Shown: positions 1 to 64,000 of the stretch, in pieces
Layout: each line of letters begins with the position of its first letter
How positions within the stretch are numbered: position 1 is the stretch's first letter
NCBI GenBank assembly: GCA_046483985.1
Contig: JAWOCD010000084.1
Span: forward strand, 65,525-129,524
Reading direction: 5' to 3'
DNA from: Promethearchaeia archaeon
GTDB taxonomy: Archaea; Asgardarchaeota; Lokiarchaeia; Sigyniarchaeales; SOKP01
Length of the DNA stretch: 64,000 bases
Notes under the pieces: model-generated
What the model was told of the DNA's origin: nothing
What the model saw: only the letters and a program-made list of their open reading frames with translations
The model's database searches: none
Translations under genes and position numbers: made by a program

Positions 1-476
1 ATAATGGAGATTGGAGTAAACCCGTGGAGGCAATTGCAGAAGCAAAGGAAGGTGATGTCATTGTTATTGATGCATGTGAAGGAAAAGATGCAGTGTGGGG
101 GGAACTAGCTTCTTGGAGCTGTAAAACAAAAGGTATATCTGGAGTAATCATCGATGGAGCCGTGCGTGATATTGACGATATTCGGAAAATTAAGTTTCCG
201 GCCTTTGCTCGGTATTTTACGCCCACCGCGGGAGAGCCTCGAGGGTTAGGGGAGATAAATGTAAGTATTGAATGTGCCGGACAACCAGTAAATCCCGGAG
301 ATTGGGTTGTCGCAGACGCTTCTGGAGTAGTAGTCATCCCTAAAGAAAAGTCCCAAGAAATGGCCAACCGCGCTATTGATGTGTTTGAAAAAGAAAACCG
401 CATAAGAGAAGAGATTAAACGCGGATCCACCCTTTCAGAAGTAATGTATCTAAAGAAATGGGAAAAACAAAAATAA
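1..476 (+). CDS. RraA/HMG-aldolase-like domain, probably the C-terminus of a hexulose-6-phosphate synthase-RraA fusion (5' partial)
   Basis: Frame is open from the window start (NGDWSKPVEAI...). Motifs GDVIVID, AVWGELA, IDGAVRD, VNPGDWVVADASGVVVIP. Confidence 0.8.
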   Translation, partial: NGDWSKPVEAIAEAKEGDVIVIDACEGKDAVWGELASWSCKTKGISGVIIDGAVRDIDDIRKIKFPAFARYFTPTAGEPRGLGEINVSIECAGQPVNPGDWVVADASGVVVIPKEKSQEMANRAIDVFEKENRIREEIKRGSTLSEVMYLKKWEKQK

Positions 477-568
477 ACTTAAATTTATTTTATCATTAAA
501 ATATCATCAGAGTTTTTTGTATTCTAGAAATTGGGATATAATGTAGATAGTAAGGGGTCAAGAGATGA

Positions 569-642
569 AGCCAGAGGAGAGATTTGAACTCCCGCTGATC
601 AACTCTGCAGGCTGACGCTCAACCGGGCTAAGCGACTCTGGC
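569..642 (-). tRNA. tRNA-Cys(GCA)
   Basis: Reverse complement GCCAGAG...TCAGC-CTGCAGA-GTTGA...GGGAGTTCAAATCTCTC-CTCTGGC-T; cloverleaf with anticodon GCA and discriminator U. Confidence 0.92.
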
Positions 643-740
643 ATTTATAAAAGAGTTAATATAAAGATTAAAAAATCTTACTTAGTAAAAAGAGAGATTA
701 AATTTTAATTTTATGATTGACCATCATAGATTTTATTTCA

Positions 741-1682
741 TCAAATTATGGTTTCCAGATGAGATTGTATTTTGTCCAGTTCTGCTTTTATCGGCTTAAG
801 ATTGTCCGAATAGGTTGACACCTCTAAATAAAGAATAATCGATCCATGCTCTTTCTCGATTGTATATTTTTTGACATATTGTGCAGTATTATCTGAGCAT
901 ATAAGCCGTTCGTCAATCCCGACATCCTCATCAGTCAACCGTTGAAAAAACTCCAAATTCTCATTCATTTTGCTGCTAATTTGTTTCTGAAATTCCCAAG
1001 GATCCATGACTTCACTATAATTATCTGCGATAATTAACCCCGCATTGGTATAAAGAATAGCATGATGACAGCCGTAATTTTGAGTCAGATCGCGGAGTTT
1101 GGCATTTATAGAACTTACATCTAAGAGTTGATTCAAAGAATAAGAAACTGCTTTCGAAATTGAGGAGATATCGTACACCGATGTGTTAAAGAAAACAAAC
1201 TGGATATCTGGATTTCTTTTTAAAATTAGCTCCTTAATCATTTTTGTCCGCTCGCGAAATTCCTGACTTCCTTTAAATTTAGGATCATATTTATGAAAGC
1301 ATATGATGATTTCATTCTCGTAATCAAGTTCACGAAAGATTTTTAATAATTCTGAAAGATAATCCACGGACGTGCGAAATTTAAACTCGTCTTGGATATC
1401 TATTAAAAAATAGAGATAATCAGTCCCCGAAAAATAGACGGGATTATTTACATAGATTGAGCGATATTTTCCTTGTCCGCCCATATCCCACAAATTTATT
1501 GAATATCGGTTTACAAAAGTAAAGGAACTGTAATCAATTTTGATCGTGGGCTTTAAATTCTTTACTTTCTCGTGGAAATTGTATTTTTGTCTTAATGCGA
1601 TTAAAGCACTTGTTTTTCCCGCGTTATCAAGTCCCGCGAATATAATCTTTACTTCTTTGAGATTTTTTACCCGATGAGACAT
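741..1682 (-). CDS. Rag/Gtr-like small GTPase with C-terminal roadblock/longin-like domain
   Basis: G1 GLDNAGKTS, G2 PTI, G3 WDMGGQ, G4 HKYD, G5 TSVYD (HKxD/TSxxD are Rag-type); ~115-aa C-terminal extension containing AILYTNAGLII. Confidence 0.8.
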   Translation of the reverse strand: MSHRVKNLKEVKIIFAGLDNAGKTSALIALRQKYNFHEKVKNLKPTIKIDYSSFTFVNRYSINLWDMGGQGKYRSIYVNNPVYFSGTDYLYFLIDIQDEFKFRTSVDYLSELLKIFRELDYENEIIICFHKYDPKFKGSQEFRERTKMIKELILKRNPDIQFVFFNTSVYDISSISKAVSYSLNQLLDVSSINAKLRDLTQNYGCHHAILYTNAGLIIADNYSEVMDPWEFQKQISSKMNENLEFFQRLTDEDVGIDERLICSDNTAQYVKKYTIEKEHGSIILYLEVSTYSDNLKPIKAELDKIQSHLETII

Positions 1683-1741
1683 TCTTATATAAAAAATAAA
1701 TTTGAAAGTAATTAAGATATAAAATATATCAAAGAAATCTT

Positions 1742-1785
1742 ATTTATTCTTTTTGACTATGCAATTTATTCTTTTTGACTATGCA
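1742..1785. repeat. 22-bp perfect tandem duplication ATTTATTCTTTTTGACTATGCA x2
   Basis: Read directly; lies in the divergent intergenic region between the GTPase and ilvE. Confidence 0.95.
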
Positions 1786-1931
1786 ATATTACTTTAGTGG
1801 TGAGTTAAAAAAGCGTCCAGATATGTGTTTTTTCTGATTGATGGCAAAGTTAAGATTATTTAAGATATTAAATATATAAAAAATAACAATATCAACAAAA
1901 AAATAGTAATACATATAGGTGAAATTAAAAA

Positions 1932-2960
1932 TTGAAACCTGAAAATATCGATTTCTACTCACTTGGATTTGATTTTATTGAAACAAAAAGCATGTTCGTG
2001 TCAGATTATAAAGACGGTCAATGGAATGATAAAGGGATAATTCCTTTTGGAACATTTGAAATTTCTCCTGGGGCATGCGTACTTAATTACGGTCAAGGAA
2101 TCTTCGAAGGGATGAAAGCATTAGAGGCAAAAAATGGGGATATAGTCCTTTTTCGACCGGAAAAGAATGCCAAGAGATTAAATAAAAGCGCTAAACGAAT
2201 GTTGATGCCAGAATTTAACGAAAATAAATTTATTGAGTCCGTTAAAAAAGTAGTTAAAGCAAATGAAGATTATATACCACCTTATGATAGTGGGGGAGCA
2301 CTATATATTAGACCGCTTATGATTGGGAATGGTCCCGTCTTAGGAGTTGCCCCTGCGGAGGAATATAAATTCATTATATTTACGGTCCCTGTTGGTCCTT
2401 ATTTCCCAGAAGGGTTCAAAGCAATTGATTTGGAGATTTCAAAGGAGTACACACGTGCAGCTCCAGGTGGTACGGGTTTTGCAAAGACATGTTGTAATTA
2501 TGCCCCTACAATGAAACCAGCAAAAGAGACCAAAGAAAAAGGTTATGCCCAACTTATTTACCTCGACGCTCAAGAATTAAAATATATTGATGAAGTGGGC
2601 ACCGCTAATTTCTTTGCCTTAATTGATGGGAAGTTAGCGACTCCAAAAACAAAAGGAACAATTCTCCCTGGGATTACCAGAAAATCGGTCTTAGAATTAG
2701 CAGAAACGAAGTTAGGAATAGAGGGAGAAGAACGGGATATATCCTACGAAGAATTATTTGAGGACAGGTGTGCGGAAGCCTTTTGTACAGGTACTGCGGC
2801 AGTAATAACTCCTATAGGATCAGTGACTTTAAATGATAAAAAACGAGTCTGGAATGATGGGGAACCTGGAGAAGTCACTAAGAAATTATATGATCTCTTA
2901 ACGGGTATTCAGAGAAAAGAAATCGAAGATGATTTCGGTTGGGTTACCACCGTTAAATAA
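1932..2960 (+). CDS. ilvE: Branched-chain amino acid aminotransferase
   Basis: LNYGQGIFEGMKA, LFRP, LYIRP, IDEVGTANFF, ILPGITR, GTAAVITP. Confidence 0.95.
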   Translation: MKPENIDFYSLGFDFIETKSMFVSDYKDGQWNDKGIIPFGTFEISPGACVLNYGQGIFEGMKALEAKNGDIVLFRPEKNAKRLNKSAKRMLMPEFNENKFIESVKKVVKANEDYIPPYDSGGALYIRPLMIGNGPVLGVAPAEEYKFIIFTVPVGPYFPEGFKAIDLEISKEYTRAAPGGTGFAKTCCNYAPTMKPAKETKEKGYAQLIYLDAQELKYIDEVGTANFFALIDGKLATPKTKGTILPGITRKSVLELAETKLGIEGEERDISYEELFEDRCAEAFCTGTAAVITPIGSVTLNDKKRVWNDGEPGEVTKKLYDLLTGIQRKEIEDDFGWVTTVK

Positions 2961-3005
2961 TTTTAATTATCTTATTTTTTTAATTTTTTCTTATCTTTAT
3001 TAGTA

Positions 3006-3041
3006 TTGAACTACTCACGCCTAAAGGCATGAGATTCGTAA
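3006..3041 (-). mobile_element. IS200/IS605-type right-end hairpin remnant
   Basis: Reverse complement GAATCTCATGCCTTTAGGCGTGAGTAGTTCAA (GAAT guide, hairpin, terminal TCAA); related copies at 5448, 14684 and 46180. Confidence 0.8.
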
Positions 3042-3054
3042 ATACCTATTTATA

Positions 3055-3987
3055 TCATCTACTCTTTATGAATTCTAAAATTCTGTTAGCCACCAATAGG
3101 GGTTTCTCTTGATGTAGAAAATGGCCAGCATGTTTATAATATCTGATAATAAGGTTACATTTTTTATCAATATAATAGGGAAGATATCGGGTCAAATTAA
3201 AATGAAGAGCAAAATCATTTACCCCCCATAAAACGAGAGTATCACATTTCACTCTCTTAAACTTCCCAGATGAAGTAGATGGCTTAAATGCTGCTCTTAG
3301 AGATGCCCGATAATAATTAATTCCACTTAAACCTCGAGGTCGATTAAAGCAATCAATATACGCTTGCATTTCCCGTTCAGAAATGTGATCGCCAATGTTT
3401 TTGTAAATCCTTTGAATAATCCAAAAATTGTTCAGTCCTAAGATTATTTCGGGGAGATAAGGAATTTGGAAGAAAAAGATATAATATGACATGAATAGTT
3501 GTCTCGGAATATGCTGGAAAGCACGAAAAAGAAGATCAACGGGAGGACAATTTATAATAACCAAATTTTCAATTAATTCTGGGAAATATCGAGCCATATG
3601 CCAGGAGATCGCCCCTCCCCAATCATGACCAACAAGAATCACTTTATTGGTGGGAGAAATGCTTAGTATTACTTCTTTGATGTCCTCCATTAAATATTTC
3701 ATACCATAATCTTTCACATTTGGTGGTTTAGACGATTTATTGTATCCTCTTTGATCAATTGCTATAGCTTTGCGATTTCTGGCCAGAATCGGCATAATAT
3801 ACCGAAAACTATAATGAAAATCGGGAAACCCATGAAGTAATAAAATTGGCGTATCTTTTTTATTACTATTATTATAGCCCATAGATACTGCATGGATCCG
3901 CAGATTATTAACATTTAGAAACTCATGTTGAGCATCCTTCCACATATGTAAATGTAAGGGAGGTAGATTTTTAAACCATTTCCTCAT
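3055..3987 (-). CDS. Alpha/beta hydrolase, epoxide hydrolase-like
   Basis: HGFP oxyanion motif, DQRGY, GHDWGG nucleophile Asp, GHF catalytic His. Confidence 0.9.
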   Translation of the reverse strand: MRKWFKNLPPLHLHMWKDAQHEFLNVNNLRIHAVSMGYNNSNKKDTPILLLHGFPDFHYSFRYIMPILARNRKAIAIDQRGYNKSSKPPNVKDYGMKYLMEDIKEVILSISPTNKVILVGHDWGGAISWHMARYFPELIENLVIINCPPVDLLFRAFQHIPRQLFMSYYIFFFQIPYLPEIILGLNNFWIIQRIYKNIGDHISEREMQAYIDCFNRPRGLSGINYYRASLRAAFKPSTSSGKFKRVKCDTLVLWGVNDFALHFNLTRYLPYYIDKKCNLIIRYYKHAGHFLHQEKPLLVANRILEFIKSR

Positions 3988-3998
3988 AAAAAGAAAGG

Positions 3999-5003
3999 CT
4001 ATTTGAGAGAATATGCGTCCAAGACAAATTCTACAGCACGCTTCCCATCTTCAAAGTCAGGCTTTCCTTGAGTATTATCCAGAATGCTATGAATAAATTC
4101 TTCAATTAAAAGATGGTAAGTTTCTCGGTGGCTTTTTTTGAAGGATAAGGCTTCTTTTATGAGTTTTTTCTGGTGCAATTTTTTAGGAATACATGAAGCT
4201 GGCTTTTGTTTACGTAAATCAAGCGTAAGCGTTCCTTCAGTGCCAAAAATTTCAATCTTTTCATTGGGATAATTACACCATGAAACTGAAATAAGGCCTT
4301 TCGTGTTATCGAAAAATTCAAAAAGAACATTGCAGTTATCCTCCTCTTTCATATCAATGCATGATGTACCAAAGTTTATTCCGTTTATCCTAGTGGGTTC
4401 ACCAATTAGAAATCGAAGAAGATCTACTACATGAACACCTAGATCAAGAAGGACCCCACCCCCCGCCAATTTTGAATCAAAAAACCATTTTTGTTTTGAT
4501 AACGCTTGCCATGATTCGTAAGGGCCATAATGAGAAAAATAATAGCGCGCTAAGATAAGATTTCCTAACAGTTTTTCTTCTAAGATTTGTTTAACTATGG
4601 AAAATATCGGATTAAATCGCTTATTAAACATGACAAAAAAGATAAGTTCTTTTCCATCTAATGCTGACTCCACCCTGTCAAGCTCTCCTTGGGTAATACA
4701 AATTGGTTTTTCGCTCAAAATATGGAGGTCATGTTTAATAGACTCTAAAATCATCGGGGCATGAAGATAATTCGGCGTGCATATTGATACGGCATCGAGT
4801 TCTTCCGTATTGAGCATCTCCTTCCATGCATCGTCTCCAAAGTAATAATGATCTATTTCATATTTAGCTGCAAATTGTTTTGCATGATTTTTTGTTCGGG
4901 AAGCAATTGCCTCTAATTCACATTCCTCCAATTTTTGAAACCCCGCTAAATGTATATCGCCAATAGCCCCTGCCCCAATTAATCCAATTTTGATTTTCTC
5001 CAT
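3999..5003 (-). CDS. Gfo/Idh/MocA family oxidoreductase
   Basis: GLIGAGAIG, ICTPNYLH, EKP, GGGVLLDLGVH. Confidence 0.92.
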   Translation of the reverse strand: MEKIKIGLIGAGAIGDIHLAGFQKLEECELEAIASRTKNHAKQFAAKYEIDHYYFGDDAWKEMLNTEELDAVSICTPNYLHAPMILESIKHDLHILSEKPICITQGELDRVESALDGKELIFFVMFNKRFNPIFSIVKQILEEKLLGNLILARYYFSHYGPYESWQALSKQKWFFDSKLAGGGVLLDLGVHVVDLLRFLIGEPTRINGINFGTSCIDMKEEDNCNVLFEFFDNTKGLISVSWCNYPNEKIEIFGTEGTLTLDLRKQKPASCIPKKLHQKKLIKEALSFKKSHRETYHLLIEEFIHSILDNTQGKPDFEDGKRAVEFVLDAYSLK

Positions 5004-5093
5004 ACAAAATTCACCTATATAATTGTGAAATAGTTAGTTATCATATCAATTAAATGTTTCTCTCTTTCCACGATTTCTTTTAGTTTCAAAAAC

Positions 5094-5411
5094 TTATTCC
5101 TTGAGTTTTAAAGAAGGCCAAGCAATTCCTTCACCTTTACACTTTGGACATTTAGAAGGAATTCGTAATTTGTCTCCTTCTTGAGTAAATTTATAACCGC
5201 AAGCTTGGCAATATGCAGGACGCACGTATATTTGTTTTTCCTCATTTTGCAAAGTCTTATTTATGCTAAAAATATCCTCTATAAGTACATGTTTACTCGG
5301 ATATTCTAACTCCCGCATAACAAACTTTAAATCATGAATCTCTTTGTCTGACTTTAGAGCCTGAATCAATTTTTGCCGTCGAGTCTTCCAAACGTTTCTC
5401 TTTCTTCTCAT
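5094..5411 (-). CDS. Archaeal HTH plus Zn-ribbon transcriptional regulator
   Basis: TRRQKLI N-terminus; PAYCQACGY...PSKCPKCK. Confidence 0.75.
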   Translation of the reverse strand: MRRKRNVWKTRRQKLIQALKSDKEIHDLKFVMRELEYPSKHVLIEDIFSINKTLQNEEKQIYVRPAYCQACGYKFTQEGDKLRIPSKCPKCKGEGIAWPSLKLKE

Positions 5412-5447
5412 TTTCTTTATTGGAAAACTTTATAAAATATTTAAGCT

Positions 5448-5500
5448 TTGAACTGCTCACGCCTAAAGGCGTGAGATTCATATTCTTTAATGCGTGATCA
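5448..5500 (-). mobile_element. IS200/IS605-type right-end remnant
   Basis: TTGAACTGCTCACGCCTAAAGGCGTGAGATTCATATTCTTTAATGCGTGATCA, near-identical over ~53 bp to the copy at 14684. Confidence 0.8.
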
Positions 5501-5530
5501 GTTGAATTTTAAAGGCTTAATTTTTTCATT

Positions 5531-5947
5531 TTAATAATCTTTTAAGCCAGAAAAACGGTTATCAATGATGGCATCCACCTTCTGTTCGATTTTCATAGAC
5601 ATTGCATCGGGATTTTTTAAAAATTGCTTATTTTCAATAAAAATCGTAGTGGAAATCTCTTTAATCAATCGTACATCTTGTTCTCCCTTCATAAAAAATA
5701 CAAAATAAATCGACTTTTCTTCAAATAAGAGATCTTTAGTGATTATACTAATATAAGCCTCCGAAAACCCGTTTCCAAATGAGATATTGGCAATCTTTTT
5801 CTTAAATATTCTGTCTCCAATTGTTCCAATTGCAGATATTAGTCCACTTAACAGGGATTTATTCATTTCGGGAAGTGACTCATCTACTGTACGGGAATAA
5901 AACGGATAACCTTGAGAGTCACAAATTAGGATTCTTAAAATACTCAC
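5531..5947 (-). CDS. Longin/roadblock-like small protein
   Basis: ILICDSQGYPFYSR...LLSGLISAI: the beta-beta-alpha start typical of Asgard longin-like domains. GTG start. Confidence 0.6.
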   Translation of the reverse strand: MSILRILICDSQGYPFYSRTVDESLPEMNKSLLSGLISAIGTIGDRIFKKKIANISFGNGFSEAYISIITKDLLFEEKSIYFVFFMKGEQDVRLIKEISTTIFIENKQFLKNPDAMSMKIEQKVDAIIDNRFSGLKDY

Positions 5948-6289
5948 TTTAAATCATATATTAATAATTTTTGAATTAAGCGTTATTATATATTTATAAA
6001 GAGTTCTTAATGAATTTTACTTATTCTGATCTAGGAAAATAAATTTAATCTAAAAAAAAATAGTTCTATAATTTAAAAATATGGTATGACAGCTCGCTTG
6101 GGAGAGGGTTAGTTCCAAAATTTCTAATTCGAATTATGTTCCGCGTTCATTTTATCTTTCGCACAAGAAAAAAAAACGCCAAAAGATATTTGAATTATTG
6201 GAACGCTTTATTAGTTATTATCTCTTCATTCCAGTAAAGAATCCAAAACATATAATCTCTTTTCTCATTTTAATTGTAAAACTAATTAA

Positions 6290-6335
6290 TTTTCCCCACC
6301 CTAAAGGAATGGGACTTCTTTCGCAGATCGTTAAA
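6290..6335 (-). mobile_element. Possible IS200/IS605 left-end hairpin remnant
   Basis: Reverse complement TTTAACGATCTGCGAAAGAAGTCCCATTCCTTTAGGGTGGGG; resembles the left end at 46360-46399 (TGCGAxA..., CCTTTA-loop hairpin). Confidence 0.5.
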
Positions 6336-6392
6336 TAATTAAGTCAGCTAAAAAAAATTAGTACTAGAACAAAAAATAGCGGTAAAAGATCT

Positions 6393-7067
6393 ATGAAGAT
6401 TGTTGTATTTGCCCCTCATCCCGACGATGAACTAGTGGGTGCCGGAGGAAGCATATTGAAATGGCAAGAAGAAGGTCATAAAATTCATATCTGTTATGTT
6501 TCAGATGGACGAGCAGCTTATACATTTGAGAGAAAGACGGGGCGCCTGATTGAAAGTAAAGAAACACAGATATCGGAGGATGATCTGGCTGAAATTCGAA
6601 TGCGCGAAATCGATGAAGTAATAGAATTCTTGGGATTACCCCAAGAAAATATTCATAAGTTCGGGCTTCCAGATCAAAATGTTAAAAATAGAATCGAATT
6701 AGGAGTAGAAAAAACGAAACCAATAATAATTGATGCAGATAGAATTGTTTTACCCAGTAACCATAATTCTCATGAAGACCATCAAGCAACTTTCGATATC
6801 GTGATGGATGCCGCGCAAGATCTAAGCCTTGAGAAAACTGAATTTTATATCTATGCACTATATGTGGTAAATAAAGCGCCAAAGGAAAAACAGAAAAAAA
6901 TGAAAATTAAAGATTACCGAGGAAAAGTTCGAAAAGCTTTAATGCTCTATAAATCTCAAAGATTTATTAAACCCGTTCGTTCCTATTATGATGCGATAAA
7001 ATATAAGCGAGTAGAAAGATTCGGTGTTTTTAAATTATCTGATTTGGGGGAGTATGAAAATTTTTAA
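6393..7067 (+). CDS. PIG-L/LmbE family deacetylase
   Basis: FAPHPDDE, SDG, HEDH. Confidence 0.88.
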   Translation: MKIVVFAPHPDDELVGAGGSILKWQEEGHKIHICYVSDGRAAYTFERKTGRLIESKETQISEDDLAEIRMREIDEVIEFLGLPQENIHKFGLPDQNVKNRIELGVEKTKPIIIDADRIVLPSNHNSHEDHQATFDIVMDAAQDLSLEKTEFYIYALYVVNKAPKEKQKKMKIKDYRGKVRKALMLYKSQRFIKPVRSYYDAIKYKRVERFGVFKLSDLGEYENF

Positions 7068-7127
7068 CTATTTTAAATTAAATTCCAATATAAAAAAATT
7101 TAAATTATTAAAAAGTAGAGATTTAAT

Positions 7128-7766
7128 ATGGTCTATGAAGTAAGAAAGGATAAAATTCCCATTACCAAACAATATGTCTCCTTTTCAATCATAATCATTA
7201 ATATCATTGTTTTTATCGTTCAACTATTGGATCCCGAAGGACTGCTCTTCGTGGAGGAAGCAGCTTTTATTCCCGCGGAATTTTTTGCAGGTAATAAACC
7301 TTGGACGATAATTATCTCGATGTTTATGCACGGCGGTTTTTTCCATATTTTAATGAATATGATTTTCTTTTATGTGGTTTCTGATAATTGTGAGAAGGCG
7401 TTAGGACATGGTTTATTTCTTTTGATATATTTGGTTTCTGGTATCAGTGCCGCTCTCTTGCATGGTGTTATCGCAGTATTGGGCAATCAGCCTAATGTGC
7501 CCACGTTAGGAGCATCAGGGGCAATATTTGGAATTATTGCGGTATATGGTATCCTTTTCCCAAATAATAAATTGGCGTTTTGGTTACAGTTCTTTATCAT
7601 TCGATTGAAAGCAAAATATTTCGTGCTTGTGTATTTTTTGTTACAGCTGCTTTATGGATTTCTTCTATGGGGGGCCTCTTCCACTGCATATTTTGCTCAT
7701 ATCGGGGGGTTCCTTGCCGGAGCAATAAGTGCTCTCCTATTTAAACTCTTCAGCGATAAATATTGA
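7128..7766 (+). CDS. Rhomboid intramembrane serine protease
   Basis: SMFMHGGFFHILMNM, GASGA, AHIGG; multiple TM segments. Confidence 0.93.
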   Translation: MVYEVRKDKIPITKQYVSFSIIIINIIVFIVQLLDPEGLLFVEEAAFIPAEFFAGNKPWTIIISMFMHGGFFHILMNMIFFYVVSDNCEKALGHGLFLLIYLVSGISAALLHGVIAVLGNQPNVPTLGASGAIFGIIAVYGILFPNNKLAFWLQFFIIRLKAKYFVLVYFLLQLLYGFLLWGASSTAYFAHIGGFLAGAISALLFKLFSDKY

Positions 7767-7831
7767 TTATTTTTGGTCCCAAATCAGAAATGGTATTAAA
7801 AGAAAAAAATTGCCCCCTAAGGGTCTCGTAA

Positions 7832-9649
7832 TCAATCTTGAATAACAGGTAACCTTAAAAATGAGCTATGCTCTTTATCGCGCTTAATAGTAAGGTCAGG
7901 GACTCCTTTTGAGGGATAACGTGCAAATGATTCTTTATCGGCACCAGCTATGGCTAGGCGAATTCGGAATCCCTTTTTGAGGAGAATTGAGGTAGGATAA
8001 AGAGCGAATTTCAGCTCCATCAGTTCATTTGGAACTACGGGTTGAGCATCCTCCTTTTTACACGAATGATAAGGAAATGGAATTTCATACGGTGTATCTT
8101 TTGAAATTTTCCGATGCATAAAACGGATCTGACCATCTGTGACAAAGTGTATCTTGTCATTTTCGTCCAGATATTCTAAATAGACTGCAACCATTCCATC
8201 TTTATGCGAGGTTGAAAGATAAAGTGTGACAATCGGATGACCAGTAATTTCGATTGATTTTTCTAAGGGATCACTTGTATAAGTTAATAACCGTTTGTCT
8301 TGCTCTTTCCTATCATAATAATTAACCGGGACACTTAAGAGTGTATACCAGCGATTTCTTATGCCGGTTGTAACGTTAAAATCTACTCTATACGAATCTT
8401 CTCCATTAGTTTCATAAGGTTTACTCTTTCTTAAAAAATTGTCTTCACGGAGATACCACTTTTGAAACTGTTGATGTGCTGGTGGCCAAGTAGTGGTTTT
8501 CTTCCATTTTTCCTCCCCCATTGTGTAATAATAGAGAATTTTCTTATTAGAGTGATCCTCCTTTAAGCATTCATCATAAAATCGAATCCATTCTTGTATT
8601 TGTTCCTTATTGCTCAATTTGGCTTTATCTTTATGAGAAAAGTACGGATTTGCTCGATGATGGCCTTCATGATCCCAATCGCCAATCACAGCTTTCTGTG
8701 GTGTATCGAAGGTGAGGAAGCGTTCAATAACCATATTGGGCGTTGCAGAATCAAGCCAAGAACCCCAACAAAACATAGGGACATGTGATTCCTCTATTTC
8801 TTTTTGATAATTAAAAATACTGATGTCATCGAAAATGAGTCCTTCCTCATTCGCGGGATCATCTCGATACGTCATATTCCTAGCATAATCCATCGGATAA
8901 GAATTATTCAAATGGATTTGGGCAACTTCCTCTAACCTCTCATAGGCAGAATCAACAGGTTTAACCCCTCTTACTAGAAGAGAGGTAAGTCGAGCAAACC
9001 ATGGCTTGATAGGTTTAAATTCTAAAAGGGCCTTGCCATCAGTTTGGTCAAGCGCTGCACCCAGACTGGACCAATATTTTGTAAAAAATTTATTAAAACA
9101 TCCCCCAGGAAATATGGCATGCGCATAAAAATCCCACGGATTATGTTTAATGATCGCCCCTTTTAGCGCTTGATGGTTCACAGATAAGGCTAATTCTGAG
9201 GTCATTCCAGTATATGAATTGCCCCACGTTACCACCTCGCCGTTAGACCATGGTTGAGAAGTGATCCAATCAATGATCTCCGCCCCGTCATTTATCTCTT
9301 TCGGCCCCACGGGATATTCTCTATTGCCATAGGATGCTCCAGTGCCGCGGACATCAACCGTAATAATGGCATATTTATACTTCACCATATGTTTACAAAT
9401 TAAGGGATTTGTAGAATATTTAATAAGCCAGCGAAAGGGCATCTTTAAATCAATAGATCTCCAATATCTGGTCTGGATAAGAATAGCTGGGACCCTTTCT
9501 TTTTCAGCTAGGTTTTTAGGAAGTAATACATCGAGAGCAATCTCTACATTGTCTCGCATCGGAATATAATGAGATGAGATGGTATATCTTCTGTTCGATC
9601 GTTCAATAGATCTTTCTTCTTCGGATAAGAATGGAGAATTAACAGTCAT
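7832..9649 (-). CDS. CocE/NonD (peptidase S15) family hydrolase
   Basis: IPMRDNVEI, VDVRGTGAS, QPWSNG, GNSY nucleophile, C-terminal PepX-like domain (ITGHP). Confidence 0.9.
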   Translation of the reverse strand: MTVNSPFLSEEERSIERSNRRYTISSHYIPMRDNVEIALDVLLPKNLAEKERVPAILIQTRYWRSIDLKMPFRWLIKYSTNPLICKHMVKYKYAIITVDVRGTGASYGNREYPVGPKEINDGAEIIDWITSQPWSNGEVVTWGNSYTGMTSELALSVNHQALKGAIIKHNPWDFYAHAIFPGGCFNKFFTKYWSSLGAALDQTDGKALLEFKPIKPWFARLTSLLVRGVKPVDSAYERLEEVAQIHLNNSYPMDYARNMTYRDDPANEEGLIFDDISIFNYQKEIEESHVPMFCWGSWLDSATPNMVIERFLTFDTPQKAVIGDWDHEGHHRANPYFSHKDKAKLSNKEQIQEWIRFYDECLKEDHSNKKILYYYTMGEEKWKKTTTWPPAHQQFQKWYLREDNFLRKSKPYETNGEDSYRVDFNVTTGIRNRWYTLLSVPVNYYDRKEQDKRLLTYTSDPLEKSIEITGHPIVTLYLSTSHKDGMVAVYLEYLDENDKIHFVTDGQIRFMHRKISKDTPYEIPFPYHSCKKEDAQPVVPNELMELKFALYPTSILLKKGFRIRLAIAGADKESFARYPSKGVPDLTIKRDKEHSSFLRLPVIQD

Positions 9650-9787
9650 TTTATTTATTAATTTTATATTGATTTTATAGGAAATTAAAGTTCTTTCTAT
9701 TTAAATAAATTTTTTTTTTACAGAGTGATAAATTAATCTCCATAAAAAATTCTATGAGATTAAATATCCGAAGATAAAGATCTGTGT

Positions 9788-10261
9788 ATGATCGACGGCA
9801 TTGAAAATAAGGACAAGAGAGAGGAGGAAAAAGTAATTCAGATTGTTTGTCCGATCTGCGAAAAAGAACAATCTCTAAAAATCTCGTCTTCGATAATTAA
9901 AGCTAATAAACATTTAACAACTATATCGATTCCTAAGGGATTAATTTGCGAACATCATTTCCAAGCATACATTGACAAAAACTATAAAGTGCGGGGTTAT
10001 CAACAAGTCGACTTTGAATTTCCACTAAATAAAAATGAAAATATTGATAAGTACAGTAAGGGAGAGCAAAAAGTTATAGTCAATTCGACCACAATTATGA
10101 AAAATGATAGGAACAAAAATTCAGTACCAAAGAACAATGACAGAAAAGAGATGTCTCTGAAAGAAGTATATGAAAAATACTGGGATCTCATAGAGGATGA
10201 CAGTAAAACATTTCAAAAATTTATAAAAAAGGATATAAGACGAAAAAGAAAAACGTTTTAG
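9788..10261 (+). CDS. Hypothetical protein with Cys/His zinc-binding domain
   Basis: CPIC...CEHHFQAYIDKNYKVR; same pattern as the C-terminal domain of 39616..40740. Confidence 0.6.
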   Translation: MIDGIENKDKREEEKVIQIVCPICEKEQSLKISSSIIKANKHLTTISIPKGLICEHHFQAYIDKNYKVRGYQQVDFEFPLNKNENIDKYSKGEQKVIVNSTTIMKNDRNKNSVPKNNDRKEMSLKEVYEKYWDLIEDDSKTFQKFIKKDIRRKRKTF

Positions 10262-10559
10262 AGAATAAATCCAAAAAGGATATCTAATTTTAGAGAAAAA
10301 GTGCCAGAAAAAGAGATTTAAAAAAAATATAGAAAAATGGTAATGCGGAACATACTCCTCTCGTCTAAACTCCTTTGATTTTGCCTCATTCCGTAGGTCA
10401 TATCATTTCCAAACAATAAATCCTTCCTTTTATGCTTTCCAATTTTAATTTCTCCAATGTGTATAACGTATTGCGTTCATGCGTGTTTATCTCAAAAATT
10501 GAGCTCTCAGATTCCAGCGCACATCTTAATTCTGAGCCTGAACCCGAGCTCCCATTTCG

Positions 10560-13910
<3,351 letters not shown>

Positions 13911-13922
13911 TACTCAGGGAAA

Positions 13923-13944
13923 GGTTCAGATTACTCGATAAGAT
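13923..13944 (-). other. Bulge-helix-bulge pre-rRNA processing site (pairs with 10523-10545)
   Basis: Transcript 5' strand GAGU-AAU-CUGAACC pairs with 3' strand GGUUCAG-GCUC-AGA: a 4-bp helix with a 3-nt bulge 3' of it on each strand. Confidence 0.75.
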
Positions 13945-14620
13945 CATGGCGGTACTGAGAGCCATAAATTATATCTCGAGATAAACATGAACGCAAAACT
14001 CAGAAAATTCTGAGTTCCCTATATTTTGGGTATACACATCATTGGAAACATTAAAAATAAAAGCATAAAAGTTGCTAATTTTAGCAACATTTATCTTAGG
14101 TTTGTCCGGTAAATGATATATGACATAATCCTTGTAATTGAGCAGAAAAAATATAGGTTCTACCCTATCACAAGGAGGAAATTATAATTCGGCATAAAAA
14201 TCAAATTTTTCTTATTGTAACCCTCAAAAATTAAGGATTGCAACAATAAGAAAAATTCCGGAGTTGACATAGAGGGAGTATGTTCCTTCTTCAGTTATAA
14301 TCGGTCAAGATAATAACTACATCTTTTCTTTCATAGCCCCATTCGAAAGAACTGGGAAGATACACCCATTTTGGGTGATGCCTCACCAATCCATTAAATC
14401 TCATCATTTATCGGTGTTCAATGAACCTCACCAAAAAGAAGGTGATGCCCATTAATAGAACCGATATAAGAGTCATATAGAAGTGGGGATATGATCGTAC
14501 TAAGTAATTTGTAAAAGATTCGGTGAAATATAATCTTTTTGTTTTAAGATTAAAAGATTAAAACTTCAACGACGAATTAATAGAGTATATTTTAGATTAA
14601 AAATTTTACGATTGCCATTC

Positions 14621-14640
14621 AAAAAATTTATAAGGTTTAA
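14621..14640 (-). promoter_or_regulatory. Putative BRE/TATA promoter of the 23S precursor
   Basis: Minus strand TTAAACCTTATAAATTTTTT immediately upstream of the structured leader. Confidence 0.45.
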
Positions 14641-14683
14641 TGTGGAGTGGCCTGAATGTGAAATTTAATTATTTCCTATAGGG

Positions 14684-14845
14684 TTGAACTACTTACGCCT
14701 AAAGGAGTGAGATTCATATTTTCTAATGCGTGATCATTACATTAGACAACATAGGTTGGTTCTCCAACCGTAAATTACGGTTCTCCTTCTTTTTATAATT
14801 ACGAGGTATTTTAATGGTTTTAACCACATCTCTATCTTGCTTATA
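14684..14845 (-). mobile_element. IS200/IS605 right end with omega/reRNA-like scaffold remnant, no tnpB
   Basis: Ends GAATCTCACTCCTTTAGGCGTAAGTAGTTCAA; internal hairpins ACCGTAATTTACGGT and GGTTGG-AGAA-CCAACC. Upstream boundary uncertain. Confidence 0.7.
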
Positions 14846-14918
14846 TTTACATTCAGAGGAGAAAAGGATTCTATCATTAGGCTTAACTCTGCTAGAACCA
14901 AAAAAATGAGAGAATAAG

Positions 14919-15641
14919 TTATTTATTAATTAATAGAAGGAGAGGTAAAAAAATACTTAGGAATCCAATACCAATAAGGGCAGTAATTAATAATTTGTAT
15001 ATTAGTCTTTTATTTTCTGGATGTTTGAATTTGGAATAAAAAATTAAGAAATACGATTTTGGGGAGTCTAAAATTTTATTAAGTTCTGGAAGTGATTCAT
15101 TTATCATATCCCCCGAAGATTTATTAACTATTCTTTTTACTTCTGAATTTACCTCTTTTGAATCTGGAACAATTAATGCATAATTTCTAAATTTTTGAAT
15201 ATTTTCTAAAAGTAAGTGCAAAAATTTTTTTTGTCTTTTAGGTTGATCTATACCAAATAGCTGAAAGAGTTTATCAATCGAAATTATTGGATTGCCCGCG
15301 TGATTAGGCTCTATTATATTATTATTTTTAAGCGCTTGTAAAATTTTAGCAAGGCCTTTCGCATCAATTAAATAAAAATTTCTTTTAAAAACTCCTTGAG
15401 AGCGCAATTTTCGGGTGAAATTAATAATATGGACGAGACTTAAATTTGGAATTGTTAATAGATCATTTTTTATTCTCTCTTCCGTGAAGGAACTATGATT
15501 CTTAGAGATTCTAGAGAGTTTAACGATATGGTCGTATTTTTTGACCCATTTTCTGTAATAATCAGCAAGCGAATTAACTTCGCATTTCTTTAATAACTTT
15601 GCCGTCAAAGGATCAATTTTATTAGTTTGTTCTGGATCCAT
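14919..15641 (-). CDS. Hypothetical protein with single C-terminal TM helix (tail-anchored)
   Basis: 240-aa ORF ending LLITALIGIGFLSIFLPLLLLINK. Confidence 0.65.
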   Translation of the reverse strand: MDPEQTNKIDPLTAKLLKKCEVNSLADYYRKWVKKYDHIVKLSRISKNHSSFTEERIKNDLLTIPNLSLVHIINFTRKLRSQGVFKRNFYLIDAKGLAKILQALKNNNIIEPNHAGNPIISIDKLFQLFGIDQPKRQKKFLHLLLENIQKFRNYALIVPDSKEVNSEVKRIVNKSSGDMINESLPELNKILDSPKSYFLIFYSKFKHPENKRLIYKLLITALIGIGFLSIFLPLLLLINK

Positions 15642-15784
15642 GATAGTTAAAGGAGGGATATTATATATTTACTAAGAGATTTATTTTGATAATTCTATAT
15701 TATTATTAGATTGAATGTTTTATCTAAAAAATTTTTTAGTAATTAACTTTGGACTATGTTCCAGAAAAAATATAGGCTATTAAA

Positions 15785-16678
15785 ATGAGTAATTCAAGAA
15801 AAAATGACATTAATGATTCAAATATATTAATTGGTACATCTGGATGGGGATATGATGAATGGGTTGGTCCCTTTTATCCAAAGGGATTAAAAAGTAAAGA
15901 TTTCCTACATTATTATTCTCAGATATTTTACACAAATGAAATAAATACTACTTTTTATCAGATACCTTCTCATCGACTTGTAAGGGGATGGGCGACCCGT
16001 ACACCTTCCAATTTTGTATTTAGCGCAAAATTACCAAGAGTCGTGACCCATAAGCATAAATTAAATATTGATGCATGCATAGAGGATTTAGAATATTATT
16101 TAATGTCGATGGATCCCTTGATACAAGCAAATAAATTAATAGCGTTTCTTATCCAACTTCCTCCTTCCTTTACCAAAGAGGAACATTTCTCGAATCTTAA
16201 AGATTTCATTGAAAATTGGCCTGAGGATTACCAAGAAGCAAGGTATAATTTAGTTGTTGAATTTCGTCACAAATCTTGGATGAATCAGGAGGTTTTTGAT
16301 TATTTACGGAATAATGCATTAACATATTGCTCGGTCATTGAACCCTTACTTCCTCCTCGTATGAATGTAACCAATAAAGAATTTGCATACATTAGGTTTC
16401 ATGGGTACGGGGAAAATATCTGGTTTAACTATCTGTTTTCAGAAGAGGAAATTAAGAAGTGGTCCAATAAAGTTATACAAGTCGTCCGAGAAGCAGAGAA
16501 AATAGGAATTTATTTTAATAACCATTTTTCTGGTTACGCTGCCAAGAATTCTTTCATGATGATGAAGGAATTAGAGATTCAACCCCGTAATTATCCAAGA
16601 GACGTTAATATCTTGGAAATCAAAAAAAGATCTGGAACGATCTCGGAAGGGCAAACGGGGCTGGATAAATTTCTTTAG
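15785..16678 (+). CDS. DUF72 (YecE) family protein with C-terminal PIP-box-like motif
   Basis: IGTSGWGY, EINTTFY, QLPPSF, VEFRH, YIRFHG, YFNNH; ends QTGLDKFL. Confidence 0.9.
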   Translation: MSNSRKNDINDSNILIGTSGWGYDEWVGPFYPKGLKSKDFLHYYSQIFYTNEINTTFYQIPSHRLVRGWATRTPSNFVFSAKLPRVVTHKHKLNIDACIEDLEYYLMSMDPLIQANKLIAFLIQLPPSFTKEEHFSNLKDFIENWPEDYQEARYNLVVEFRHKSWMNQEVFDYLRNNALTYCSVIEPLLPPRMNVTNKEFAYIRFHGYGENIWFNYLFSEEEIKKWSNKVIQVVREAEKIGIYFNNHFSGYAAKNSFMMMKELEIQPRNYPRDVNILEIKKRSGTISEGQTGLDKFL

Positions 16679-16751
16679 AAGGGATTAGAACTTCTCCTTA
16701 AGAAATATAAATAAATCAAAAAAAATTATTTTAAATCAAAGAGTCAGTAAA

Positions 16752-17768
16752 ATGAGGAACAAAAAAATAAAAATTGGTTTTATCGGAGCAGGGTCCATTG
16801 GTAGTCTTTTTGGAGCTTATCTAACCAAGTTTCAAGAGAAGAGATCTTCAGGAGAGGAATCCAAGATCTCGGTGGTATTCTTTTGTCGATCAGCGCATGC
16901 AAATCAAATTAATAAAAAAGGATTGCAGTTAGAAAATGAGGAAGGAATAAGTATTATCCGGGGAATCAAAGCTTATACAAATTCACAAGATTATTTAGTT
17001 GATGAAGAATTGAATCGCGAATCAATTTTTTTTGACTATTTGTTTTTAACGACGAAGACCTATGATATTAAATCTGCTCTTAATCAGTATAAAACAATAG
17101 TTAAACAATCGAAATACTTAGTAATCTTACAAAATGGCATTGGAAATGAAGAAATTATCAATAATATAATGCCCGATATTAGTTTAATTCGATTAGTAAC
17201 CACAAATGGAGGCTTTTTAAAGGAACCTGGTTATATCGTCCATACGGGGAAAGGAATTACAAAAATGGGAATTCCAAAAAGAAATGAATCCAATCTTGAG
17301 GCTTCTACAGCCTTAGGTGATTTGAAGCAGCTTTTAGAGGAATCTGGACTGAAATCACGAATCGTAGATGACATAATTAAAGTATGTTGGGAAAAGGTAT
17401 TTGTAAATATTGGAATTAATGCCTTTGGAGCGCTTACACGATTAAGAAACGGAGATTTATTGAAAATTGAGGGTTTGAAAAAGTTAATGAAAAGAGCAAT
17501 TAATGAGGCTAAGAAAGTTGCTCAAGAAAGAGGAATAGATTTAGGGAAGAAAGATTTTGTTGAATTAACTTATGAGGTTGCAAGAAAGACTGCCGATAAT
17601 TTAAACTCCATGCTCCAAGATGTTCGAAAAGGGAGTCCAACAGAGATTGATTTTATTAATGGCAGAATCGTGGGGTATGCTAATCGGTTAGGAATTGAGG
17701 TCCCAATAAATGAAACAATAACTTATTTAATTAAGGGACTTGAATATACAAATCAAAGAAAAGAGTAA
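16752..17768 (+). CDS. panE: 2-dehydropantoate (ketopantoate) reductase
   Basis: GAGSIGS, LQNGIG, WEKVFVN, NSMLQD, TEIDFING. Confidence 0.93.
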   Translation: MRNKKIKIGFIGAGSIGSLFGAYLTKFQEKRSSGEESKISVVFFCRSAHANQINKKGLQLENEEGISIIRGIKAYTNSQDYLVDEELNRESIFFDYLFLTTKTYDIKSALNQYKTIVKQSKYLVILQNGIGNEEIINNIMPDISLIRLVTTNGGFLKEPGYIVHTGKGITKMGIPKRNESNLEASTALGDLKQLLEESGLKSRIVDDIIKVCWEKVFVNIGINAFGALTRLRNGDLLKIEGLKKLMKRAINEAKKVAQERGIDLGKKDFVELTYEVARKTADNLNSMLQDVRKGSPTEIDFINGRIVGYANRLGIEVPINETITYLIKGLEYTNQRKE

Positions 17769-17770
17769 CT

Positions 17771-18301
17771 TCAGACTTTTCTTACCATAAAGTAAGCATT
17801 TTCGCCGTCTCGATAATAACTTTCCTTTACTTTTGCCGTTCGATATTTGAATTTCTCATAAAGATTGATTGCCCTATAGTTGGAAACACGTACTTCCAGG
17901 ACAAATTCTTTTATATTAAATTTGCTAATTGCTGGCATGGACTTATCTAATAAGGAAGTAGCCACGCCTTGACGACGATATTTTTCCAACACCGCAATTG
18001 AAACCAAATGCCCCTTTTTAATTAAGCGAAGGCTGCTTACTGAAGGAGCTCGTTCTACTCGCCACATTACGTAGCCAATGATTTTTTCTAAGTTATTGTT
18101 TGGGCATGCAACAAGAAACGCATCTGAATATTTTTCCAGAATACTTTTATAAAAGAAGTAAGGATAATCTTCCGGCAATTCTTTTTCATTAACTTCAATA
18201 ACCCCCTCTAAGTCATCAATAGTGCACCGTCGAACTTGATAAAAAACGTCTTTTCCTTGGGGGGTGTAGGCGTTAATATGGCTCCTTTTGTCGGTTCCCA
18301 T
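17771..18301 (-). CDS. N-terminal acetyltransferase, Ard1/RimI type
   Basis: LPEDYPYFF, GHLVSIAV, LEVRVSN, YYRDGENAY. Confidence 0.9.
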   Translation of the reverse strand: MGTDKRSHINAYTPQGKDVFYQVRRCTIDDLEGVIEVNEKELPEDYPYFFYKSILEKYSDAFLVACPNNNLEKIIGYVMWRVERAPSVSSLRLIKKGHLVSIAVLEKYRRQGVATSLLDKSMPAISKFNIKEFVLEVRVSNYRAINLYEKFKYRTAKVKESYYRDGENAYFMVRKV

Positions 18302-18414
18302 ATAAATCTTTCTCGAAAAAATAAATATAAAATATCCGATTTATTCTGATATTAAATTTAATATATTTAAGCTTTATTAAGTAAAGCAGTTAAATAAAGA
18401 TAAAATTAATGTTG

Positions 18415-19218
18415 TTACTGGTTTTTTATTTTAAAAGCCTCTTTCTTTTGAAGTTTTATGTATTTGATGATTAAATCAAGTGCGGATTTTATTGTTGATC
18501 TATTATCAAAATTCTCAAGCAAGCTAATAAGCTTTTCTTTAGGGTAATCTTTAAATTCACGAGCATATTTAATCATTTTCGGTAAAGCCCTAATAATGTT
18601 ATCTACAATGGTGACATCCGCCCATAGTGCTGTTCTGCTAATTGGATTTAAATCAACGGTAATAACCTTTTTTCCTAACTTTTTTAATGCCTCTGTTCTA
18701 TCCCCATCTTCTAAGGGAACAAATACAGTATCTGCCCTTTTAATTCCTTTAGCATGCACAACGCGTCGGTTGCTCTCTAATCCATCTAATTCAACCATTT
18801 TCTCTTCATCTGTGCCAAGGAGATTAGTGGCTCCTGCGTTTTGTAACTTTTTCGTAATTGCTTTGATTCTTCCCCTTTTTCGATAAAATAAGTTAATCTC
18901 AAGGGGTGCATCAAGTATTTCAGATAACTTGACTAACTCATCTGGTACCAACGATGCAGTATTACCATTTACGCTTATTACAGGGGTTTTTGAAAGATAA
19001 AAAAGAGCTACTGTTGCCTTTATCGCCTCATCCGCTGCCTCGGTTGTTTTCTCTCCAATAATATAATCAAAAGCCTCTCCTCTTCCATGTGCAATGAGTC
19101 CCGCCTCCGTTACAACCAATTTTTTCATATCTTCAATGATTTGATGACGATATTTTAAACTTTTATATCGGGGATGGGACTTAGGGACATCTTGTTGACC
19201 CTTATCGGTTGAATTCAT
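18415..19218 (-). CDS. Archaeal phosphopantothenate synthetase (4-phosphopantoate-beta-alanine ligase)
   Basis: VPKSHPRYKSL, GLIAHGRGEAFDY, SVNGN, VPLEDGDR, DLNPISRT. Confidence 0.93.
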   Translation of the reverse strand: MNSTDKGQQDVPKSHPRYKSLKYRHQIIEDMKKLVVTEAGLIAHGRGEAFDYIIGEKTTEAADEAIKATVALFYLSKTPVISVNGNTASLVPDELVKLSEILDAPLEINLFYRKRGRIKAITKKLQNAGATNLLGTDEEKMVELDGLESNRRVVHAKGIKRADTVFVPLEDGDRTEALKKLGKKVITVDLNPISRTALWADVTIVDNIIRALPKMIKYAREFKDYPKEKLISLLENFDNRSTIKSALDLIIKYIKLQKKEAFKIKNQ

Positions 19219-19317
19219 GCAAATACACTTCCTTTAGTTTAGTTCTCTAAATATATTAATGAAAAATAATAAAAAACTATTAATCTTTTGTTTTATTTAT
19301 TTGAGATGTAGATCACT

Positions 19318-20589
19318 ATGTCAACCAAAAAAAAGAAGAGAAGTGAACTAAAGAGATATAAGACAAAAAAGCTATTAGATTATCTTTCCGAAAAACGAGG
19401 GTTTCATACGGAATTGATATCTCTTTATATTCCTCATGATAAACAGATTTCTGATGTTAGGAATCATTTAAGAAATGAAATAAGTGAAAGTCAGAACATT
19501 AAATCAAAGTTGACCAGAAAAAATGTATTAGATTCAATATCTAGTCTTATAGGACAATTAAAAAATCTAAATGAAATCCCAGAGGACGGAGTAGTTATGT
19601 TTTCTGGTGCAATCCCTCAAAATGACACGGCAGGAACTGAAAAGAACGAACTATATATTATCGAACCTCCTGATCGAGTAAATACCTTTCGATATCACTG
19701 CTCTAATGAATTTTTATTATGGCCTCTCCGAAAAATGCTTAGACCCAGTGAAACCTACGGATTAGTCGTAATTGGTAGAAAAGAGGCTGCTGTTGGATAT
19801 GTTTCGGGTAATACAGTGGAAATCAAGAGAGAATATAGTTCTGGAATACACGGAAAACACAGAGCCGGAGGACAATCACAAAGGCGATATGAACGATTAA
19901 TTGAAGAGGCAGAAAAACGCTTTTATAGGAGAATTTCCCGGGATATAAATAGGATTTATTTAGATATTGAAGATCTACGTGGAATTTTTATTGGAGGACC
20001 CGGTCCTTCAAAAGAAAAATTTGTTCGAGACGAAACTTTAGATTATCGACTAAAAGATAAAATTTTAGATGTGGTTGATATCGGATATGGAGGTGCGGAG
20101 GGAATTCGTGCTTTATTAGAAAAAGTAAAAGATAAAATCGAGAATGTTAAATATATTCAAGAAAAAAAGCTGATGCAAGAGTTTATGAAGGAGATTTCCA
20201 ATGATACTGGGATGGCCACATATGGACTTGAAGAGATACAAAAAGCATTAGACTACGGCGCTGTGAAAACGCTTATATTATCTGAAAAGCTTGACAAATT
20301 ATATATCAAGATCAAATGTGAAAAATGCGACTACATAGCCGATAAAATCATCAAGGAAAAAGAATTGGAAGATTTCGAAGATCATATTTCAGACGAGGCT
20401 TGTCCCAAATGCCACTCAAATAACTTTAATATAATAGAAAGGAAAACAATTATAGAAGAATTGGGAGAAAGAGCAGAGGATATGGGAACAAAAATAGAAA
20501 TTATATCCTCTGAAACGGAAGAGGGTGAAATGTTATATAGTACATTCGGGGGAGCTGTTGCTTTACTCAGATTTAAAATCAGTTTTTAA
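19318..20589 (+). CDS. prf1: Peptide chain release factor aRF1
   Basis: TELISLYIP, NIKS, YHC, GKHRAGGQSQRRY; Zn-finger minidomain CEKC/CPKC. Confidence 0.96.
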   Translation: MSTKKKKRSELKRYKTKKLLDYLSEKRGFHTELISLYIPHDKQISDVRNHLRNEISESQNIKSKLTRKNVLDSISSLIGQLKNLNEIPEDGVVMFSGAIPQNDTAGTEKNELYIIEPPDRVNTFRYHCSNEFLLWPLRKMLRPSETYGLVVIGRKEAAVGYVSGNTVEIKREYSSGIHGKHRAGGQSQRRYERLIEEAEKRFYRRISRDINRIYLDIEDLRGIFIGGPGPSKEKFVRDETLDYRLKDKILDVVDIGYGGAEGIRALLEKVKDKIENVKYIQEKKLMQEFMKEISNDTGMATYGLEEIQKALDYGAVKTLILSEKLDKLYIKIKCEKCDYIADKIIKEKELEDFEDHISDEACPKCHSNNFNIIERKTIIEELGERAEDMGTKIEIISSETEEGEMLYSTFGGAVALLRFKISF

Positions 20590-21010
20590 AATAAAAGTAA
20601 CTCAACCTTAAAAATATACCAATTAGTTTTGGTGATTATACCTTTCATTTTATAAAAATATTTTCAAGAAAATATTTCATGAAAAAAAGGTCGTAAATTA
20701 AATTCTTCTTGCAGGAGCTTATAAGAGTGAGGACACCTCATCGCTTCAGATTTATTTTTTACATCTAGCTTTGTTTTTTTATCCTATCTATTAAAAAGAG
20801 AGGGATATAATAAAATACTGATTCATTAAGTACTCTAACAGTGTAATATGAACCATATCAAAGAGACCCAAAAGATTATATTGAAACTTTTAAAAGATTT
20901 AGTCTTTCCAGCGAAGAAATAGAAGATGAAACTTTTAATTGGAACATTCATTTATCACCTAATAAGTATAATCACCTAGTTTTTAAATCTTAATAAAAAA
21001 ATAGATATAT

Positions 21011-22000
21011 ATGATGATGTTAAAGGATCAATTATTAAATTTAGAGATGATAATGTTCGGCGGAAAGGGTGGCGTGGGAAAGACAAGTAGTGCCGCTAGT
21101 GCTGCAATCTGGGCCGCAGAACATGGAAGAAAGACAATTGTCATTAGTACGGATCCCGCACACTCTCTAGGAGATAGTTTAGGATTGGAATTAGAACCGG
21201 GGGACCCGAGTCCGATGCCTAATGTAGAAAATTTAACGGCCCTCGAAATAAATCCCACAGCAAAAATGTCCGAATTTGGAGATATCTCAGCCGTAAATCC
21301 AGTAGGATCCATGGAAATGGGAGATATGATGGAAAATATTATGCCCGGAATGGAAGAACTAAAACATCTAAATTCACTCACTCCCCCCGGAATTGATGAA
21401 GCCTTGGCATTTGGGAAAGTATTGGAATTTATTGAAACGGAGCATGAATATGATTTAATAATTTTTGATACTGCTCCAACTGGACACACATTGAGGTTCC
21501 TCAGTCTCCCAGAAACTTTATCCAGCTGGATTGGTAAAATAGTAAAACTCCGGCTAAAAATTGGAAAATTTTTTGGTGCAATTAAAAATTTTTTCAGTAA
21601 ATCAGAAGAAGAAGATGAGAACTCATTAGAACTATTAGAAAAGCTAAATGAATCAATTGTGAAAGCTCGGAAAGATTTAACGAATGAAGATAAAAACACA
21701 TTTATCATCGTGATGATTCCGGAGGAAATGGCAATTTCTGAAACCGGACGTCTTATTAATGAATTAGTAAAATATGAGATCCCATCTTCAAATATTGTGG
21801 TTAATAAATTATATAAAGATCCAAAGGAGTTATGCGATTTTTGTTTGGCACGGAGGAGAATGCAACAACGGAACTTAAACAAAATTAAGAAGATTTTTGG
21901 AGATAAATTAGGAAAAAACGTAATCGAAGTACCTTTATTTAAAGAAGAAATAAGAGAATATCCGCAATTAAAAGAGATGGCCCAATATCTTATTGATTAG
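21011..22000 (+). CDS. ArsA/Get3 (TRC40)-family ATPase
   Basis: GGKGGVGKT, STDPAH, PGIDE, FDTAPTGHT, CDFC zinc motif; single ATPase domain with Met-rich groove region. Confidence 0.9.
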   Translation: MMMLKDQLLNLEMIMFGGKGGVGKTSSAASAAIWAAEHGRKTIVISTDPAHSLGDSLGLELEPGDPSPMPNVENLTALEINPTAKMSEFGDISAVNPVGSMEMGDMMENIMPGMEELKHLNSLTPPGIDEALAFGKVLEFIETEHEYDLIIFDTAPTGHTLRFLSLPETLSSWIGKIVKLRLKIGKFFGAIKNFFSKSEEEDENSLELLEKLNESIVKARKDLTNEDKNTFIIVMIPEEMAISETGRLINELVKYEIPSSNIVVNKLYKDPKELCDFCLARRRMQQRNLNKIKKIFGDKLGKNVIEVPLFKEEIREYPQLKEMAQYLID

Positions 22001-22983
22001 CCCTCTTTAGAACCTTTAATCTCCATTTTTAAACTACAAAAATTACAGATATCTTGTTTTCCGCTTGGGTATCCACATTTTTTGCAAAGATTTATTTTTT
22101 TCTGTTCCTTTTGTTTGTATAATAATTCAGAAAGTTCAAGAAATCCGTTTACCAAATTAAATTCGATCTCTGGACTTGATTGCTTAAAATCATTAATGAT
22201 ATTAAGAACGCGCTTCCTTATGATGGGGTCCGATTTCCTATATGGGCACAATTGTGAATAATAATCAAAATCTTTAAGTTTAGAATAGAGTTGAATTTCA
22301 TTTTCTGGGATTTTAAAAAGGGGTTTAATCTTCTTAATGTATATATTCTCTAACTGACTTGAAGGAGTTTTAAAGAAATATTGGTTCTGGATCTTATGAA
22401 ATCTTTTAAAAAAAATATTCATTAAAAAGGTTTCAGCCACATCTGTAAGATTATGTCCCATCGCGAGTATATCCCCGTTAAGTTGTTTTGCTCCAGCATT
22501 CAAAAGTCTTCGCCGAATAAGTGCACAGAAATTACAAGCATTCTGATTATCTCTCTCTTTTTGCTTCCTTGATATAATCATATCCAGGGTAGTATCTAAA
22601 TAATCTCTTACATCCATAATATGATGTGAAATGCTATATCTCTGACAAAATTTTTTCGCTTTCTCAATAGTAAGATCTCTGTATCCTTTTATTCCTTCAT
22701 TAAGTGAAAGTGCTATAAGCTCTTTCGAATTATACGTTTTTTCTTGGATTTTCATCAGATTATATAGTAAAGTTAAAGAATCCTTACCCCCAGAAACAGC
22801 GACTATAATTCTGTCGTCAGGAGTCATCATATCGTATTTTGAAATAGTTTTATGAATTTTCTCCTCAATCTTAGATATAAAACAAGATTTGCATAATCTT
22901 TCGCCAGAATACCTTCTATAAATGAAAGCCTCCTCATCGCAATAACTACAAGCTCCCAAATTTCCTTGTTCTGAGAACTCCAT
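21997..22983 (-). CDS. tRNA 2-thiolation protein (NcsA/Ctu1/TtuA family)
   Basis: N- and C-terminal Zn fingers, PP-loop SGGKDS, CNFC, GHNLTD, CPY. Confidence 0.85.
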   Translation of the reverse strand: MEFSEQGNLGACSYCDEEAFIYRRYSGERLCKSCFISKIEEKIHKTISKYDMMTPDDRIIVAVSGGKDSLTLLYNLMKIQEKTYNSKELIALSLNEGIKGYRDLTIEKAKKFCQRYSISHHIMDVRDYLDTTLDMIISRKQKERDNQNACNFCALIRRRLLNAGAKQLNGDILAMGHNLTDVAETFLMNIFFKRFHKIQNQYFFKTPSSQLENIYIKKIKPLFKIPENEIQLYSKLKDFDYYSQLCPYRKSDPIIRKRVLNIINDFKQSSPEIEFNLVNGFLELSELLYKQKEQKKINLCKKCGYPSGKQDICNFCSLKMEIKGSKEG

Positions 22984-23001
22984 TAAATCACCTTAATAAG
23001 T

Positions 23002-24825
23002 TTAGACCCAGAAGATGCGTGTACCAAATTTTAAAAAAGACAAGATAAAATTCCCAGCAACGATAATTAATGTTATCACGCGAAGTGTATTTAAGATTAG
23101 TTTTTTGGGTTTCTTCTTTTTATCATGTAGATATTCATATTTAATTTCCAAAACCGAATTTTCAGGGAGATTTCTATTTTTGAATTCTAGCTGTACTGCA
23201 TCTTTGAATCCATCATTGAGAGAATCGATCAGAGTAAAGTTATCCTCTGCGATCTTAATTTCACTGGAATTGTCTCTTTTAGAAGTGTTTAATCTTTCTG
23301 TTTTATCCTCAGAGTTGATTATAAGTTTAATTTTCTTAATATGCTGTACCCGATATTCGGAGAGTTCATATATTTCTTTTTCTGAATCAATCATAAATTT
23401 TTCCGTCTGAGTTTTTGTACCTTCATATTTTTCCCCAATACCCCAATTAATTAATTCTTTTATTACTCTATCTCCATCGAATATGGGGAGAGGAAGCATA
23501 TTAAATAAAGAAATGCTAAAAGCTATTATCCATAACCAAATCAATTCTCGATATATGAAATCAGGAAATCCTCCTGTAAATAGTTTTGAAATAGAATTTA
23601 ATGGCATCCAATATGGTTTACTCAGAATACCGATTAGGACTCCGATCACTTCTGCATCAAGCATGTACTCCTTCCCATTTTCATCTTTAAGCTTTAAACT
23701 TTTAAGGTTTTTTGTAGTTAATATACTTTCAAGTGTTACACCCTCCTCTACGTTAATCTCTGTTCCGTTGATTTCGGTTATGATGGTTCCTTCTTCTAAC
23801 TCAGTGTCCTCTTTTGAGTCAACTTGGGTTATTTTCAATTCAGTTTTCGAAGCATATTCATACTCAATACCTATATCATAGCGGGGGCCTAAGGTGATAT
23901 CCTTTTGGGATTTTGTATCTTCTTGAGGAATATAAACTTTTAACGTAAGATTATCCCCCACAGAACAAGAAATCTCATCTGTTCTATTATAAAGATAATT
24001 TTCAAGAGTTTTATTATTCCAATAATCTAATTCAAGAAAATCCTCATCGGAGCCTTGCTTTTTTAGCCCCACTATAACATCCCCAGATTCAATATTTTTG
24101 TAGTTGAATCCCCCATCCTTTTCTTGATGAACGGTATCAACTTGGATAACCTGAGAGCCATAAAATGGTGAGATAATGAGGGGAAAGATCAAAAGAAGCA
24201 CCATAGCAATTCCCGCAGTAATAATGTTGACAAATGTTCCCGCAGAAGCAATTCTAAGTCTAGTTTTCCGTTCCACCTTCTTTGATGCCATTTCCCGTTC
24301 ATCAACTTCAACAAATGCGCCCCCTCCGAGAAGAAAAAATAATCCTCCCGCCAGAACTCCCGTAGATTTTACATCGATATCGTCGATCGTTGCGGCTATA
24401 CCGTGTGCCAGCTCGTGAGTTGTCATAATAAATAACAAGGGTAATAATAAATACATAAAAATGGGGATATCAATCGTAACGCCTGGAATTAAAGGAGTTA
24501 CAACGTTTTGTACCGTGGGCTCCATAATCAGGCTAATCAGATTTACAAAAAAGAAATAAAAGCCAAAAATTGTTAATCCAAAAGAGACAAAAATACCAAC
24601 TGTCCAAAATATCCGCCAAAACTTTGGAAATTTTTTTGAAATTTTCTTTATGAAACTGTTTAACCTTTTAGTCTTTAACATAGCAATTATGGGAAAAAAC
24701 ACATAGATTGCTTCTTTTTTGTTACGTAATAGATATACTAATACGCCTATAATAAGCCAAAAACCTAAGCTTAGTAAAAACCAAGGATTTGATAAAAAAC
24801 CTAAAACCGTATCGGCTATGGTCAT
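23002..24825 (-). CDS. Site-2 protease (M50) with PDZ-like insertions
   Basis: HELAH, GAFVE, AGTFVN, FNMLPLPIFDG. Confidence 0.9.
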   Translation of the reverse strand: MTIADTVLGFLSNPWFLLSLGFWLIIGVLVYLLRNKKEAIYVFFPIIAMLKTKRLNSFIKKISKKFPKFWRIFWTVGIFVSFGLTIFGFYFFFVNLISLIMEPTVQNVVTPLIPGVTIDIPIFMYLLLPLLFIMTTHELAHGIAATIDDIDVKSTGVLAGGLFFLLGGGAFVEVDEREMASKKVERKTRLRIASAGTFVNIITAGIAMVLLLIFPLIISPFYGSQVIQVDTVHQEKDGGFNYKNIESGDVIVGLKKQGSDEDFLELDYWNNKTLENYLYNRTDEISCSVGDNLTLKVYIPQEDTKSQKDITLGPRYDIGIEYEYASKTELKITQVDSKEDTELEEGTIITEINGTEINVEEGVTLESILTTKNLKSLKLKDENGKEYMLDAEVIGVLIGILSKPYWMPLNSISKLFTGGFPDFIYRELIWLWIIAFSISLFNMLPLPIFDGDRVIKELINWGIGEKYEGTKTQTEKFMIDSEKEIYELSEYRVQHIKKIKLIINSEDKTERLNTSKRDNSSEIKIAEDNFTLIDSLNDGFKDAVQLEFKNRNLPENSVLEIKYEYLHDKKKKPKKLILNTLRVITLIIVAGNFILSFLKFGTRIFWV

Positions 24826-24927
24826 GGGAATCTTCTATTTCCTTTTAAAAGTCAAAATAAATTTGTAAAAACTTTTTATTTCTATTGTTTCCAAAAAATA
24901 AATGACTCAAAAAATAGTTTTTCCTTT

Positions 24928-25704
24928 CTATTTCTCGAGAAGATTATTTCTTTCCAAAACCCAATTATCTATTAAAAATTCTTGGGGCTTTCTTTTTTGT
25001 AAAATGTAATTATTATGTATTGTTGATTTTGGAATCCAAATCTCATTTCCTTCAGAGAAAGTGATTAATAATGCCTTTTTTGTTCCTTTTTTTATGGTTC
25101 CTCCAATATTTGTTAGATTCTTATAAAGATCTTCTTTTTGTTGGCGATTACTACTTTGATTAAATTTATTATTTATTAGGAAAGGATCATTTTTTACATG
25201 ATGAGGGAGTTTGAACGAATCCCCTATTTTAGAAGATTCTCTGGGAAAATCTTGGTCATTAATGGGAGATGATTTGTTCTTTATTGGCGGGATTGTAGCG
25301 TAAATGATTTTCTCTTCCAGAAGATGAGCTAAAAATAGATACATTACCGTAATTTCCCCGAGCTTAAGATACCTCCTATATTCTCCAATCTTTATCCATA
25401 AGTTAGAAAATTTATCATCCTCCCATTCAAAAGAAATAAGAGTTTTTGTGTCCTTGTAATTATGGTAATTCTGCCAATGATATCTTTTTTTGTTTAGAAC
25501 CTCTAATATCAATGCAATTTCTTCCAATGAACATTTTATAATCTTTCCTGCTCCTTTCGAAGGTTTTTCCCATGTTCCATCTACTTTTTTCCTAAAACAG
25601 ATTAGATGTATAAATGGTTCGGCTCTCGAATTGCTTTTTATCATTAATCCCGTATTTTGACCAAAAAACGTTTTAATGTGTATATCTGTCAATTTTATTT
25701 CCAA
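24928..25704 (-). CDS. Hypothetical protein, possible Whirly/PC4-like ssDNA-binding fold plus small C-terminal beta domain
   Basis: Duplicated beta-strands-plus-helix pattern (..KCSLEEIALIL.. / ..YLKLGEITVM..); C-terminal TKKALLI..IWIPKSTI. TTG start. Confidence 0.45.
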   Translation of the reverse strand: MEIKLTDIHIKTFFGQNTGLMIKSNSRAEPFIHLICFRKKVDGTWEKPSKGAGKIIKCSLEEIALILEVLNKKRYHWQNYHNYKDTKTLISFEWEDDKFSNLWIKIGEYRRYLKLGEITVMYLFLAHLLEEKIIYATIPPIKNKSSPINDQDFPRESSKIGDSFKLPHHVKNDPFLINNKFNQSSNRQQKEDLYKNLTNIGGTIKKGTKKALLITFSEGNEIWIPKSTIHNNYILQKRKPQEFLIDNWVLERNNLLEK

Positions 25705-25853
25705 CTTCTACTTAACTATTAATGGTTATTGATTTTCTTCAATAGAAAATTTATAAATGTCTCTAAAATCGAAAAAAATAAAAGAAGAATTTCTTTTCAT
25801 TAAATATAGAACATTTCAAATTAAAAAATTTAGTAGGATCTTATAAAAGAACT

Positions 25854-25987
25854 AGCGGGGTGGGCTAGCCTGGTTTATTTATGAGTGATTTCCGCTCATA
25901 TAATACGCCGCAGGGCTCATAACCCTGAGATCGTTCGTTCAAAAAGAAGTGCTGAGTTCCAGCAGCTTGAAAGTCGAACCCCCGCTA
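25854..25987 (+). tRNA. Initiator tRNA-Met(CAT) with two non-canonical introns (~25879-25906 D-arm; 25944-25973 T-loop)
   Basis: A1-U72 pair (AGCGGGG...CCCCGCT-A) and anticodon stem CAGGG-CTCATAA-CCCTG with three G-C pairs; removing both introns gives a 76-nt cloverleaf with T-loop TTCAAAT. Confidence 0.9.
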
Positions 25988-26097
25988 TTATATTTCCTAC
26001 TTCTAGTTCTTAATATTTTATATTTTTCTCAAAATCTAAAAAATTTTATATTAACATATAATATTATGTTTAGAAAAGCCATAAAAAGGTTTAAAAA

Positions 26098-26841
26098 ATG
26101 AGTGATTCAGGAGGTTTTAAGAGATATCCGGCAATAAGGTGTTGGATCAAACATTTATTAGAAGGGAATTATTCAAATGAAGAAAAAGCACTTTATACGA
26201 TTTTTGGTTTAGTTAAAAGGACAAGATTTGTAGCCACGATCGTTGATAAAAGAGAAATAATAGATAACAACCCCAATGAGGAGGACGATTTAATCGATTC
26301 TGAAGAGGATATAGTTTCCAGAATGGAGTTTGACTTAGATGACGGAACGGGTCTTATCCGTGCAACTTTATGGCAAGTTAATCCGGAAAATTATGAATAT
26401 CTTAACCAAGGAGACATTGTAGATGTTGTTGGTCTTATCCGGCAGTGGAAAGAATTTACATCAATTTCACCTGAAATATTGAGGAAGATAGAGAATCCGA
26501 ATTATATACTATTGAGAAATGCTCAAATTATTAAAAAGCTAAAATCAGGAGAAATTGAAGAAATTCCAGAAATCTCTGAAGAAGAATATGAGATTGATGA
26601 ACTGTCTGACGAAGTAGATATAGAAGAGTTATTTGAAGAAGAAGGGAAAGGAGAAGATGACATTAAGGGTAAAATTTATTCATTAATCGAAGAACATTCT
26701 ATAGAGGGGGAAGGAATAAATATCACGGATATATTAATGAAGGTCGAGATAGATAAAGAAGAATTGAAGGGATATATTGAAGAATTGGAGATGGAATCAA
26801 AAATATATCGTTCAGAAGGAGATACTTACCAAACTTATTAG
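26098..26841 (+). CDS. Replication protein A, RPA2/RPA32-like subunit
   Basis: OB fold (LDDGTGLIRATLW..GDIVDVVG), acidic linker, C-terminal winged-helix-like region. Confidence 0.75.
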   Translation: MSDSGGFKRYPAIRCWIKHLLEGNYSNEEKALYTIFGLVKRTRFVATIVDKREIIDNNPNEEDDLIDSEEDIVSRMEFDLDDGTGLIRATLWQVNPENYEYLNQGDIVDVVGLIRQWKEFTSISPEILRKIENPNYILLRNAQIIKKLKSGEIEEIPEISEEEYEIDELSDEVDIEELFEEEGKGEDDIKGKIYSLIEEHSIEGEGINITDILMKVEIDKEELKGYIEELEMESKIYRSEGDTYQTY

Positions 26842-26947
26842 ATCATCGCTCTACAAGATATATTTTTCTAATTGGATAATATCATAAAATTAATTATTGA
26901 TTTTTTATTTATATAATTATAAAAAAAAGGAAATTTAGAAAAATAAA

Positions 26948-27355
26948 ATGGATATTCATAATTATAAAAAACTACTAAATAAAGCTTATAAGGAAATTCC
27001 TAAAGACGTTATTCAATCGACCCGTTTTAGAATTCCAACCACTCATATCAGAAGAGAAGGGCGTAATACCTATATCACCAATTTCTTTAAAATCATTTCA
27101 AAATTAAATCGAGATAAAAACCACTTTCTTGGAATATTTTTAAAAAATGTTGGAACATTCGGAGAGACCCGTGGACAGCAATTATTTTTAAAAGGATATC
27201 ATAAAAGAAGAGTGTTAAACCGTATAATCAAAGAGTATGCTGAAGATTATGTACTCTGTGATGTGTGTAATAAGCCAGATACTAAAATCATTAAGGAAGG
27301 AAAGAAAGAATATTTGAAATGTACTGCTTGCGGTGCCAGAAGAGAAATAAAATAA
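26948..27355 (+). CDS. eif2b: Translation initiation factor aIF2 beta subunit
   Basis: RFRIP, TYITNF, LNRD, YVLCDVCNKPDT, CTACGA. Confidence 0.92.
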   Translation: MDIHNYKKLLNKAYKEIPKDVIQSTRFRIPTTHIRREGRNTYITNFFKIISKLNRDKNHFLGIFLKNVGTFGETRGQQLFLKGYHKRRVLNRIIKEYAEDYVLCDVCNKPDTKIIKEGKKEYLKCTACGARREIK

Positions 27356-27381
27356 AAAACAATAGAGAATCAAAAAGATCC

Positions 27382-27678
27382 ATGAAAGTATATCTCAAAA
27401 TTCATGATTGGAAAAAGAATAAAACAGTTGCTTGTTGCGATGAAAACCTCCTTGAGAAAGTTATCAAGGAAGGAAATTTAAAAATTGAAATTTCAAAACA
27501 ATTTTATGGGGGAGACCTTATGGATATAAATAAGGCGATAGAAATCCTAAAGGATGTGAATAATTTTAATATTGTTGGAAAAAGCATTATTGAACTTGCC
27601 ATTGAACATAAAATACTTCCAAAGGAAGGAATACGCTCAATCGATGGAGTGCCAATGGCACTGAAGATGATGTTTTAA
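27382..27678 (+). CDS. DUF424 family protein
   Basis: VACCDENLL, FYGG, NIVGK; start reassigned to ATG 27382 to avoid overlap with aIF2-beta. Confidence 0.85.
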   Translation: MKVYLKIHDWKKNKTVACCDENLLEKVIKEGNLKIEISKQFYGGDLMDINKAIEILKDVNNFNIVGKSIIELAIEHKILPKEGIRSIDGVPMALKMMF

Positions 27679-28592
27679 TGCCCAGAAGATTTTGTGCAAT
27701 TTGTGGGAAAGAGTTGGACTCAAACTCACCTCATTTTGGAATGTGCCTTGAATGTTATTTAAAAGAAAATCCGCTCTTTGAATTACCAGATAAATTTAAA
27801 TTTAAAATTTGCCCTGATTGTGGTAGATTTACTAAAAGAAAGAAATGGTTAAAACCAAAAAAGCAAGGAATATTGAAAATCATAAAAGAAGCAATTAGAG
27901 AATTTCTTATTAAATCTTATAAAGAAAAAAATATCAACTTTGAGATTGGTTTAGACGAGGATAGTATAGTTCTTACCTCTAAAAATTTGATTAAAAAAAT
28001 TGAAGTAATTATTTATGGATATATTAAAAATAATCCTAAATTGAACCATCAGCAACGTATTAACTTAATTATTAATTATGATTTATGTAAAAATTGCAGC
28101 AGAATAAGAGGAGGAAACTATTTCGTTTCAATAATTCAGCTCCGCGTAAAAAATGAGTCATATTATGATAAAATTAATGAAGTAATACAAATAATTCAAC
28201 CTTTTGTTGAAAACCAATTCGAGAAAGATCGCCGACAGTATATTACCAAATTAATAGAGCAAAAACGTGGAGCAGATCTTTATATAAGTACTAAAAAACT
28301 AACCAACCAAATATTGAACATTTTAGACCGTAAATATCATTTTATTAAAAAACGTTCCAGAAAATTAGTTGGCCGGAATACCCAAGAGGGAAAAAATGTA
28401 TATCGTCACAAGTTTCTGATTAAGTTCCTACCTGTAGAAAGAGAGGATAGAATAAAAATATATGATGAAATCTTCGAAATAAATAATATTCTTAAAAATA
28501 CGGTCATTATGAAAAACAACAAAAATGAAAAAAAGACAAAAGATTATGGGTTTTTTTTTGAGAATAAATTTCAAAAAATAAATAATGATTAA
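27678..28592 (+). CDS. nmd3: Nmd3 family ribosome export/maturation protein
   Basis: CAICG, CLEC, CPDCG, CKNC..GNYFVSIIQLR, KLVG. Confidence 0.88.
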   Translation: MPRRFCAICGKELDSNSPHFGMCLECYLKENPLFELPDKFKFKICPDCGRFTKRKKWLKPKKQGILKIIKEAIREFLIKSYKEKNINFEIGLDEDSIVLTSKNLIKKIEVIIYGYIKNNPKLNHQQRINLIINYDLCKNCSRIRGGNYFVSIIQLRVKNESYYDKINEVIQIIQPFVENQFEKDRRQYITKLIEQKRGADLYISTKKLTNQILNILDRKYHFIKKRSRKLVGRNTQEGKNVYRHKFLIKFLPVEREDRIKIYDEIFEINNILKNTVIMKNNKNEKKTKDYGFFFENKFQKINND

Positions 28593-28597
28593 AGAAC

Positions 28598-29395
28598 ATG
28601 GATTTTGAAAAGAAAAAGGATTTCCACAAAAAAGTCGATGAGTTAGAACGTACTAATATCGATAAACGACGGATTAGAAAGACAGATAGATCTAAGCAAC
28701 GTTCAGCCGTTGAGTCAGTCTTCGATGAGAGAACAACATTTGAATTGAGAAAATTACTGCAAAACGGGCCCCTCAATGAGATAGAAGGGATAATTTCGGC
28801 TGGTAAAGAGGCAAATGTATACTTAGGTTATGATTTAGACGGAAACGAGGTCGCCATTAAGATCTATAAAATAGATCGGAATACGTCTAAATGGATGAAA
28901 AATTATATTTTAGGAGATCCTCGTTTTAAAAAAGTTCCAAAAAATATTTCAAAGGTAATTTATCTATGGGGTCGTAAAGAGTTTAAAAACCTTAAAAGAA
29001 GTTATAAATATAATTTACCAGTCCCGAAACCAATTAAAATTAAGAGTAACATTTTAATTATGGAATATATTGGATTTGGGCCTATTCCAGCGCCACAATT
29101 AAAAGATATAAGGAAAATCAGGAATCCATATGATCTTTTGGACAGAGTTTTATCTTTTATTAAAGATCTTTTTCAAAAAGCTAAACTAGTGCATTCTGAT
29201 TTAAGTGAATTTAATATTTTATACCACAATCAAAAACCAGTGATAATTGATATTTCACAAGCAGTTTCAATCGCTCATCCAAAAGCAGAACGTTATTTAG
29301 TGAGAGACATAAAAAATATATTCAACTATTTTGAAGGGATCGGAATTGACATGCCAAATCCAGAAGAATTTTATTATGAAGTAATTGATATTTAA
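28598..29395 (+). CDS. rio1: Serine/threonine kinase Rio1
   Basis: ISAGKEANVY, AIKIY, EFKNL, LVHSDLSEFNIL, IIDISQ. Confidence 0.93.
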   Translation: MDFEKKKDFHKKVDELERTNIDKRRIRKTDRSKQRSAVESVFDERTTFELRKLLQNGPLNEIEGIISAGKEANVYLGYDLDGNEVAIKIYKIDRNTSKWMKNYILGDPRFKKVPKNISKVIYLWGRKEFKNLKRSYKYNLPVPKPIKIKSNILIMEYIGFGPIPAPQLKDIRKIRNPYDLLDRVLSFIKDLFQKAKLVHSDLSEFNILYHNQKPVIIDISQAVSIAHPKAERYLVRDIKNIFNYFEGIGIDMPNPEEFYYEVIDI

Positions 29396-29587
29396 GAATT
29401 CTCTATTCAATAATCAATATAAATATGGGGCATTATTATCTATGGATTAGATAGACTAGATATATATTAAGATCATTAACCCATTTAAACTATTTAAAAA
29501 AATGTGCCATGAAACATATTCCTTAATGAATGGGGGCTCTCAGATTTTAAATGATAATATTATAAGGAAATATTCATTTTTGTTAAT

Positions 29588-30145
29588 ATGAAAGTCGGAA
29601 AAAAAAGGATCGCTGTTGTAATTGGAACGGAGGGGGAAGTTAAGAATGAGATTGAAAGAAAATTAGGTTTAGATATTGATATTGATAGTAAAACGGGCTT
29701 GGTTGAGATTAAACCAAATAAAGATCATCCAAATTATGAACCATACAACAAATTAATCGCTAATAGGATCATAAAGGCCATTAGTCGAGGTTTTAACCCA
29801 TCTAAAGCTATGAAACTATTAGATGAAAATATTCAATTACAAGTCGTTAATCTAGTCTCGATCTTAGGAAAGTCCGACAAGAAATTAAGGAGGATTAAAG
29901 GTAGACTTATTGGAAGAAATGGGGAAATGCGTAAGGCATTAGAACAATATGGCGAATGTTTCGTTGCTATATATGGTAAAACCATATCTGTCATTGCTCA
30001 TTATCAAAATATGAATGTTGTCCGAAAGGCAATTAATATGTTAATTGAGGGCACCCCACACCACGTTGTTTTAAAGCTGCTTGAGCGAAAATATAACGAG
30101 AGAAAGAAAGAAAGGTTTAGAGAGATGTACAAACCAGAGTTTTAA
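29588..30145 (+). CDS. KH-domain pre-rRNA processing protein (Dim2/Pno1)
   Basis: RIAVVIG, AISRGF, RIKGRLIGRNG; follows rio1 as is usual in archaea. Confidence 0.88.
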   Translation: MKVGKKRIAVVIGTEGEVKNEIERKLGLDIDIDSKTGLVEIKPNKDHPNYEPYNKLIANRIIKAISRGFNPSKAMKLLDENIQLQVVNLVSILGKSDKKLRRIKGRLIGRNGEMRKALEQYGECFVAIYGKTISVIAHYQNMNVVRKAINMLIEGTPHHVVLKLLERKYNERKKERFREMYKPEF

Positions 30146-30373
30146 AGAGCATTAAATTTCTCCCTATGTGTTTCATATAAAGAGAGGATAACAACTGAAT
30201 AAATTTTATGGTTTTTCTTGATTTTATAGTCAAGTACATCGATCTGAAAACTTTTTATAGAAAATGTCTCAGTATTAGAGTTTTTGTAAAGAATTATTCG
30301 TCTCGGGGGGAATTAACATCTCTAAAAATAAGAGCCCATCCATCAATATAATGTTCACAATTTTTTTTGAGTT

Positions 30374-31486
30374 CTAATCAAAGGAGATCTCCTCAATATC
30401 AAAAAGGTCACTCGATAAACCCAATTTTGATCTAGAGACATTCGGATCCAGCAAATTTCGATTAAAAGATTCTTGAGAGGGTTGATTTCCGAATATCTGA
30501 GGGGATTTAATACCCGTTATTAAAAGCATAATCCGTAAAAATCCATCAAACTCATCGGATACTCTGGCACCCCAGATAACCATTGAATTGTTAACATCCA
30601 TTTTTTGCGAAATCTTCTCCGCAACGGAATTTGATTCCTCTAAAGTCATATCGTTTCCTCCACTTACATGAATTAAAGCTCCTTTAGCTCCATCAATATC
30701 CACATCTAATAGGGGTGAACTCAACGCATCTTTTATTGCTTCATCCACTCTATTTTCTGCATTAGATGACTCCCCTATTCCCACAATTGCAACACCTCCA
30801 GTTCTTAAAACCGTTCTAACATCGGCAAAGTCTAAATTGATTAATGAGGGTAAAGATATTGTTTCTGTAATACCTTTCACCATGGTTGCTAAAACTTCGT
30901 CAGCAACGCTAAACGCTTCAAGAATTGGTAAGTCAGGGGCGATTTCCATTAACCTATTATTATCAATTACAACGAGCGTATCGACATACTTCTTTAAAAT
31001 GTTGATTCCTTTTCTGGCCTTTTTAATCCTTCCGATTTCGGTTTTAAAGGGAAGCGAGACAACACCAACAACAATCGCACCTTCATTTTTGGCAATCTCA
31101 GCAATTATCGGCGCACTTCCCGTACCTGTTCCTCCGCCTTCCCCGCAAGTTATAAACACCAAATCCGATCCTCTAAGGATATCGTTAATATCGTCAATAG
31201 ATTCCTCCGCAGCTGCGCGTCCAATTTTTGGATCCCCGCCTGCCCCTAAACCTCTGGTAAGTTGTTTTCCAATTAATAATTTTATATGTGCTTCACGCAT
31301 GTCCAAATGTTGTCTATCGGTATTTATTGAAATACATTTTGCCCCTTTGATTCCAATTTTCATTAATCTATCTACGGTATTATTTCCAGCTCCTCCGCAA
31401 CCTACAATTTTAATGTTTGCATATCCAATACTTTCGTCCGCTTTAGGTTGACTTCGGCTTTTTGCTTTTTCAATTAACGAATCCAT
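30374..31486 (-). CDS. ftsZ: Cell division protein FtsZ
   Basis: GCGGAGNN, INTD, GLGAGG, GGGTGTG, NLDFADV, IWGA. Confidence 0.96.
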   Translation of the reverse strand: MDSLIEKAKSRSQPKADESIGYANIKIVGCGGAGNNTVDRLMKIGIKGAKCISINTDRQHLDMREAHIKLLIGKQLTRGLGAGGDPKIGRAAAEESIDDINDILRGSDLVFITCGEGGGTGTGSAPIIAEIAKNEGAIVVGVVSLPFKTEIGRIKKARKGINILKKYVDTLVVIDNNRLMEIAPDLPILEAFSVADEVLATMVKGITETISLPSLINLDFADVRTVLRTGGVAIVGIGESSNAENRVDEAIKDALSSPLLDVDIDGAKGALIHVSGGNDMTLEESNSVAEKISQKMDVNNSMVIWGARVSDEFDGFLRIMLLITGIKSPQIFGNQPSQESFNRNLLDPNVSRSKLGLSSDLFDIEEISFD

Positions 31487-31605
31487 CTTAATAACTCACA
31501 TCAAATCAATTATTATATTATCAATACAATAAGAAAAATAAGTAGAAGGATAATATATTAGTATATTATCCAGATATGATCCTTTAAAAGATAACGATTG
31601 GCTTT

Positions 31606-32826
31606 TTAATATAAAGAAAAATCCCCATCTACCATAGGGTTAAATATGTTATTGGATCTATCATCCGTTACCATGTAAATTTGTGGTAATTGATAAGGAA
31701 ACCGATTAGAAAACGTTAAACAATATGCCCCAACGTTAGTGACGAGAACCCTCTCATTTTCTTTATTTTCTTGCGTGAAAAAATAATCCTTAACTAACAC
31801 ATCTTGATCTGTTGGGACAATCCCCGCTATAGAGATCTTGTATTTGTGGGCTTTATCGATTTTATCCGCATTATAAAATCTCAAAGAACAACGTGCAAAC
31901 TTGGGGCATATATAATTGCCTATATTAAGAAAGATCCAATTATTATTTGAAACTTTTGTTATTTTTGCAATATATAATCCTGCATCGCCGACAAAGTAAC
32001 GGCCTGGCTCAAAATAGATTTGGTTATATTCAATTTTAGATTTTTCAAGTTTCTTTTTGATTGCATTTGCAATCTTAAGAAGTTGTTTTTCTGGCATTAT
32101 GACTGCTTCGGGAAAGCCACCTCCCAAATTAATATTTTTAACATTTAAATTAAAGGATGAGAGTTTTTTTAGCCCCTCAACGATGGTCTGCACATTTTTA
32201 AGATATTGGTGGGGACTATTCATTTGGCTTGTAAAATGCGAGAGCAATGTTGAGATCTTTATATGATTGCTCTGATCTAAAACATTATTCAAGAAGGCTA
32301 AATTTTTCTCAGTTAGCTGAATTCCTAGCTTACTTTCATATTTCTGAGAATTAATTCTCAAACACAAATTTTGGATAGATTTATATTTTCTCGCAATTTT
32401 ATTCACTTTCTTAATATCCTTCAAATCATATATGATAATTTCTCTGACATTCTGTTTTACGGCCATTTCAATTAGATCTTCCGGTAAATAAGGACCACCC
32501 ACAATTATATTCTCGGGATCAAAATCAAGTGATAAGGCCAATTTCATTTCAGGAAGACCAATCACTTCTGCCCCTATCTTCTCTGTTTTTATTATTTTAC
32601 ATACTTGGGAGAGATAATTTGCTTTAAAGGAATAAAAGCCCTTAAAATTATCAAAAACCGAAGAAAATACTCTTTTGAAAGTCTGAATATTTTTTCTTAT
32701 TTTATTTTCTAAAAGAATCATTAAAGGAGTCTTCTTATCCTTCATAAAACTCTCAAATCTCACTTGATCAAAAAAAAGATCTCCTTGATCTTTTTTAATA
32801 TAAGTATTACCTGCTATTTTCTTCAT
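31606..32826 (-). CDS. PLP-dependent fold-type III decarboxylase (LysA/ODC-like, divergent)
   Basis: YSFKAN (PLP Lys), SKLG, NLGGGF, EPGRY, GAY. Confidence 0.75.
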   Translation of the reverse strand: MKKIAGNTYIKKDQGDLFFDQVRFESFMKDKKTPLMILLENKIRKNIQTFKRVFSSVFDNFKGFYSFKANYLSQVCKIIKTEKIGAEVIGLPEMKLALSLDFDPENIIVGGPYLPEDLIEMAVKQNVREIIIYDLKDIKKVNKIARKYKSIQNLCLRINSQKYESKLGIQLTEKNLAFLNNVLDQSNHIKISTLLSHFTSQMNSPHQYLKNVQTIVEGLKKLSSFNLNVKNINLGGGFPEAVIMPEKQLLKIANAIKKKLEKSKIEYNQIYFEPGRYFVGDAGLYIAKITKVSNNNWIFLNIGNYICPKFARCSLRFYNADKIDKAHKYKISIAGIVPTDQDVLVKDYFFTQENKENERVLVTNVGAYCLTFSNRFPYQLPQIYMVTDDRSNNIFNPMVDGDFSLY

Positions 32827-32835
32827 TTTATATAA

Positions 32836-34161
32836 TCATTCCATTAATTGGTTATAAACTTTATTGGTTTTCTCTGCCACTTTTTCCCACGTAAATCTTT
32901 TCTTCACACGTTTTTGACCAGATTTTCCTAATCTCTCTCTTAGTGCCCCATCACCTAACAATTTGAGAATTTTATTTGCGATATCTTCAGGATTATCAAA
33001 CTCCACAAGTAATCCGTTCTTATTATGATGGATTACTTCTGGTGTGGCTCCCGATCTTGCTCCAATTACAGGTGTAGCCGAGGCCCATGCTTCTAAATAA
33101 GCAATACCAAACGCATCTGATCGACTGGGCATTACATAAATATCTGATTCCGCAAAGGCAGTCATCTTTTTCTTATCAAAGTACCCGTTCATGTTAGCCG
33201 GAGTAAAATTAATGATGTATTTTCTTGTACTTTTAGATAAATTTGCCTTTTGCATATCGAAAGATTTGGTTGAGGGTCCAATAAAGACAAAATAAACACG
33301 AGGAAACTTTTCTAAAATATATGGTATAGCCTTTAATATCGATACTGCCCCTTTTTCATAATTTTTATAGCCACAAAATAAGATAAGTTTGTAATCATGT
33401 GTTCCCTCTTGGAAAAATTTGTCTTTAAAGGAGTAATTTTTATAAGTTTTCTTATGGACTCTCTGATATCTGTTAAAATCTACGCCCATAGGAATTACTT
33501 TTACTTTTTTTTCATCGATTTTTATTTTATTGGTTAAATATCTTTTTTCTCGTTCTGTGCAAGCGATTAACAGATCAAACTTATGAAGGGTCTCTTCTAA
33601 TTGAGAATTAGAATATCTGGGATTAGAATAGTGATAAAAAGGAGTACAAACCGTGGGAATATCTAATAATTTCCCTATATAAAGGGAAAAGATAAGGTTG
33701 AAATAAGGATAAAATGTAGTATGGATAAGATCATAAGACCCATTTATATCATTCTTATTTTTTCCAGACCAATCTTTAAAAAAATCAGTTAAATAAGGGC
33801 CATTTTTTAAATATTCACTTAAACATTCTCTGGAAAGGTCAAGAGATCTAAATAAGGAACAACTATTTAGATATTTAATAGAATTTTTCAAATCCACATC
33901 GTAGTTAACAGAATATCTTTTGATATCTAAATTATCGACGGAGTGAAAGTATTTATGCTCGTTTTCTATTTTTTTTCCTGTTTTTTCCCGTAAAGCTTTA
34001 AAATCTATTGCATTCGAAGTAAGAATCTTGACTTTATAATTATATTGCTTCTGAAATAATTTTGCTATTCTTTGTATATAAAACTCTGCCCCAGAGATTG
34101 CTGGGAAAAATCTTGTTGGAAAAAATAGAATACTCTTCAAAGTATATTCTTTTTTATACAT
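32836..34161 (-). CDS. Glycosyltransferase family 4
   Basis: SGAE, IPMGVD, YEKG, DAFGIAYLEAW. Confidence 0.9.
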   Translation of the reverse strand: MYKKEYTLKSILFFPTRFFPAISGAEFYIQRIAKLFQKQYNYKVKILTSNAIDFKALREKTGKKIENEHKYFHSVDNLDIKRYSVNYDVDLKNSIKYLNSCSLFRSLDLSRECLSEYLKNGPYLTDFFKDWSGKNKNDINGSYDLIHTTFYPYFNLIFSLYIGKLLDIPTVCTPFYHYSNPRYSNSQLEETLHKFDLLIACTEREKRYLTNKIKIDEKKVKVIPMGVDFNRYQRVHKKTYKNYSFKDKFFQEGTHDYKLILFCGYKNYEKGAVSILKAIPYILEKFPRVYFVFIGPSTKSFDMQKANLSKSTRKYIINFTPANMNGYFDKKKMTAFAESDIYVMPSRSDAFGIAYLEAWASATPVIGARSGATPEVIHHNKNGLLVEFDNPEDIANKILKLLGDGALRERLGKSGQKRVKKRFTWEKVAEKTNKVYNQLME

Positions 34162-34182
34162 TAATTTTATATATTATTTAGA

Positions 34183-34581
34183 ATGAAGCACAAAAAAAAA
34201 TTGTTATCACAAATTTATCAATATACTAAACGAGAAAAAAGAATTGATGATAAGCTTATTGAATTCCTTGAAGAGAGTTGTGATACAAGTTTCAAAAAGG
34301 TGCTTTCAATCATCAAAAATGGAATTACCAAATATATTTATAGTCCTTCCCGTAGAGCTGTTTGGATAGCTATCGGAGAGACTAATCAATATTTGATATA
34401 TCCAAAAATTTACTGCAGTTGTGTAGATTTCTATAAAAATGTTGTTATTAAACGTAAGAGAGAATGTTGTAAGCATTTAATCGCTCAAACTATTTGTGAG
34501 GCTCTTAATGATTTTCAAACAGTTCATTTTGAGGATTTAGAATTTGCAAATTTTTTAGATGATATAAAATCAGATATATAA
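34183..34581 (+). CDS. SWIM zinc finger protein
   Basis: CSCVDF...CKHLIA. Confidence 0.8.
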   Translation: MKHKKKLLSQIYQYTKREKRIDDKLIEFLEESCDTSFKKVLSIIKNGITKYIYSPSRRAVWIAIGETNQYLIYPKIYCSCVDFYKNVVIKRKRECCKHLIAQTICEALNDFQTVHFEDLEFANFLDDIKSDI

Positions 34582-35229
34582 GACGTCTGCCAGATTTATT
34601 GACCGGTCAATTATCTCGTTAAGATCCAATCTATCTTCATATTTCTGCACTTCCCTTTTCTTTGCATGTGTTTCTGGATATTGCGGGTTATAGTGGCAAG
34701 ATTCCAACTTATTGGCACATATTTGATAAAGCCCAGCTTCTCTGCTGATTTCTAAAATTTCTAATTTATTAAATCCAATTAAAGGGCTTAATTTAATATA
34801 ATTTGTCAAAACCTCATTATAAATATATAAGTTATCCAATGTTTGAGAGGCTTGCTCTCCCAAGATATCTCCCGTTACAAGAATATTTGTGTTTTCTGAG
34901 CGGCAAATTCTCTTCGCGATTCGATACATGAGTCTTTTACATAATATACATGTTAATTTTCGAGCGGCTTTCTTTTTTATAGTTTTTAAATTAGAAATAT
35001 GGTTTATAAAAAAAAGTTTTATTGGATGTACCGTAAAGTCCGATAATTTGTTAACTATTTTGACTATTTTCTGCTTCATTTCCTCGTTTTGTGAATCAGA
35101 GGTTAAAAATGAAAGGAAAACGGGTGTAAACTGTTTTTTAATTAGAAGATAGGACGCAATAGGACTGTCAAATCCCTCCGAAAGTAGAGAAACAAATTTA
35201 AAATTATTCATCTTCATTATTATCTTCAA
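34570..35229 (-). CDS. ThiI-like tRNA sulfurtransferase, catalytic domain only
   Basis: SEGFDSPIA PP-loop, CILCKRLMYRIA, TGDILGEQASQTLDNL; no THUMP domain. Confidence 0.8.
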   Translation of the reverse strand: MKIIMKMNNFKFVSLLSEGFDSPIASYLLIKKQFTPVFLSFLTSDSQNEEMKQKIVKIVNKLSDFTVHPIKLFFINHISNLKTIKKKAARKLTCILCKRLMYRIAKRICRSENTNILVTGDILGEQASQTLDNLYIYNEVLTNYIKLSPLIGFNKLEILEISREAGLYQICANKLESCHYNPQYPETHAKKREVQKYEDRLDLNEIIDRSINLADVLYI

Positions 35230-35821
35230 TAATAATCTCTTTTCTATCCCAATCTTTTAAGTATTTATTAAAGTCCTCAACTTTAATTTTTCTGAGTATC
35301 TTTATCTTTTTTTGGTATTCTAATTCTCGCACTTTAATCATAATTCTTTTATTCTTTTTGAGATGTGCTTCTGCGTTTTTATACTCTTCAGGGAAAATTT
35401 CTTTGATATCTTCCATATTCGAGTCCGTCAGTTCATCATAATTTTCAATCACAAAATTACACAACGGATCGATATCAATTTTAAAATTAAAAGCATCTTC
35501 TTGCTTTAAAGCTAGGGGATACGCTTGGCAGGCAAGAGGTTTTACATTATGAACAGTACATCCAACATCTTCATGATAAAAGGGACAGCACTGATCTTCA
35601 TTATCTAATCGAATTCGATAAGTTACTACCAATATCTTTTTATTTTTAATATCGGGAAAAACCAAATCTTCAATAACCCGGAAATGAACACCCTTCTTCT
35701 TAGCAATCGCGATTAATCTCTCAGCTTCTTCTGGATAAACGGGTATTCTTTTCGAATATTCTCCAGGAACTTCATGGCAGCAAATTCCGCACTGCATGCA
35801 TTTATACTTTAGGTCAATCAT
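35204..35821 (-). CDS. YkgJ/CxxCxxCC family Cys-cluster protein
   Basis: CMQCGICC, CPF, CTVHNVKPLACQAYP. Confidence 0.85.
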   Translation of the reverse strand: MIDLKYKCMQCGICCHEVPGEYSKRIPVYPEEAERLIAIAKKKGVHFRVIEDLVFPDIKNKKILVVTYRIRLDNEDQCCPFYHEDVGCTVHNVKPLACQAYPLALKQEDAFNFKIDIDPLCNFVIENYDELTDSNMEDIKEIFPEEYKNAEAHLKKNKRIMIKVRELEYQKKIKILRKIKVEDFNKYLKDWDRKEIIIEDNNEDE

Positions 35822-36093
35822 TTATAACAATGAATAAAAATTTCTCTTAGATTTTAAAAAACTCAATAAACATAATTAGATTTTTCCAATAAAGGTTATC
35901 TTTAATTCTCAAAAGTCTTGTTAAATAAATTATTCTTTTTATGTTATTGAAATATTATTTAACGATAAATCAGCAGACTAGTCCAGATATTACAGCTTTT
36001 ATTAAGAGATAATGAGGTTTTATTTCTTAACAGAATTACTCTAAAAATAGAACACTATTTTTAGAAAAAAAAAATAATAAGAGGTATAAAATA

Positions 36094-36912
36094 TTGAGTG
36101 ATTCAGGAATAAAAATCATAAAACATCTTGATGTTTCCAGTATTGAATTAAATAAACCAATTGCAATTCTAGGAATGCCAGGTATTGCCGATATCGGAAA
36201 ATTTGCACTTGATTCTTTAGTGGGTCAATTAGAGGCAAAAAGTATGACTGACATCATTTTTGATGGATATCCCGCCGGTGCTATAGTTGACGATAGTCTA
36301 TTATCCGTTCCGAAGGCAGAAATTTTACTATGGAGGGATCCCGAACATGTAAGAGATATCTTATTAGTAACTGCAGATGCTCAGAGTTTAACACCAAAAG
36401 GAATATATAAAATCTCTAATTTTCTCACGGAAATGTTGTTTAAAATGGGAACGGATTTGATAATAGCTTTAGGCGGATATCCGGTTAATGGTCAAAATAT
36501 TAAGTCTAAGATTCCCAAAATCTATTGTACATCCACTAACCAAAAGCTTCTCAATAATTACGTTCAAGAAGATAACTGCGAGAAAATAAAAAAAGGAGTA
36601 ATTATCGGAGCGAATGGTTTAATTCCAACGTTGGCTAAATCTCGGTATAATGTTAATGGATTAGTATTCTTGGCAGAAACGGATAATGTTGCTATGGTGA
36701 ATGAAGATATTACCGATTTAAAAGCATCTATTACGTTATTGAATATGCTAAAATCGACTTTTATGTTACCAATTAAAAATAAATTCAACATGGAGAATAT
36801 TGAAAATATTAACAAAAACCTACAGTCGAAAAAAGATCAATTGGAAAAAGAACTCGATAAAATTCAATTGGTTGATAGTAAGGACGAGAAACGTAAATCC
36901 TTGTATATTTAA
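36094..36912 (+). CDS. PAC2-family proteasome assembly chaperone (PbaB-like)
   Basis: GMPGIADIG, DAQ, IIALGG, IIGANGLI, AET; C-terminal HbYX motif LYI. Confidence 0.82.
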   Translation: MSDSGIKIIKHLDVSSIELNKPIAILGMPGIADIGKFALDSLVGQLEAKSMTDIIFDGYPAGAIVDDSLLSVPKAEILLWRDPEHVRDILLVTADAQSLTPKGIYKISNFLTEMLFKMGTDLIIALGGYPVNGQNIKSKIPKIYCTSTNQKLLNNYVQEDNCEKIKKGVIIGANGLIPTLAKSRYNVNGLVFLAETDNVAMVNEDITDLKASITLLNMLKSTFMLPIKNKFNMENIENINKNLQSKKDQLEKELDKIQLVDSKDEKRKSLYI

Positions 36913-36975
36913 AATTTTAATTTCTCTTTTCTCTTTTTTAATTAAGAATATCTATCAAATAAAAACAATTAAGAA

Positions 36976-37140
36976 TTATTTAACCTTTATTCTTTTAATA
37001 ACGTCAGGTCGCTTTTTATAAAGGATTCTAAATCCACAATGAGAGCATTTTATACCTGGTAATGCAATTAGTTCTTCTTTACTTACTTCTTTTCCGCAAG
37101 ATTTTCTCGCACAAACGTATTTCATAAAAACCACTTTCAT
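36976..37140 (-). CDS. rpoP: DNA-directed RNA polymerase subunit P (Rpo12); not in ORF track
   Basis: Hand translation MKVVFMKYVCARKSCGKEVSKEELIALPGIKCSHCGFRILYKKRPDVIKRIKVK; alternative start at 37125. Confidence 0.9.
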   Translation of the reverse strand: MKVVFMKYVCARKSCGKEVSKEELIALPGIKCSHCGFRILYKKRPDVIKRIKVK

Positions 37141-37204
37141 AAAAAATTATTTTACACTATCAATTAAAAGGGCATTTCAATTAAATTTTACGATTTCCCC
37201 CTTT

Positions 37205-38125
37205 TTAGAGATTTAAATGGTTGATGATCTCTTTGTATCTATTACGAATGGTAGCTTCAGTTACCCCCGCCGTTTTAGAGATCTCTTTTTGAGTTCTTCT
37301 CTCTCCTTCTTGCATTGCAGCAACATATAATGCTGCACCAGCTAATCCAGAAGGAGATTTCCCCGTGGTAAAGTGATGCTTTTTAGATAATTTAATTAAT
37401 TCCGCCGCTCTTTTTAAAGTTTTACCAGAGAGATTTAGATCAGAACAAAACCTTGGGATATAAGTTTTAGGAGAAGATGCCTTCAAATTAAGATTTAACT
37501 CCCGGATAATCAATCGGAAACATCGAATAATCTTTTTCTTACCAACTGTGGCAAACTCAGTAAAATCAGCAACCCGTTTTGGAATGTTATTTATCTTACA
37601 AGAAACATAGATTGCTGCTATCAACATTGCTTCGATTGATCTCCCCCTGATCATATTTTTGCGAGCAATTTTTCTATATATTAATGCTGCAGACTCTTTT
37701 ATATCTTTTGGCAAATTTAATTGAGAAGAAAGCCGTTCCAATTCATTTAATGCTCTGGATAAATTCCTATCTATTGATTTATTTGTACGGCTTCTAATAT
37801 GCCACTTTCTTAAACGATAGATATTTGCCTTCATTTTAGGGCTTATGGATCTACCAAAAGCGTCTTTATTCCTCCGTCCAATCATCGTACTTAAACCTTT
37901 ATCATGCATCGTGAGGGTAGTGGGGGCTCCCACTCTTACCTTCTTACTAGCTTCCTCAGCACTAAAGGCTCTCCATTCAGGTCCAGTATCTATTATTCGC
38001 TGAGTTATTACTAGTCCGCAAGAACCACATATTAATTCTGCTCTAGAATCATCCGAAATTAAACTTTTATTCCCACACTCGGGACATTCTATACGTTTAT
38101 TGGAATCTTTTTGCAACATATTCAA
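37205..38125 (-). CDS. tfb: Transcription initiation factor B
   Basis: CPECG..CGSCG Zn ribbon, IDTGPEWRAF, HDKGLST, GRSIE, TIRNRYKE. Confidence 0.96.
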   Translation of the reverse strand: MNMLQKDSNKRIECPECGNKSLISDDSRAELICGSCGLVITQRIIDTGPEWRAFSAEEASKKVRVGAPTTLTMHDKGLSTMIGRRNKDAFGRSISPKMKANIYRLRKWHIRSRTNKSIDRNLSRALNELERLSSQLNLPKDIKESAALIYRKIARKNMIRGRSIEAMLIAAIYVSCKINNIPKRVADFTEFATVGKKKIIRCFRLIIRELNLNLKASSPKTYIPRFCSDLNLSGKTLKRAAELIKLSKKHHFTTGKSPSGLAGAALYVAAMQEGERRTQKEISKTAGVTEATIRNRYKEIINHLNL

Positions 38126-38369
38126 ATATATGTTTCATCTTTGTATTCTCATTCTTAGGATTAATAATTATATTCATGTTTTTAAATATTTGCGTTTTCA
38201 ATATTATATTGACTAATCATCTCCGCATGTTTCTCCAAAGATCATATCTGGTTAATAATTTTTATTTCGTGGGAAATAATTTGCGACATTATTTTCTATC
38301 TTATAAACTATGAATTTTAGTAAATAGCACAGAAGTATTTAAAGCATAAAACCTTATACTCTGCCTATT

Positions 38370-38724
38370 ATGAAAAGGGAGCAACTTAAACAGATTTATG
38401 AGGTCTCTATAAATGAAAAAATAATGCTTAAACATTGGATAAAAAAAAACGCACATGAAAATGGGATCTGGCGTGGACATGATCTTGGATGGAATCGTGT
38501 TTCTTCACAACATTGAAGCATTTCAAGACTACATTCTCGATAAAGAGCGGCAAAGCTCTAAGTTAGAAGGAATTATCGCCGCACGCCCCTGGGACCAAGA
38601 ATTAACGTCCTTAAAACGTGGCCTAAAGATTCATCTTAGTTGGGTAAAGAAGGATTATGGGAAATACACGGAAGTATACAATAAGTTTTACAAGTTGAGT
38701 CATAAAGATTTTATTGACGAGTGA
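38370..38724 (+). CDS. Hypothetical protein, probably split by a frameshift in an A9 run (ORF track shows only 38455..38724)
   Basis: The ATG 38370 frame joins the 38455 frame if one A is removed from 38441-38449. Confidence 0.45.
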
Positions 38725-38899
38725 ATTAGGAAACACTTAAAAAAAAAGATGCTTGATTTGTTTTAAACTTGTTTAAAAGTTTGGAATTGATCAATAAATT
38801 TTAATAAAAATTTTATAATTTATTATATGATAAATATTATTATTGTACGAATTTATATGTTGTATATTTAAATTTTTATAAAAATAGGGATATTAATAA

Positions 38900-39517
38900 A
38901 TGCCAGTAGATTACGAAACGGCTGTTTATAATTTAATGGAAGCCGAACCAGCCATAATTGCAGTTGCAATAGTCAAAGGAAAAGATATAGTTTATTCAAC
39001 AGATAATTGGGATATTAGTAATGATCTTTCTCAAGTCCTTTCGAGCTGGAATTCAATGAATGCTCAATTCATAAAGATTAGCGGTGTAAAGTATTCAATG
39101 TTACAATGCACGGTAGAAAGAATCACTGCAACCTCACTAAAGGGAGAAGGGCATATTGTGGGTGCAAAAGATGAAGAGCATAAGGTAATTTCATATGTAG
39201 AGGCGGAAGGAGATATGAGAACAGCATATCCGGAAACCGCGCGATGTTTATCTTCGCTTAGTTCAAAAGGGCCTTATATGGACGCCAACACCCAATTGGG
39301 ATCAGGAGAAGAGGGTGGTGGTGCCGCAACCGCTGGAGGAGGAGCATCTAACGTAGATCCTCAGCTCAAAAGTGAGATAGAGGCATTTTTGGAGTGGATA
39401 AACTCTAAAGACGGTCTCCCAGGTTATATAAAATATTATTTAGAACAAAACGACTCACAAGTTATCTCCCAATTAGCGGAAGTATATAATGAGTTACGAG
39501 GGATTTTTGGAGTTTAG
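38900..39517 (+). CDS. Asgard-type profilin with Gly-rich linker and extra C-terminal helical domain
   Basis: AVAIVKGKDIVYSTDNWDI, ISGVKYSMLQCTVERITATSLKGEGHIV match the Loki profilin pattern as I recall it; ~85 extra residues. Confidence 0.8.
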   Translation: MPVDYETAVYNLMEAEPAIIAVAIVKGKDIVYSTDNWDISNDLSQVLSSWNSMNAQFIKISGVKYSMLQCTVERITATSLKGEGHIVGAKDEEHKVISYVEAEGDMRTAYPETARCLSSLSSKGPYMDANTQLGSGEEGGGAATAGGGASNVDPQLKSEIEAFLEWINSKDGLPGYIKYYLEQNDSQVISQLAEVYNELRGIFGV

Positions 39518-39615
39518 ATTTTGTTTTTTAAAGTTAATTTTTAATTATATCCAAACAATATTAATAGTAGGAACTTAATTTCATTAAAATTATTTTATTA
39601 CCACAATAAAATAGA

Positions 39616-40740
39616 GTGAGAACTTTGGTTTTAGAATTCTATAAAGTAAAAGAGGACAAAATCTTTTTATCTAATGATTTTACCCATAATGATATTGTAT
39701 TCATTTTGGACGGAAAAGCAGGGTATATTTGGAAAGGAAAAAAAGCAAAAAATTTAGATGAATTAACTGCCAAGAAGGTCGAATCTTTAATTCGGAAAAG
39801 ATTTCAAGATACAAATTTTCAATTAATCCAAAAAGCAAATATCTATGAATCAGATAACCCAAAAATAAAAGAAATTAAAAAAGGACTCAATAAAAGACTT
39901 CCCAATCCAGTTATTTCCTCCATAAAGAATACTCCCAAATCGTTTTTTTATAAAATAAAGGAAAAATATAAAAAAATAAAAAATTATGAAGATTCATGGA
40001 AATGGAGGAGTAAACTCTCCAATATTACAAATATATGGAGATTATTAATACTTAATGTCATCATTATTTTCATTTCGATAATCTTAATGATGAATAAATC
40101 TATTTTTTATCTTCAATTGAACGATTTTTCTCTATTAATCGCTCTCCTGTCTTTAGGGATAATTTCCATCATGAATCTTATCTATATCATTTTTCCAATG
40201 AAGATACAAGTATTGGATTTATATACAAAAGAAAAAAGGAAGGAAGGAGAACTACCCCCTAGTCCAAAGCTTCCAGAACATAAAAAAGGAGTAAGGAAAA
40301 CGAAAGCAAAGGTAAAGAAAATTGAGATTCCAGATATAAAACCATCCAAGAAAAAGGAAAAAAAAGGAAAAAAAAAAGAGAGTTTGGAATACTCCTCTGA
40401 AGAGGAAGAGGAATTAGATGTTCCAAGCATACCTGAGGCGCCTGAAAAGAGATTAAATGTAAAGATCGAGGATCCTAATCTTTCCACAGAAGTTGTTAAG
40501 AAAATGGAAGAATTAGATAAAAAAAATAACGAAGTGGTGTTAGTTAATTGCGATAGATGTAAATCAGTCATACCAATTCCTGTGCCCAAGGATGCTGTAG
40601 AGAAATCTGAATTGCCTATTGTTCCCATTAGTTACGTTCATAAAAATATGAAAGCAAAAGATAAGCATTGTATTACAATCCACCTAGATCATGACTTTGA
40701 TATAAGAAGACGAAGATTTTCAGATGTAATTACTGAATAG
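39616..40740 (+). CDS. Gelsolin-like domain + 2 TM helices + Pro/Lys-rich linker + Cys/His Zn domain
   Basis: DFTHNDIVFILDGKAGYIWKGKKA..E gelsolin core; hydrophobic segments at ~aa 143-195; C-terminal CDRC..H..HC. Confidence 0.65.
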   Translation: MRTLVLEFYKVKEDKIFLSNDFTHNDIVFILDGKAGYIWKGKKAKNLDELTAKKVESLIRKRFQDTNFQLIQKANIYESDNPKIKEIKKGLNKRLPNPVISSIKNTPKSFFYKIKEKYKKIKNYEDSWKWRSKLSNITNIWRLLILNVIIIFISIILMMNKSIFYLQLNDFSLLIALLSLGIISIMNLIYIIFPMKIQVLDLYTKEKRKEGELPPSPKLPEHKKGVRKTKAKVKKIEIPDIKPSKKKEKKGKKKESLEYSSEEEEELDVPSIPEAPEKRLNVKIEDPNLSTEVVKKMEELDKKNNEVVLVNCDRCKSVIPIPVPKDAVEKSELPIVPISYVHKNMKAKDKHCITIHLDHDFDIRRRRFSDVITE

Positions 40741-40814
40741 AACTAATCCTCAGTCAGAAAAAAAAGCAACACTTTTTTACTTAAGTTTTTAATTATTTTT
40801 TAATTATCCTCACT

Positions 40815-41888
40815 ATGGAAATAAATGTAGGAGTTATTGGAGCGAGCGGATACGCGGGCGGAGAAGCTGTTCGACTTTTGAATTTTCATCCGAATGTGAA
40901 CGTTACCTATATTACCTCTCGGAGATTGATCGGAAAATATTTTCATACCGTGTATCCTAACTTAAGAAATATAACCAACATCAAATTTGAAGAGTATGAT
41001 GTTGAAACGGCGAAAGAAAAGTGTGATCTGGTTATTTTGGGGGTTCCCCATGGAATTTCACAGAACTTTATCCCCGAATTAAGAGAAGTTGGATTAAAAG
41101 TAATAGATTTGAGCGCTGATTTTCGACTTAAAGATCCTACTGTTTATAAAAAATATTATAAAAAAGAACATTCAACAACAGAATATCTTGAACAAGCCGT
41201 ATACGGAATGCCAGAACTTCATAGGGATGAGATTAAAGACGCTAATTTAATTGCGGTGCCCGGATGTCAAGCCGCTTCAGCAATATATGCATTATTCCCG
41301 CTAATTAAAGAAGGCATTATAGATACGGAGAGTATAATTGTTGATTCAAAAACTGGTTCCTCGGGATCTGGTGCTGGACATAATAAGGCATCGCATCATC
41401 CTACCAGAGCAAATAGCATCCGTCCCTATAAAATGACTGGGCACAGACACACTGGCGAAATTGAACAAGAATTATCTAATTTGTCTGATCCTAACGGTCC
41501 CCAGGTTAAAGTGGGATTTTCGGCTCATGCAGTCAATTTGGTAAGAGGTATATCATCAACTTGTCATACCTTTTTTAAAGATAAAAGTAAAATCAATAAA
41601 AGAACCTTGTTTAAAGCATATAGAAAAAACTTAAGAAATGAACCATTTCTTCGATTGATAAAACAAAATACGGGAGTTTTTCGGTTACCAGATCCTAAAT
41701 TAATTGCCGGTACCAATTATTGCGATGTGGGATTTCAAATTGATCCCCATATGAATCGAATTGTCGCCTTGAGTGCTTTAGATAATTTAATCAAAGGAAC
41801 AGCGGGAAATGCAGTACAATGTTTAAATCTTATGCACGGTTTTTCTGAAGAAACAGCATTAGAATTTCCGGGGTTTTACCCCTCTTAA
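40815..41888 (+). CDS. argC: N-acetyl-gamma-glutamyl-phosphate reductase (ArgC/LysY)
   Basis: GASGYAG, IDLSADFRL, VPGC, SGSG, HRH, DNLIKG. Confidence 0.92.
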   Translation: MEINVGVIGASGYAGGEAVRLLNFHPNVNVTYITSRRLIGKYFHTVYPNLRNITNIKFEEYDVETAKEKCDLVILGVPHGISQNFIPELREVGLKVIDLSADFRLKDPTVYKKYYKKEHSTTEYLEQAVYGMPELHRDEIKDANLIAVPGCQAASAIYALFPLIKEGIIDTESIIVDSKTGSSGSGAGHNKASHHPTRANSIRPYKMTGHRHTGEIEQELSNLSDPNGPQVKVGFSAHAVNLVRGISSTCHTFFKDKSKINKRTLFKAYRKNLRNEPFLRLIKQNTGVFRLPDPKLIAGTNYCDVGFQIDPHMNRIVALSALDNLIKGTAGNAVQCLNLMHGFSEETALEFPGFYPS

Positions 41889-41894
41889 AAATTT

Positions 41895-42116
41895 CTAGAG
41901 CATTACAATTAATAACCCAATTAAAATTGGAGACAAACAAATAAAGCATAAAAAGCCATAGAAACTTAATTTCCACTTGATATATTCATTTGGATTTAAA
42001 ATTACTCCACAATTTGGGCAATACTTCTGATGTGGATCAATAATTTCCGTTTGGCAATTATAACATGATCCTTTTATGGATTTCTTTTCCAAAGCTTTTT
42101 TGTCGGTTTCCAACAT
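41895..42116 (-). CDS. Small Zn-ribbon protein with C-terminal TM
   Basis: CYNC..CPNCG; hydrophobic tail. Confidence 0.65.
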   Translation of the reverse strand: MLETDKKALEKKSIKGSCYNCQTEIIDPHQKYCPNCGVILNPNEYIKWKLSFYGFLCFICLSPILIGLLIVML

Positions 42117-42238
42117 AAAAATTTAGCAAAACATAGAATTCTGAAAATTGATAATAAGGTAAATCTTTAAACCAAATTTAATATATATAAAAATATAATA
42201 GAATTTTTAAAGTATTGCTATAAATCAAGTTAAAGATA

Positions 42239-43042
42239 ATGAGTGGATATATTGGCAAAAAAGTGCGCCTTGAGAGAATTGTTAACAGAGAAACAAAAAG
42301 AACAATAATCATTCCTATGGATCACGGTCTAACTGTGGGACCGATTAAGGGGATCGATAAAAACTTGGGGGAAATGGTAAATAAAGTTGCCTTAGGTGGA
42401 GCAAATGCAGTTCTGGGACATGTTGGTATACCTATGTATGCCCATAGAGGATATGGACCTGATATTGGATTAATTCTTCATTTATCTGGTTCCACAAGTA
42501 TAAGCCCAGATACAAATTATAAAGTGTTAGTTAACACGGTTTTAGAAGCGGTTAAATTAGGTGCAGATGGAGTATCTGTACATATAAATATTGGCACGAA
42601 CTCCGATCCAGAGATGCTTGAAATATTGGGAAATATTTCCAGAAAATGTCGAGAACTTGGAATGCCTTTATTAGCAATGATGTATCCAAGAGGAAAAGAC
42701 ATTGAAGATGAACATGATGTCGAACTTGTTAAGATTGCGGCTAGAGCAGCTGCAGAACTGGGAGTAGATATTATTAAAACGAATTGGACGGGTGATGCCG
42801 AATCGTTTAAGGAAGTCATTGATGGATGTATGGCTCCCGTAATTATTGCAGGAGGATCAAAATCAGGTGTGAGAGGCATCCTTGAAATAACAAAAAAGTC
42901 TATCGAAGTTGGAGGTGCAGGTGTAGCATATGGGAGAAATGTATTTCAAGCAGAAAATCCGACTAAAGTGGTTAAGGCATTATATTATATTGTCCATAAA
43001 AATTATGAGGTTGATGAGGCAATAAAAGCTTCTGAACTATAA
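42239..43042 (+). CDS. Class I aldolase, DhnA family (probable ADH synthase AroA')
   Basis: GKKVRLERI, PMDHG, AMMYPRG, DIIKT, AGG, GRNVFQ. Confidence 0.88.
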   Translation: MSGYIGKKVRLERIVNRETKRTIIIPMDHGLTVGPIKGIDKNLGEMVNKVALGGANAVLGHVGIPMYAHRGYGPDIGLILHLSGSTSISPDTNYKVLVNTVLEAVKLGADGVSVHINIGTNSDPEMLEILGNISRKCRELGMPLLAMMYPRGKDIEDEHDVELVKIAARAAAELGVDIIKTNWTGDAESFKEVIDGCMAPVIIAGGSKSGVRGILEITKKSIEVGGAGVAYGRNVFQAENPTKVVKALYYIVHKNYEVDEAIKASEL

Positions 43043-43053
43043 GATATAATAAA

Positions 43054-43410
43054 ATGAAGTTAATTGGCAAAAAAAGTAAAGATCTAGACAGTATTAGTCT
43101 ATACTTGAAACTCCATAAATTCAATAAGGGATATTTATTATTAGTCTCAGATAAGGAGGAAATGGGGATTGGGAATGTTTCTTTAGGAACACCCACGAAT
43201 ATAGAGGAAATGAAAACAACTTCCTCTTCCTATAGACTGTTCGGGGTGGATAAAAGCTATTTGAGTAAGATTTTGGTCGAACGGGCCGCAAATGTTCTTA
43301 AAGAGCCTGTACTACTCTTATTATTTTTAAAAACGAAAAAGAGAGAGGAAGAACTGGCAAAACCTCTTATACAAATATTAGATGAATTATTAGATAAATG
43401 TGAACAATAA
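43054..43410 (+). CDS. Possible PAC3/PAC4-like proteasome assembly chaperone
   Basis: YLLLVSD..IGNVSLGTP..LFG..LSKILVERAA..PVLLLL resembles the PAC4 pattern. Confidence 0.5.
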   Translation: MKLIGKKSKDLDSISLYLKLHKFNKGYLLLVSDKEEMGIGNVSLGTPTNIEEMKTTSSSYRLFGVDKSYLSKILVERAANVLKEPVLLLLFLKTKKREEELAKPLIQILDELLDKCEQ

Positions 43411-43720
43411 GATGCGAAATTTCATTCTGATTAAGGTATTTGGTAATACTGTAAGAGTTAAGGTAATTGAAGTTTTATTAGCTCATCTGATCAGTAATAA
43501 GGAGACATGGCTTAATTTATCCGAAATTGCAAGACGTGCGAATATTTCTGTTTCCTCATCCAAAAGAATTGTGGATCAATTAATTGAAGAGGAATATGTG
43601 GATTTACATCACATTGAAACCCATGCGAAAAATCCAGAAAAGGAAGTCCGTTTAAATGTGGATAATAAAATAGTGAATGAATTAGTTTTCTTTTATAGAA
43701 AGATTAAGGGATTTATTTAA
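43400..43720 (+). CDS. Winged-helix transcriptional regulator
   Basis: VFGNTVRVKVIEVL, LNLSEIARRANIS. Confidence 0.75.
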   Translation: MNNKMRNFILIKVFGNTVRVKVIEVLLAHLISNKETWLNLSEIARRANISVSSSKRIVDQLIEEEYVDLHHIETHAKNPEKEVRLNVDNKIVNELVFFYRKIKGFI

Positions 43721-43829
43721 CAGCCCATTTTGAATACTTATGAAATCAAGACAACAAAAACTATTAAAATTTTGAAAATTTTAAGATCATAAAAAATATT
43801 GAAAGGATTTAAAGAATAACAAGAAAAAA

Positions 43830-43968
43830 GCAGGGGTAACCAAGTCCGGTCAATATTTTATAAAATCTTTTAGATTTTGTGCGACTACCGGTGCTGGACT
43901 CAAGATCCTTATAAAAATAAGATATCCAGTCTCGTAGGAGTACGGGGGTTCGAATCCCTCCCCCTGCA
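43830..43968 (+). tRNA. tRNA-Leu(CAA) with two introns (43854-43888 at 21/22; 43905-43923 at 37/38)
   Basis: Spliced product GCAGGGGTAACCAAGTCCGGTCAACGGTGCTGGACTCAAGATCCAGTCTCGTAGGAGTACGGGGGTTCGAATCCCTCCCCCTGCA; BHB-type GGTC-AAT / GACT-ACC. Confidence 0.92.
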
Positions 43969-44134
43969 TCCCCGCCCTTAAGTCTCGGCAGTTCTTTTAC
44001 ATTTAAGACAATAGTTTATTGTTCTTTTCTTTCAGATAACAATTATTAATCATATTTTAATTATAACATTTACAAATATGATCTTTTTGTCAGCTTACAA
44101 AGATTAGATCGTTTTCCCAAAAAGTTTTTCGAAA

Positions 44135-44359
44135 TTAACCAAGGATAAACATGAAAAGAAACATAACTCCCATCATTACGAAAAGGAACACCATTTGGAT
44201 GCGTCCTTGTTTCTTCTGTTTTTGTTCATATTCAAGGTACTTGTCTCTGCATTTCTGGCCACAGAATTTTCTTGAAGGGGGAATAGCTTTCCCACAAATT
44301 TGACAATGAGCGTGTGGTCCCCATTTTTTTTTTATTTTTTCTTTCCATGAAGTAGACAT
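44135..44359 (-). CDS. DUF2116-like Zn-ribbon protein with C-terminal TM
   Basis: PHAHCQICGKAIPPSRKFCGQKC plus hydrophobic tail. Confidence 0.8.
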   Translation of the reverse strand: MSTSWKEKIKKKWGPHAHCQICGKAIPPSRKFCGQKCRDKYLEYEQKQKKQGRIQMVFLFVMMGVMFLFMFILG

Positions 44360-44428
44360 ATATAATTAGCGACTCATTCTTATGATGTTAAGATAGATAA
44401 ATTTTAGGAATTAATATAATTTATTATG

Positions 44429-45142
44429 TTATTCTATAAGTTCGGTTCCAATTAATTGCTTTTTCCCCTTCCAGAATTTTTTAAATTCTTGTAATTCTAA
44501 CCCCGAAGTAACGATTGTTCTGATTTTACTTCTTTTTAAAATCTGTAAGGATACTGCATCAAATATCCTATACTCTCCTGCGGCGGCTTGATCATTTTCA
44601 GAAGAAGTTAAAATGAGTTTTTGCAGCTCAGAGTAAGTCAACCGATCCAATAGCTTGGCATCGGGATATTTCTTTGGATCTTTATCATAAATCCCCTTAA
44701 CATCAGTTAAAATAACAAGAATTTCAGCATTAACGAATTCGGCAACTTCACATGCTACGGAAGTAGTGGATTGTCCAGGCTGTAGTCCACCCATTACAAT
44801 AATTTTGTCATGAAGTAAGGCAGTAGATAGTTCTTCAATATTCTCTGGTACTAAAGGAAAGGCAAATTCTCCCAAAGCCGAAATAAATAATTTCGCGTTA
44901 GTTCGTGAAATATCTATCCCAAATAAGTCACATAATGCTTCATTTTCCGATAATGTTCTAACAGAATTTATATATTCTCGAGCAATCATGCCTCCCCCAC
45001 ATATAATCACTTTCTGTCCAAATTTATTTTGTTCACTAATAATATCACAAAAATTTATAATTTTGTCGAGATTTACGCTTCTATTATCATTGAAAAGTAA
45101 AGAGCCCCCAATTTTAATAACTATATTTTTTGAAGTATTCAT
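44429..45142 (-). CDS. pyrH: UMP kinase
   Basis: IKIGGS, GGGMIAREYI, PGQSTT, TDVKGIYDKDP. Confidence 0.92.
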   Translation of the reverse strand: MNTSKNIVIKIGGSLLFNDNRSVNLDKIINFCDIISEQNKFGQKVIICGGGMIAREYINSVRTLSENEALCDLFGIDISRTNAKLFISALGEFAFPLVPENIEELSTALLHDKIIVMGGLQPGQSTTSVACEVAEFVNAEILVILTDVKGIYDKDPKKYPDAKLLDRLTYSELQKLILTSSENDQAAAGEYRIFDAVSLQILKRSKIRTIVTSGLELQEFKKFWKGKKQLIGTELIE

Positions 45143-45226
45143 AAGAATATTATAAGATCTCCTATTTTATTATTTATTATATTATTTAGGAAAATAATTT
45201 AACTTTAACAAATCTCTGAAAAAAAT

Positions 45227-46183
45227 ATGAAATCAGTGACTATTTCTGTACCACATAGAATTTCTGGTTTTTTTCAGATCGTTGATACTATCAATGGTGT
45301 AAAGATAAAAAATCCCCAGAAAATCGGTTCCCGAGGTGCGGGGTTTAACCTAAGCGCAAAAGGAACTACTAAAATCATCCTTAAACAAAAGAACTTAACC
45401 CCAAAGAGAAATAAAAATTGCCAGATATTCATAAACGGGGAAGAATTAAATCAGAAAGCGGAAACAAGTTTTTATATCTTAAAACGTATGACAAAAGGGT
45501 TAGAAAAAAAAATTAATTCGTACCAAATTAAAGTAAAGCATGATTTTGAATTACCCGTAGGATGTGGGTATGGCGCGAGCGGATCTGGGGCTTTAGGATT
45601 AGTATATGGCTTAAATAGGCTTTTGGAATTGGGTCTGCCCCGAGAGGAGCTTGATAAAATAGCGCATGTTGCAGAAGTAGTTAATCAAACAGGGTTGGGT
45701 ACCGTTTGTGGACAATTAGCTGGCGGTTTATCGGTGTTAGTAGAACCTGGACACCCTTGTTCATATTTCAATATTGAATTTCCCCATAATTTAAGAGTAA
45801 TATGTGGAACGTTTGGCGACCTCCACACAAGATCAGTATTATCTGACCCTGTAATGCAAAAAGAAATTAAAAAGGCAGGCAAGGAGGCTTTAAAAAATAT
45901 GAAAAAAAATCCATCCGTTGAAAGCTTTATGGAAAATTCAATAAATTTTGTTAAAAGAACAAGAATGCTGAACCTATTGGATCTACCGGAAATTAAAAAG
46001 ATAATTGATGAATTAAACAGATTAAATATAATAGGTGCCAGTATGAATCAATTAGGGCGTTCTGTATATGCAATATGCAAGGAAAAGGCCCAAAAGGACG
46101 TGATTCAAACTTTTAAAAGTTTTAGACCAGACATAGAAATATATAATTTAACTATCAATCCATCTGGTCCTAAATTCTTTTGA
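45227..46183 (+). CDS. Archaeal pantoate kinase (GHMP family)
   Basis: PHRISGFF, GSRGAG, PVGCGYGASG, AHVAEV..TGLG. Confidence 0.9.
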   Translation: MKSVTISVPHRISGFFQIVDTINGVKIKNPQKIGSRGAGFNLSAKGTTKIILKQKNLTPKRNKNCQIFINGEELNQKAETSFYILKRMTKGLEKKINSYQIKVKHDFELPVGCGYGASGSGALGLVYGLNRLLELGLPREELDKIAHVAEVVNQTGLGTVCGQLAGGLSVLVEPGHPCSYFNIEFPHNLRVICGTFGDLHTRSVLSDPVMQKEIKKAGKEALKNMKKNPSVESFMENSINFVKRTRMLNLLDLPEIKKIIDELNRLNIIGASMNQLGRSVYAICKEKAQKDVIQTFKSFRPDIEIYNLTINPSGPKFF

Positions 46184-46395
46184 ACTACTACGTCATAAAT
46201 GGCGTGGATTCGTAATTCATCGAAGATTGCTGACATAACATTAGTCTGACATCCTTTCTAAACGATTCACCGTAGTCCCTACGGTAGAATCATTATGAGT
46301 AAGGAGCTTGATATTATTTTCTCCTAATTGCTTTATCCTTCTTTTTTAATATTTTTGGACCGGATTAAAGGACGGTGCTTTCTCGCACTCTAGTG
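46180..46395 (-). mobile_element. Complete non-autonomous IS608-like (IS200/IS605) element carrying an omega/reRNA scaffold
   Basis: Minus strand: target TTAC (46399-46396), left end with AAAG guide plus hairpin, ACCGTAGGGACTACGG hairpin, CAATCTTCGATGAA, right end GAAT-hairpin-TCAA. Excision restores TTG TAA at the end of pantoate kinase. Confidence 0.85.
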
Positions 46396-46407
46396 GTAAA
46401 AGAATTA

Positions 46408-47214
46408 TTATTTTAGAGATTTCGATTTAAGCGTTGCGGACTCTACGGCTTTGATAAAACTGCTTCGAATTGCTTTTTTCTCCAGTTCATGAATTGCCGT
46501 AATCGTGGTGCCTCCAGGAGAAGCAACCATATCCTTTAATTCCCCAGGATGCTTTTTTGTGTCTAAAACCATCTTAGCTGCACCCTTAACGGTTTGTGCA
46601 GCAAGTTCAAGAGCAACCTCTCTTGATAAGCCCATTTTTACTCCACCATCGGCAAGCGCTTCAATAACCATAAAAATATAAGCAGGACCGCTTCCAGAGA
46701 GACCCGTAACAGCATCCATATATTTTTCCTCTATTTCAACAACTAATCCAACAGAATTTAGAACATTTTTTACAAATTCCAAGGTTTTATCCTTTACATA
46801 CTTGTTGTTGGATACAGCGACTGCCCCCTCCCCTACTAAGGCGGGGGTATTTGGCATAATCCTAATGATGGGAACATTTTTCTTTATAATCCGCTGAACA
46901 TGGTCGATCGTGACACCCGCAGCAATCGAAATAATAGTTTTTTCGGAAGTTAATTCTGGTTTTATCTCTTTCAGCACTAAGTCAATCACTTGCGGTTTAA
47001 CACAAAGCAAAACATAATTCGATTTTTTTACAAGATCTTTGTTATCCGTTGCCGTGGAAACATTGTAGTTTTCCTCTCGCCGATTAAGTAACTTTCCATT
47101 TGTGTCATAAATGAGGACTTTATCCTTAGGAAGAATGTTTGAGTTAATCACTCCATTTAATAAAGCATTTCCCATATTTCCAATTCCAATTATTCCCAAT
47201 TTTTGATTTGACAT
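46408..47214 (-). CDS. proC: Pyrroline-5-carboxylate reductase
   Basis: GIGNMG, VKPQ, RIMPNTP, SGSGPAY, SPGGTT. Confidence 0.96.
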   Translation of the reverse strand: MSNQKLGIIGIGNMGNALLNGVINSNILPKDKVLIYDTNGKLLNRREENYNVSTATDNKDLVKKSNYVLLCVKPQVIDLVLKEIKPELTSEKTIISIAAGVTIDHVQRIIKKNVPIIRIMPNTPALVGEGAVAVSNNKYVKDKTLEFVKNVLNSVGLVVEIEEKYMDAVTGLSGSGPAYIFMVIEALADGGVKMGLSREVALELAAQTVKGAAKMVLDTKKHPGELKDMVASPGGTTITAIHELEKKAIRSSFIKAVESATLKSKSLK

Positions 47215-47262
47215 TTTTTATCATTCTCGTTAAGATTTTTGATTTAAATTATATTTTACAGC

Positions 47263-47802
47263 CTAAATAAAAATATCGTTAAGGGAATCTCCAATTAACA
47301 AGCATTTTTTTAATCCAAAATCGTTCCATAATTTCCTTTTTAAGATTATTTTATTTCTTTTCCTTTTGATTATATAAAAGTCATTTTTAAGAAAAAATTC
47401 AATCCCTTTTCTATACTTTTTTGGTATTTTTGCAAAAACTGAAGCAGTACCTACTTCTTTTTGATTCTTCACAAAATACTCTAATAATGAAGTGGCGATT
47501 CCCTGATTTCTAAATGATTTATTAACATAAATGAGATGTATACACATCATAGGAAGGATTCGTTCAATTGAATTAACTTTAGAGCTCTTATCTTCCGTAA
47601 CCAAAATCCCAACTAAGGTGTTTTTATAATGTGCCGTTAAAACGGAAATTTTTCCATCTAGAAATTTTTCCTTAAAATCTTTAATAAAATCTAAAAACTC
47701 TTTCCCGCATAGTCTAATATCATACAAATTATTAGGGGTTGCTTGTTTAAATTCAATTTTATTAGCCCTTCCAATAGTAAAATCATTTATTCTTCTATTC
47801 AT
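47263..47802 (-). CDS. GNAT family acetyltransferase
   Basis: IYVNKSFRNQGIATSLL, FFLKNDF. Confidence 0.75.
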   Translation of the reverse strand: MNRRINDFTIGRANKIEFKQATPNNLYDIRLCGKEFLDFIKDFKEKFLDGKISVLTAHYKNTLVGILVTEDKSSKVNSIERILPMMCIHLIYVNKSFRNQGIATSLLEYFVKNQKEVGTASVFAKIPKKYRKGIEFFLKNDFYIIKRKRNKIILKRKLWNDFGLKKCLLIGDSLNDIFI

Positions 47803-47813
47803 TTTGCGATCAG

Positions 47814-48557
47814 CTATTCTTTATTTAGTTCTTTTTTCAATTTTTGTATTAATTCTTTTTTGATTGTCCCCTTCTCACGATCAAATCCTTCGCAAACCGC
47901 ACTCCTAAGCCCTATGATATCTGGATTAATTGAATTTATTTTTTCCATATCTTTTATCTTTAATCTTCCAGCAAGAGCAATCGGTAATTTTAACGCAGAT
48001 GCCTTCCTTTTGAATTTCTTTAGCTGGTCTATAGTTAAAAAATCGAATAATCTCTTATCATCCTTTATGAATGTGTCTAACATTGCAATATCCGCCCCCG
48101 ATTCGGCAGCTATTTCAGGAATATCTAAAAAATAAGGTGAACTTTTCATTCTTTGCTGATCAGCATACCCCGCGGCAACAACCATTACAGCCTCATTATA
48201 ATTTTTCACGGCTTTTACAACTTTTGACATCAATTCGATCCCTTCTTGTTTATTCTCAGGACCTTTTAAACCAACTTTAATGATATCTGCCCCCGATACT
48301 GCAGCACCTAAACCAGCTAAAGACGCGCTACCAGGAAGCTGTGGGAAATCACCAATAGCCGCACTTAATAAAGTATCATCCCCTGGCGGTATTAAATCCT
48401 TCATTTGATTTATAATCCAAGGAAAATTTGCACCCAGAGAACCTTCTTTGGGGTTTTTACAGTCAATATAATCCACCCCTTTCGCTTCGATAATTGTATT
48501 CGCTTCCTCTAAGGTTTTTGGGCTAATCAATAATTTAATCTGATTCTGCATAAGCAT
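47814..48557 (-). CDS. mfnB: (5-formylfuran-3-yl)methyl phosphate synthase
   Basis: LLISP, IDCKNPKEGSLGANFPW, SAAIGD, KVGL, MLDT, ALAG. Confidence 0.9.
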   Translation of the reverse strand: MLMQNQIKLLISPKTLEEANTIIEAKGVDYIDCKNPKEGSLGANFPWIINQMKDLIPPGDDTLLSAAIGDFPQLPGSASLAGLGAAVSGADIIKVGLKGPENKQEGIELMSKVVKAVKNYNEAVMVVAAGYADQQRMKSSPYFLDIPEIAAESGADIAMLDTFIKDDKRLFDFLTIDQLKKFKRKASALKLPIALAGRLKIKDMEKINSINPDIIGLRSAVCEGFDREKGTIKKELIQKLKKELNKE

Positions 48558-48614
48558 CTAATATAATAAATATAAAAAATGTTTAATATTTTTTTTAAAC
48601 TCTTAATTCAAAAA

Positions 48615-48830
48615 TTAGAGTTTCAATTTAGTTTTCTGCCTGGTACGAGAATAAAAATATATCCCAATCCCTAATATTGCTACTAAAATAAACAAAAGGA
48701 CTAGATAATAAGCTGGATTATCAGTATTATAACTAGAACCGGGTGGGACGACCATAAACCAATAAAAATTTAATAGAATAAAGATCACACATGTAATAAT
48801 GAAAGATATAATCTTAACTGAGCGTCTCAT
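48615..48830 (-). CDS. Small two-TM membrane protein
   Basis: 71 aa, two hydrophobic segments, basic tail. Confidence 0.6.
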   Translation of the reverse strand: MRRSVKIISFIITCVIFILLNFYWFMVVPPGSSYNTDNPAYYLVLLFILVAILGIGIYFYSRTRQKTKLKL

Positions 48831-49075
48831 ATTTTAATCAGAAAAATTTTTTTTATTTAATTTAAGTTTGCTTTTATTTAATTTAAATTTTTAAAATTAT
48901 ACCAATTTAATATTAATCTTTATAAAATCTCTAAACCTTAAAAAAAATTAAGATTTTATTACTTAAGTAATTTAAATTACCAATTGATTTTTTCTAATTT
49001 AATAATATTAAAATACTTATATTAAAATTTTTATAATGTATATATTAACAGAATAAAAAAATTTTGAGAATTAAG

Positions 49076-49603
49076 ATGCCTAAAGAAGAAACAGAAATAG
49101 AGATTACAAATGAGGTTTATAAAGAACCAATAGAAGTCATGAAAAAATTATCTTCAAATATTGATAATTTAAATTATACTAAAGTAATCCAAACATACGT
49201 TTTAGAAAATAAGAAATTAGATTTATCATTAATTAAACAAGATTCTAGTTATTTTGACGGAAAAATTGTATGGATCGGGAATAAGAAGGATGATACGGAG
49301 GGAACTGTTTTTTGTGTGGAAAGTAAAGACGGTTTAAAGCAATTAAATCCAACTCCCGATAATTCAGATAAAATTATTTTAGACAAAAAGAAAGAGAATA
49401 TCAAAATTTTTGCTACCTCTAATTCTAAATGTGCCGTCTGTAATAAAGATATTGAGATATTTGATGAAATTGCTAGTTGTCCCTTATGCGGAGCGGAGGG
49501 TCACAAGGAACATATGGTAGATTGGATCAGAATGAAAAATTCATGCCCCGTTTGTAAAAAGTCTTTAAACGTCAGTTCCACAGGTGTTATTTTCATAGAT
49601 TAA
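49076..49603 (+). CDS. RING-finger-like protein (candidate E3 ubiquitin ligase)
   Basis: CAVC..CPLC..HKEH..W..CPVC at the C-terminus; ATG at 49076. Confidence 0.7.
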   Translation: MPKEETEIEITNEVYKEPIEVMKKLSSNIDNLNYTKVIQTYVLENKKLDLSLIKQDSSYFDGKIVWIGNKKDDTEGTVFCVESKDGLKQLNPTPDNSDKIILDKKKENIKIFATSNSKCAVCNKDIEIFDEIASCPLCGAEGHKEHMVDWIRMKNSCPVCKKSLNVSSTGVIFID

Positions 49604-49607
49604 ATGA

Positions 49608-50354
49608 TTATAATCTTTCTATATCATTTCCCGATATTGTCCCATCATAGAGAGATGTTCCCACTAAAACACCTGAAAATCCTTCTTTTTTATATCTCAC
49701 CACATCTTCAATATTTTTAATGCCGCCTCCTACAAATACTTCTCCTTCAGCTTGATCTAAAATCTTTAAATAAAGTGGGGGAATTCCTCCTTCTTTTGAC
49801 CCCACCCGATATAAATCCAAGAGAATTAGATTTCTTACACCTAAGTTCTCAAATATTTTCAGATTTTGTTGTAATGAATTTTCTTTCATATCTGAAATGT
49901 TGGTTATTAAATTACCCTTATATAGATCTAAACTAAGGATAATCTTCTCCGGGGAGTACTGCTTTAAACAGGTTCTTAAGGTATCGAGGGTGGACAGTGT
50001 CTCTAAACCTAATATATATTTACTAAAATTTAGGTCAACATACGGAAGAAGATTTTTTTGCTTTCTAATGCCCAGATCAATTAATATATCAATTTCAGAA
50101 AGGGAACTCAATTTTCGGAGGAACCCAAAATTAGGACTTTTATCTTGATTATGTTGGATCAGATTTAAATCCGCAACATAGAAAGAGGTGATTTTAAATT
50201 TAAGAATAACTTTTTTAATCAATTCTAAGGGGTTTGAAGGATAACTGGGAAATTCTTTATCGAGAGGTTTATAATTCTTTCTCTCTCCTCTAATTGCATG
50301 AACCACCTTATTATTAAGAAGATCCATAACAGGTATTAGCTGAAAATTTGACAT
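49608..50354 (-). CDS. HisA/HisF-related TIM-barrel protein (C1-transfer/methanofuran-associated type)
   Basis: IPVMDLLNNKVVHAIRGERKNYKP, YVADL, LDLYRVG, VGGGI. Confidence 0.8.
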   Translation of the reverse strand: MSNFQLIPVMDLLNNKVVHAIRGERKNYKPLDKEFPSYPSNPLELIKKVILKFKITSFYVADLNLIQHNQDKSPNFGFLRKLSSLSEIDILIDLGIRKQKNLLPYVDLNFSKYILGLETLSTLDTLRTCLKQYSPEKIILSLDLYKGNLITNISDMKENSLQQNLKIFENLGVRNLILLDLYRVGSKEGGIPPLYLKILDQAEGEVFVGGGIKNIEDVVRYKKEGFSGVLVGTSLYDGTISGNDIERL

Positions 50355-50429
50355 AATTAAAATACAAGTTTGTAATTATAAGTTAGTTCTAAATAAAAAG
50401 ATAAAAAAATCAAAATTAAAAATATAATT

Positions 50430-52802
50430 TTAAGAAGCTAAATCTTCTGCAATTTTCAATAACTCTTCAGCTTGGGCCTGAAATTGTACAACTTTTTCTT
50501 TATCGCCCATATCCTTTGCCATTGATGCAGCTTTTGCGTAGTATTTGGCGGCAGCTTCAAAATCTTTGTCTCCAAGGGCTTGTTCCGCATTTTGTACCAT
50601 TTTATCCATTTTTTTCTGGTTTTCTAAGACTTCTTCTTCTACTTTCTTTCTCCTTTTCTCAAATTCTTCCTTAGACTCGCCTCTTTTTTTCTTGGCTCCT
50701 CCTTTTTTGCCCTTTTTCTTTTTCTTTCCGCCTTTAGGCATTAATTTAATAATCTCTGAAATCTTGGCAGATAATTCTTTAGCAATCTCATCCTCGCCAG
50801 CCCTTAATGCTAAGATTACGGCCTCCTCATACAATCTTATTGCTGCTCTTAGGTTCCCCTTTTTAGAGGCGTTTTCTGCACGATCCATAGCTCTTCTCCG
50901 TTTAATCCTAAGCTTTTCCTTAGCTTGATTAATTCTATATCGTCGAATGGTTATGTAATTGAGTGCACTAGCAAATACGAGGTAAATTATTGGAAATAGA
51001 AGTAAATTTGACCATATCCAAGGATGTAACACATCAAAGGGCGTTGCCTGAAAAGTATTTATCCAGAAACTATTTACAATTGACGGAGTTAGAGCTTCCA
51101 GCCATCCAATAATAGTTCTTCCCCACGTGATAGGATCAATTAATGGTTGTATATTAAAGGGATCACTTAAATCTGGCCATGTAGGAAAATAACTTATAAA
51201 AAACATAGAAAATAAGAATAAGAAAGTTCCTAACCATGAGCTAGTTTTATCTAATTGATCCTTTTCTTTTTCTAAAGTAGGAATTACCATTAAATTTAGA
51301 AAATGCTCGGTATCACTAGAGCTCCCATCAACAACAAGTCTTCCAGTCATCATAGCCCACCGAGCCGAAATCTCTCCTTGGGCAACTTTCATAATTGATT
51401 TAGCAGTTCCTTCAACTCTTATATCCACTTCCTTTTTAGATATTTCTCCTGTTATTATCTTGGGATCGCCCCCTTTTTCAAATCGAAGGCTAATGGCACC
51501 AATATCCCACACGTAGATAACAATTTGTTTTGGGCCATCTAAAGTCCATTCATATAGATCTACAGCAACATCTGATTCCATACTTCTAAGTGTTATTATT
51601 GCCTTAAAAGCTCGTAACACACGATCAATAACTTCTTCTTTTCGATTTTTTTCTTTTTTCATGCATTCTTTTACTTTCGAAACAAGCTCTTTTACCTTGG
51701 CATCCTCTCCCATTTCCCCAGAGATAATTGCTGCATACTTAAATTTTCTAGCTGCGGGGAGAAACTTTTCTTCTTCGATATCTGCTTGAGCTTTTGCAAT
51801 CAAAATTTTTCGTCTCTTTCTCATTGGTTTCTTTTTCTTTTTTTCTTCATACTCGCGCTTTAACTCATCCATTGTTTCGAGAATTTTTTTACCCGTTGCT
51901 TTAAACTCTTGAGCAATATCTTTTTCTGCAAGTTCTGAAGATATATCTCCAGCGATTTCATAATATTTCGCTGCGTCTTTAAACTTTCCGTTCTCCATCG
52001 CTTCTTCCGCATGAGTTATTGCTTCAGAACGTTCTGCTTCTAATTTTTCCCTTTTCTCTTGCATCTTTCGTTTTTCTTTTTCTTCCATTTCCCGCTTTTT
52101 TAGATTTTTGTACATTTTCAGAATTTCTTCAGCGCGTTTTATGAAAATTTCTGCTTTTTCCTCCTCTTCAAGCATTTTTGAGATCTCTGCTGCTTTTTTA
52201 TAAAGTTTTGCAGCTTCTTCATATTTATCGGAATCTATGGCATTTTCTGCTTTCGATAACACTTTCGCTCTTTCAGATTCTTTCATCTTCCGTTCTTTTT
52301 CTTTTTTCCACTTCTTCTTTAATTCGAACTCTTTATCTCTTATTTCCTTAGCCATAGCTAAGAATTCCTTTGATCTCTCATCTTCTTTCATTTTTTTACT
52401 GATTTCTGCACACTCTTCGTAAATATCTGCTGCATCTCTAAATTTTCCTTCTAATTTCTTTTGTTCCGCCTGTGCTACTTTTTCGCTCCGTTCGGTTTTT
52501 AAATCTTCCCGGATCTTACTTAATTTTTGTTCTTCCCTTCTTTTGATTTCTAATTCTTGCATCTGCTCAGCCATTGCACGAAAAGTTCTCATTCTGTCCT
52601 TTTCAGCTAATTGTTTACTTAGTTTGGCAGCTTCTTGGAATTTTTTGCTCGCATTGACATAATTTCCAGCTTCTTTGGCTCCTTCAGCCTCTTCCACAAC
52701 ATTTTTTCTTTTTTCTTGTAATCTAAGTCTGCGTTCTTTTAGCTCTTGTCTTTTAATTTCTTCCTCAAACTTTTTGGGATCTTTAGCGGGTTCCTTAGAC
52801 AC
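50430..52802 (-). CDS. Membrane protein with 7 MIT/SNAP-like three-helix repeats, an SCP2-like domain and 2 TM helices
   Basis: Repeat A-E-x-A-x3-G/D-x-F/Y-x2-A-A-x2-Y-x2-A-A-x-I-S...F-x3-A-E-E; VDIRVEGTAKSIMKVAQGEISARWAMMTGRLVVDG; two hydrophobic segments. Confidence 0.7.
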   Translation of the reverse strand: MSKEPAKDPKKFEEEIKRQELKERRLRLQEKRKNVVEEAEGAKEAGNYVNASKKFQEAAKLSKQLAEKDRMRTFRAMAEQMQELEIKRREEQKLSKIREDLKTERSEKVAQAEQKKLEGKFRDAADIYEECAEISKKMKEDERSKEFLAMAKEIRDKEFELKKKWKKEKERKMKESERAKVLSKAENAIDSDKYEEAAKLYKKAAEISKMLEEEEKAEIFIKRAEEILKMYKNLKKREMEEKEKRKMQEKREKLEAERSEAITHAEEAMENGKFKDAAKYYEIAGDISSELAEKDIAQEFKATGKKILETMDELKREYEEKKKKKPMRKRRKILIAKAQADIEEEKFLPAARKFKYAAIISGEMGEDAKVKELVSKVKECMKKEKNRKEEVIDRVLRAFKAIITLRSMESDVAVDLYEWTLDGPKQIVIYVWDIGAISLRFEKGGDPKIITGEISKKEVDIRVEGTAKSIMKVAQGEISARWAMMTGRLVVDGSSSDTEHFLNLMVIPTLEKEKDQLDKTSSWLGTFLFLFSMFFISYFPTWPDLSDPFNIQPLIDPITWGRTIIGWLEALTPSIVNSFWINTFQATPFDVLHPWIWSNLLLFPIIYLVFASALNYITIRRYRINQAKEKLRIKRRRAMDRAENASKKGNLRAAIRLYEEAVILALRAGEDEIAKELSAKISEIIKLMPKGGKKKKKGKKGGAKKKRGESKEEFEKRRKKVEEEVLENQKKMDKMVQNAEQALGDKDFEAAAKYYAKAASMAKDMGDKEKVVQFQAQAEELLKIAEDLAS

Positions 52803-53106
52803 ATTAAACTCCTTTTATTTATTTATTTATTGAGATAATTTATTATTTTAATTTAAATAATGTGTTCATAACAAATGTATATTATTATATTTCTTCTATG
52901 AATATATAAGTTTTTAAAAATTGAAATATGGCATTTAGAATTGGAGTATTAGATTTAAAAGTATTTTCAAACTTAATGCTTTTTGATAAACTTCTTGAGT
53001 CTTAAAGTTTAATAAATATCCTTCTAATTAATGCTTAAATAGTTTTATTTTTAAGGGATTATAATCTTAGTTATTTTAGAAAATTGTATTGAGCAGAGTG
53101 AGAATT

Positions 53107-54816
53107 ATGAAAGCAGATTCCTATATCAAAAAAATTATTGAAGCTACAGGATTAAGTAAAAGGGAAATACAAAATAAAGTAAAGGAAAAAAAAGATGAAT
53201 TAAAAGGTCTGATTTCTGAAGAGGGAGCATTATTTATAATAGCAAAAGAATATGGGGTTGATGTAAAAGAAGAGAATCGAGACTTGCTTAAAGATATTGA
53301 TATTAATACTGAGGATATAAAACCCGGTATGAAAAATATTACATTAGTGGGAAGGATCAAAACTATATTCAAAGTTTATTCCTTTGATAAAAAGCAAGGA
53401 GGAAAAGGATTTGTGGGATCTTTCTTAATTCAAGATAAAACAGGTGATATGCGAATTGTGTTATGGGATGATCATACAAAAATATTTAAAAATAATGATT
53501 TTGATATTGGCACTTTAGTTAAAATAGTAAATGGATATGCTAAAAAGGGAAAAAATGAAAGTCGAGTTGAGGTACATGTCGGGAAATTAGGAAAGGTTAT
53601 AATGTCTCCTGAAGATGTTGATTATAAAAAATATCCAAAAATAGAAAACTCTTATATTCCTATAAATGAAATAGAATTGTCTTACAATTCCGTTTCGATT
53701 GAAGGAAAAATAATTCAAAAGTTTCCTATCAAAAAATTTACCAGAAAAGATGGAGAGGACGGAAAAGTTGGGTCGATAAGGGTAATGGATTCCACTGATA
53801 CAATAAGGGTGACCTTCTGGGATGAGAATGTTGATAAGCTTAATCAGCTTGAATTAGGAAATTTCGTTGGAATTACAAATTTAAGTCCGAGAAAGAATAA
53901 GTATAAGGATTCTATTGATTTAAACGCTTCGAATTATTCAAAGATTACTAAAAAAAATAAAGACATTAACCTTGAATCGACTATTATAGAAAATATCGGA
54001 AAATTACAAGATAAAAAGGGTATAATTTCAGTAAAAGGAGTCGTTACATCTATAGATAATTTAAAAAATATTACTTTAAAATCGGGAGAGGAAATTTCAC
54101 TGCTGGGATTTGTGATTAGTGATCAGACCGATGCAATAAGGGTAACCATCTGGAGGGAATTAGCCGAAAAATACGCTAAAAAATTGAAAAAAGGGATGGG
54201 AGTACTTCTAAAAAATGTCATGGTGAAATACAGTAGTTATTCTAAAAGAAATGAAATTAACTTTCTCACAACTTCTGGGTTAGAAAAGATAGAATTGGAA
54301 TTCGAAGAGTTAAAGGAGATAAAGCAGGAAAATGGGAGTTCGGGAGGTTATTTTTCAGGAGAGATTAGAGCAATTGAAGAAATAGATTCCGCTGGAACAT
54401 TTGAGATCCAAGGGTTTCTTGCGAAAATATTTAAAAATATCACGGTTTATGATGCATGCAAAGAATGTTACAAAAAGAAAGAAAATTGTACATGTGAGGG
54501 GGAAACGGAAACTGAAAAAAGAATGATTGTTAACGCCATCATAGATGACGAAACAGATACAATTAGAGCAACTTTTATAGGAGATAAGGCAGAAAAATTA
54601 ATCGGTGAACCAACAGATATTATCTCTAAAATAAAAGAAACTCCAGATTTTGATAATTTTATTAATCAAAAAACAAAAGAATTACTTGGAAAAGAGCTCG
54701 TTTTACGAGGGAAAGCAAAATTTAGCGACTTTTCAAATAATTATGAACTAATAATCTATGATTTTAAGAAATTAGAGATTGAAAAGCGACTAGAAAAAAT
54801 TATGCAAGAACTTTGA
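53107..54816 (+). CDS. Replication protein A large subunit (RPA1-like)
   Basis: N-terminal GLISEEGALFIIA domain, four OB folds (DKTG, DSTD, DQTD, DDETD), Zn finger CKEC..CTC; ATG at 53107. Confidence 0.85.
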   Translation: MKADSYIKKIIEATGLSKREIQNKVKEKKDELKGLISEEGALFIIAKEYGVDVKEENRDLLKDIDINTEDIKPGMKNITLVGRIKTIFKVYSFDKKQGGKGFVGSFLIQDKTGDMRIVLWDDHTKIFKNNDFDIGTLVKIVNGYAKKGKNESRVEVHVGKLGKVIMSPEDVDYKKYPKIENSYIPINEIELSYNSVSIEGKIIQKFPIKKFTRKDGEDGKVGSIRVMDSTDTIRVTFWDENVDKLNQLELGNFVGITNLSPRKNKYKDSIDLNASNYSKITKKNKDINLESTIIENIGKLQDKKGIISVKGVVTSIDNLKNITLKSGEEISLLGFVISDQTDAIRVTIWRELAEKYAKKLKKGMGVLLKNVMVKYSSYSKRNEINFLTTSGLEKIELEFEELKEIKQENGSSGGYFSGEIRAIEEIDSAGTFEIQGFLAKIFKNITVYDACKECYKKKENCTCEGETETEKRMIVNAIIDDETDTIRATFIGDKAEKLIGEPTDIISKIKETPDFDNFINQKTKELLGKELVLRGKAKFSDFSNNYELIIYDFKKLEIEKRLEKIMQEL

Positions 54817-54863
54817 TTTTTAATAAAATTAGATTTATTAGTCTTTAAAAATAAATTAATCAC

Positions 54864-55799
54864 ATGAACTATGATCAATTTTATACAGTGGGGTTTCTTA
54901 TCCTCATCCCAATATTTCTCATTATTGTAAGTTCCTTATTTTATTTGCTGTACAAATTAACTTCAGAACCTTCTTTAATTAATCAACATAAAGTTGCCAT
55001 AATAGAAATTAAAAAAATATTTACTTTTCATACTTCTCCAAAGGGATATTTTAAAATTCTTATTGGGATAAATATCTTTTTTATTCTTACCATTTCGGGT
55101 TTACTGTCCAACATATTATTTTTAACCTCTTTTGATTTAGAATATAATCTAATCCTTTTGCTTTTTATTCTTATTAGTCCTTTTCTTTTTTCTGGACTTT
55201 ATTACAACAGCAGAAAACTCTACTATTCTTCGAGAAAGTATTTTTCCTTATTAATGAAGAATACAATTCCCTTACTTATTTCAATCTTTAGCGTCCTCGT
55301 TCAATTCATCTATATATATGGAATCCCAAATAACGGTTTGACGATTAGCCAGCTGATAAATTTTCAAAATACAAATGTCTTTCGGTTCCAAAAAATAGTT
55401 GTGCCTGCCTATTTTCTTTTTCTTAACCCGTTAGCATTCATTGCATATATGATAAGTTTAATTGGAATTTTTCGAATGTACAAAAGCAACATTTTTAATG
55501 ATAACTTAATAAATCGAAATGTTTTTTCGAAAATTTTACGAAACTTATCAATGTTTACTTATGTATTACTATTAATCTGTCTCTTTCTGGGGGGAGGCCC
55601 TCTAATGGGTGGAAATATCTCATTTTTTGATTTTTTAGTCATTCTGATTTTCGTATCGATAATTATTTTAATAATTGGGATAATAGACCATGGAAAACCA
55701 GAGTTATTAATAGAAAAAAAAATATTCAGATACTTTAATTTTCCATTACTAATTTCCCTTATTTCTTTCTTCTTTTCTGTGATTTTAATTAATTTATAA
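54864..55799 (+). CDS. Polytopic membrane protein, degenerate NuoH/HycD-like
   Basis: About 8 TM segments; NPLAFIAYMISLIG and LFLGG motifs. Confidence 0.5.
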   Translation: MNYDQFYTVGFLILIPIFLIIVSSLFYLLYKLTSEPSLINQHKVAIIEIKKIFTFHTSPKGYFKILIGINIFFILTISGLLSNILFLTSFDLEYNLILLLFILISPFLFSGLYYNSRKLYYSSRKYFSLLMKNTIPLLISIFSVLVQFIYIYGIPNNGLTISQLINFQNTNVFRFQKIVVPAYFLFLNPLAFIAYMISLIGIFRMYKSNIFNDNLINRNVFSKILRNLSMFTYVLLLICLFLGGGPLMGGNISFFDFLVILIFVSIIILIIGIIDHGKPELLIEKKIFRYFNFPLLISLISFFFSVILINL

Positions 55800-55828
55800 T
55801 ATCAAAAATTAAAGTTTATAGGGCAAGC

Positions 55829-56764
55829 ATGGAACAGATTAAAATTTTAGGTGTTGGAGAGGTCGTGGTAGATTGGGTTACTGAAGTGCCCCATTTTCCA
55901 AAGCCTGATGAAAAGATTAACGCTGTTAGTGAGTCAAGATTTGCTGGAGGAGTTACAGCTAATTATCTAGTAGCAGTATCAAGATTGAATGTTCCATGCG
56001 GATTTATTGGAGCAGTAGGAGATGACGACTATGGAGATTTTCTCCTAGAGAACTTTAAACAAGAAAAAGTAGACACAAGGATGACTAAAATCAAGAAAAA
56101 TAGAAAAACGCCAGTTAATTTTATATTTATCGCCAAAGGAGAAAAAACCATCATTCAATCACCTCATATGCTCAAAACAAAGCTTAGTGTACAAGACTTA
56201 AATGTTGATTTTATCTCTAAAGTTAAATTAATTCACACTACCTTAATCCATCCTCAGATTTCCAAACAAGTTATAGATATCGCAAAAGAAAATGATATTC
56301 CCGTCAGTATTGATTTGGAAGCTCAGATTGCAAACAGAGGTTGGAACATTTTGAAAGAGCAGTTATTAAAAGCAGATATTCTTATTCCCAATAAAGCAGG
56401 GGCAAAAATAATTACCAAAAAAGATAATATAAAAAATGCTGCAAAAAAATTAATTGATTTAGGTATACCGAAGGTCATTATCACTCGGGGTGATAAAGGA
56501 GCTTTAATTACTTCGGAAAATCAACAAACGGAGATTCCTGCCTACGATGTTGATAAAGTGGTTGATACAACGGGAGCAGGAGATACGTTTAATGGAGCTT
56601 TTTCCGTTGCATATTGGATAAAAAATTGGGACCTTGAAAAAGCTTGTAAATATGGAAATGCAGCTGCTGCTCTAAAAATTCAAAAATTAGGTGCAAGAAC
56701 AGGTATGCCCCAAGAAAAAGAATTATTGGATTTTTTAAGAAAAAATGAGGAGTCTTTTTTCTAG
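55829..56764 (+). CDS. PfkB/ribokinase family carbohydrate kinase
   Basis: GGVTAN, GAVGDD, ITRGDKGA, VDTTGAGDTFNG. Confidence 0.93.
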   Translation: MEQIKILGVGEVVVDWVTEVPHFPKPDEKINAVSESRFAGGVTANYLVAVSRLNVPCGFIGAVGDDDYGDFLLENFKQEKVDTRMTKIKKNRKTPVNFIFIAKGEKTIIQSPHMLKTKLSVQDLNVDFISKVKLIHTTLIHPQISKQVIDIAKENDIPVSIDLEAQIANRGWNILKEQLLKADILIPNKAGAKIITKKDNIKNAAKKLIDLGIPKVIITRGDKGALITSENQQTEIPAYDVDKVVDTTGAGDTFNGAFSVAYWIKNWDLEKACKYGNAAAALKIQKLGARTGMPQEKELLDFLRKNEESFF

Positions 56765-56907
56765 ATTTTGGAATGAATTTATCAGAGATTTTAATTGTGA
56801 ATTTGGAATAGAACATGATTAAATACAAATCCTAGGGTTTTTGTCGGATAGCAATATAATCTTCATTTTTGAAAAACGTTTTTAATAAGAACTCAATCTC
56901 CAAAAAT

Positions 56908-57351
56908 TTAAGTAATAATGCATATTTTTGAATAAAGATGCGGATTCTTTTGAATATCGGTGAGAATCTTATGATATGTTTCACGGGATTGTTCTTTTAT
57001 TTCTGCATTAAATGGCCAAACGCCCAGCAATTTGAAAGTACCTTCCTTGTTTCCCCCCAATAAAAAACCTTTCTTTTCTTCCTCCTTAGAGATAAAAAGA
57101 ATAACCAAAAACTGTTTATAGTTTTTTAGCAGAGATCCGCTCTTTATATTTAAAATTCGTTTAATGTTTTGAATATAAACAAAATTTTCTTTAATCTCAG
57201 TGAGTTCTCTTAATTTGTAAATAATCTTACTTGGTATTTTCAGCTCTTTCTCAGCGTTCACTTTTTTGAATCTTAAATCAATCGGTTGCTCATCATTATG
57301 ATCTTTTTTTTTGAAAATTACTTTATAGATTATAGATTCCATTGAAATCAA
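56908..57351 (-). CDS. Hypothetical protein
   Basis: 147-aa ORF with host-like composition and no recognised motif. Confidence 0.55.
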   Translation of the reverse strand: MISMESIIYKVIFKKKDHNDEQPIDLRFKKVNAEKELKIPSKIIYKLRELTEIKENFVYIQNIKRILNIKSGSLLKNYKQFLVILFISKEEEKKGFLLGGNKEGTFKLLGVWPFNAEIKEQSRETYHKILTDIQKNPHLYSKICIIT

Positions 57352-57577
57352 GAGAATTAAAAGATTTATTATATAATATTTTTACGTAATATTTTAAATA
57401 GATAACTAATCAAATTCAATGGGGGATGCTTTAAAGTTTTAAAAAAGAAAAAAAACATTTATTTTCTTATTTATTTAACAATATTAAGTTAATTTTTTTA
57501 GAATTAACAGAATATTATTATTATATTTTCTGAAAAAATTATATTAACAATTCAAATATCATTTAGAATGTGATCAT

Positions 57578-58123
57578 ATGGACTCGTCATGGATATTTAA
57601 AGTGATTATTGCAGGAGCTGGAGGAGTAGGTAAAACTGCCATGGTTACCCGATATTGTACTGGAAAATTCGATTCCGAATATAAAATGACAATTGGGGCT
57701 GGATTTCATACAAAATCTGAAGTATTAGATACTGGAGAGGCAGTAAAAATGCAACTTTGGGACTTTGCCGGAGAACGTCGTTTTAGAGATTTGCTTCCCG
57801 ATTATTGTAAAGGTGCAAGCGGAGCTTTTATTTGTTTTGATCTTACAGATTATGATACCTTTCGGCAAATTCCTGAATGGTTAAAAATTATTAGGCGAAA
57901 AGCGGGTTTTATACCTATTATCTTGATGGGAATGAAATGGGATTTACCCGATCACGAGATAGATTTTGAAACTGCAAACGAATACGCTGAGAAAGCGAAA
58001 TGTAACCAATGTATTTTTTGTTCTTCTAAAGACAATGTAAATATAGATGATTCATTTCATGCTATGGCTAAATGGTTAATTTATTATGCGTCTCTGGAAG
58101 AGGAAGAGGAAGAGATTTCTTAA
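57578..58123 (+). CDS. Rab-like small GTPase
   Basis: FKVIIAGAGGVGKT, YKMTIG, LWDFAGE, MKWD, CSSK; acidic tail, no prenylation motif. Confidence 0.88.
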   Translation: MDSSWIFKVIIAGAGGVGKTAMVTRYCTGKFDSEYKMTIGAGFHTKSEVLDTGEAVKMQLWDFAGERRFRDLLPDYCKGASGAFICFDLTDYDTFRQIPEWLKIIRRKAGFIPIILMGMKWDLPDHEIDFETANEYAEKAKCNQCIFCSSKDNVNIDDSFHAMAKWLIYYASLEEEEEEIS

Positions 58124-58348
58124 TTCCCAAATTTAACTTACTATTTATAGTTTTTTGCATAAGTTTTTTTAGATTTTAGAATTCCGGTTTTTCTGATTTA
58201 TAGCAACTTTAATCATATTTATCCTTAATTCTGAAAAGAAACGGGATATCCTACTTATTTGTCATCCTAATTTTTGGATTTATTTACTTCATTTTAAATA
58301 AAATCGTAATTTGAACAATACTCAAGTCTATTTTGGAGGAAAAGAATA

Positions 58349-58425
58349 TGGCGCCTCCAGCATGGATCGAACATGCGACCGCCCGGTTAACAGCCGGGTG
58401 CTCTACCGAACTGAGCTATGGAGGC
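58349..58425 (-). tRNA. tRNA-Asn(GTT), CCA encoded
   Basis: GCCTCCA...CCCGG-CTGTTAA-CCGGG...TGGAGGC-G-CCA. Confidence 0.95.
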
Positions 58426-58528
58426 ACGATTTTTTAGTTTAGGCAAACTTATGAATCAATTTACTGATTAGAAGATATTAATTATATTATTTAGACTTTA
58501 CCAATTACTATTTTTAGAGTTATAAATA

Positions 58529-58644
58529 TGCTCTCGCCGGGATTTGAACCCGGGTCGCCAGGGTGAAAGCCTAGTATGCTTAACCCCTACCAATGTGAAT
58601 GAAATCCCATATTGGCTTGTTTGGCCGGACTACACTACGAGAGC
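58529..58644 (-). tRNA. tRNA-Glu(TTC) with 41-nt D-arm intron (58580-58620)
   Basis: GCTCTCG...CTAGG-CTTTCAC-CCTGG...CGAGAGC-A; BHB-type GGCC-AAA / GGTT-AAG; spliced length 75 nt. Confidence 0.92.
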
Positions 58645-58809
58645 GCGAAAGAATAGGAAAAATTTAAGATCAAGTTAAAAAATATAATCCTTTACTTCTA
58701 TTGAGATAAAGCAGATGTAATTATGATATTGAAAAGTGAATAAAACATTATAAATTTTTTTAATTTTAACAATTCGTCATATAAATTTTATAAAAGAAAC
58801 TGACAATGA

Positions 58810-59016
58810 AATCTCATCCAAAGGGATATCGCTAAAGGAAATCAAGACAAATTATTGTTAACCTTCAAAGAATACGGTGGTCTCGATAATAGCGAAAGAT
58901 TAATGAAACATGATCCGTATCGAGTTCAATATTTCTTATCATCCATTTATGCCAAAACCACGGAATCAGAAGTCTTAGAGATTTTAGATCAATCTGAGCA
59001 TTATCAAAAGGCTTAA
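58810..59016 (+). pseudogene. Possible gene fragment between tRNAs
   Basis: 68-codon open stretch (NLIQRDIAKG...EHYQKA) with protein-like composition, preceded by an in-frame stop. Confidence 0.25.
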
Positions 59017-59107
59017 AGCAAACTAAAATTAGAAGTAGTTTAATTTATCAATGCAACTTTTGCTATTTCCAAATAATATGAGGAGGGAAGTCTTTTTGAA
59101 TCTAAAT

Positions 59108-59192
59108 TGCGGGGAGGGGGATTTGAACCCCCGGACTCCTACGAGACTGGATTCTAAGTCCAGCACCTTTGGCCAGACTAGGTAATCCCCGC
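59108..59192 (-). tRNA. tRNA-Leu(TAG)
   Basis: GCGGGGA...CTGGA-CTTAGAA-TCCAG, long variable arm TCTCGTAGGAGT, TCCCCGC-A. Confidence 0.95.
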
Positions 59193-59395
59193 CTAAATGA
59201 ATTAATCCCATCTATAGTTAAAAAACAAAATTATCGAAATTAAATAAGCTTTTAGGATTTACTCACTAATGATATTTTATGATTTTATAAGGTGAACAAT
59301 AGGAAAAATATAAAACATAGAAACATTTAAGAATTTATATAACAGCAACACTAAAACATGTAATAGAATAAAATATATTAATTTGGTTTATTTAA

Positions 59396-60394
59396 ATGAG
59401 TGTGAGAGAATCTTTAATCAAACATTTATCATCCATATTAAGAGCCTCAGAGGGAACATTATTAGTACTCTTATGTGACCAAAATGGACTATCCGTTGCG
59501 AAAATCGGACGGAAAACCGAAATTGAACTAAAGCCCAACCAAATTACCAGCTTAGCTGCTGCAGCCTTCTCTGCAAGTGAAGAAAATTGGGAAGACTTAG
59601 AAATTACGGAGCAGATAATTTCCTTTTCCTTTTTTGAGAAGGTCTGTTTAATTACTATCAGAATTGGAAAGACCTTATTAACTATCGTTCATGACTACAA
59701 TAAAGAATGGCCTTTAGATGCAGATAGTCTTGCTAGTTCTATGTATTATTTAAAACAAAAGTTAAATGAGTTCTTTGATGCAGAACCTATTTCCGAGAAC
59801 GAAATTGAAGAGTTTTCAAATAAAGTTCGAAGCGCAATCTATCTGTTCGGAATGGGAACGGATGTATCTTTTGATTCCTACAAACCAGAAGAATATAATC
59901 ATGAGAATCTTTTACCAGCTATGAGTGAGATATTAGATTCTATACAGAACCCCATTTTCATCAGATACGGATTAGTTGGCCAATCTGGTTTAACATTAGA
60001 TGCCAAAGAAGTATCTGGGGAAAATCTTCCGATAGGTATAGAAGCATTCTCCGCTAATGCAAGTGTTACATTTCAAAAGATGAAAGAAGAGTCAGAAGGA
60101 AGCTCTCTCGGTGAATTACTCTGTTATACTGCAATTTCCGGTCAAGACGCAGAAAATTTCTACGGATTAATTACATGTCCATGTGGAAAATTAAGATTCT
60201 CAAGCGAGGGAGAGGAATCAAATATTCAGGAGATTTCTTTTTTTGGACTATTCAGTTTAGATTACGGGGGAATACCCGTAATGGGAGAATCAAGAAATAT
60301 AATTTATTCGATTCTGGAGATTATTGGCGGCGATGAGATCACAGAAAAATTCATAAAAACTGTGAATGATTTAACTAGTGTGAAATATGAGTAA
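59396..60394 (+). CDS. Tandem roadblock/LC7-domain protein
   Basis: Two copies of the pattern LLCDQNGLSVA..ITSLAAAAF / LVGQSGLTLD..IEAFSANASVTF. Confidence 0.7.
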   Translation: MSVRESLIKHLSSILRASEGTLLVLLCDQNGLSVAKIGRKTEIELKPNQITSLAAAAFSASEENWEDLEITEQIISFSFFEKVCLITIRIGKTLLTIVHDYNKEWPLDADSLASSMYYLKQKLNEFFDAEPISENEIEEFSNKVRSAIYLFGMGTDVSFDSYKPEEYNHENLLPAMSEILDSIQNPIFIRYGLVGQSGLTLDAKEVSGENLPIGIEAFSANASVTFQKMKEESEGSSLGELLCYTAISGQDAENFYGLITCPCGKLRFSSEGEESNIQEISFFGLFSLDYGGIPVMGESRNIIYSILEIIGGDEITEKFIKTVNDLTSVKYE

Positions 60395-60462
60395 AATCTC
60401 TATTTTTTACATATTTTTTTATTAAAGTAATAGAAAAAGAATAATCAAATAGTTATTAATTT

Positions 60463-60915
60463 ATGGCTAACATTAATCTCTACTGTCTCCATTACGGTGA
60501 TTGTGATCCAGATAAATGTACCGCCATAAAATTAAAAAAATTAAATAAACTAAAATTTCTTGATAAAATAACTGGAAAATTAAAACAAGCTATTTTTTTA
60601 AATCCTTTTTCTTCTAAGGAAATTAGTCTAAAGGACAGAAGAATTGTCCTTAAATATGGCTTGGTTGTAATCGATTGCTCTTGGAATAAAATTTTAAATC
60701 GGAACATTCCAGAAACTCAAAATCCAAGGAGATTGCCATCACTTGTTGCCGCAAATCCAATTAATTACGGAAAATGGGAGAAGTTAAGTTCTGCTGAAGC
60801 AATAATTGCAGCACTTTATCTTACTGGTTTTTCAAAAAATGCAAAAAAATTAGCAAATCTTTTCCGGTGGGGACAAGAATTTTTAAGAATTAATAATTTT
60901 AAAAAAAAAATTTAA
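60463..60915 (+). CDS. tsr3: 16S/18S rRNA aminocarboxypropyltransferase Tsr3
   Basis: CDPDKCT, IDCSW, RRLPSLVAANPINYG, LSSAEA, FRWGQEF. Confidence 0.93.
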   Translation: MANINLYCLHYGDCDPDKCTAIKLKKLNKLKFLDKITGKLKQAIFLNPFSSKEISLKDRRIVLKYGLVVIDCSWNKILNRNIPETQNPRRLPSLVAANPINYGKWEKLSSAEAIIAALYLTGFSKNAKKLANLFRWGQEFLRINNFKKKI

Positions 60916-60936
60916 AAGATTAAGTTGTAAAAAGAC

Positions 60937-62541
60937 TTACTCTTCTCCGCCTTCAGAAAAGCCTGAAGCAGCAATCACATCATCAATTTTAAGGATCATG
61001 GAAGCAACTTCAGTAGCAGATTGTATTGCTTGAGTTAAAATTGATAAAGGTTCGATAACTCCATTTTTTATCATATCGTCTGGTTTACCAGTTTCTATAT
61101 TAATTCCGTAGGGAGTTCCATCTTCTGCTTCATGTTTTGATCTTATTTCGACAGTCAAATCCACGGGATTATGTCCCGCGTTTTCAATCAGAGTTTTGGG
61201 AACTACTTCAAGTGCATTCGCATAAATTTGGATCGCTAACTGTTCTCTCCCACCTATTGATGTCGCATACGATTTTAATCTTTTTGCAAGTTCAACTTCT
61301 GATGCGCCTCCACCAGGTAGAATATAAGGAAGTTCAATAGCAGATTTAACTACAGATAATGCATCGTGCAGCATTCTTTCTGCTTCATCTACTACATGTT
61401 CAATTCCTGCTCGAATCAAGATACTGACGGCTTTTGGATCTGGACATTCTGAGATAAAGATCATATTGTCCTCTCCAATTTTCTTTTCTTCTACACGACC
61501 CGCAGAACCTAAATCATCTGGATCTATCTCAAAGATATTATTCACGATCTTCGCATTAGTCGCTCTAGAAAGCTTTTCCATGTCTGACCTTTTTACTCTC
61601 CTCACAGTAACAATGTCTTCCTTAGCTAAGAAGTTTTGCGCTTTTTCATCAACTCCTTTCTGACAGAAAACAACATTTGCTCCTACTTCTTTTAATTTTG
61701 CCACTCTTTTCCGAAGCATATTGGCTTCTTCTTCTAAGAATTGATCAATCTGATCTGGCGTTTGAACTTTTATCTCTGCATCAAATTCTGTTTTTTCAAC
61801 TTCTAATGAAGAATTTATAAGAGCGATTTTTGCGTCTTTTAGAGATTTAGGCATCATTGGATGAAGGATCTCTTTATCTATAATAATTCCATCAATAATC
61901 GTTGTATCAAAAAGACTTTTCCCCTCTTTCTTGATAATTTGAATTTGATCCAAATCGATTACTCTTGAATCCTCTCTTTCCTCAATGATCTGAGATACCG
62001 CATTTACAGCAATCTTTGCAAAATGCCCTTTTGCACCAGCAATTAACTTACTATTCATTGAAGTTTCTGCAATTTTAATTAAGGTATCTTTATCGTTTAT
62101 ATCAATTTTCGTTGCCATTTCTTTTAAAATCTCTTTTGATTTCATCAACGCCTTTCTATATCCTCTGAATATTATCGTTGGATGAACAGATTGATCCATT
62201 AATTCTTCAGCAAGGTTGAGTAATTCACCAGCAATAATGACGCTAGTTGTTGTTCCATCACCCACTTTATCATCTTGAGTTTTCGCAACTTCAATAATCA
62301 TTTTAGCTGCAGGATGTTCCACATCAATTTCATCTAGAATTGTTGCGCCGTCATTAGTAATAGTCACATCTCCTAGAGAATCAACCAACATTTTATCCAT
62401 TCCTTTTGGTCCAAGAGTTGTTCTAACAGATTCAGCGACCGCTTTTGCAGCAGCAATATTGTTTTTCTGAGCGTCTTTTCCTCTTTTTCTTTCAGCCCCT
62501 TCTTTTAGGACTAAAATAGGGACTCCTGATAATTGTGCCAT
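60937..62541 (-). CDS. Thermosome (group II chaperonin) subunit
   Basis: [37 protein letters not shown]; start probably MAQL at 62541. Confidence 0.96.
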
Positions 62542-62919
62542 ATTAGACCACTTTATCAAATTTTGTATTTGTTGAAATTTTTAATTTTTAATTTTTCTTT
62601 ATAATGATCTCTAAGTCATAAAACTAAAAAATTTTACGAAAAAAAATTCTTAATTTTTCTTTTATAAGGGATTTTTAAAAATAAACCATCGAAAATTATC
62701 GAATTTTTTATAATTCCATTTTTTAATTTATAATAGTTTAATACAGAATAAGGATCTAAAGTTAAAAAATATTTGAGCTGAAAGGCAAAACTCAAAATTG
62801 AAAAAAGTTCTATTTTCCCCAGATCTCTAATCTAATAAGAGAAAAGGGTTAAGAGTAATACTCTCCTTTATACAATAATTCCAAGCTCAATTCTGAGGGC
62901 AAAATCATAAACCTAATTA

Positions 62920-63003
62920 TATTTGTAATACATTTATGAAATATAACCGATCCTTTTATATATTTGTAATACATATATTAAGTAAGAACTTATTTGTAAT
63001 ACA
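62920..63003. promoter_or_regulatory. Three copies of TATTTGTAATACA (palindromic core TGTA-A-TACA) around a TATA box; putative operators
   Basis: Copies at 62920-62932, 62961-62973 and 62991-63003; TTTTATATA at 62954-62962. Confidence 0.7.
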
Positions 63004-63021
63004 AAAAAGAGGTTATTAAAA

Positions 63022-63258
63022 TTGACGGGAAAAAACAAAAAAATGCATTATCCTATTGTCAAATCAATTAGGATAAACAAAAGTATGGAAACAAATTGGA
63101 ATCCCGAAGAGATTAGAGGATTTCTAAAGGGAGACTCTAATCTAAAAACACTATTACAAAAACTATATGAAATTATGGAGACCAAAATGAAATTTACATC
63201 GAAACTAAGTGAGGAAAATATTGAAACAATAAAGAGGATTGAGGAGGTTATTGAGTAA
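63022..63258 (+). CDS. Small protein, possible ribbon-helix-helix DNA binder
   Basis: N-terminal VKSIRIN beta-strand followed by helices; GAGGT SD-like motif upstream. Confidence 0.45.
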   Translation: MTGKNKKMHYPIVKSIRINKSMETNWNPEEIRGFLKGDSNLKTLLQKLYEIMETKMKFTSKLSEENIETIKRIEEVIE

Positions 63259-63539
63259 TGGGGTTATTGGATAAATATGAGGGGTTTGAGGCTAAGAAGT
63301 CGGAGGAGGATAAGGAGAAAGAGGAGGATAAGGAGACCCCCGCCCCTGCCCCCAAACCTAAGACCAAAAAGAAAGAGAAAACGCCTAAACCTAAATCTCC
63401 TAAAACAACAACCAAACAACAAGAATCTAAATTTGCCACTAGACTAAAAGGGGACAAAACTCTTACAAAAAAAGAGATCATAGAATATATTATCTTAATT
63501 ATAAAACAGAATAAAGAGAAATACAATCTAGAGGAATAG
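63258..63539 (+). CDS. Small charged, Pro/Lys-rich hypothetical protein
   Basis: TAATG coupling with the upstream ORF; GGAGGT SD-like motif. Confidence 0.55.
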   Translation: MGLLDKYEGFEAKKSEEDKEKEEDKETPAPAPKPKTKKKEKTPKPKSPKTTTKQQESKFATRLKGDKTLTKKEIIEYIILIIKQNKEKYNLEE

Positions 63540-63571
63540 AAATCAAAAAAATAAATTAGGAGAAGAGAAAA

Positions 63572-64000
63572 ATGGCTATTTTCGATGATTGGAGGATTTA
63601 TCAAGAAGCTTTCTTAGAGTATATGAACGGAATAAACCCCTATGCCGATGTGAGTTTTGTTTACTTCCCTCATTTCTTCTTACTCACCCCGATTTTCCTC
63701 AATCTTTATGTGTATATTCTCTTTATGTTAGTGTGTTATGGATTTTCGTTTTATTTTGCAATAAAACTGCAGATAAATAAATATATTATCATTATCTTTC
63801 TTTTCCTTAATCCTATCATAAGCCTCAACGGCAATATTGATTTCTTCATACTTTTAGTTATTCTAATCTGTTTATACTATAAAAATAGTTATTTAACCCC
63901 TGTTTTATTGTCTTTTGTCTCCTTTAAACCAACCTTAGCTCTAGTCCTTCCATACTTCTTTCTCAAATCTAAGTCCAGAGTTAAATTTATAATAGTCTAT
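63572..64000 (+). CDS. GT87/DUF2029-like polytopic membrane glycosyltransferase (3' partial; not in ORF track)
   Basis: Hand translation MAIFDDWRIYQEAFLEYMNGINPYADVSFVYFPHFFLLTP...NGNIDF...FKP, open to the window end. Confidence 0.65.
   Translation, partial: MAIFDDWRIYQEAFLEYMNGINPYADVSFVYFPHFFLLTPIFLNLYVYILFMLVCYGFSFYFAIKLQINKYIIIIFLFLNPIISLNGNIDFFILLVILICLYYKNSYLTPVLLSFVSFKPTLALVLPYFFLKSKSRVKFIIVY

Follow-up and report, generated by a model that had tools for sequence, protein, structure and literature searches.

A C-terminally extended profilin and a hairpin-anchored gelsolin-like protein encoded side by side: a candidate link between the actin skeleton and the membrane in Lokiarchaeia

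Cultured Asgard archaea form dynamic, actin-filled protrusions, and Asgard profilins and gelsolins have been treated in publications as soluble regulators. To our knowledge, no account has been given of the coupling of their filaments to the membrane or of the supply of monomers there. Two adjacent genes in the window (the whole stretch of 64,000 nucleotides of a lokiarchaeial contig that was analysed) raise the question of whether actin regulators are placed at the membrane by their products. The same genome encodes Lokiactin at G000:C101:111660-112772 as well as other actin regulators, among them two short profilins of the ordinary kind (125 and 128 aa). Regulation of actin in vitro has been described for gelsolins and profilins of Asgard archaea, some of which co-precipitate with Lokiactin (PMC7444086, PMC13716822); for L. 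ossiferum, a profilin co-precipitating with Lokiactin and nine gelsolin-homology proteins were described (PMC13716822). The method of Lokiactin co-precipitation was stated by its authors to under-represent membrane proteins (10.1101/2025.11.30.690169). Among the papers that could be searched, no description of either of the architectures reported below was found, and nothing relevant was returned for an Asgard gelsolin with a transmembrane part or for 'Loki profilin-3'.

The positions of both genes were determined by an ORF check. Gene A occupies 38900-39517 (+ strand, ATG start, 205 aa) and gene B occupies 39616-40740 (+ strand, GTG start, 374 aa), and the two are thus co-oriented and separated by 98 bp, exactly as the earlier note had described them. 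In the public record, gene B starts three codons downstream at TTG 39625, giving a protein of 371 aa and a gap of 107 bp. All the parts of genes A and B given below lie on the + strand. By sequence reading, the intergenic spacer (39518..39615) carries a T4-G-T6 run at 39519-39529, immediately after the stop codon of gene A. Across 27 related loci the spacer measures 0-522 bp (median 91 bp), with a T5+ run in 21 of them; at three related loci the gap is 0-23 bp, which points to operons at those loci.

The profilin-like character that had been read from gene A is borne out by sequence and fold together. The profilin domain (residues 1-122, 38900..39265) was modelled by AlphaFold with pLDDT of 80-90. 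When residues 18-122 were compared with PDB sequences by phmmer, the solved Asgard profilins were matched, namely Odin profilin 5zza (E 4e-12), 7pbh (1.1e-9), Loki profilin-2 5zzb (1.9e-7) and Loki profilin-1 5yed (2.8e-7). The top Foldseek matches of the model are all profilins, with Odin profilin at E 6e-10, TM 0.84 and rmsd 1.6 Å over 116 residues. The score against Pfam Profilin PF00235 was 18.4 bits, under the 25-bit cut-off, and the other profilin of the genome detected by this model, at 22.9 bits, likewise fell under it. Within the family alignment A2, the profilin domain has a mean column identity of 73%, and the sole length-variable part is the Gly-rich linker that follows (residues ~123-150, 39266..39349; pLDDT <50 at 124-151). 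The C-terminus is formed by a conserved three-helix module ending in IFGV, designated P3H (residues 151-205 and the stop codon, 39350..39517), with AlphaFold helices at 154-168, 173-182 and 186-203 and with F, W, I, G and F invariant across the order. P3H is confined to the order holding families f1-f4 among the genomes searched, and a free-standing copy of 53 aa is encoded in the same genome (G000:C107:27504-27665). In gene A, a genuine profilin of the Asgard type carries a three-helix module on a flexible tether. Gene A resembles the solved Asgard profilins (5zza; 5yed/5yee; 5zzb) with TM of 0.76-0.84, rmsd of 1.6-3.0 Å, identity of 27-32% and E from 4e-12 to 3e-7, but differs from them by the Gly-rich linker and the C-terminal 55-residue P3H; the extended Asgard profilins described so far carry N-terminal extensions (PMC8410842), whereas that of gene A is C-terminal.

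The N-terminal domain of gene B (residues 1-76, 39616..39843) has a gelsolin/cofilin fold, in agreement with the gelsolin-like domain proposed earlier, and its sequence match is weak. The N-terminus scored 14.1 bits (E 0.042) against Pfam PF00626, under the 21-bit cut-off, and its best PDB sequence matches had E of 0.3-0.5. With the gene B model as a query, 20 gelsolin-family matches were obtained by Foldseek at E <1e-3, including Thor 2DGel3 (E 1.9e-4) and human gelsolin. The closest structural match is Thor ProGel (TM 0.64; VIA Z 7.9 with 79 residues aligned and rmsd of 2.9), and neighbours in the ESM Atlas include villin, scinderin and flightless clusters. In the DWG motif, Asp is hydrogen-bonded to Trp, followed by Gly (10.1101/768580). 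The corresponding residues D32, W39 and G41 do not vary among 20 full-length homologues of gene B; in family f2, Tyr takes the place of the Trp. Membership of gene B in the gelsolin group rests on this fold and this motif, since the sequence score is below the Pfam threshold. D26 and E49 show conservation of at least 90% and align with acidic positions of adseverin and villin; in our own reading, they may be equivalents of the type II calcium-site residues of gelsolin. Its long helix is conserved, and the domain as a whole shows good conservation across two families.

The gelsolin-fold domain is followed by a helical juxtamembrane region (residues 77-138, 39844..40029) with conserved DNPK..IK...RLP and YE.S..WR.KLSN.TN.W (alignments A1 and A4), in which AlphaFold placed helices at 82-94, 98-105 and 110-122, continuing into the first membrane helix. 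The membrane hairpin (40030..40200), delimited by hydropathy and AlphaFold, consists of helix 1 (139-160), a 10-residue loop and helix 2 (171-195); the AlphaFold helices of this region span 124-167 and 172-192. N147 and P194 are invariant, D170 is invariant in full-length homologues and N187 reaches a conservation of at least 90%. The two ends of the hairpin are probably cytoplasmic, because the distribution of K/R (10 ahead of the hairpin, 1 within the loop, 20 beyond it) fits this arrangement. The hairpin noticed earlier is present as two hydrophobic helices, and gene B is a predicted hairpin-anchored membrane protein whose gelsolin domain and C-terminal part, as judged by the charge pattern, both face the cytoplasm.

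Behind the hairpin lies a disordered, polybasic Pro-rich linker (residues 196-257, 40201..40386; pLDDT <50). Both of the Pro-rich stretches named in the earlier note were found, ELPPSPKLP within this linker (residues 212-220, 40249-40275) and VPSIPEAP farther downstream (residues 269-276). The linker is variable in length, yet conservation at P214, P217 and P220 is 90% or higher. The patterns PPSP, P..P and P..P..P are present in gene B, and a run of four or more prolines was not found in it. Stronger proline tracts occur in relatives, among them one profilin-adjacent CB protein (CB being the C-terminal domain described below) with three SAPPPPKLPG repeats, and PPPP runs are present in relatives from L031 and L034.

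The C-terminal part of gene B begins with the conserved motif EY.SEE...L.[IV]P.[IV]PEAPKK (residues 258-279, 40387..40452). Its core is acidic-L-x-[IV]-P-x-[IV]-P-x-x-P, and its prolines P270, P273 and P276 do not vary among the homologues compared, 20 full-length and 28 mixed ones. In family f2 and in a paralogue from the same genome, CB is preceded by a shorter version of the motif. After a spacer with conserved DSPGLST and a short AlphaFold helix at 291-300 (residues 280-302, 40453..40521), the protein ends with CB, a five-stranded beta domain (residues 303-374 and the stop codon, 40522..40740; pLDDT 77-88). C312, C315, H342 and H351 are invariant in 23 diverse copies of CB; in the model, which was made within the whole of gene B, C312 and C315 lie where strand 1 turns into strand 2, and H342 and H351 stand on either side of the loop that joins strands 3 and 4. 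Zinc-ribbon-like domains, with which this placement was compared, have two beta-hairpin knuckles that supply two metal ligands each. We regard CB as a putative zinc-type domain from this residue pattern.

CB was not matched by any Pfam family, also when CB-bearing proteins of several architectures were submitted, and a CB profile gave nothing below E 2 against PDB sequences. Only uncharacterised Promethearchaeota clusters were returned by an Atlas feature search with CB, and the matches of a wide structural search with the gene B model were filled by the helical hairpin (residues 122-202). The CB family comprises 186 representative clusters among 1.84 billion proteins, and the Gel-hairpin-CB architecture was detected in ~16 of 150 representative clusters. 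CB is attached to varied, unrelated-looking proteins, including clusters with a ubiquitin domain in a quarter of their members, and may for that reason be a general-purpose module. Among the genomes searched, strong motif-CB orthologues did not extend beyond the order of f1-f4; in other orders, CB gave weak matches in 2 of 5 genomes (E 8.9e-8 and 5.8e-5).

Several described proteins share parts of the design of gene B. Thor ProGel (7c2f) and 1DGelX likewise have one N-terminal gelsolin/cofilin-type domain followed by non-gelsolin sequence (PMC7444086). 1DGelX was assayed in solution as a recombinant protein and its domain X is a predicted coiled coil (PMC7444086), and gene B differs from it, by description, in having the juxtamembrane region, the membrane hairpin, the basic Pro-rich linker and a Cys2His2 beta domain. 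Loki2DGel and MKD1-2DGel resemble gene B in that the gelsolin domain(s) are followed by a linker, charged or Pro-rich, and a small C-terminal putative zinc domain, and that zinc domain, like CB, also occurs alone and on unrelated Loki proteins (PMC9433394). The two zinc-type domains are nevertheless distinct: the Loki2DGel one is of the (Cys-x-x-Cys)2 type with ~45-64 residues, whereas CB has a single Cys-x-x-Cys and two invariant His in ~70 residues, and the CB profile did not match the (CxxC)2-type 2DGel of the same genome. By this pattern, CB is not of the Loki 'Zn' domain type of 2DGels. No membrane anchor has been described for 2DGels, in contrast to the hairpin of gene B. Among eukaryotic-type factors, formin FH1 and Ena/VASP offer a similar combination of a disordered Pro-rich segment beside a domain binding actin ends, with profilin being encoded alongside, but gene B lacks an FH2 or EVH domain and has PP.P and P..P..P patterns rather than polyproline runs.

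Synteny of the pair across Lokiarchaeia had been named in the earlier note as a test of its proposal, and the pair was found to be conserved. By a tally of best matches, 93 of the 127 genomes of family f1 have the top gene-B match downstream of the top profilin match on the same strand, in most cases no more than 300 bp away and at most about 600 bp. The pairing of genes A and B is not a matter of chance, because it recurs in related genomes. The neighbour of the profilin in most of the 93 genomes is a soluble protein consisting of the motif and CB alone. In 41 loci (40 fetched ones and the gene A/B locus), a co-oriented downstream partner was present in 27, with five architectures. Gel-hairpin-motif-CB is fused in genera g1, g9 and g4 and in some members of family f2; Hairpin-motif-CB occurs in g8, g10 and g11, and soluble motif-CB in g2, g5 and g6. 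Gel-hairpin is a separate gene in g8 and in most of f2; the order in f2 is a divergently transcribed CB gene, next the profilin and last the Gel-hairpin gene. The profilin abuts argC directly, without a partner gene, in g3, g7, g12, g13 and part of g6. In g2 and g5, the largest two genera, none of the 27 genomes sampled yielded the Gel-hairpin part, and a profile search among 201 Asgard genomes detected the whole Gel-hairpin unit in families f1 and f2 only. With or without a partner, the flanking order of PAC2-like, TFB, Cys/His protein, profilin, argC and aldolase-like genes is kept, the Cys/His protein being immediately upstream of the profilin in 38 of the 40 fetched loci. When longer profilin-containing proteins were searched for, no natural fusion of profilin with CB or a gelsolin domain was found; the one fusion type obtained, from another order, joins profilin to a leucine carboxyl methyltransferase domain.

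Since profilin and motif/CB are most often paired and Gel-hairpin is variable, the conserved core consists of the extended profilin and the motif/CB protein, and the membrane gelsolin is a frequent third part of it. The two-gene system of profilin and membrane gelsolin proposed earlier thus holds in its pairing, folds and anchoring, but its conserved profilin partner is motif/CB and not the gelsolin domain; the latter is no constant partner, having not been found in the 27 sampled genomes of g2 and g5, and five genera have no adjacent partner at all.

On this basis, we assign a probability of about one half to the reading that the two genes belong to a gene module, restricted to a single Lokiarchaeial order, by which actin regulators are placed at the cytoplasmic face of the membrane. 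The gelsolin domain would cap, sever or nucleate Lokiactin filaments at the membrane, the motif/CB region and the Pro-rich linker would dock the extended profilin, either via P3H or via the profilin surface, and profilin-actin would in this way accumulate at the sites that hold filament ends. Gel-hairpin and motif-CB have been joined and separated repeatedly, which suggests that at least those two share a function. The module reading is weakened by the genera without a partner and by the lack of the Gel-hairpin part in the sampled genomes of the two largest genera, as well as by the two Pfam scores below cut-off and the oligo-T run after the profilin stop codon. It is further weakened by the finding that Loki profilins 1 and 2 and the Odin profilin did not bind a VASP polyproline peptide (PMC8410842), together with the missing PPPP run in gene B, and by the presence of CB on unrelated-looking proteins and the lack of a fusion of profilin to CB or gelsolin. 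A complex prediction for the extended profilin (A2) and motif-CB (A5) gave a score of 0.00, with the partner poorly folded and no controls, and speaks neither for nor against binding.

Three other readings compete with the module. Both proteins may regulate actin independently, their adjacency being an inherited order in a variable slot between profilin and argC without physical or regulatory coupling. The retention of the flanking gene order whatever the partner, the five partnerless genera, the T5+ runs in most spacers and the missing profilin-partner fusion would all be expected from such a history, but the slot, when filled, always holds a CB-bearing or Gel-hairpin gene, and f2 retains all three parts together despite the changed order and strand. 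The gaps of 0-23 bp at three loci and the joint function suggested by the recurrent Gel-hairpin/motif-CB fusion and splitting also count against it, and we regard it as the somewhat less likely account.

Much more doubtful is the view that the extended profilin and motif/CB make up a zinc-domain regulatory or adaptor system, in which the profilin fold serves as a binding module and membrane filament dynamics are not the primary task, the gelsolin-hairpin being a lineage-specific addition. It draws on the soluble motif-CB partner, which stands alone in most genomes, on the variety of CB-bearing proteins (those with ubiquitin domains included), on the Cys/His protein upstream of the profilin and on the methyltransferase fusion of the same profilin domain; against it, the fold of the profilin domain is very near that of actin-binding Asgard profilins, its columns are conserved, and gelsolin domains have repeatedly been joined to CB. 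A loss of actin binding by the N-terminal domain of gene B with retention of its gelsolin fold, which would make gene B a membrane scaffold for another process, is equally improbable in our estimation: the DWG residues are invariant and D26 and E49 nearly so, the long helix is conserved, the domain as a whole is so across two families, and the gene adjoins that of a profilin, although the gelsolin similarity is sub-threshold in both Pfam and PDB comparisons and its closest structural match, Thor ProGel, binds rabbit actin very weakly (Kd 337 µM; PMC7444086).

The gene neighbourhood recurs in several versions across the order, which makes the locus a good but unproven candidate for a link between the archaeal actin skeleton and the membrane. 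A bolder form of it, which we consider unlikely, would see in the module the prokaryotic equivalent of an actin assembly factor located at the membrane, in which the anchored gelsolin holds or nucleates filament ends and the Pro motif and the zinc domain capture actin-loaded P3H profilin, feeding filament growth and protrusions in the manner of FH1 and VASP tracts. If this were true, the dynamic protrusions of cultured Asgard archaea would be driven by membrane-fed filament growth. The locus offers concrete and widely conserved candidates for such a link, namely a gelsolin domain held at the membrane, a profilin bearing an extra module of a docking type, and, accompanying both, a small zinc-type domain together with its proline motif.

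The open reading frames of gene A, an extended profilin (38900-39517, +, ATG start, 205 aa), and gene B, a gelsolin-fold membrane protein (39616-40740, +, GTG start, 374 aa), exactly fill the span at which the earlier note had placed two co-oriented genes 98 bp apart. Gene B was recorded publicly as 371 aa with a TTG start at 39625, and this start is at least as likely, since the conserved EFY is preceded by one or two residues in most aligned homologues. The G+C content of the locus (31%) resembles that of the surroundings, and the window represents contig C37 of a Lokiarchaeial genome (G000, 4.06 Mb, 97% complete).

The profilin-like nature claimed for gene A was borne out by both sequence and fold. 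Residues 18-122 matched the solved Asgard profilins by sequence search (Odin profilin, 4e-12; 7pbh, 1e-9; Loki profilins 2 and 1, about 2e-7), and Odin profilin was the top Foldseek match (E 6e-10, TM 0.84, rmsd 1.6 A), with 49 profilins and one profilin-containing chimera as the best 50 matches. The AlphaFold model, built from 30 homologues, had a pLDDT of 80-90 across residues 1-120, a disordered Gly-rich stretch (residues 124-151) and three helices (residues 154-203, pLDDT about 75), designated as P3H. The Pfam profilin model matched gene A under its cut-off, likewise the other profilin that it detected in G000; two ordinary short profilins are also encoded there. The extended-profilin family comprised 559 database clusters of about 200 aa throughout, with 58-83% identity among the matches listed (n=120) and a mean column identity of 73%, P3H being included in the conservation with invariant F, W, I, G and F and a C-terminal IFG[VF]. 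A free-standing 53-aa P3H protein (E 4e-8, ending with IFGF) is encoded in G000 at C107:27504-27665 (+; fetched locus L056:505-663), 138 bp upstream of an 890-aa DEAD-box helicase carrying a DUF5814 domain. A search of five genomes from the class's other orders gave no P3H. In one order other than the window's, a leucine carboxyl methyltransferase domain (PF04072, E 9e-32) is joined to a profilin domain of this type, as in L036:4447-5712 (minus strand) and protein P0322 (421-441 aa).

For gene B, the claimed N-terminal gelsolin-like domain was supported by fold and motif, the sequence likeness being weak. In the AlphaFold model, built from 20 homologues, residues 7-71 form a domain of a sheet and a long helix, which matched Thor 2DGel3, human gelsolin domains and Thor ProGel (Foldseek E 2e-4 to 8e-4; for ProGel, TM 0.64 and VIA Z 7.9 with 79 residues aligned), and its ESM Atlas neighbours include villin, scinderin and flightless clusters. 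D32, W39 and G41 of the DWG motif, reported for all gelsolin domains by Akil and colleagues (preprint 10.1101/768580), are invariant in the homologue alignment, and D26 and E49 are almost invariant. The domain is followed by a conserved helical juxtamembrane stretch and by two hydrophobic helices (residues 139-160 and 171-195, separated by a 10-residue loop), in agreement with the hairpin noted earlier, both ends of which are assigned to the cytoplasm according to the charge pattern. The subsequent disordered linker (20 K/R per 55 residues) includes the expected Pro-rich ELPPSPKLP, and a conserved Pro motif (residues 258-279; P270, P273 and P276 invariant, acidic residues just before) is separated by a short helix from the C-terminal beta domain, designated as CB.

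CB (residues 303-374) was modelled as five strands with a pLDDT of 77-88, and no Pfam match or PDB sequence match was found for it. C312, C315, H342 and H351, invariant over 23 diverse copies, sit at two hairpin turns of the model, which suggests a putative zinc-ribbon-like Cys2His2 site. The family comprised 186 representative clusters among 1.84 billion proteins. G000 carries seven further copies in six other reading frames (C69:2841-3497, C29:64401-65021, C85:31007-31615, C97:47912-48184, C45:1324-1497 and C6:4747-4899): one protein has two tandem copies with ELGIPPIPAPKK ahead of them, two of about 205 aa have an N-terminal domain in common (with a weak clathrin-adaptor-small-chain, longin-like match in one), and one copy sits inside a 764-aa reading frame. 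Shorter motif forms (L-G/S-I-P-P-x-P-K-K) precede CB in proteins of family f2 and in the two-copy paralogue. True polyproline tracts are present in some profilin-adjacent CB proteins; one of these carries ATPPPPKVPKSP, and in an f2 genome the gene just upstream of profilin encodes a 244-aa CB protein (L034:6210-6944, minus strand) with SAPPPPKLPG repeated three times in tandem, similar to an FH1-like polyproline tract. The CB region is also matched in structure (74 residues, rmsd 2.3) by an ESM Atlas cluster of Promethearchaeota proteins, 275 aa long, of which a quarter have a ubiquitin domain.

Synteny was surveyed in 151 genomes of the class by using a profile of each protein. Extended profilin was present in 145. 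Of the 127 genomes belonging to the window's family, 93 have the top gene-B match co-oriented with and downstream of the top profilin match, mostly within 300 bp (maximum about 600 bp). Because most of these gene-B matches covered only the last 130-160 profile positions, 40 loci from various genera were fetched and their ORFs were scored with separate domain profiles. Downstream of profilin were found the gelsolin part with the hairpin (Gel-hairpin), motif and CB in g1 (the window's genus), g9, g4 and one f2 genome; hairpin-motif-CB in g8, g10 and g11; a soluble motif-CB protein of 124-169 aa in g2, g5 and part of g6; and Gel-hairpin alone in g8. Family f2 also has Gel-hairpin downstream with a CB protein upstream, divergently transcribed, or two small CB proteins downstream, and argC directly abuts profilin in g3, g7, g12, g13 and part of g6. 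A Gel-hairpin-CB architecture was detected in about 16 of 150 CB representatives; the Gel-hairpin unit occurred only in families f1 (the window's) and f2 among 201 Asgard genomes searched, and was not found in the 27 genomes sampled from g2 and g5. Thus the expected synteny of the pair stood as a kept neighbourhood, but not as a constant profilin-gelsolin pair: the conserved core is robustly the extended profilin plus a motif/CB protein. The membrane-anchored gelsolin is often present as a third component; relative to the CB unit it is variously fused, split off or lost.

The partner occupies a variable slot between profilin and argC, and the flanking gene order (window 36094-43720) is kept across the family: a 272-aa PAC2-like protein (assigned by reading the sequence), a 54-aa zinc protein, TFB (minus strand), the profilin slot, argC, a 73-aa zinc-ribbon membrane protein (minus strand), an aldolase-like protein, and proteins of 118 and 106 aa. 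Directly 5' of the extended profilin, 38 of the 40 fetched loci encode a protein rich in Cys and His, about 150 aa long (HG.HC.LRSF..CP.CG..YWEC.HG; weak C2H2 zinc-finger match; for example, L001:5841-6293), which occurs there in families f1, f2 and f4. It is absent at window 38126-38899, where an unrelated 89-aa ORF (38455-38724) lies instead, and was not found anywhere in the 97%-complete G000 with the closest relative's protein as the query.

Lokiactin, a 1DGelX-like protein and three actin-related proteins are also encoded in G000, as is a two-domain gelsolin (C97, locus L051:887-2011; 374 aa), whose long linker is acidic and which ends in a (CxxC)2 zinc domain of the Loki2DGel type; a small 90-aa CB protein is encoded about 7 kb away on that contig. 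A second membrane gelsolin (C102:15479-16312, minus strand, locus L053; 277 aa) has a gelsolin domain (9-74) and about four or five hydrophobic/transmembrane segments, with no CB domain. Three architectures of Asgard gelsolins, ProGel, 1DGelX and 2DGel, were distinguished by Akil and colleagues (PMC7444086), who also reported a C-terminal (CxxC)2 'Zn' domain in Loki 2DGels, present alone and on unrelated proteins too (PMC9433394). Gene B shares the design logic of these 2DGels and differs in its membrane hairpin and in its Cys2His2 domain, CB, which has no detectable sequence similarity to the Zn domain. The known extended Asgard profilins are extended N-terminally (PMC8410842), in contrast to the C-terminal P3H of gene A. 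No transmembrane Asgard gelsolin, P3H-type profilin or such gene cluster was described in the literature searched. For the Lokiactin co-precipitation study, its authors state that membrane proteins are probably under-represented (preprint 10.1101/2025.11.30.690169).

We estimate at about one in two the probability that the two genes form a functionally linked, membrane-associated actin-regulatory module. Both folds and the domain order are established, the hairpin ends are predicted to be cytoplasmic, and the neighbourhood is conserved and modular. The actin-module reading of the earlier note is partly supported and is better framed around a core of profilin and motif/CB. The profilin domain of gene A and the gelsolin domain of gene B would bind actin, CB would bind zinc, the motif/CB or the proline-rich region may recruit profilin, and the module may anchor filaments or support their growth at the membrane. 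VASP polyproline peptide was reportedly not bound by Loki profilins 1 and 2 or by Odin profilin, and was weakly bound by Heimdall and Thor profilins (PMC8410842). In human cells, GFP-1DGelX of Thorarchaeota accumulated at regions resembling the ER and the nuclear envelope (PMC7444086), a suggestive observation on that protein rather than on gene B.

Independent action of the two proteins despite their synteny is rather unlikely. The profilin-partner spacers (median 91 bp) include three of 0-23 bp, which indicate operons at those loci; T5+ runs in 21/27 spacers, including T4-G-T6 immediately 3' of the gene A stop codon in the window, count against the operon reading. Joint action of Gel-hairpin and motif-CB is favoured by their pattern of fusion and fission; that both act with profilin is favoured, less strongly, by the lasting adjacency. 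A non-actin role of the profilin/CB pair, the conserved core of the locus, is improbable given its profilin fold, and it is similarly hard to credit that the gelsolin fold of gene B, weak in sequence likeness and invariant in its DWG residues, has lost actin binding.

Gene A and gene B belong to known Asgard actin-regulator families, with new architectures that, among the genomes searched, are confined to a single Lokiarchaeial order. The profilin-gelsolin locus, with its candidate function, merits experimental follow-up.
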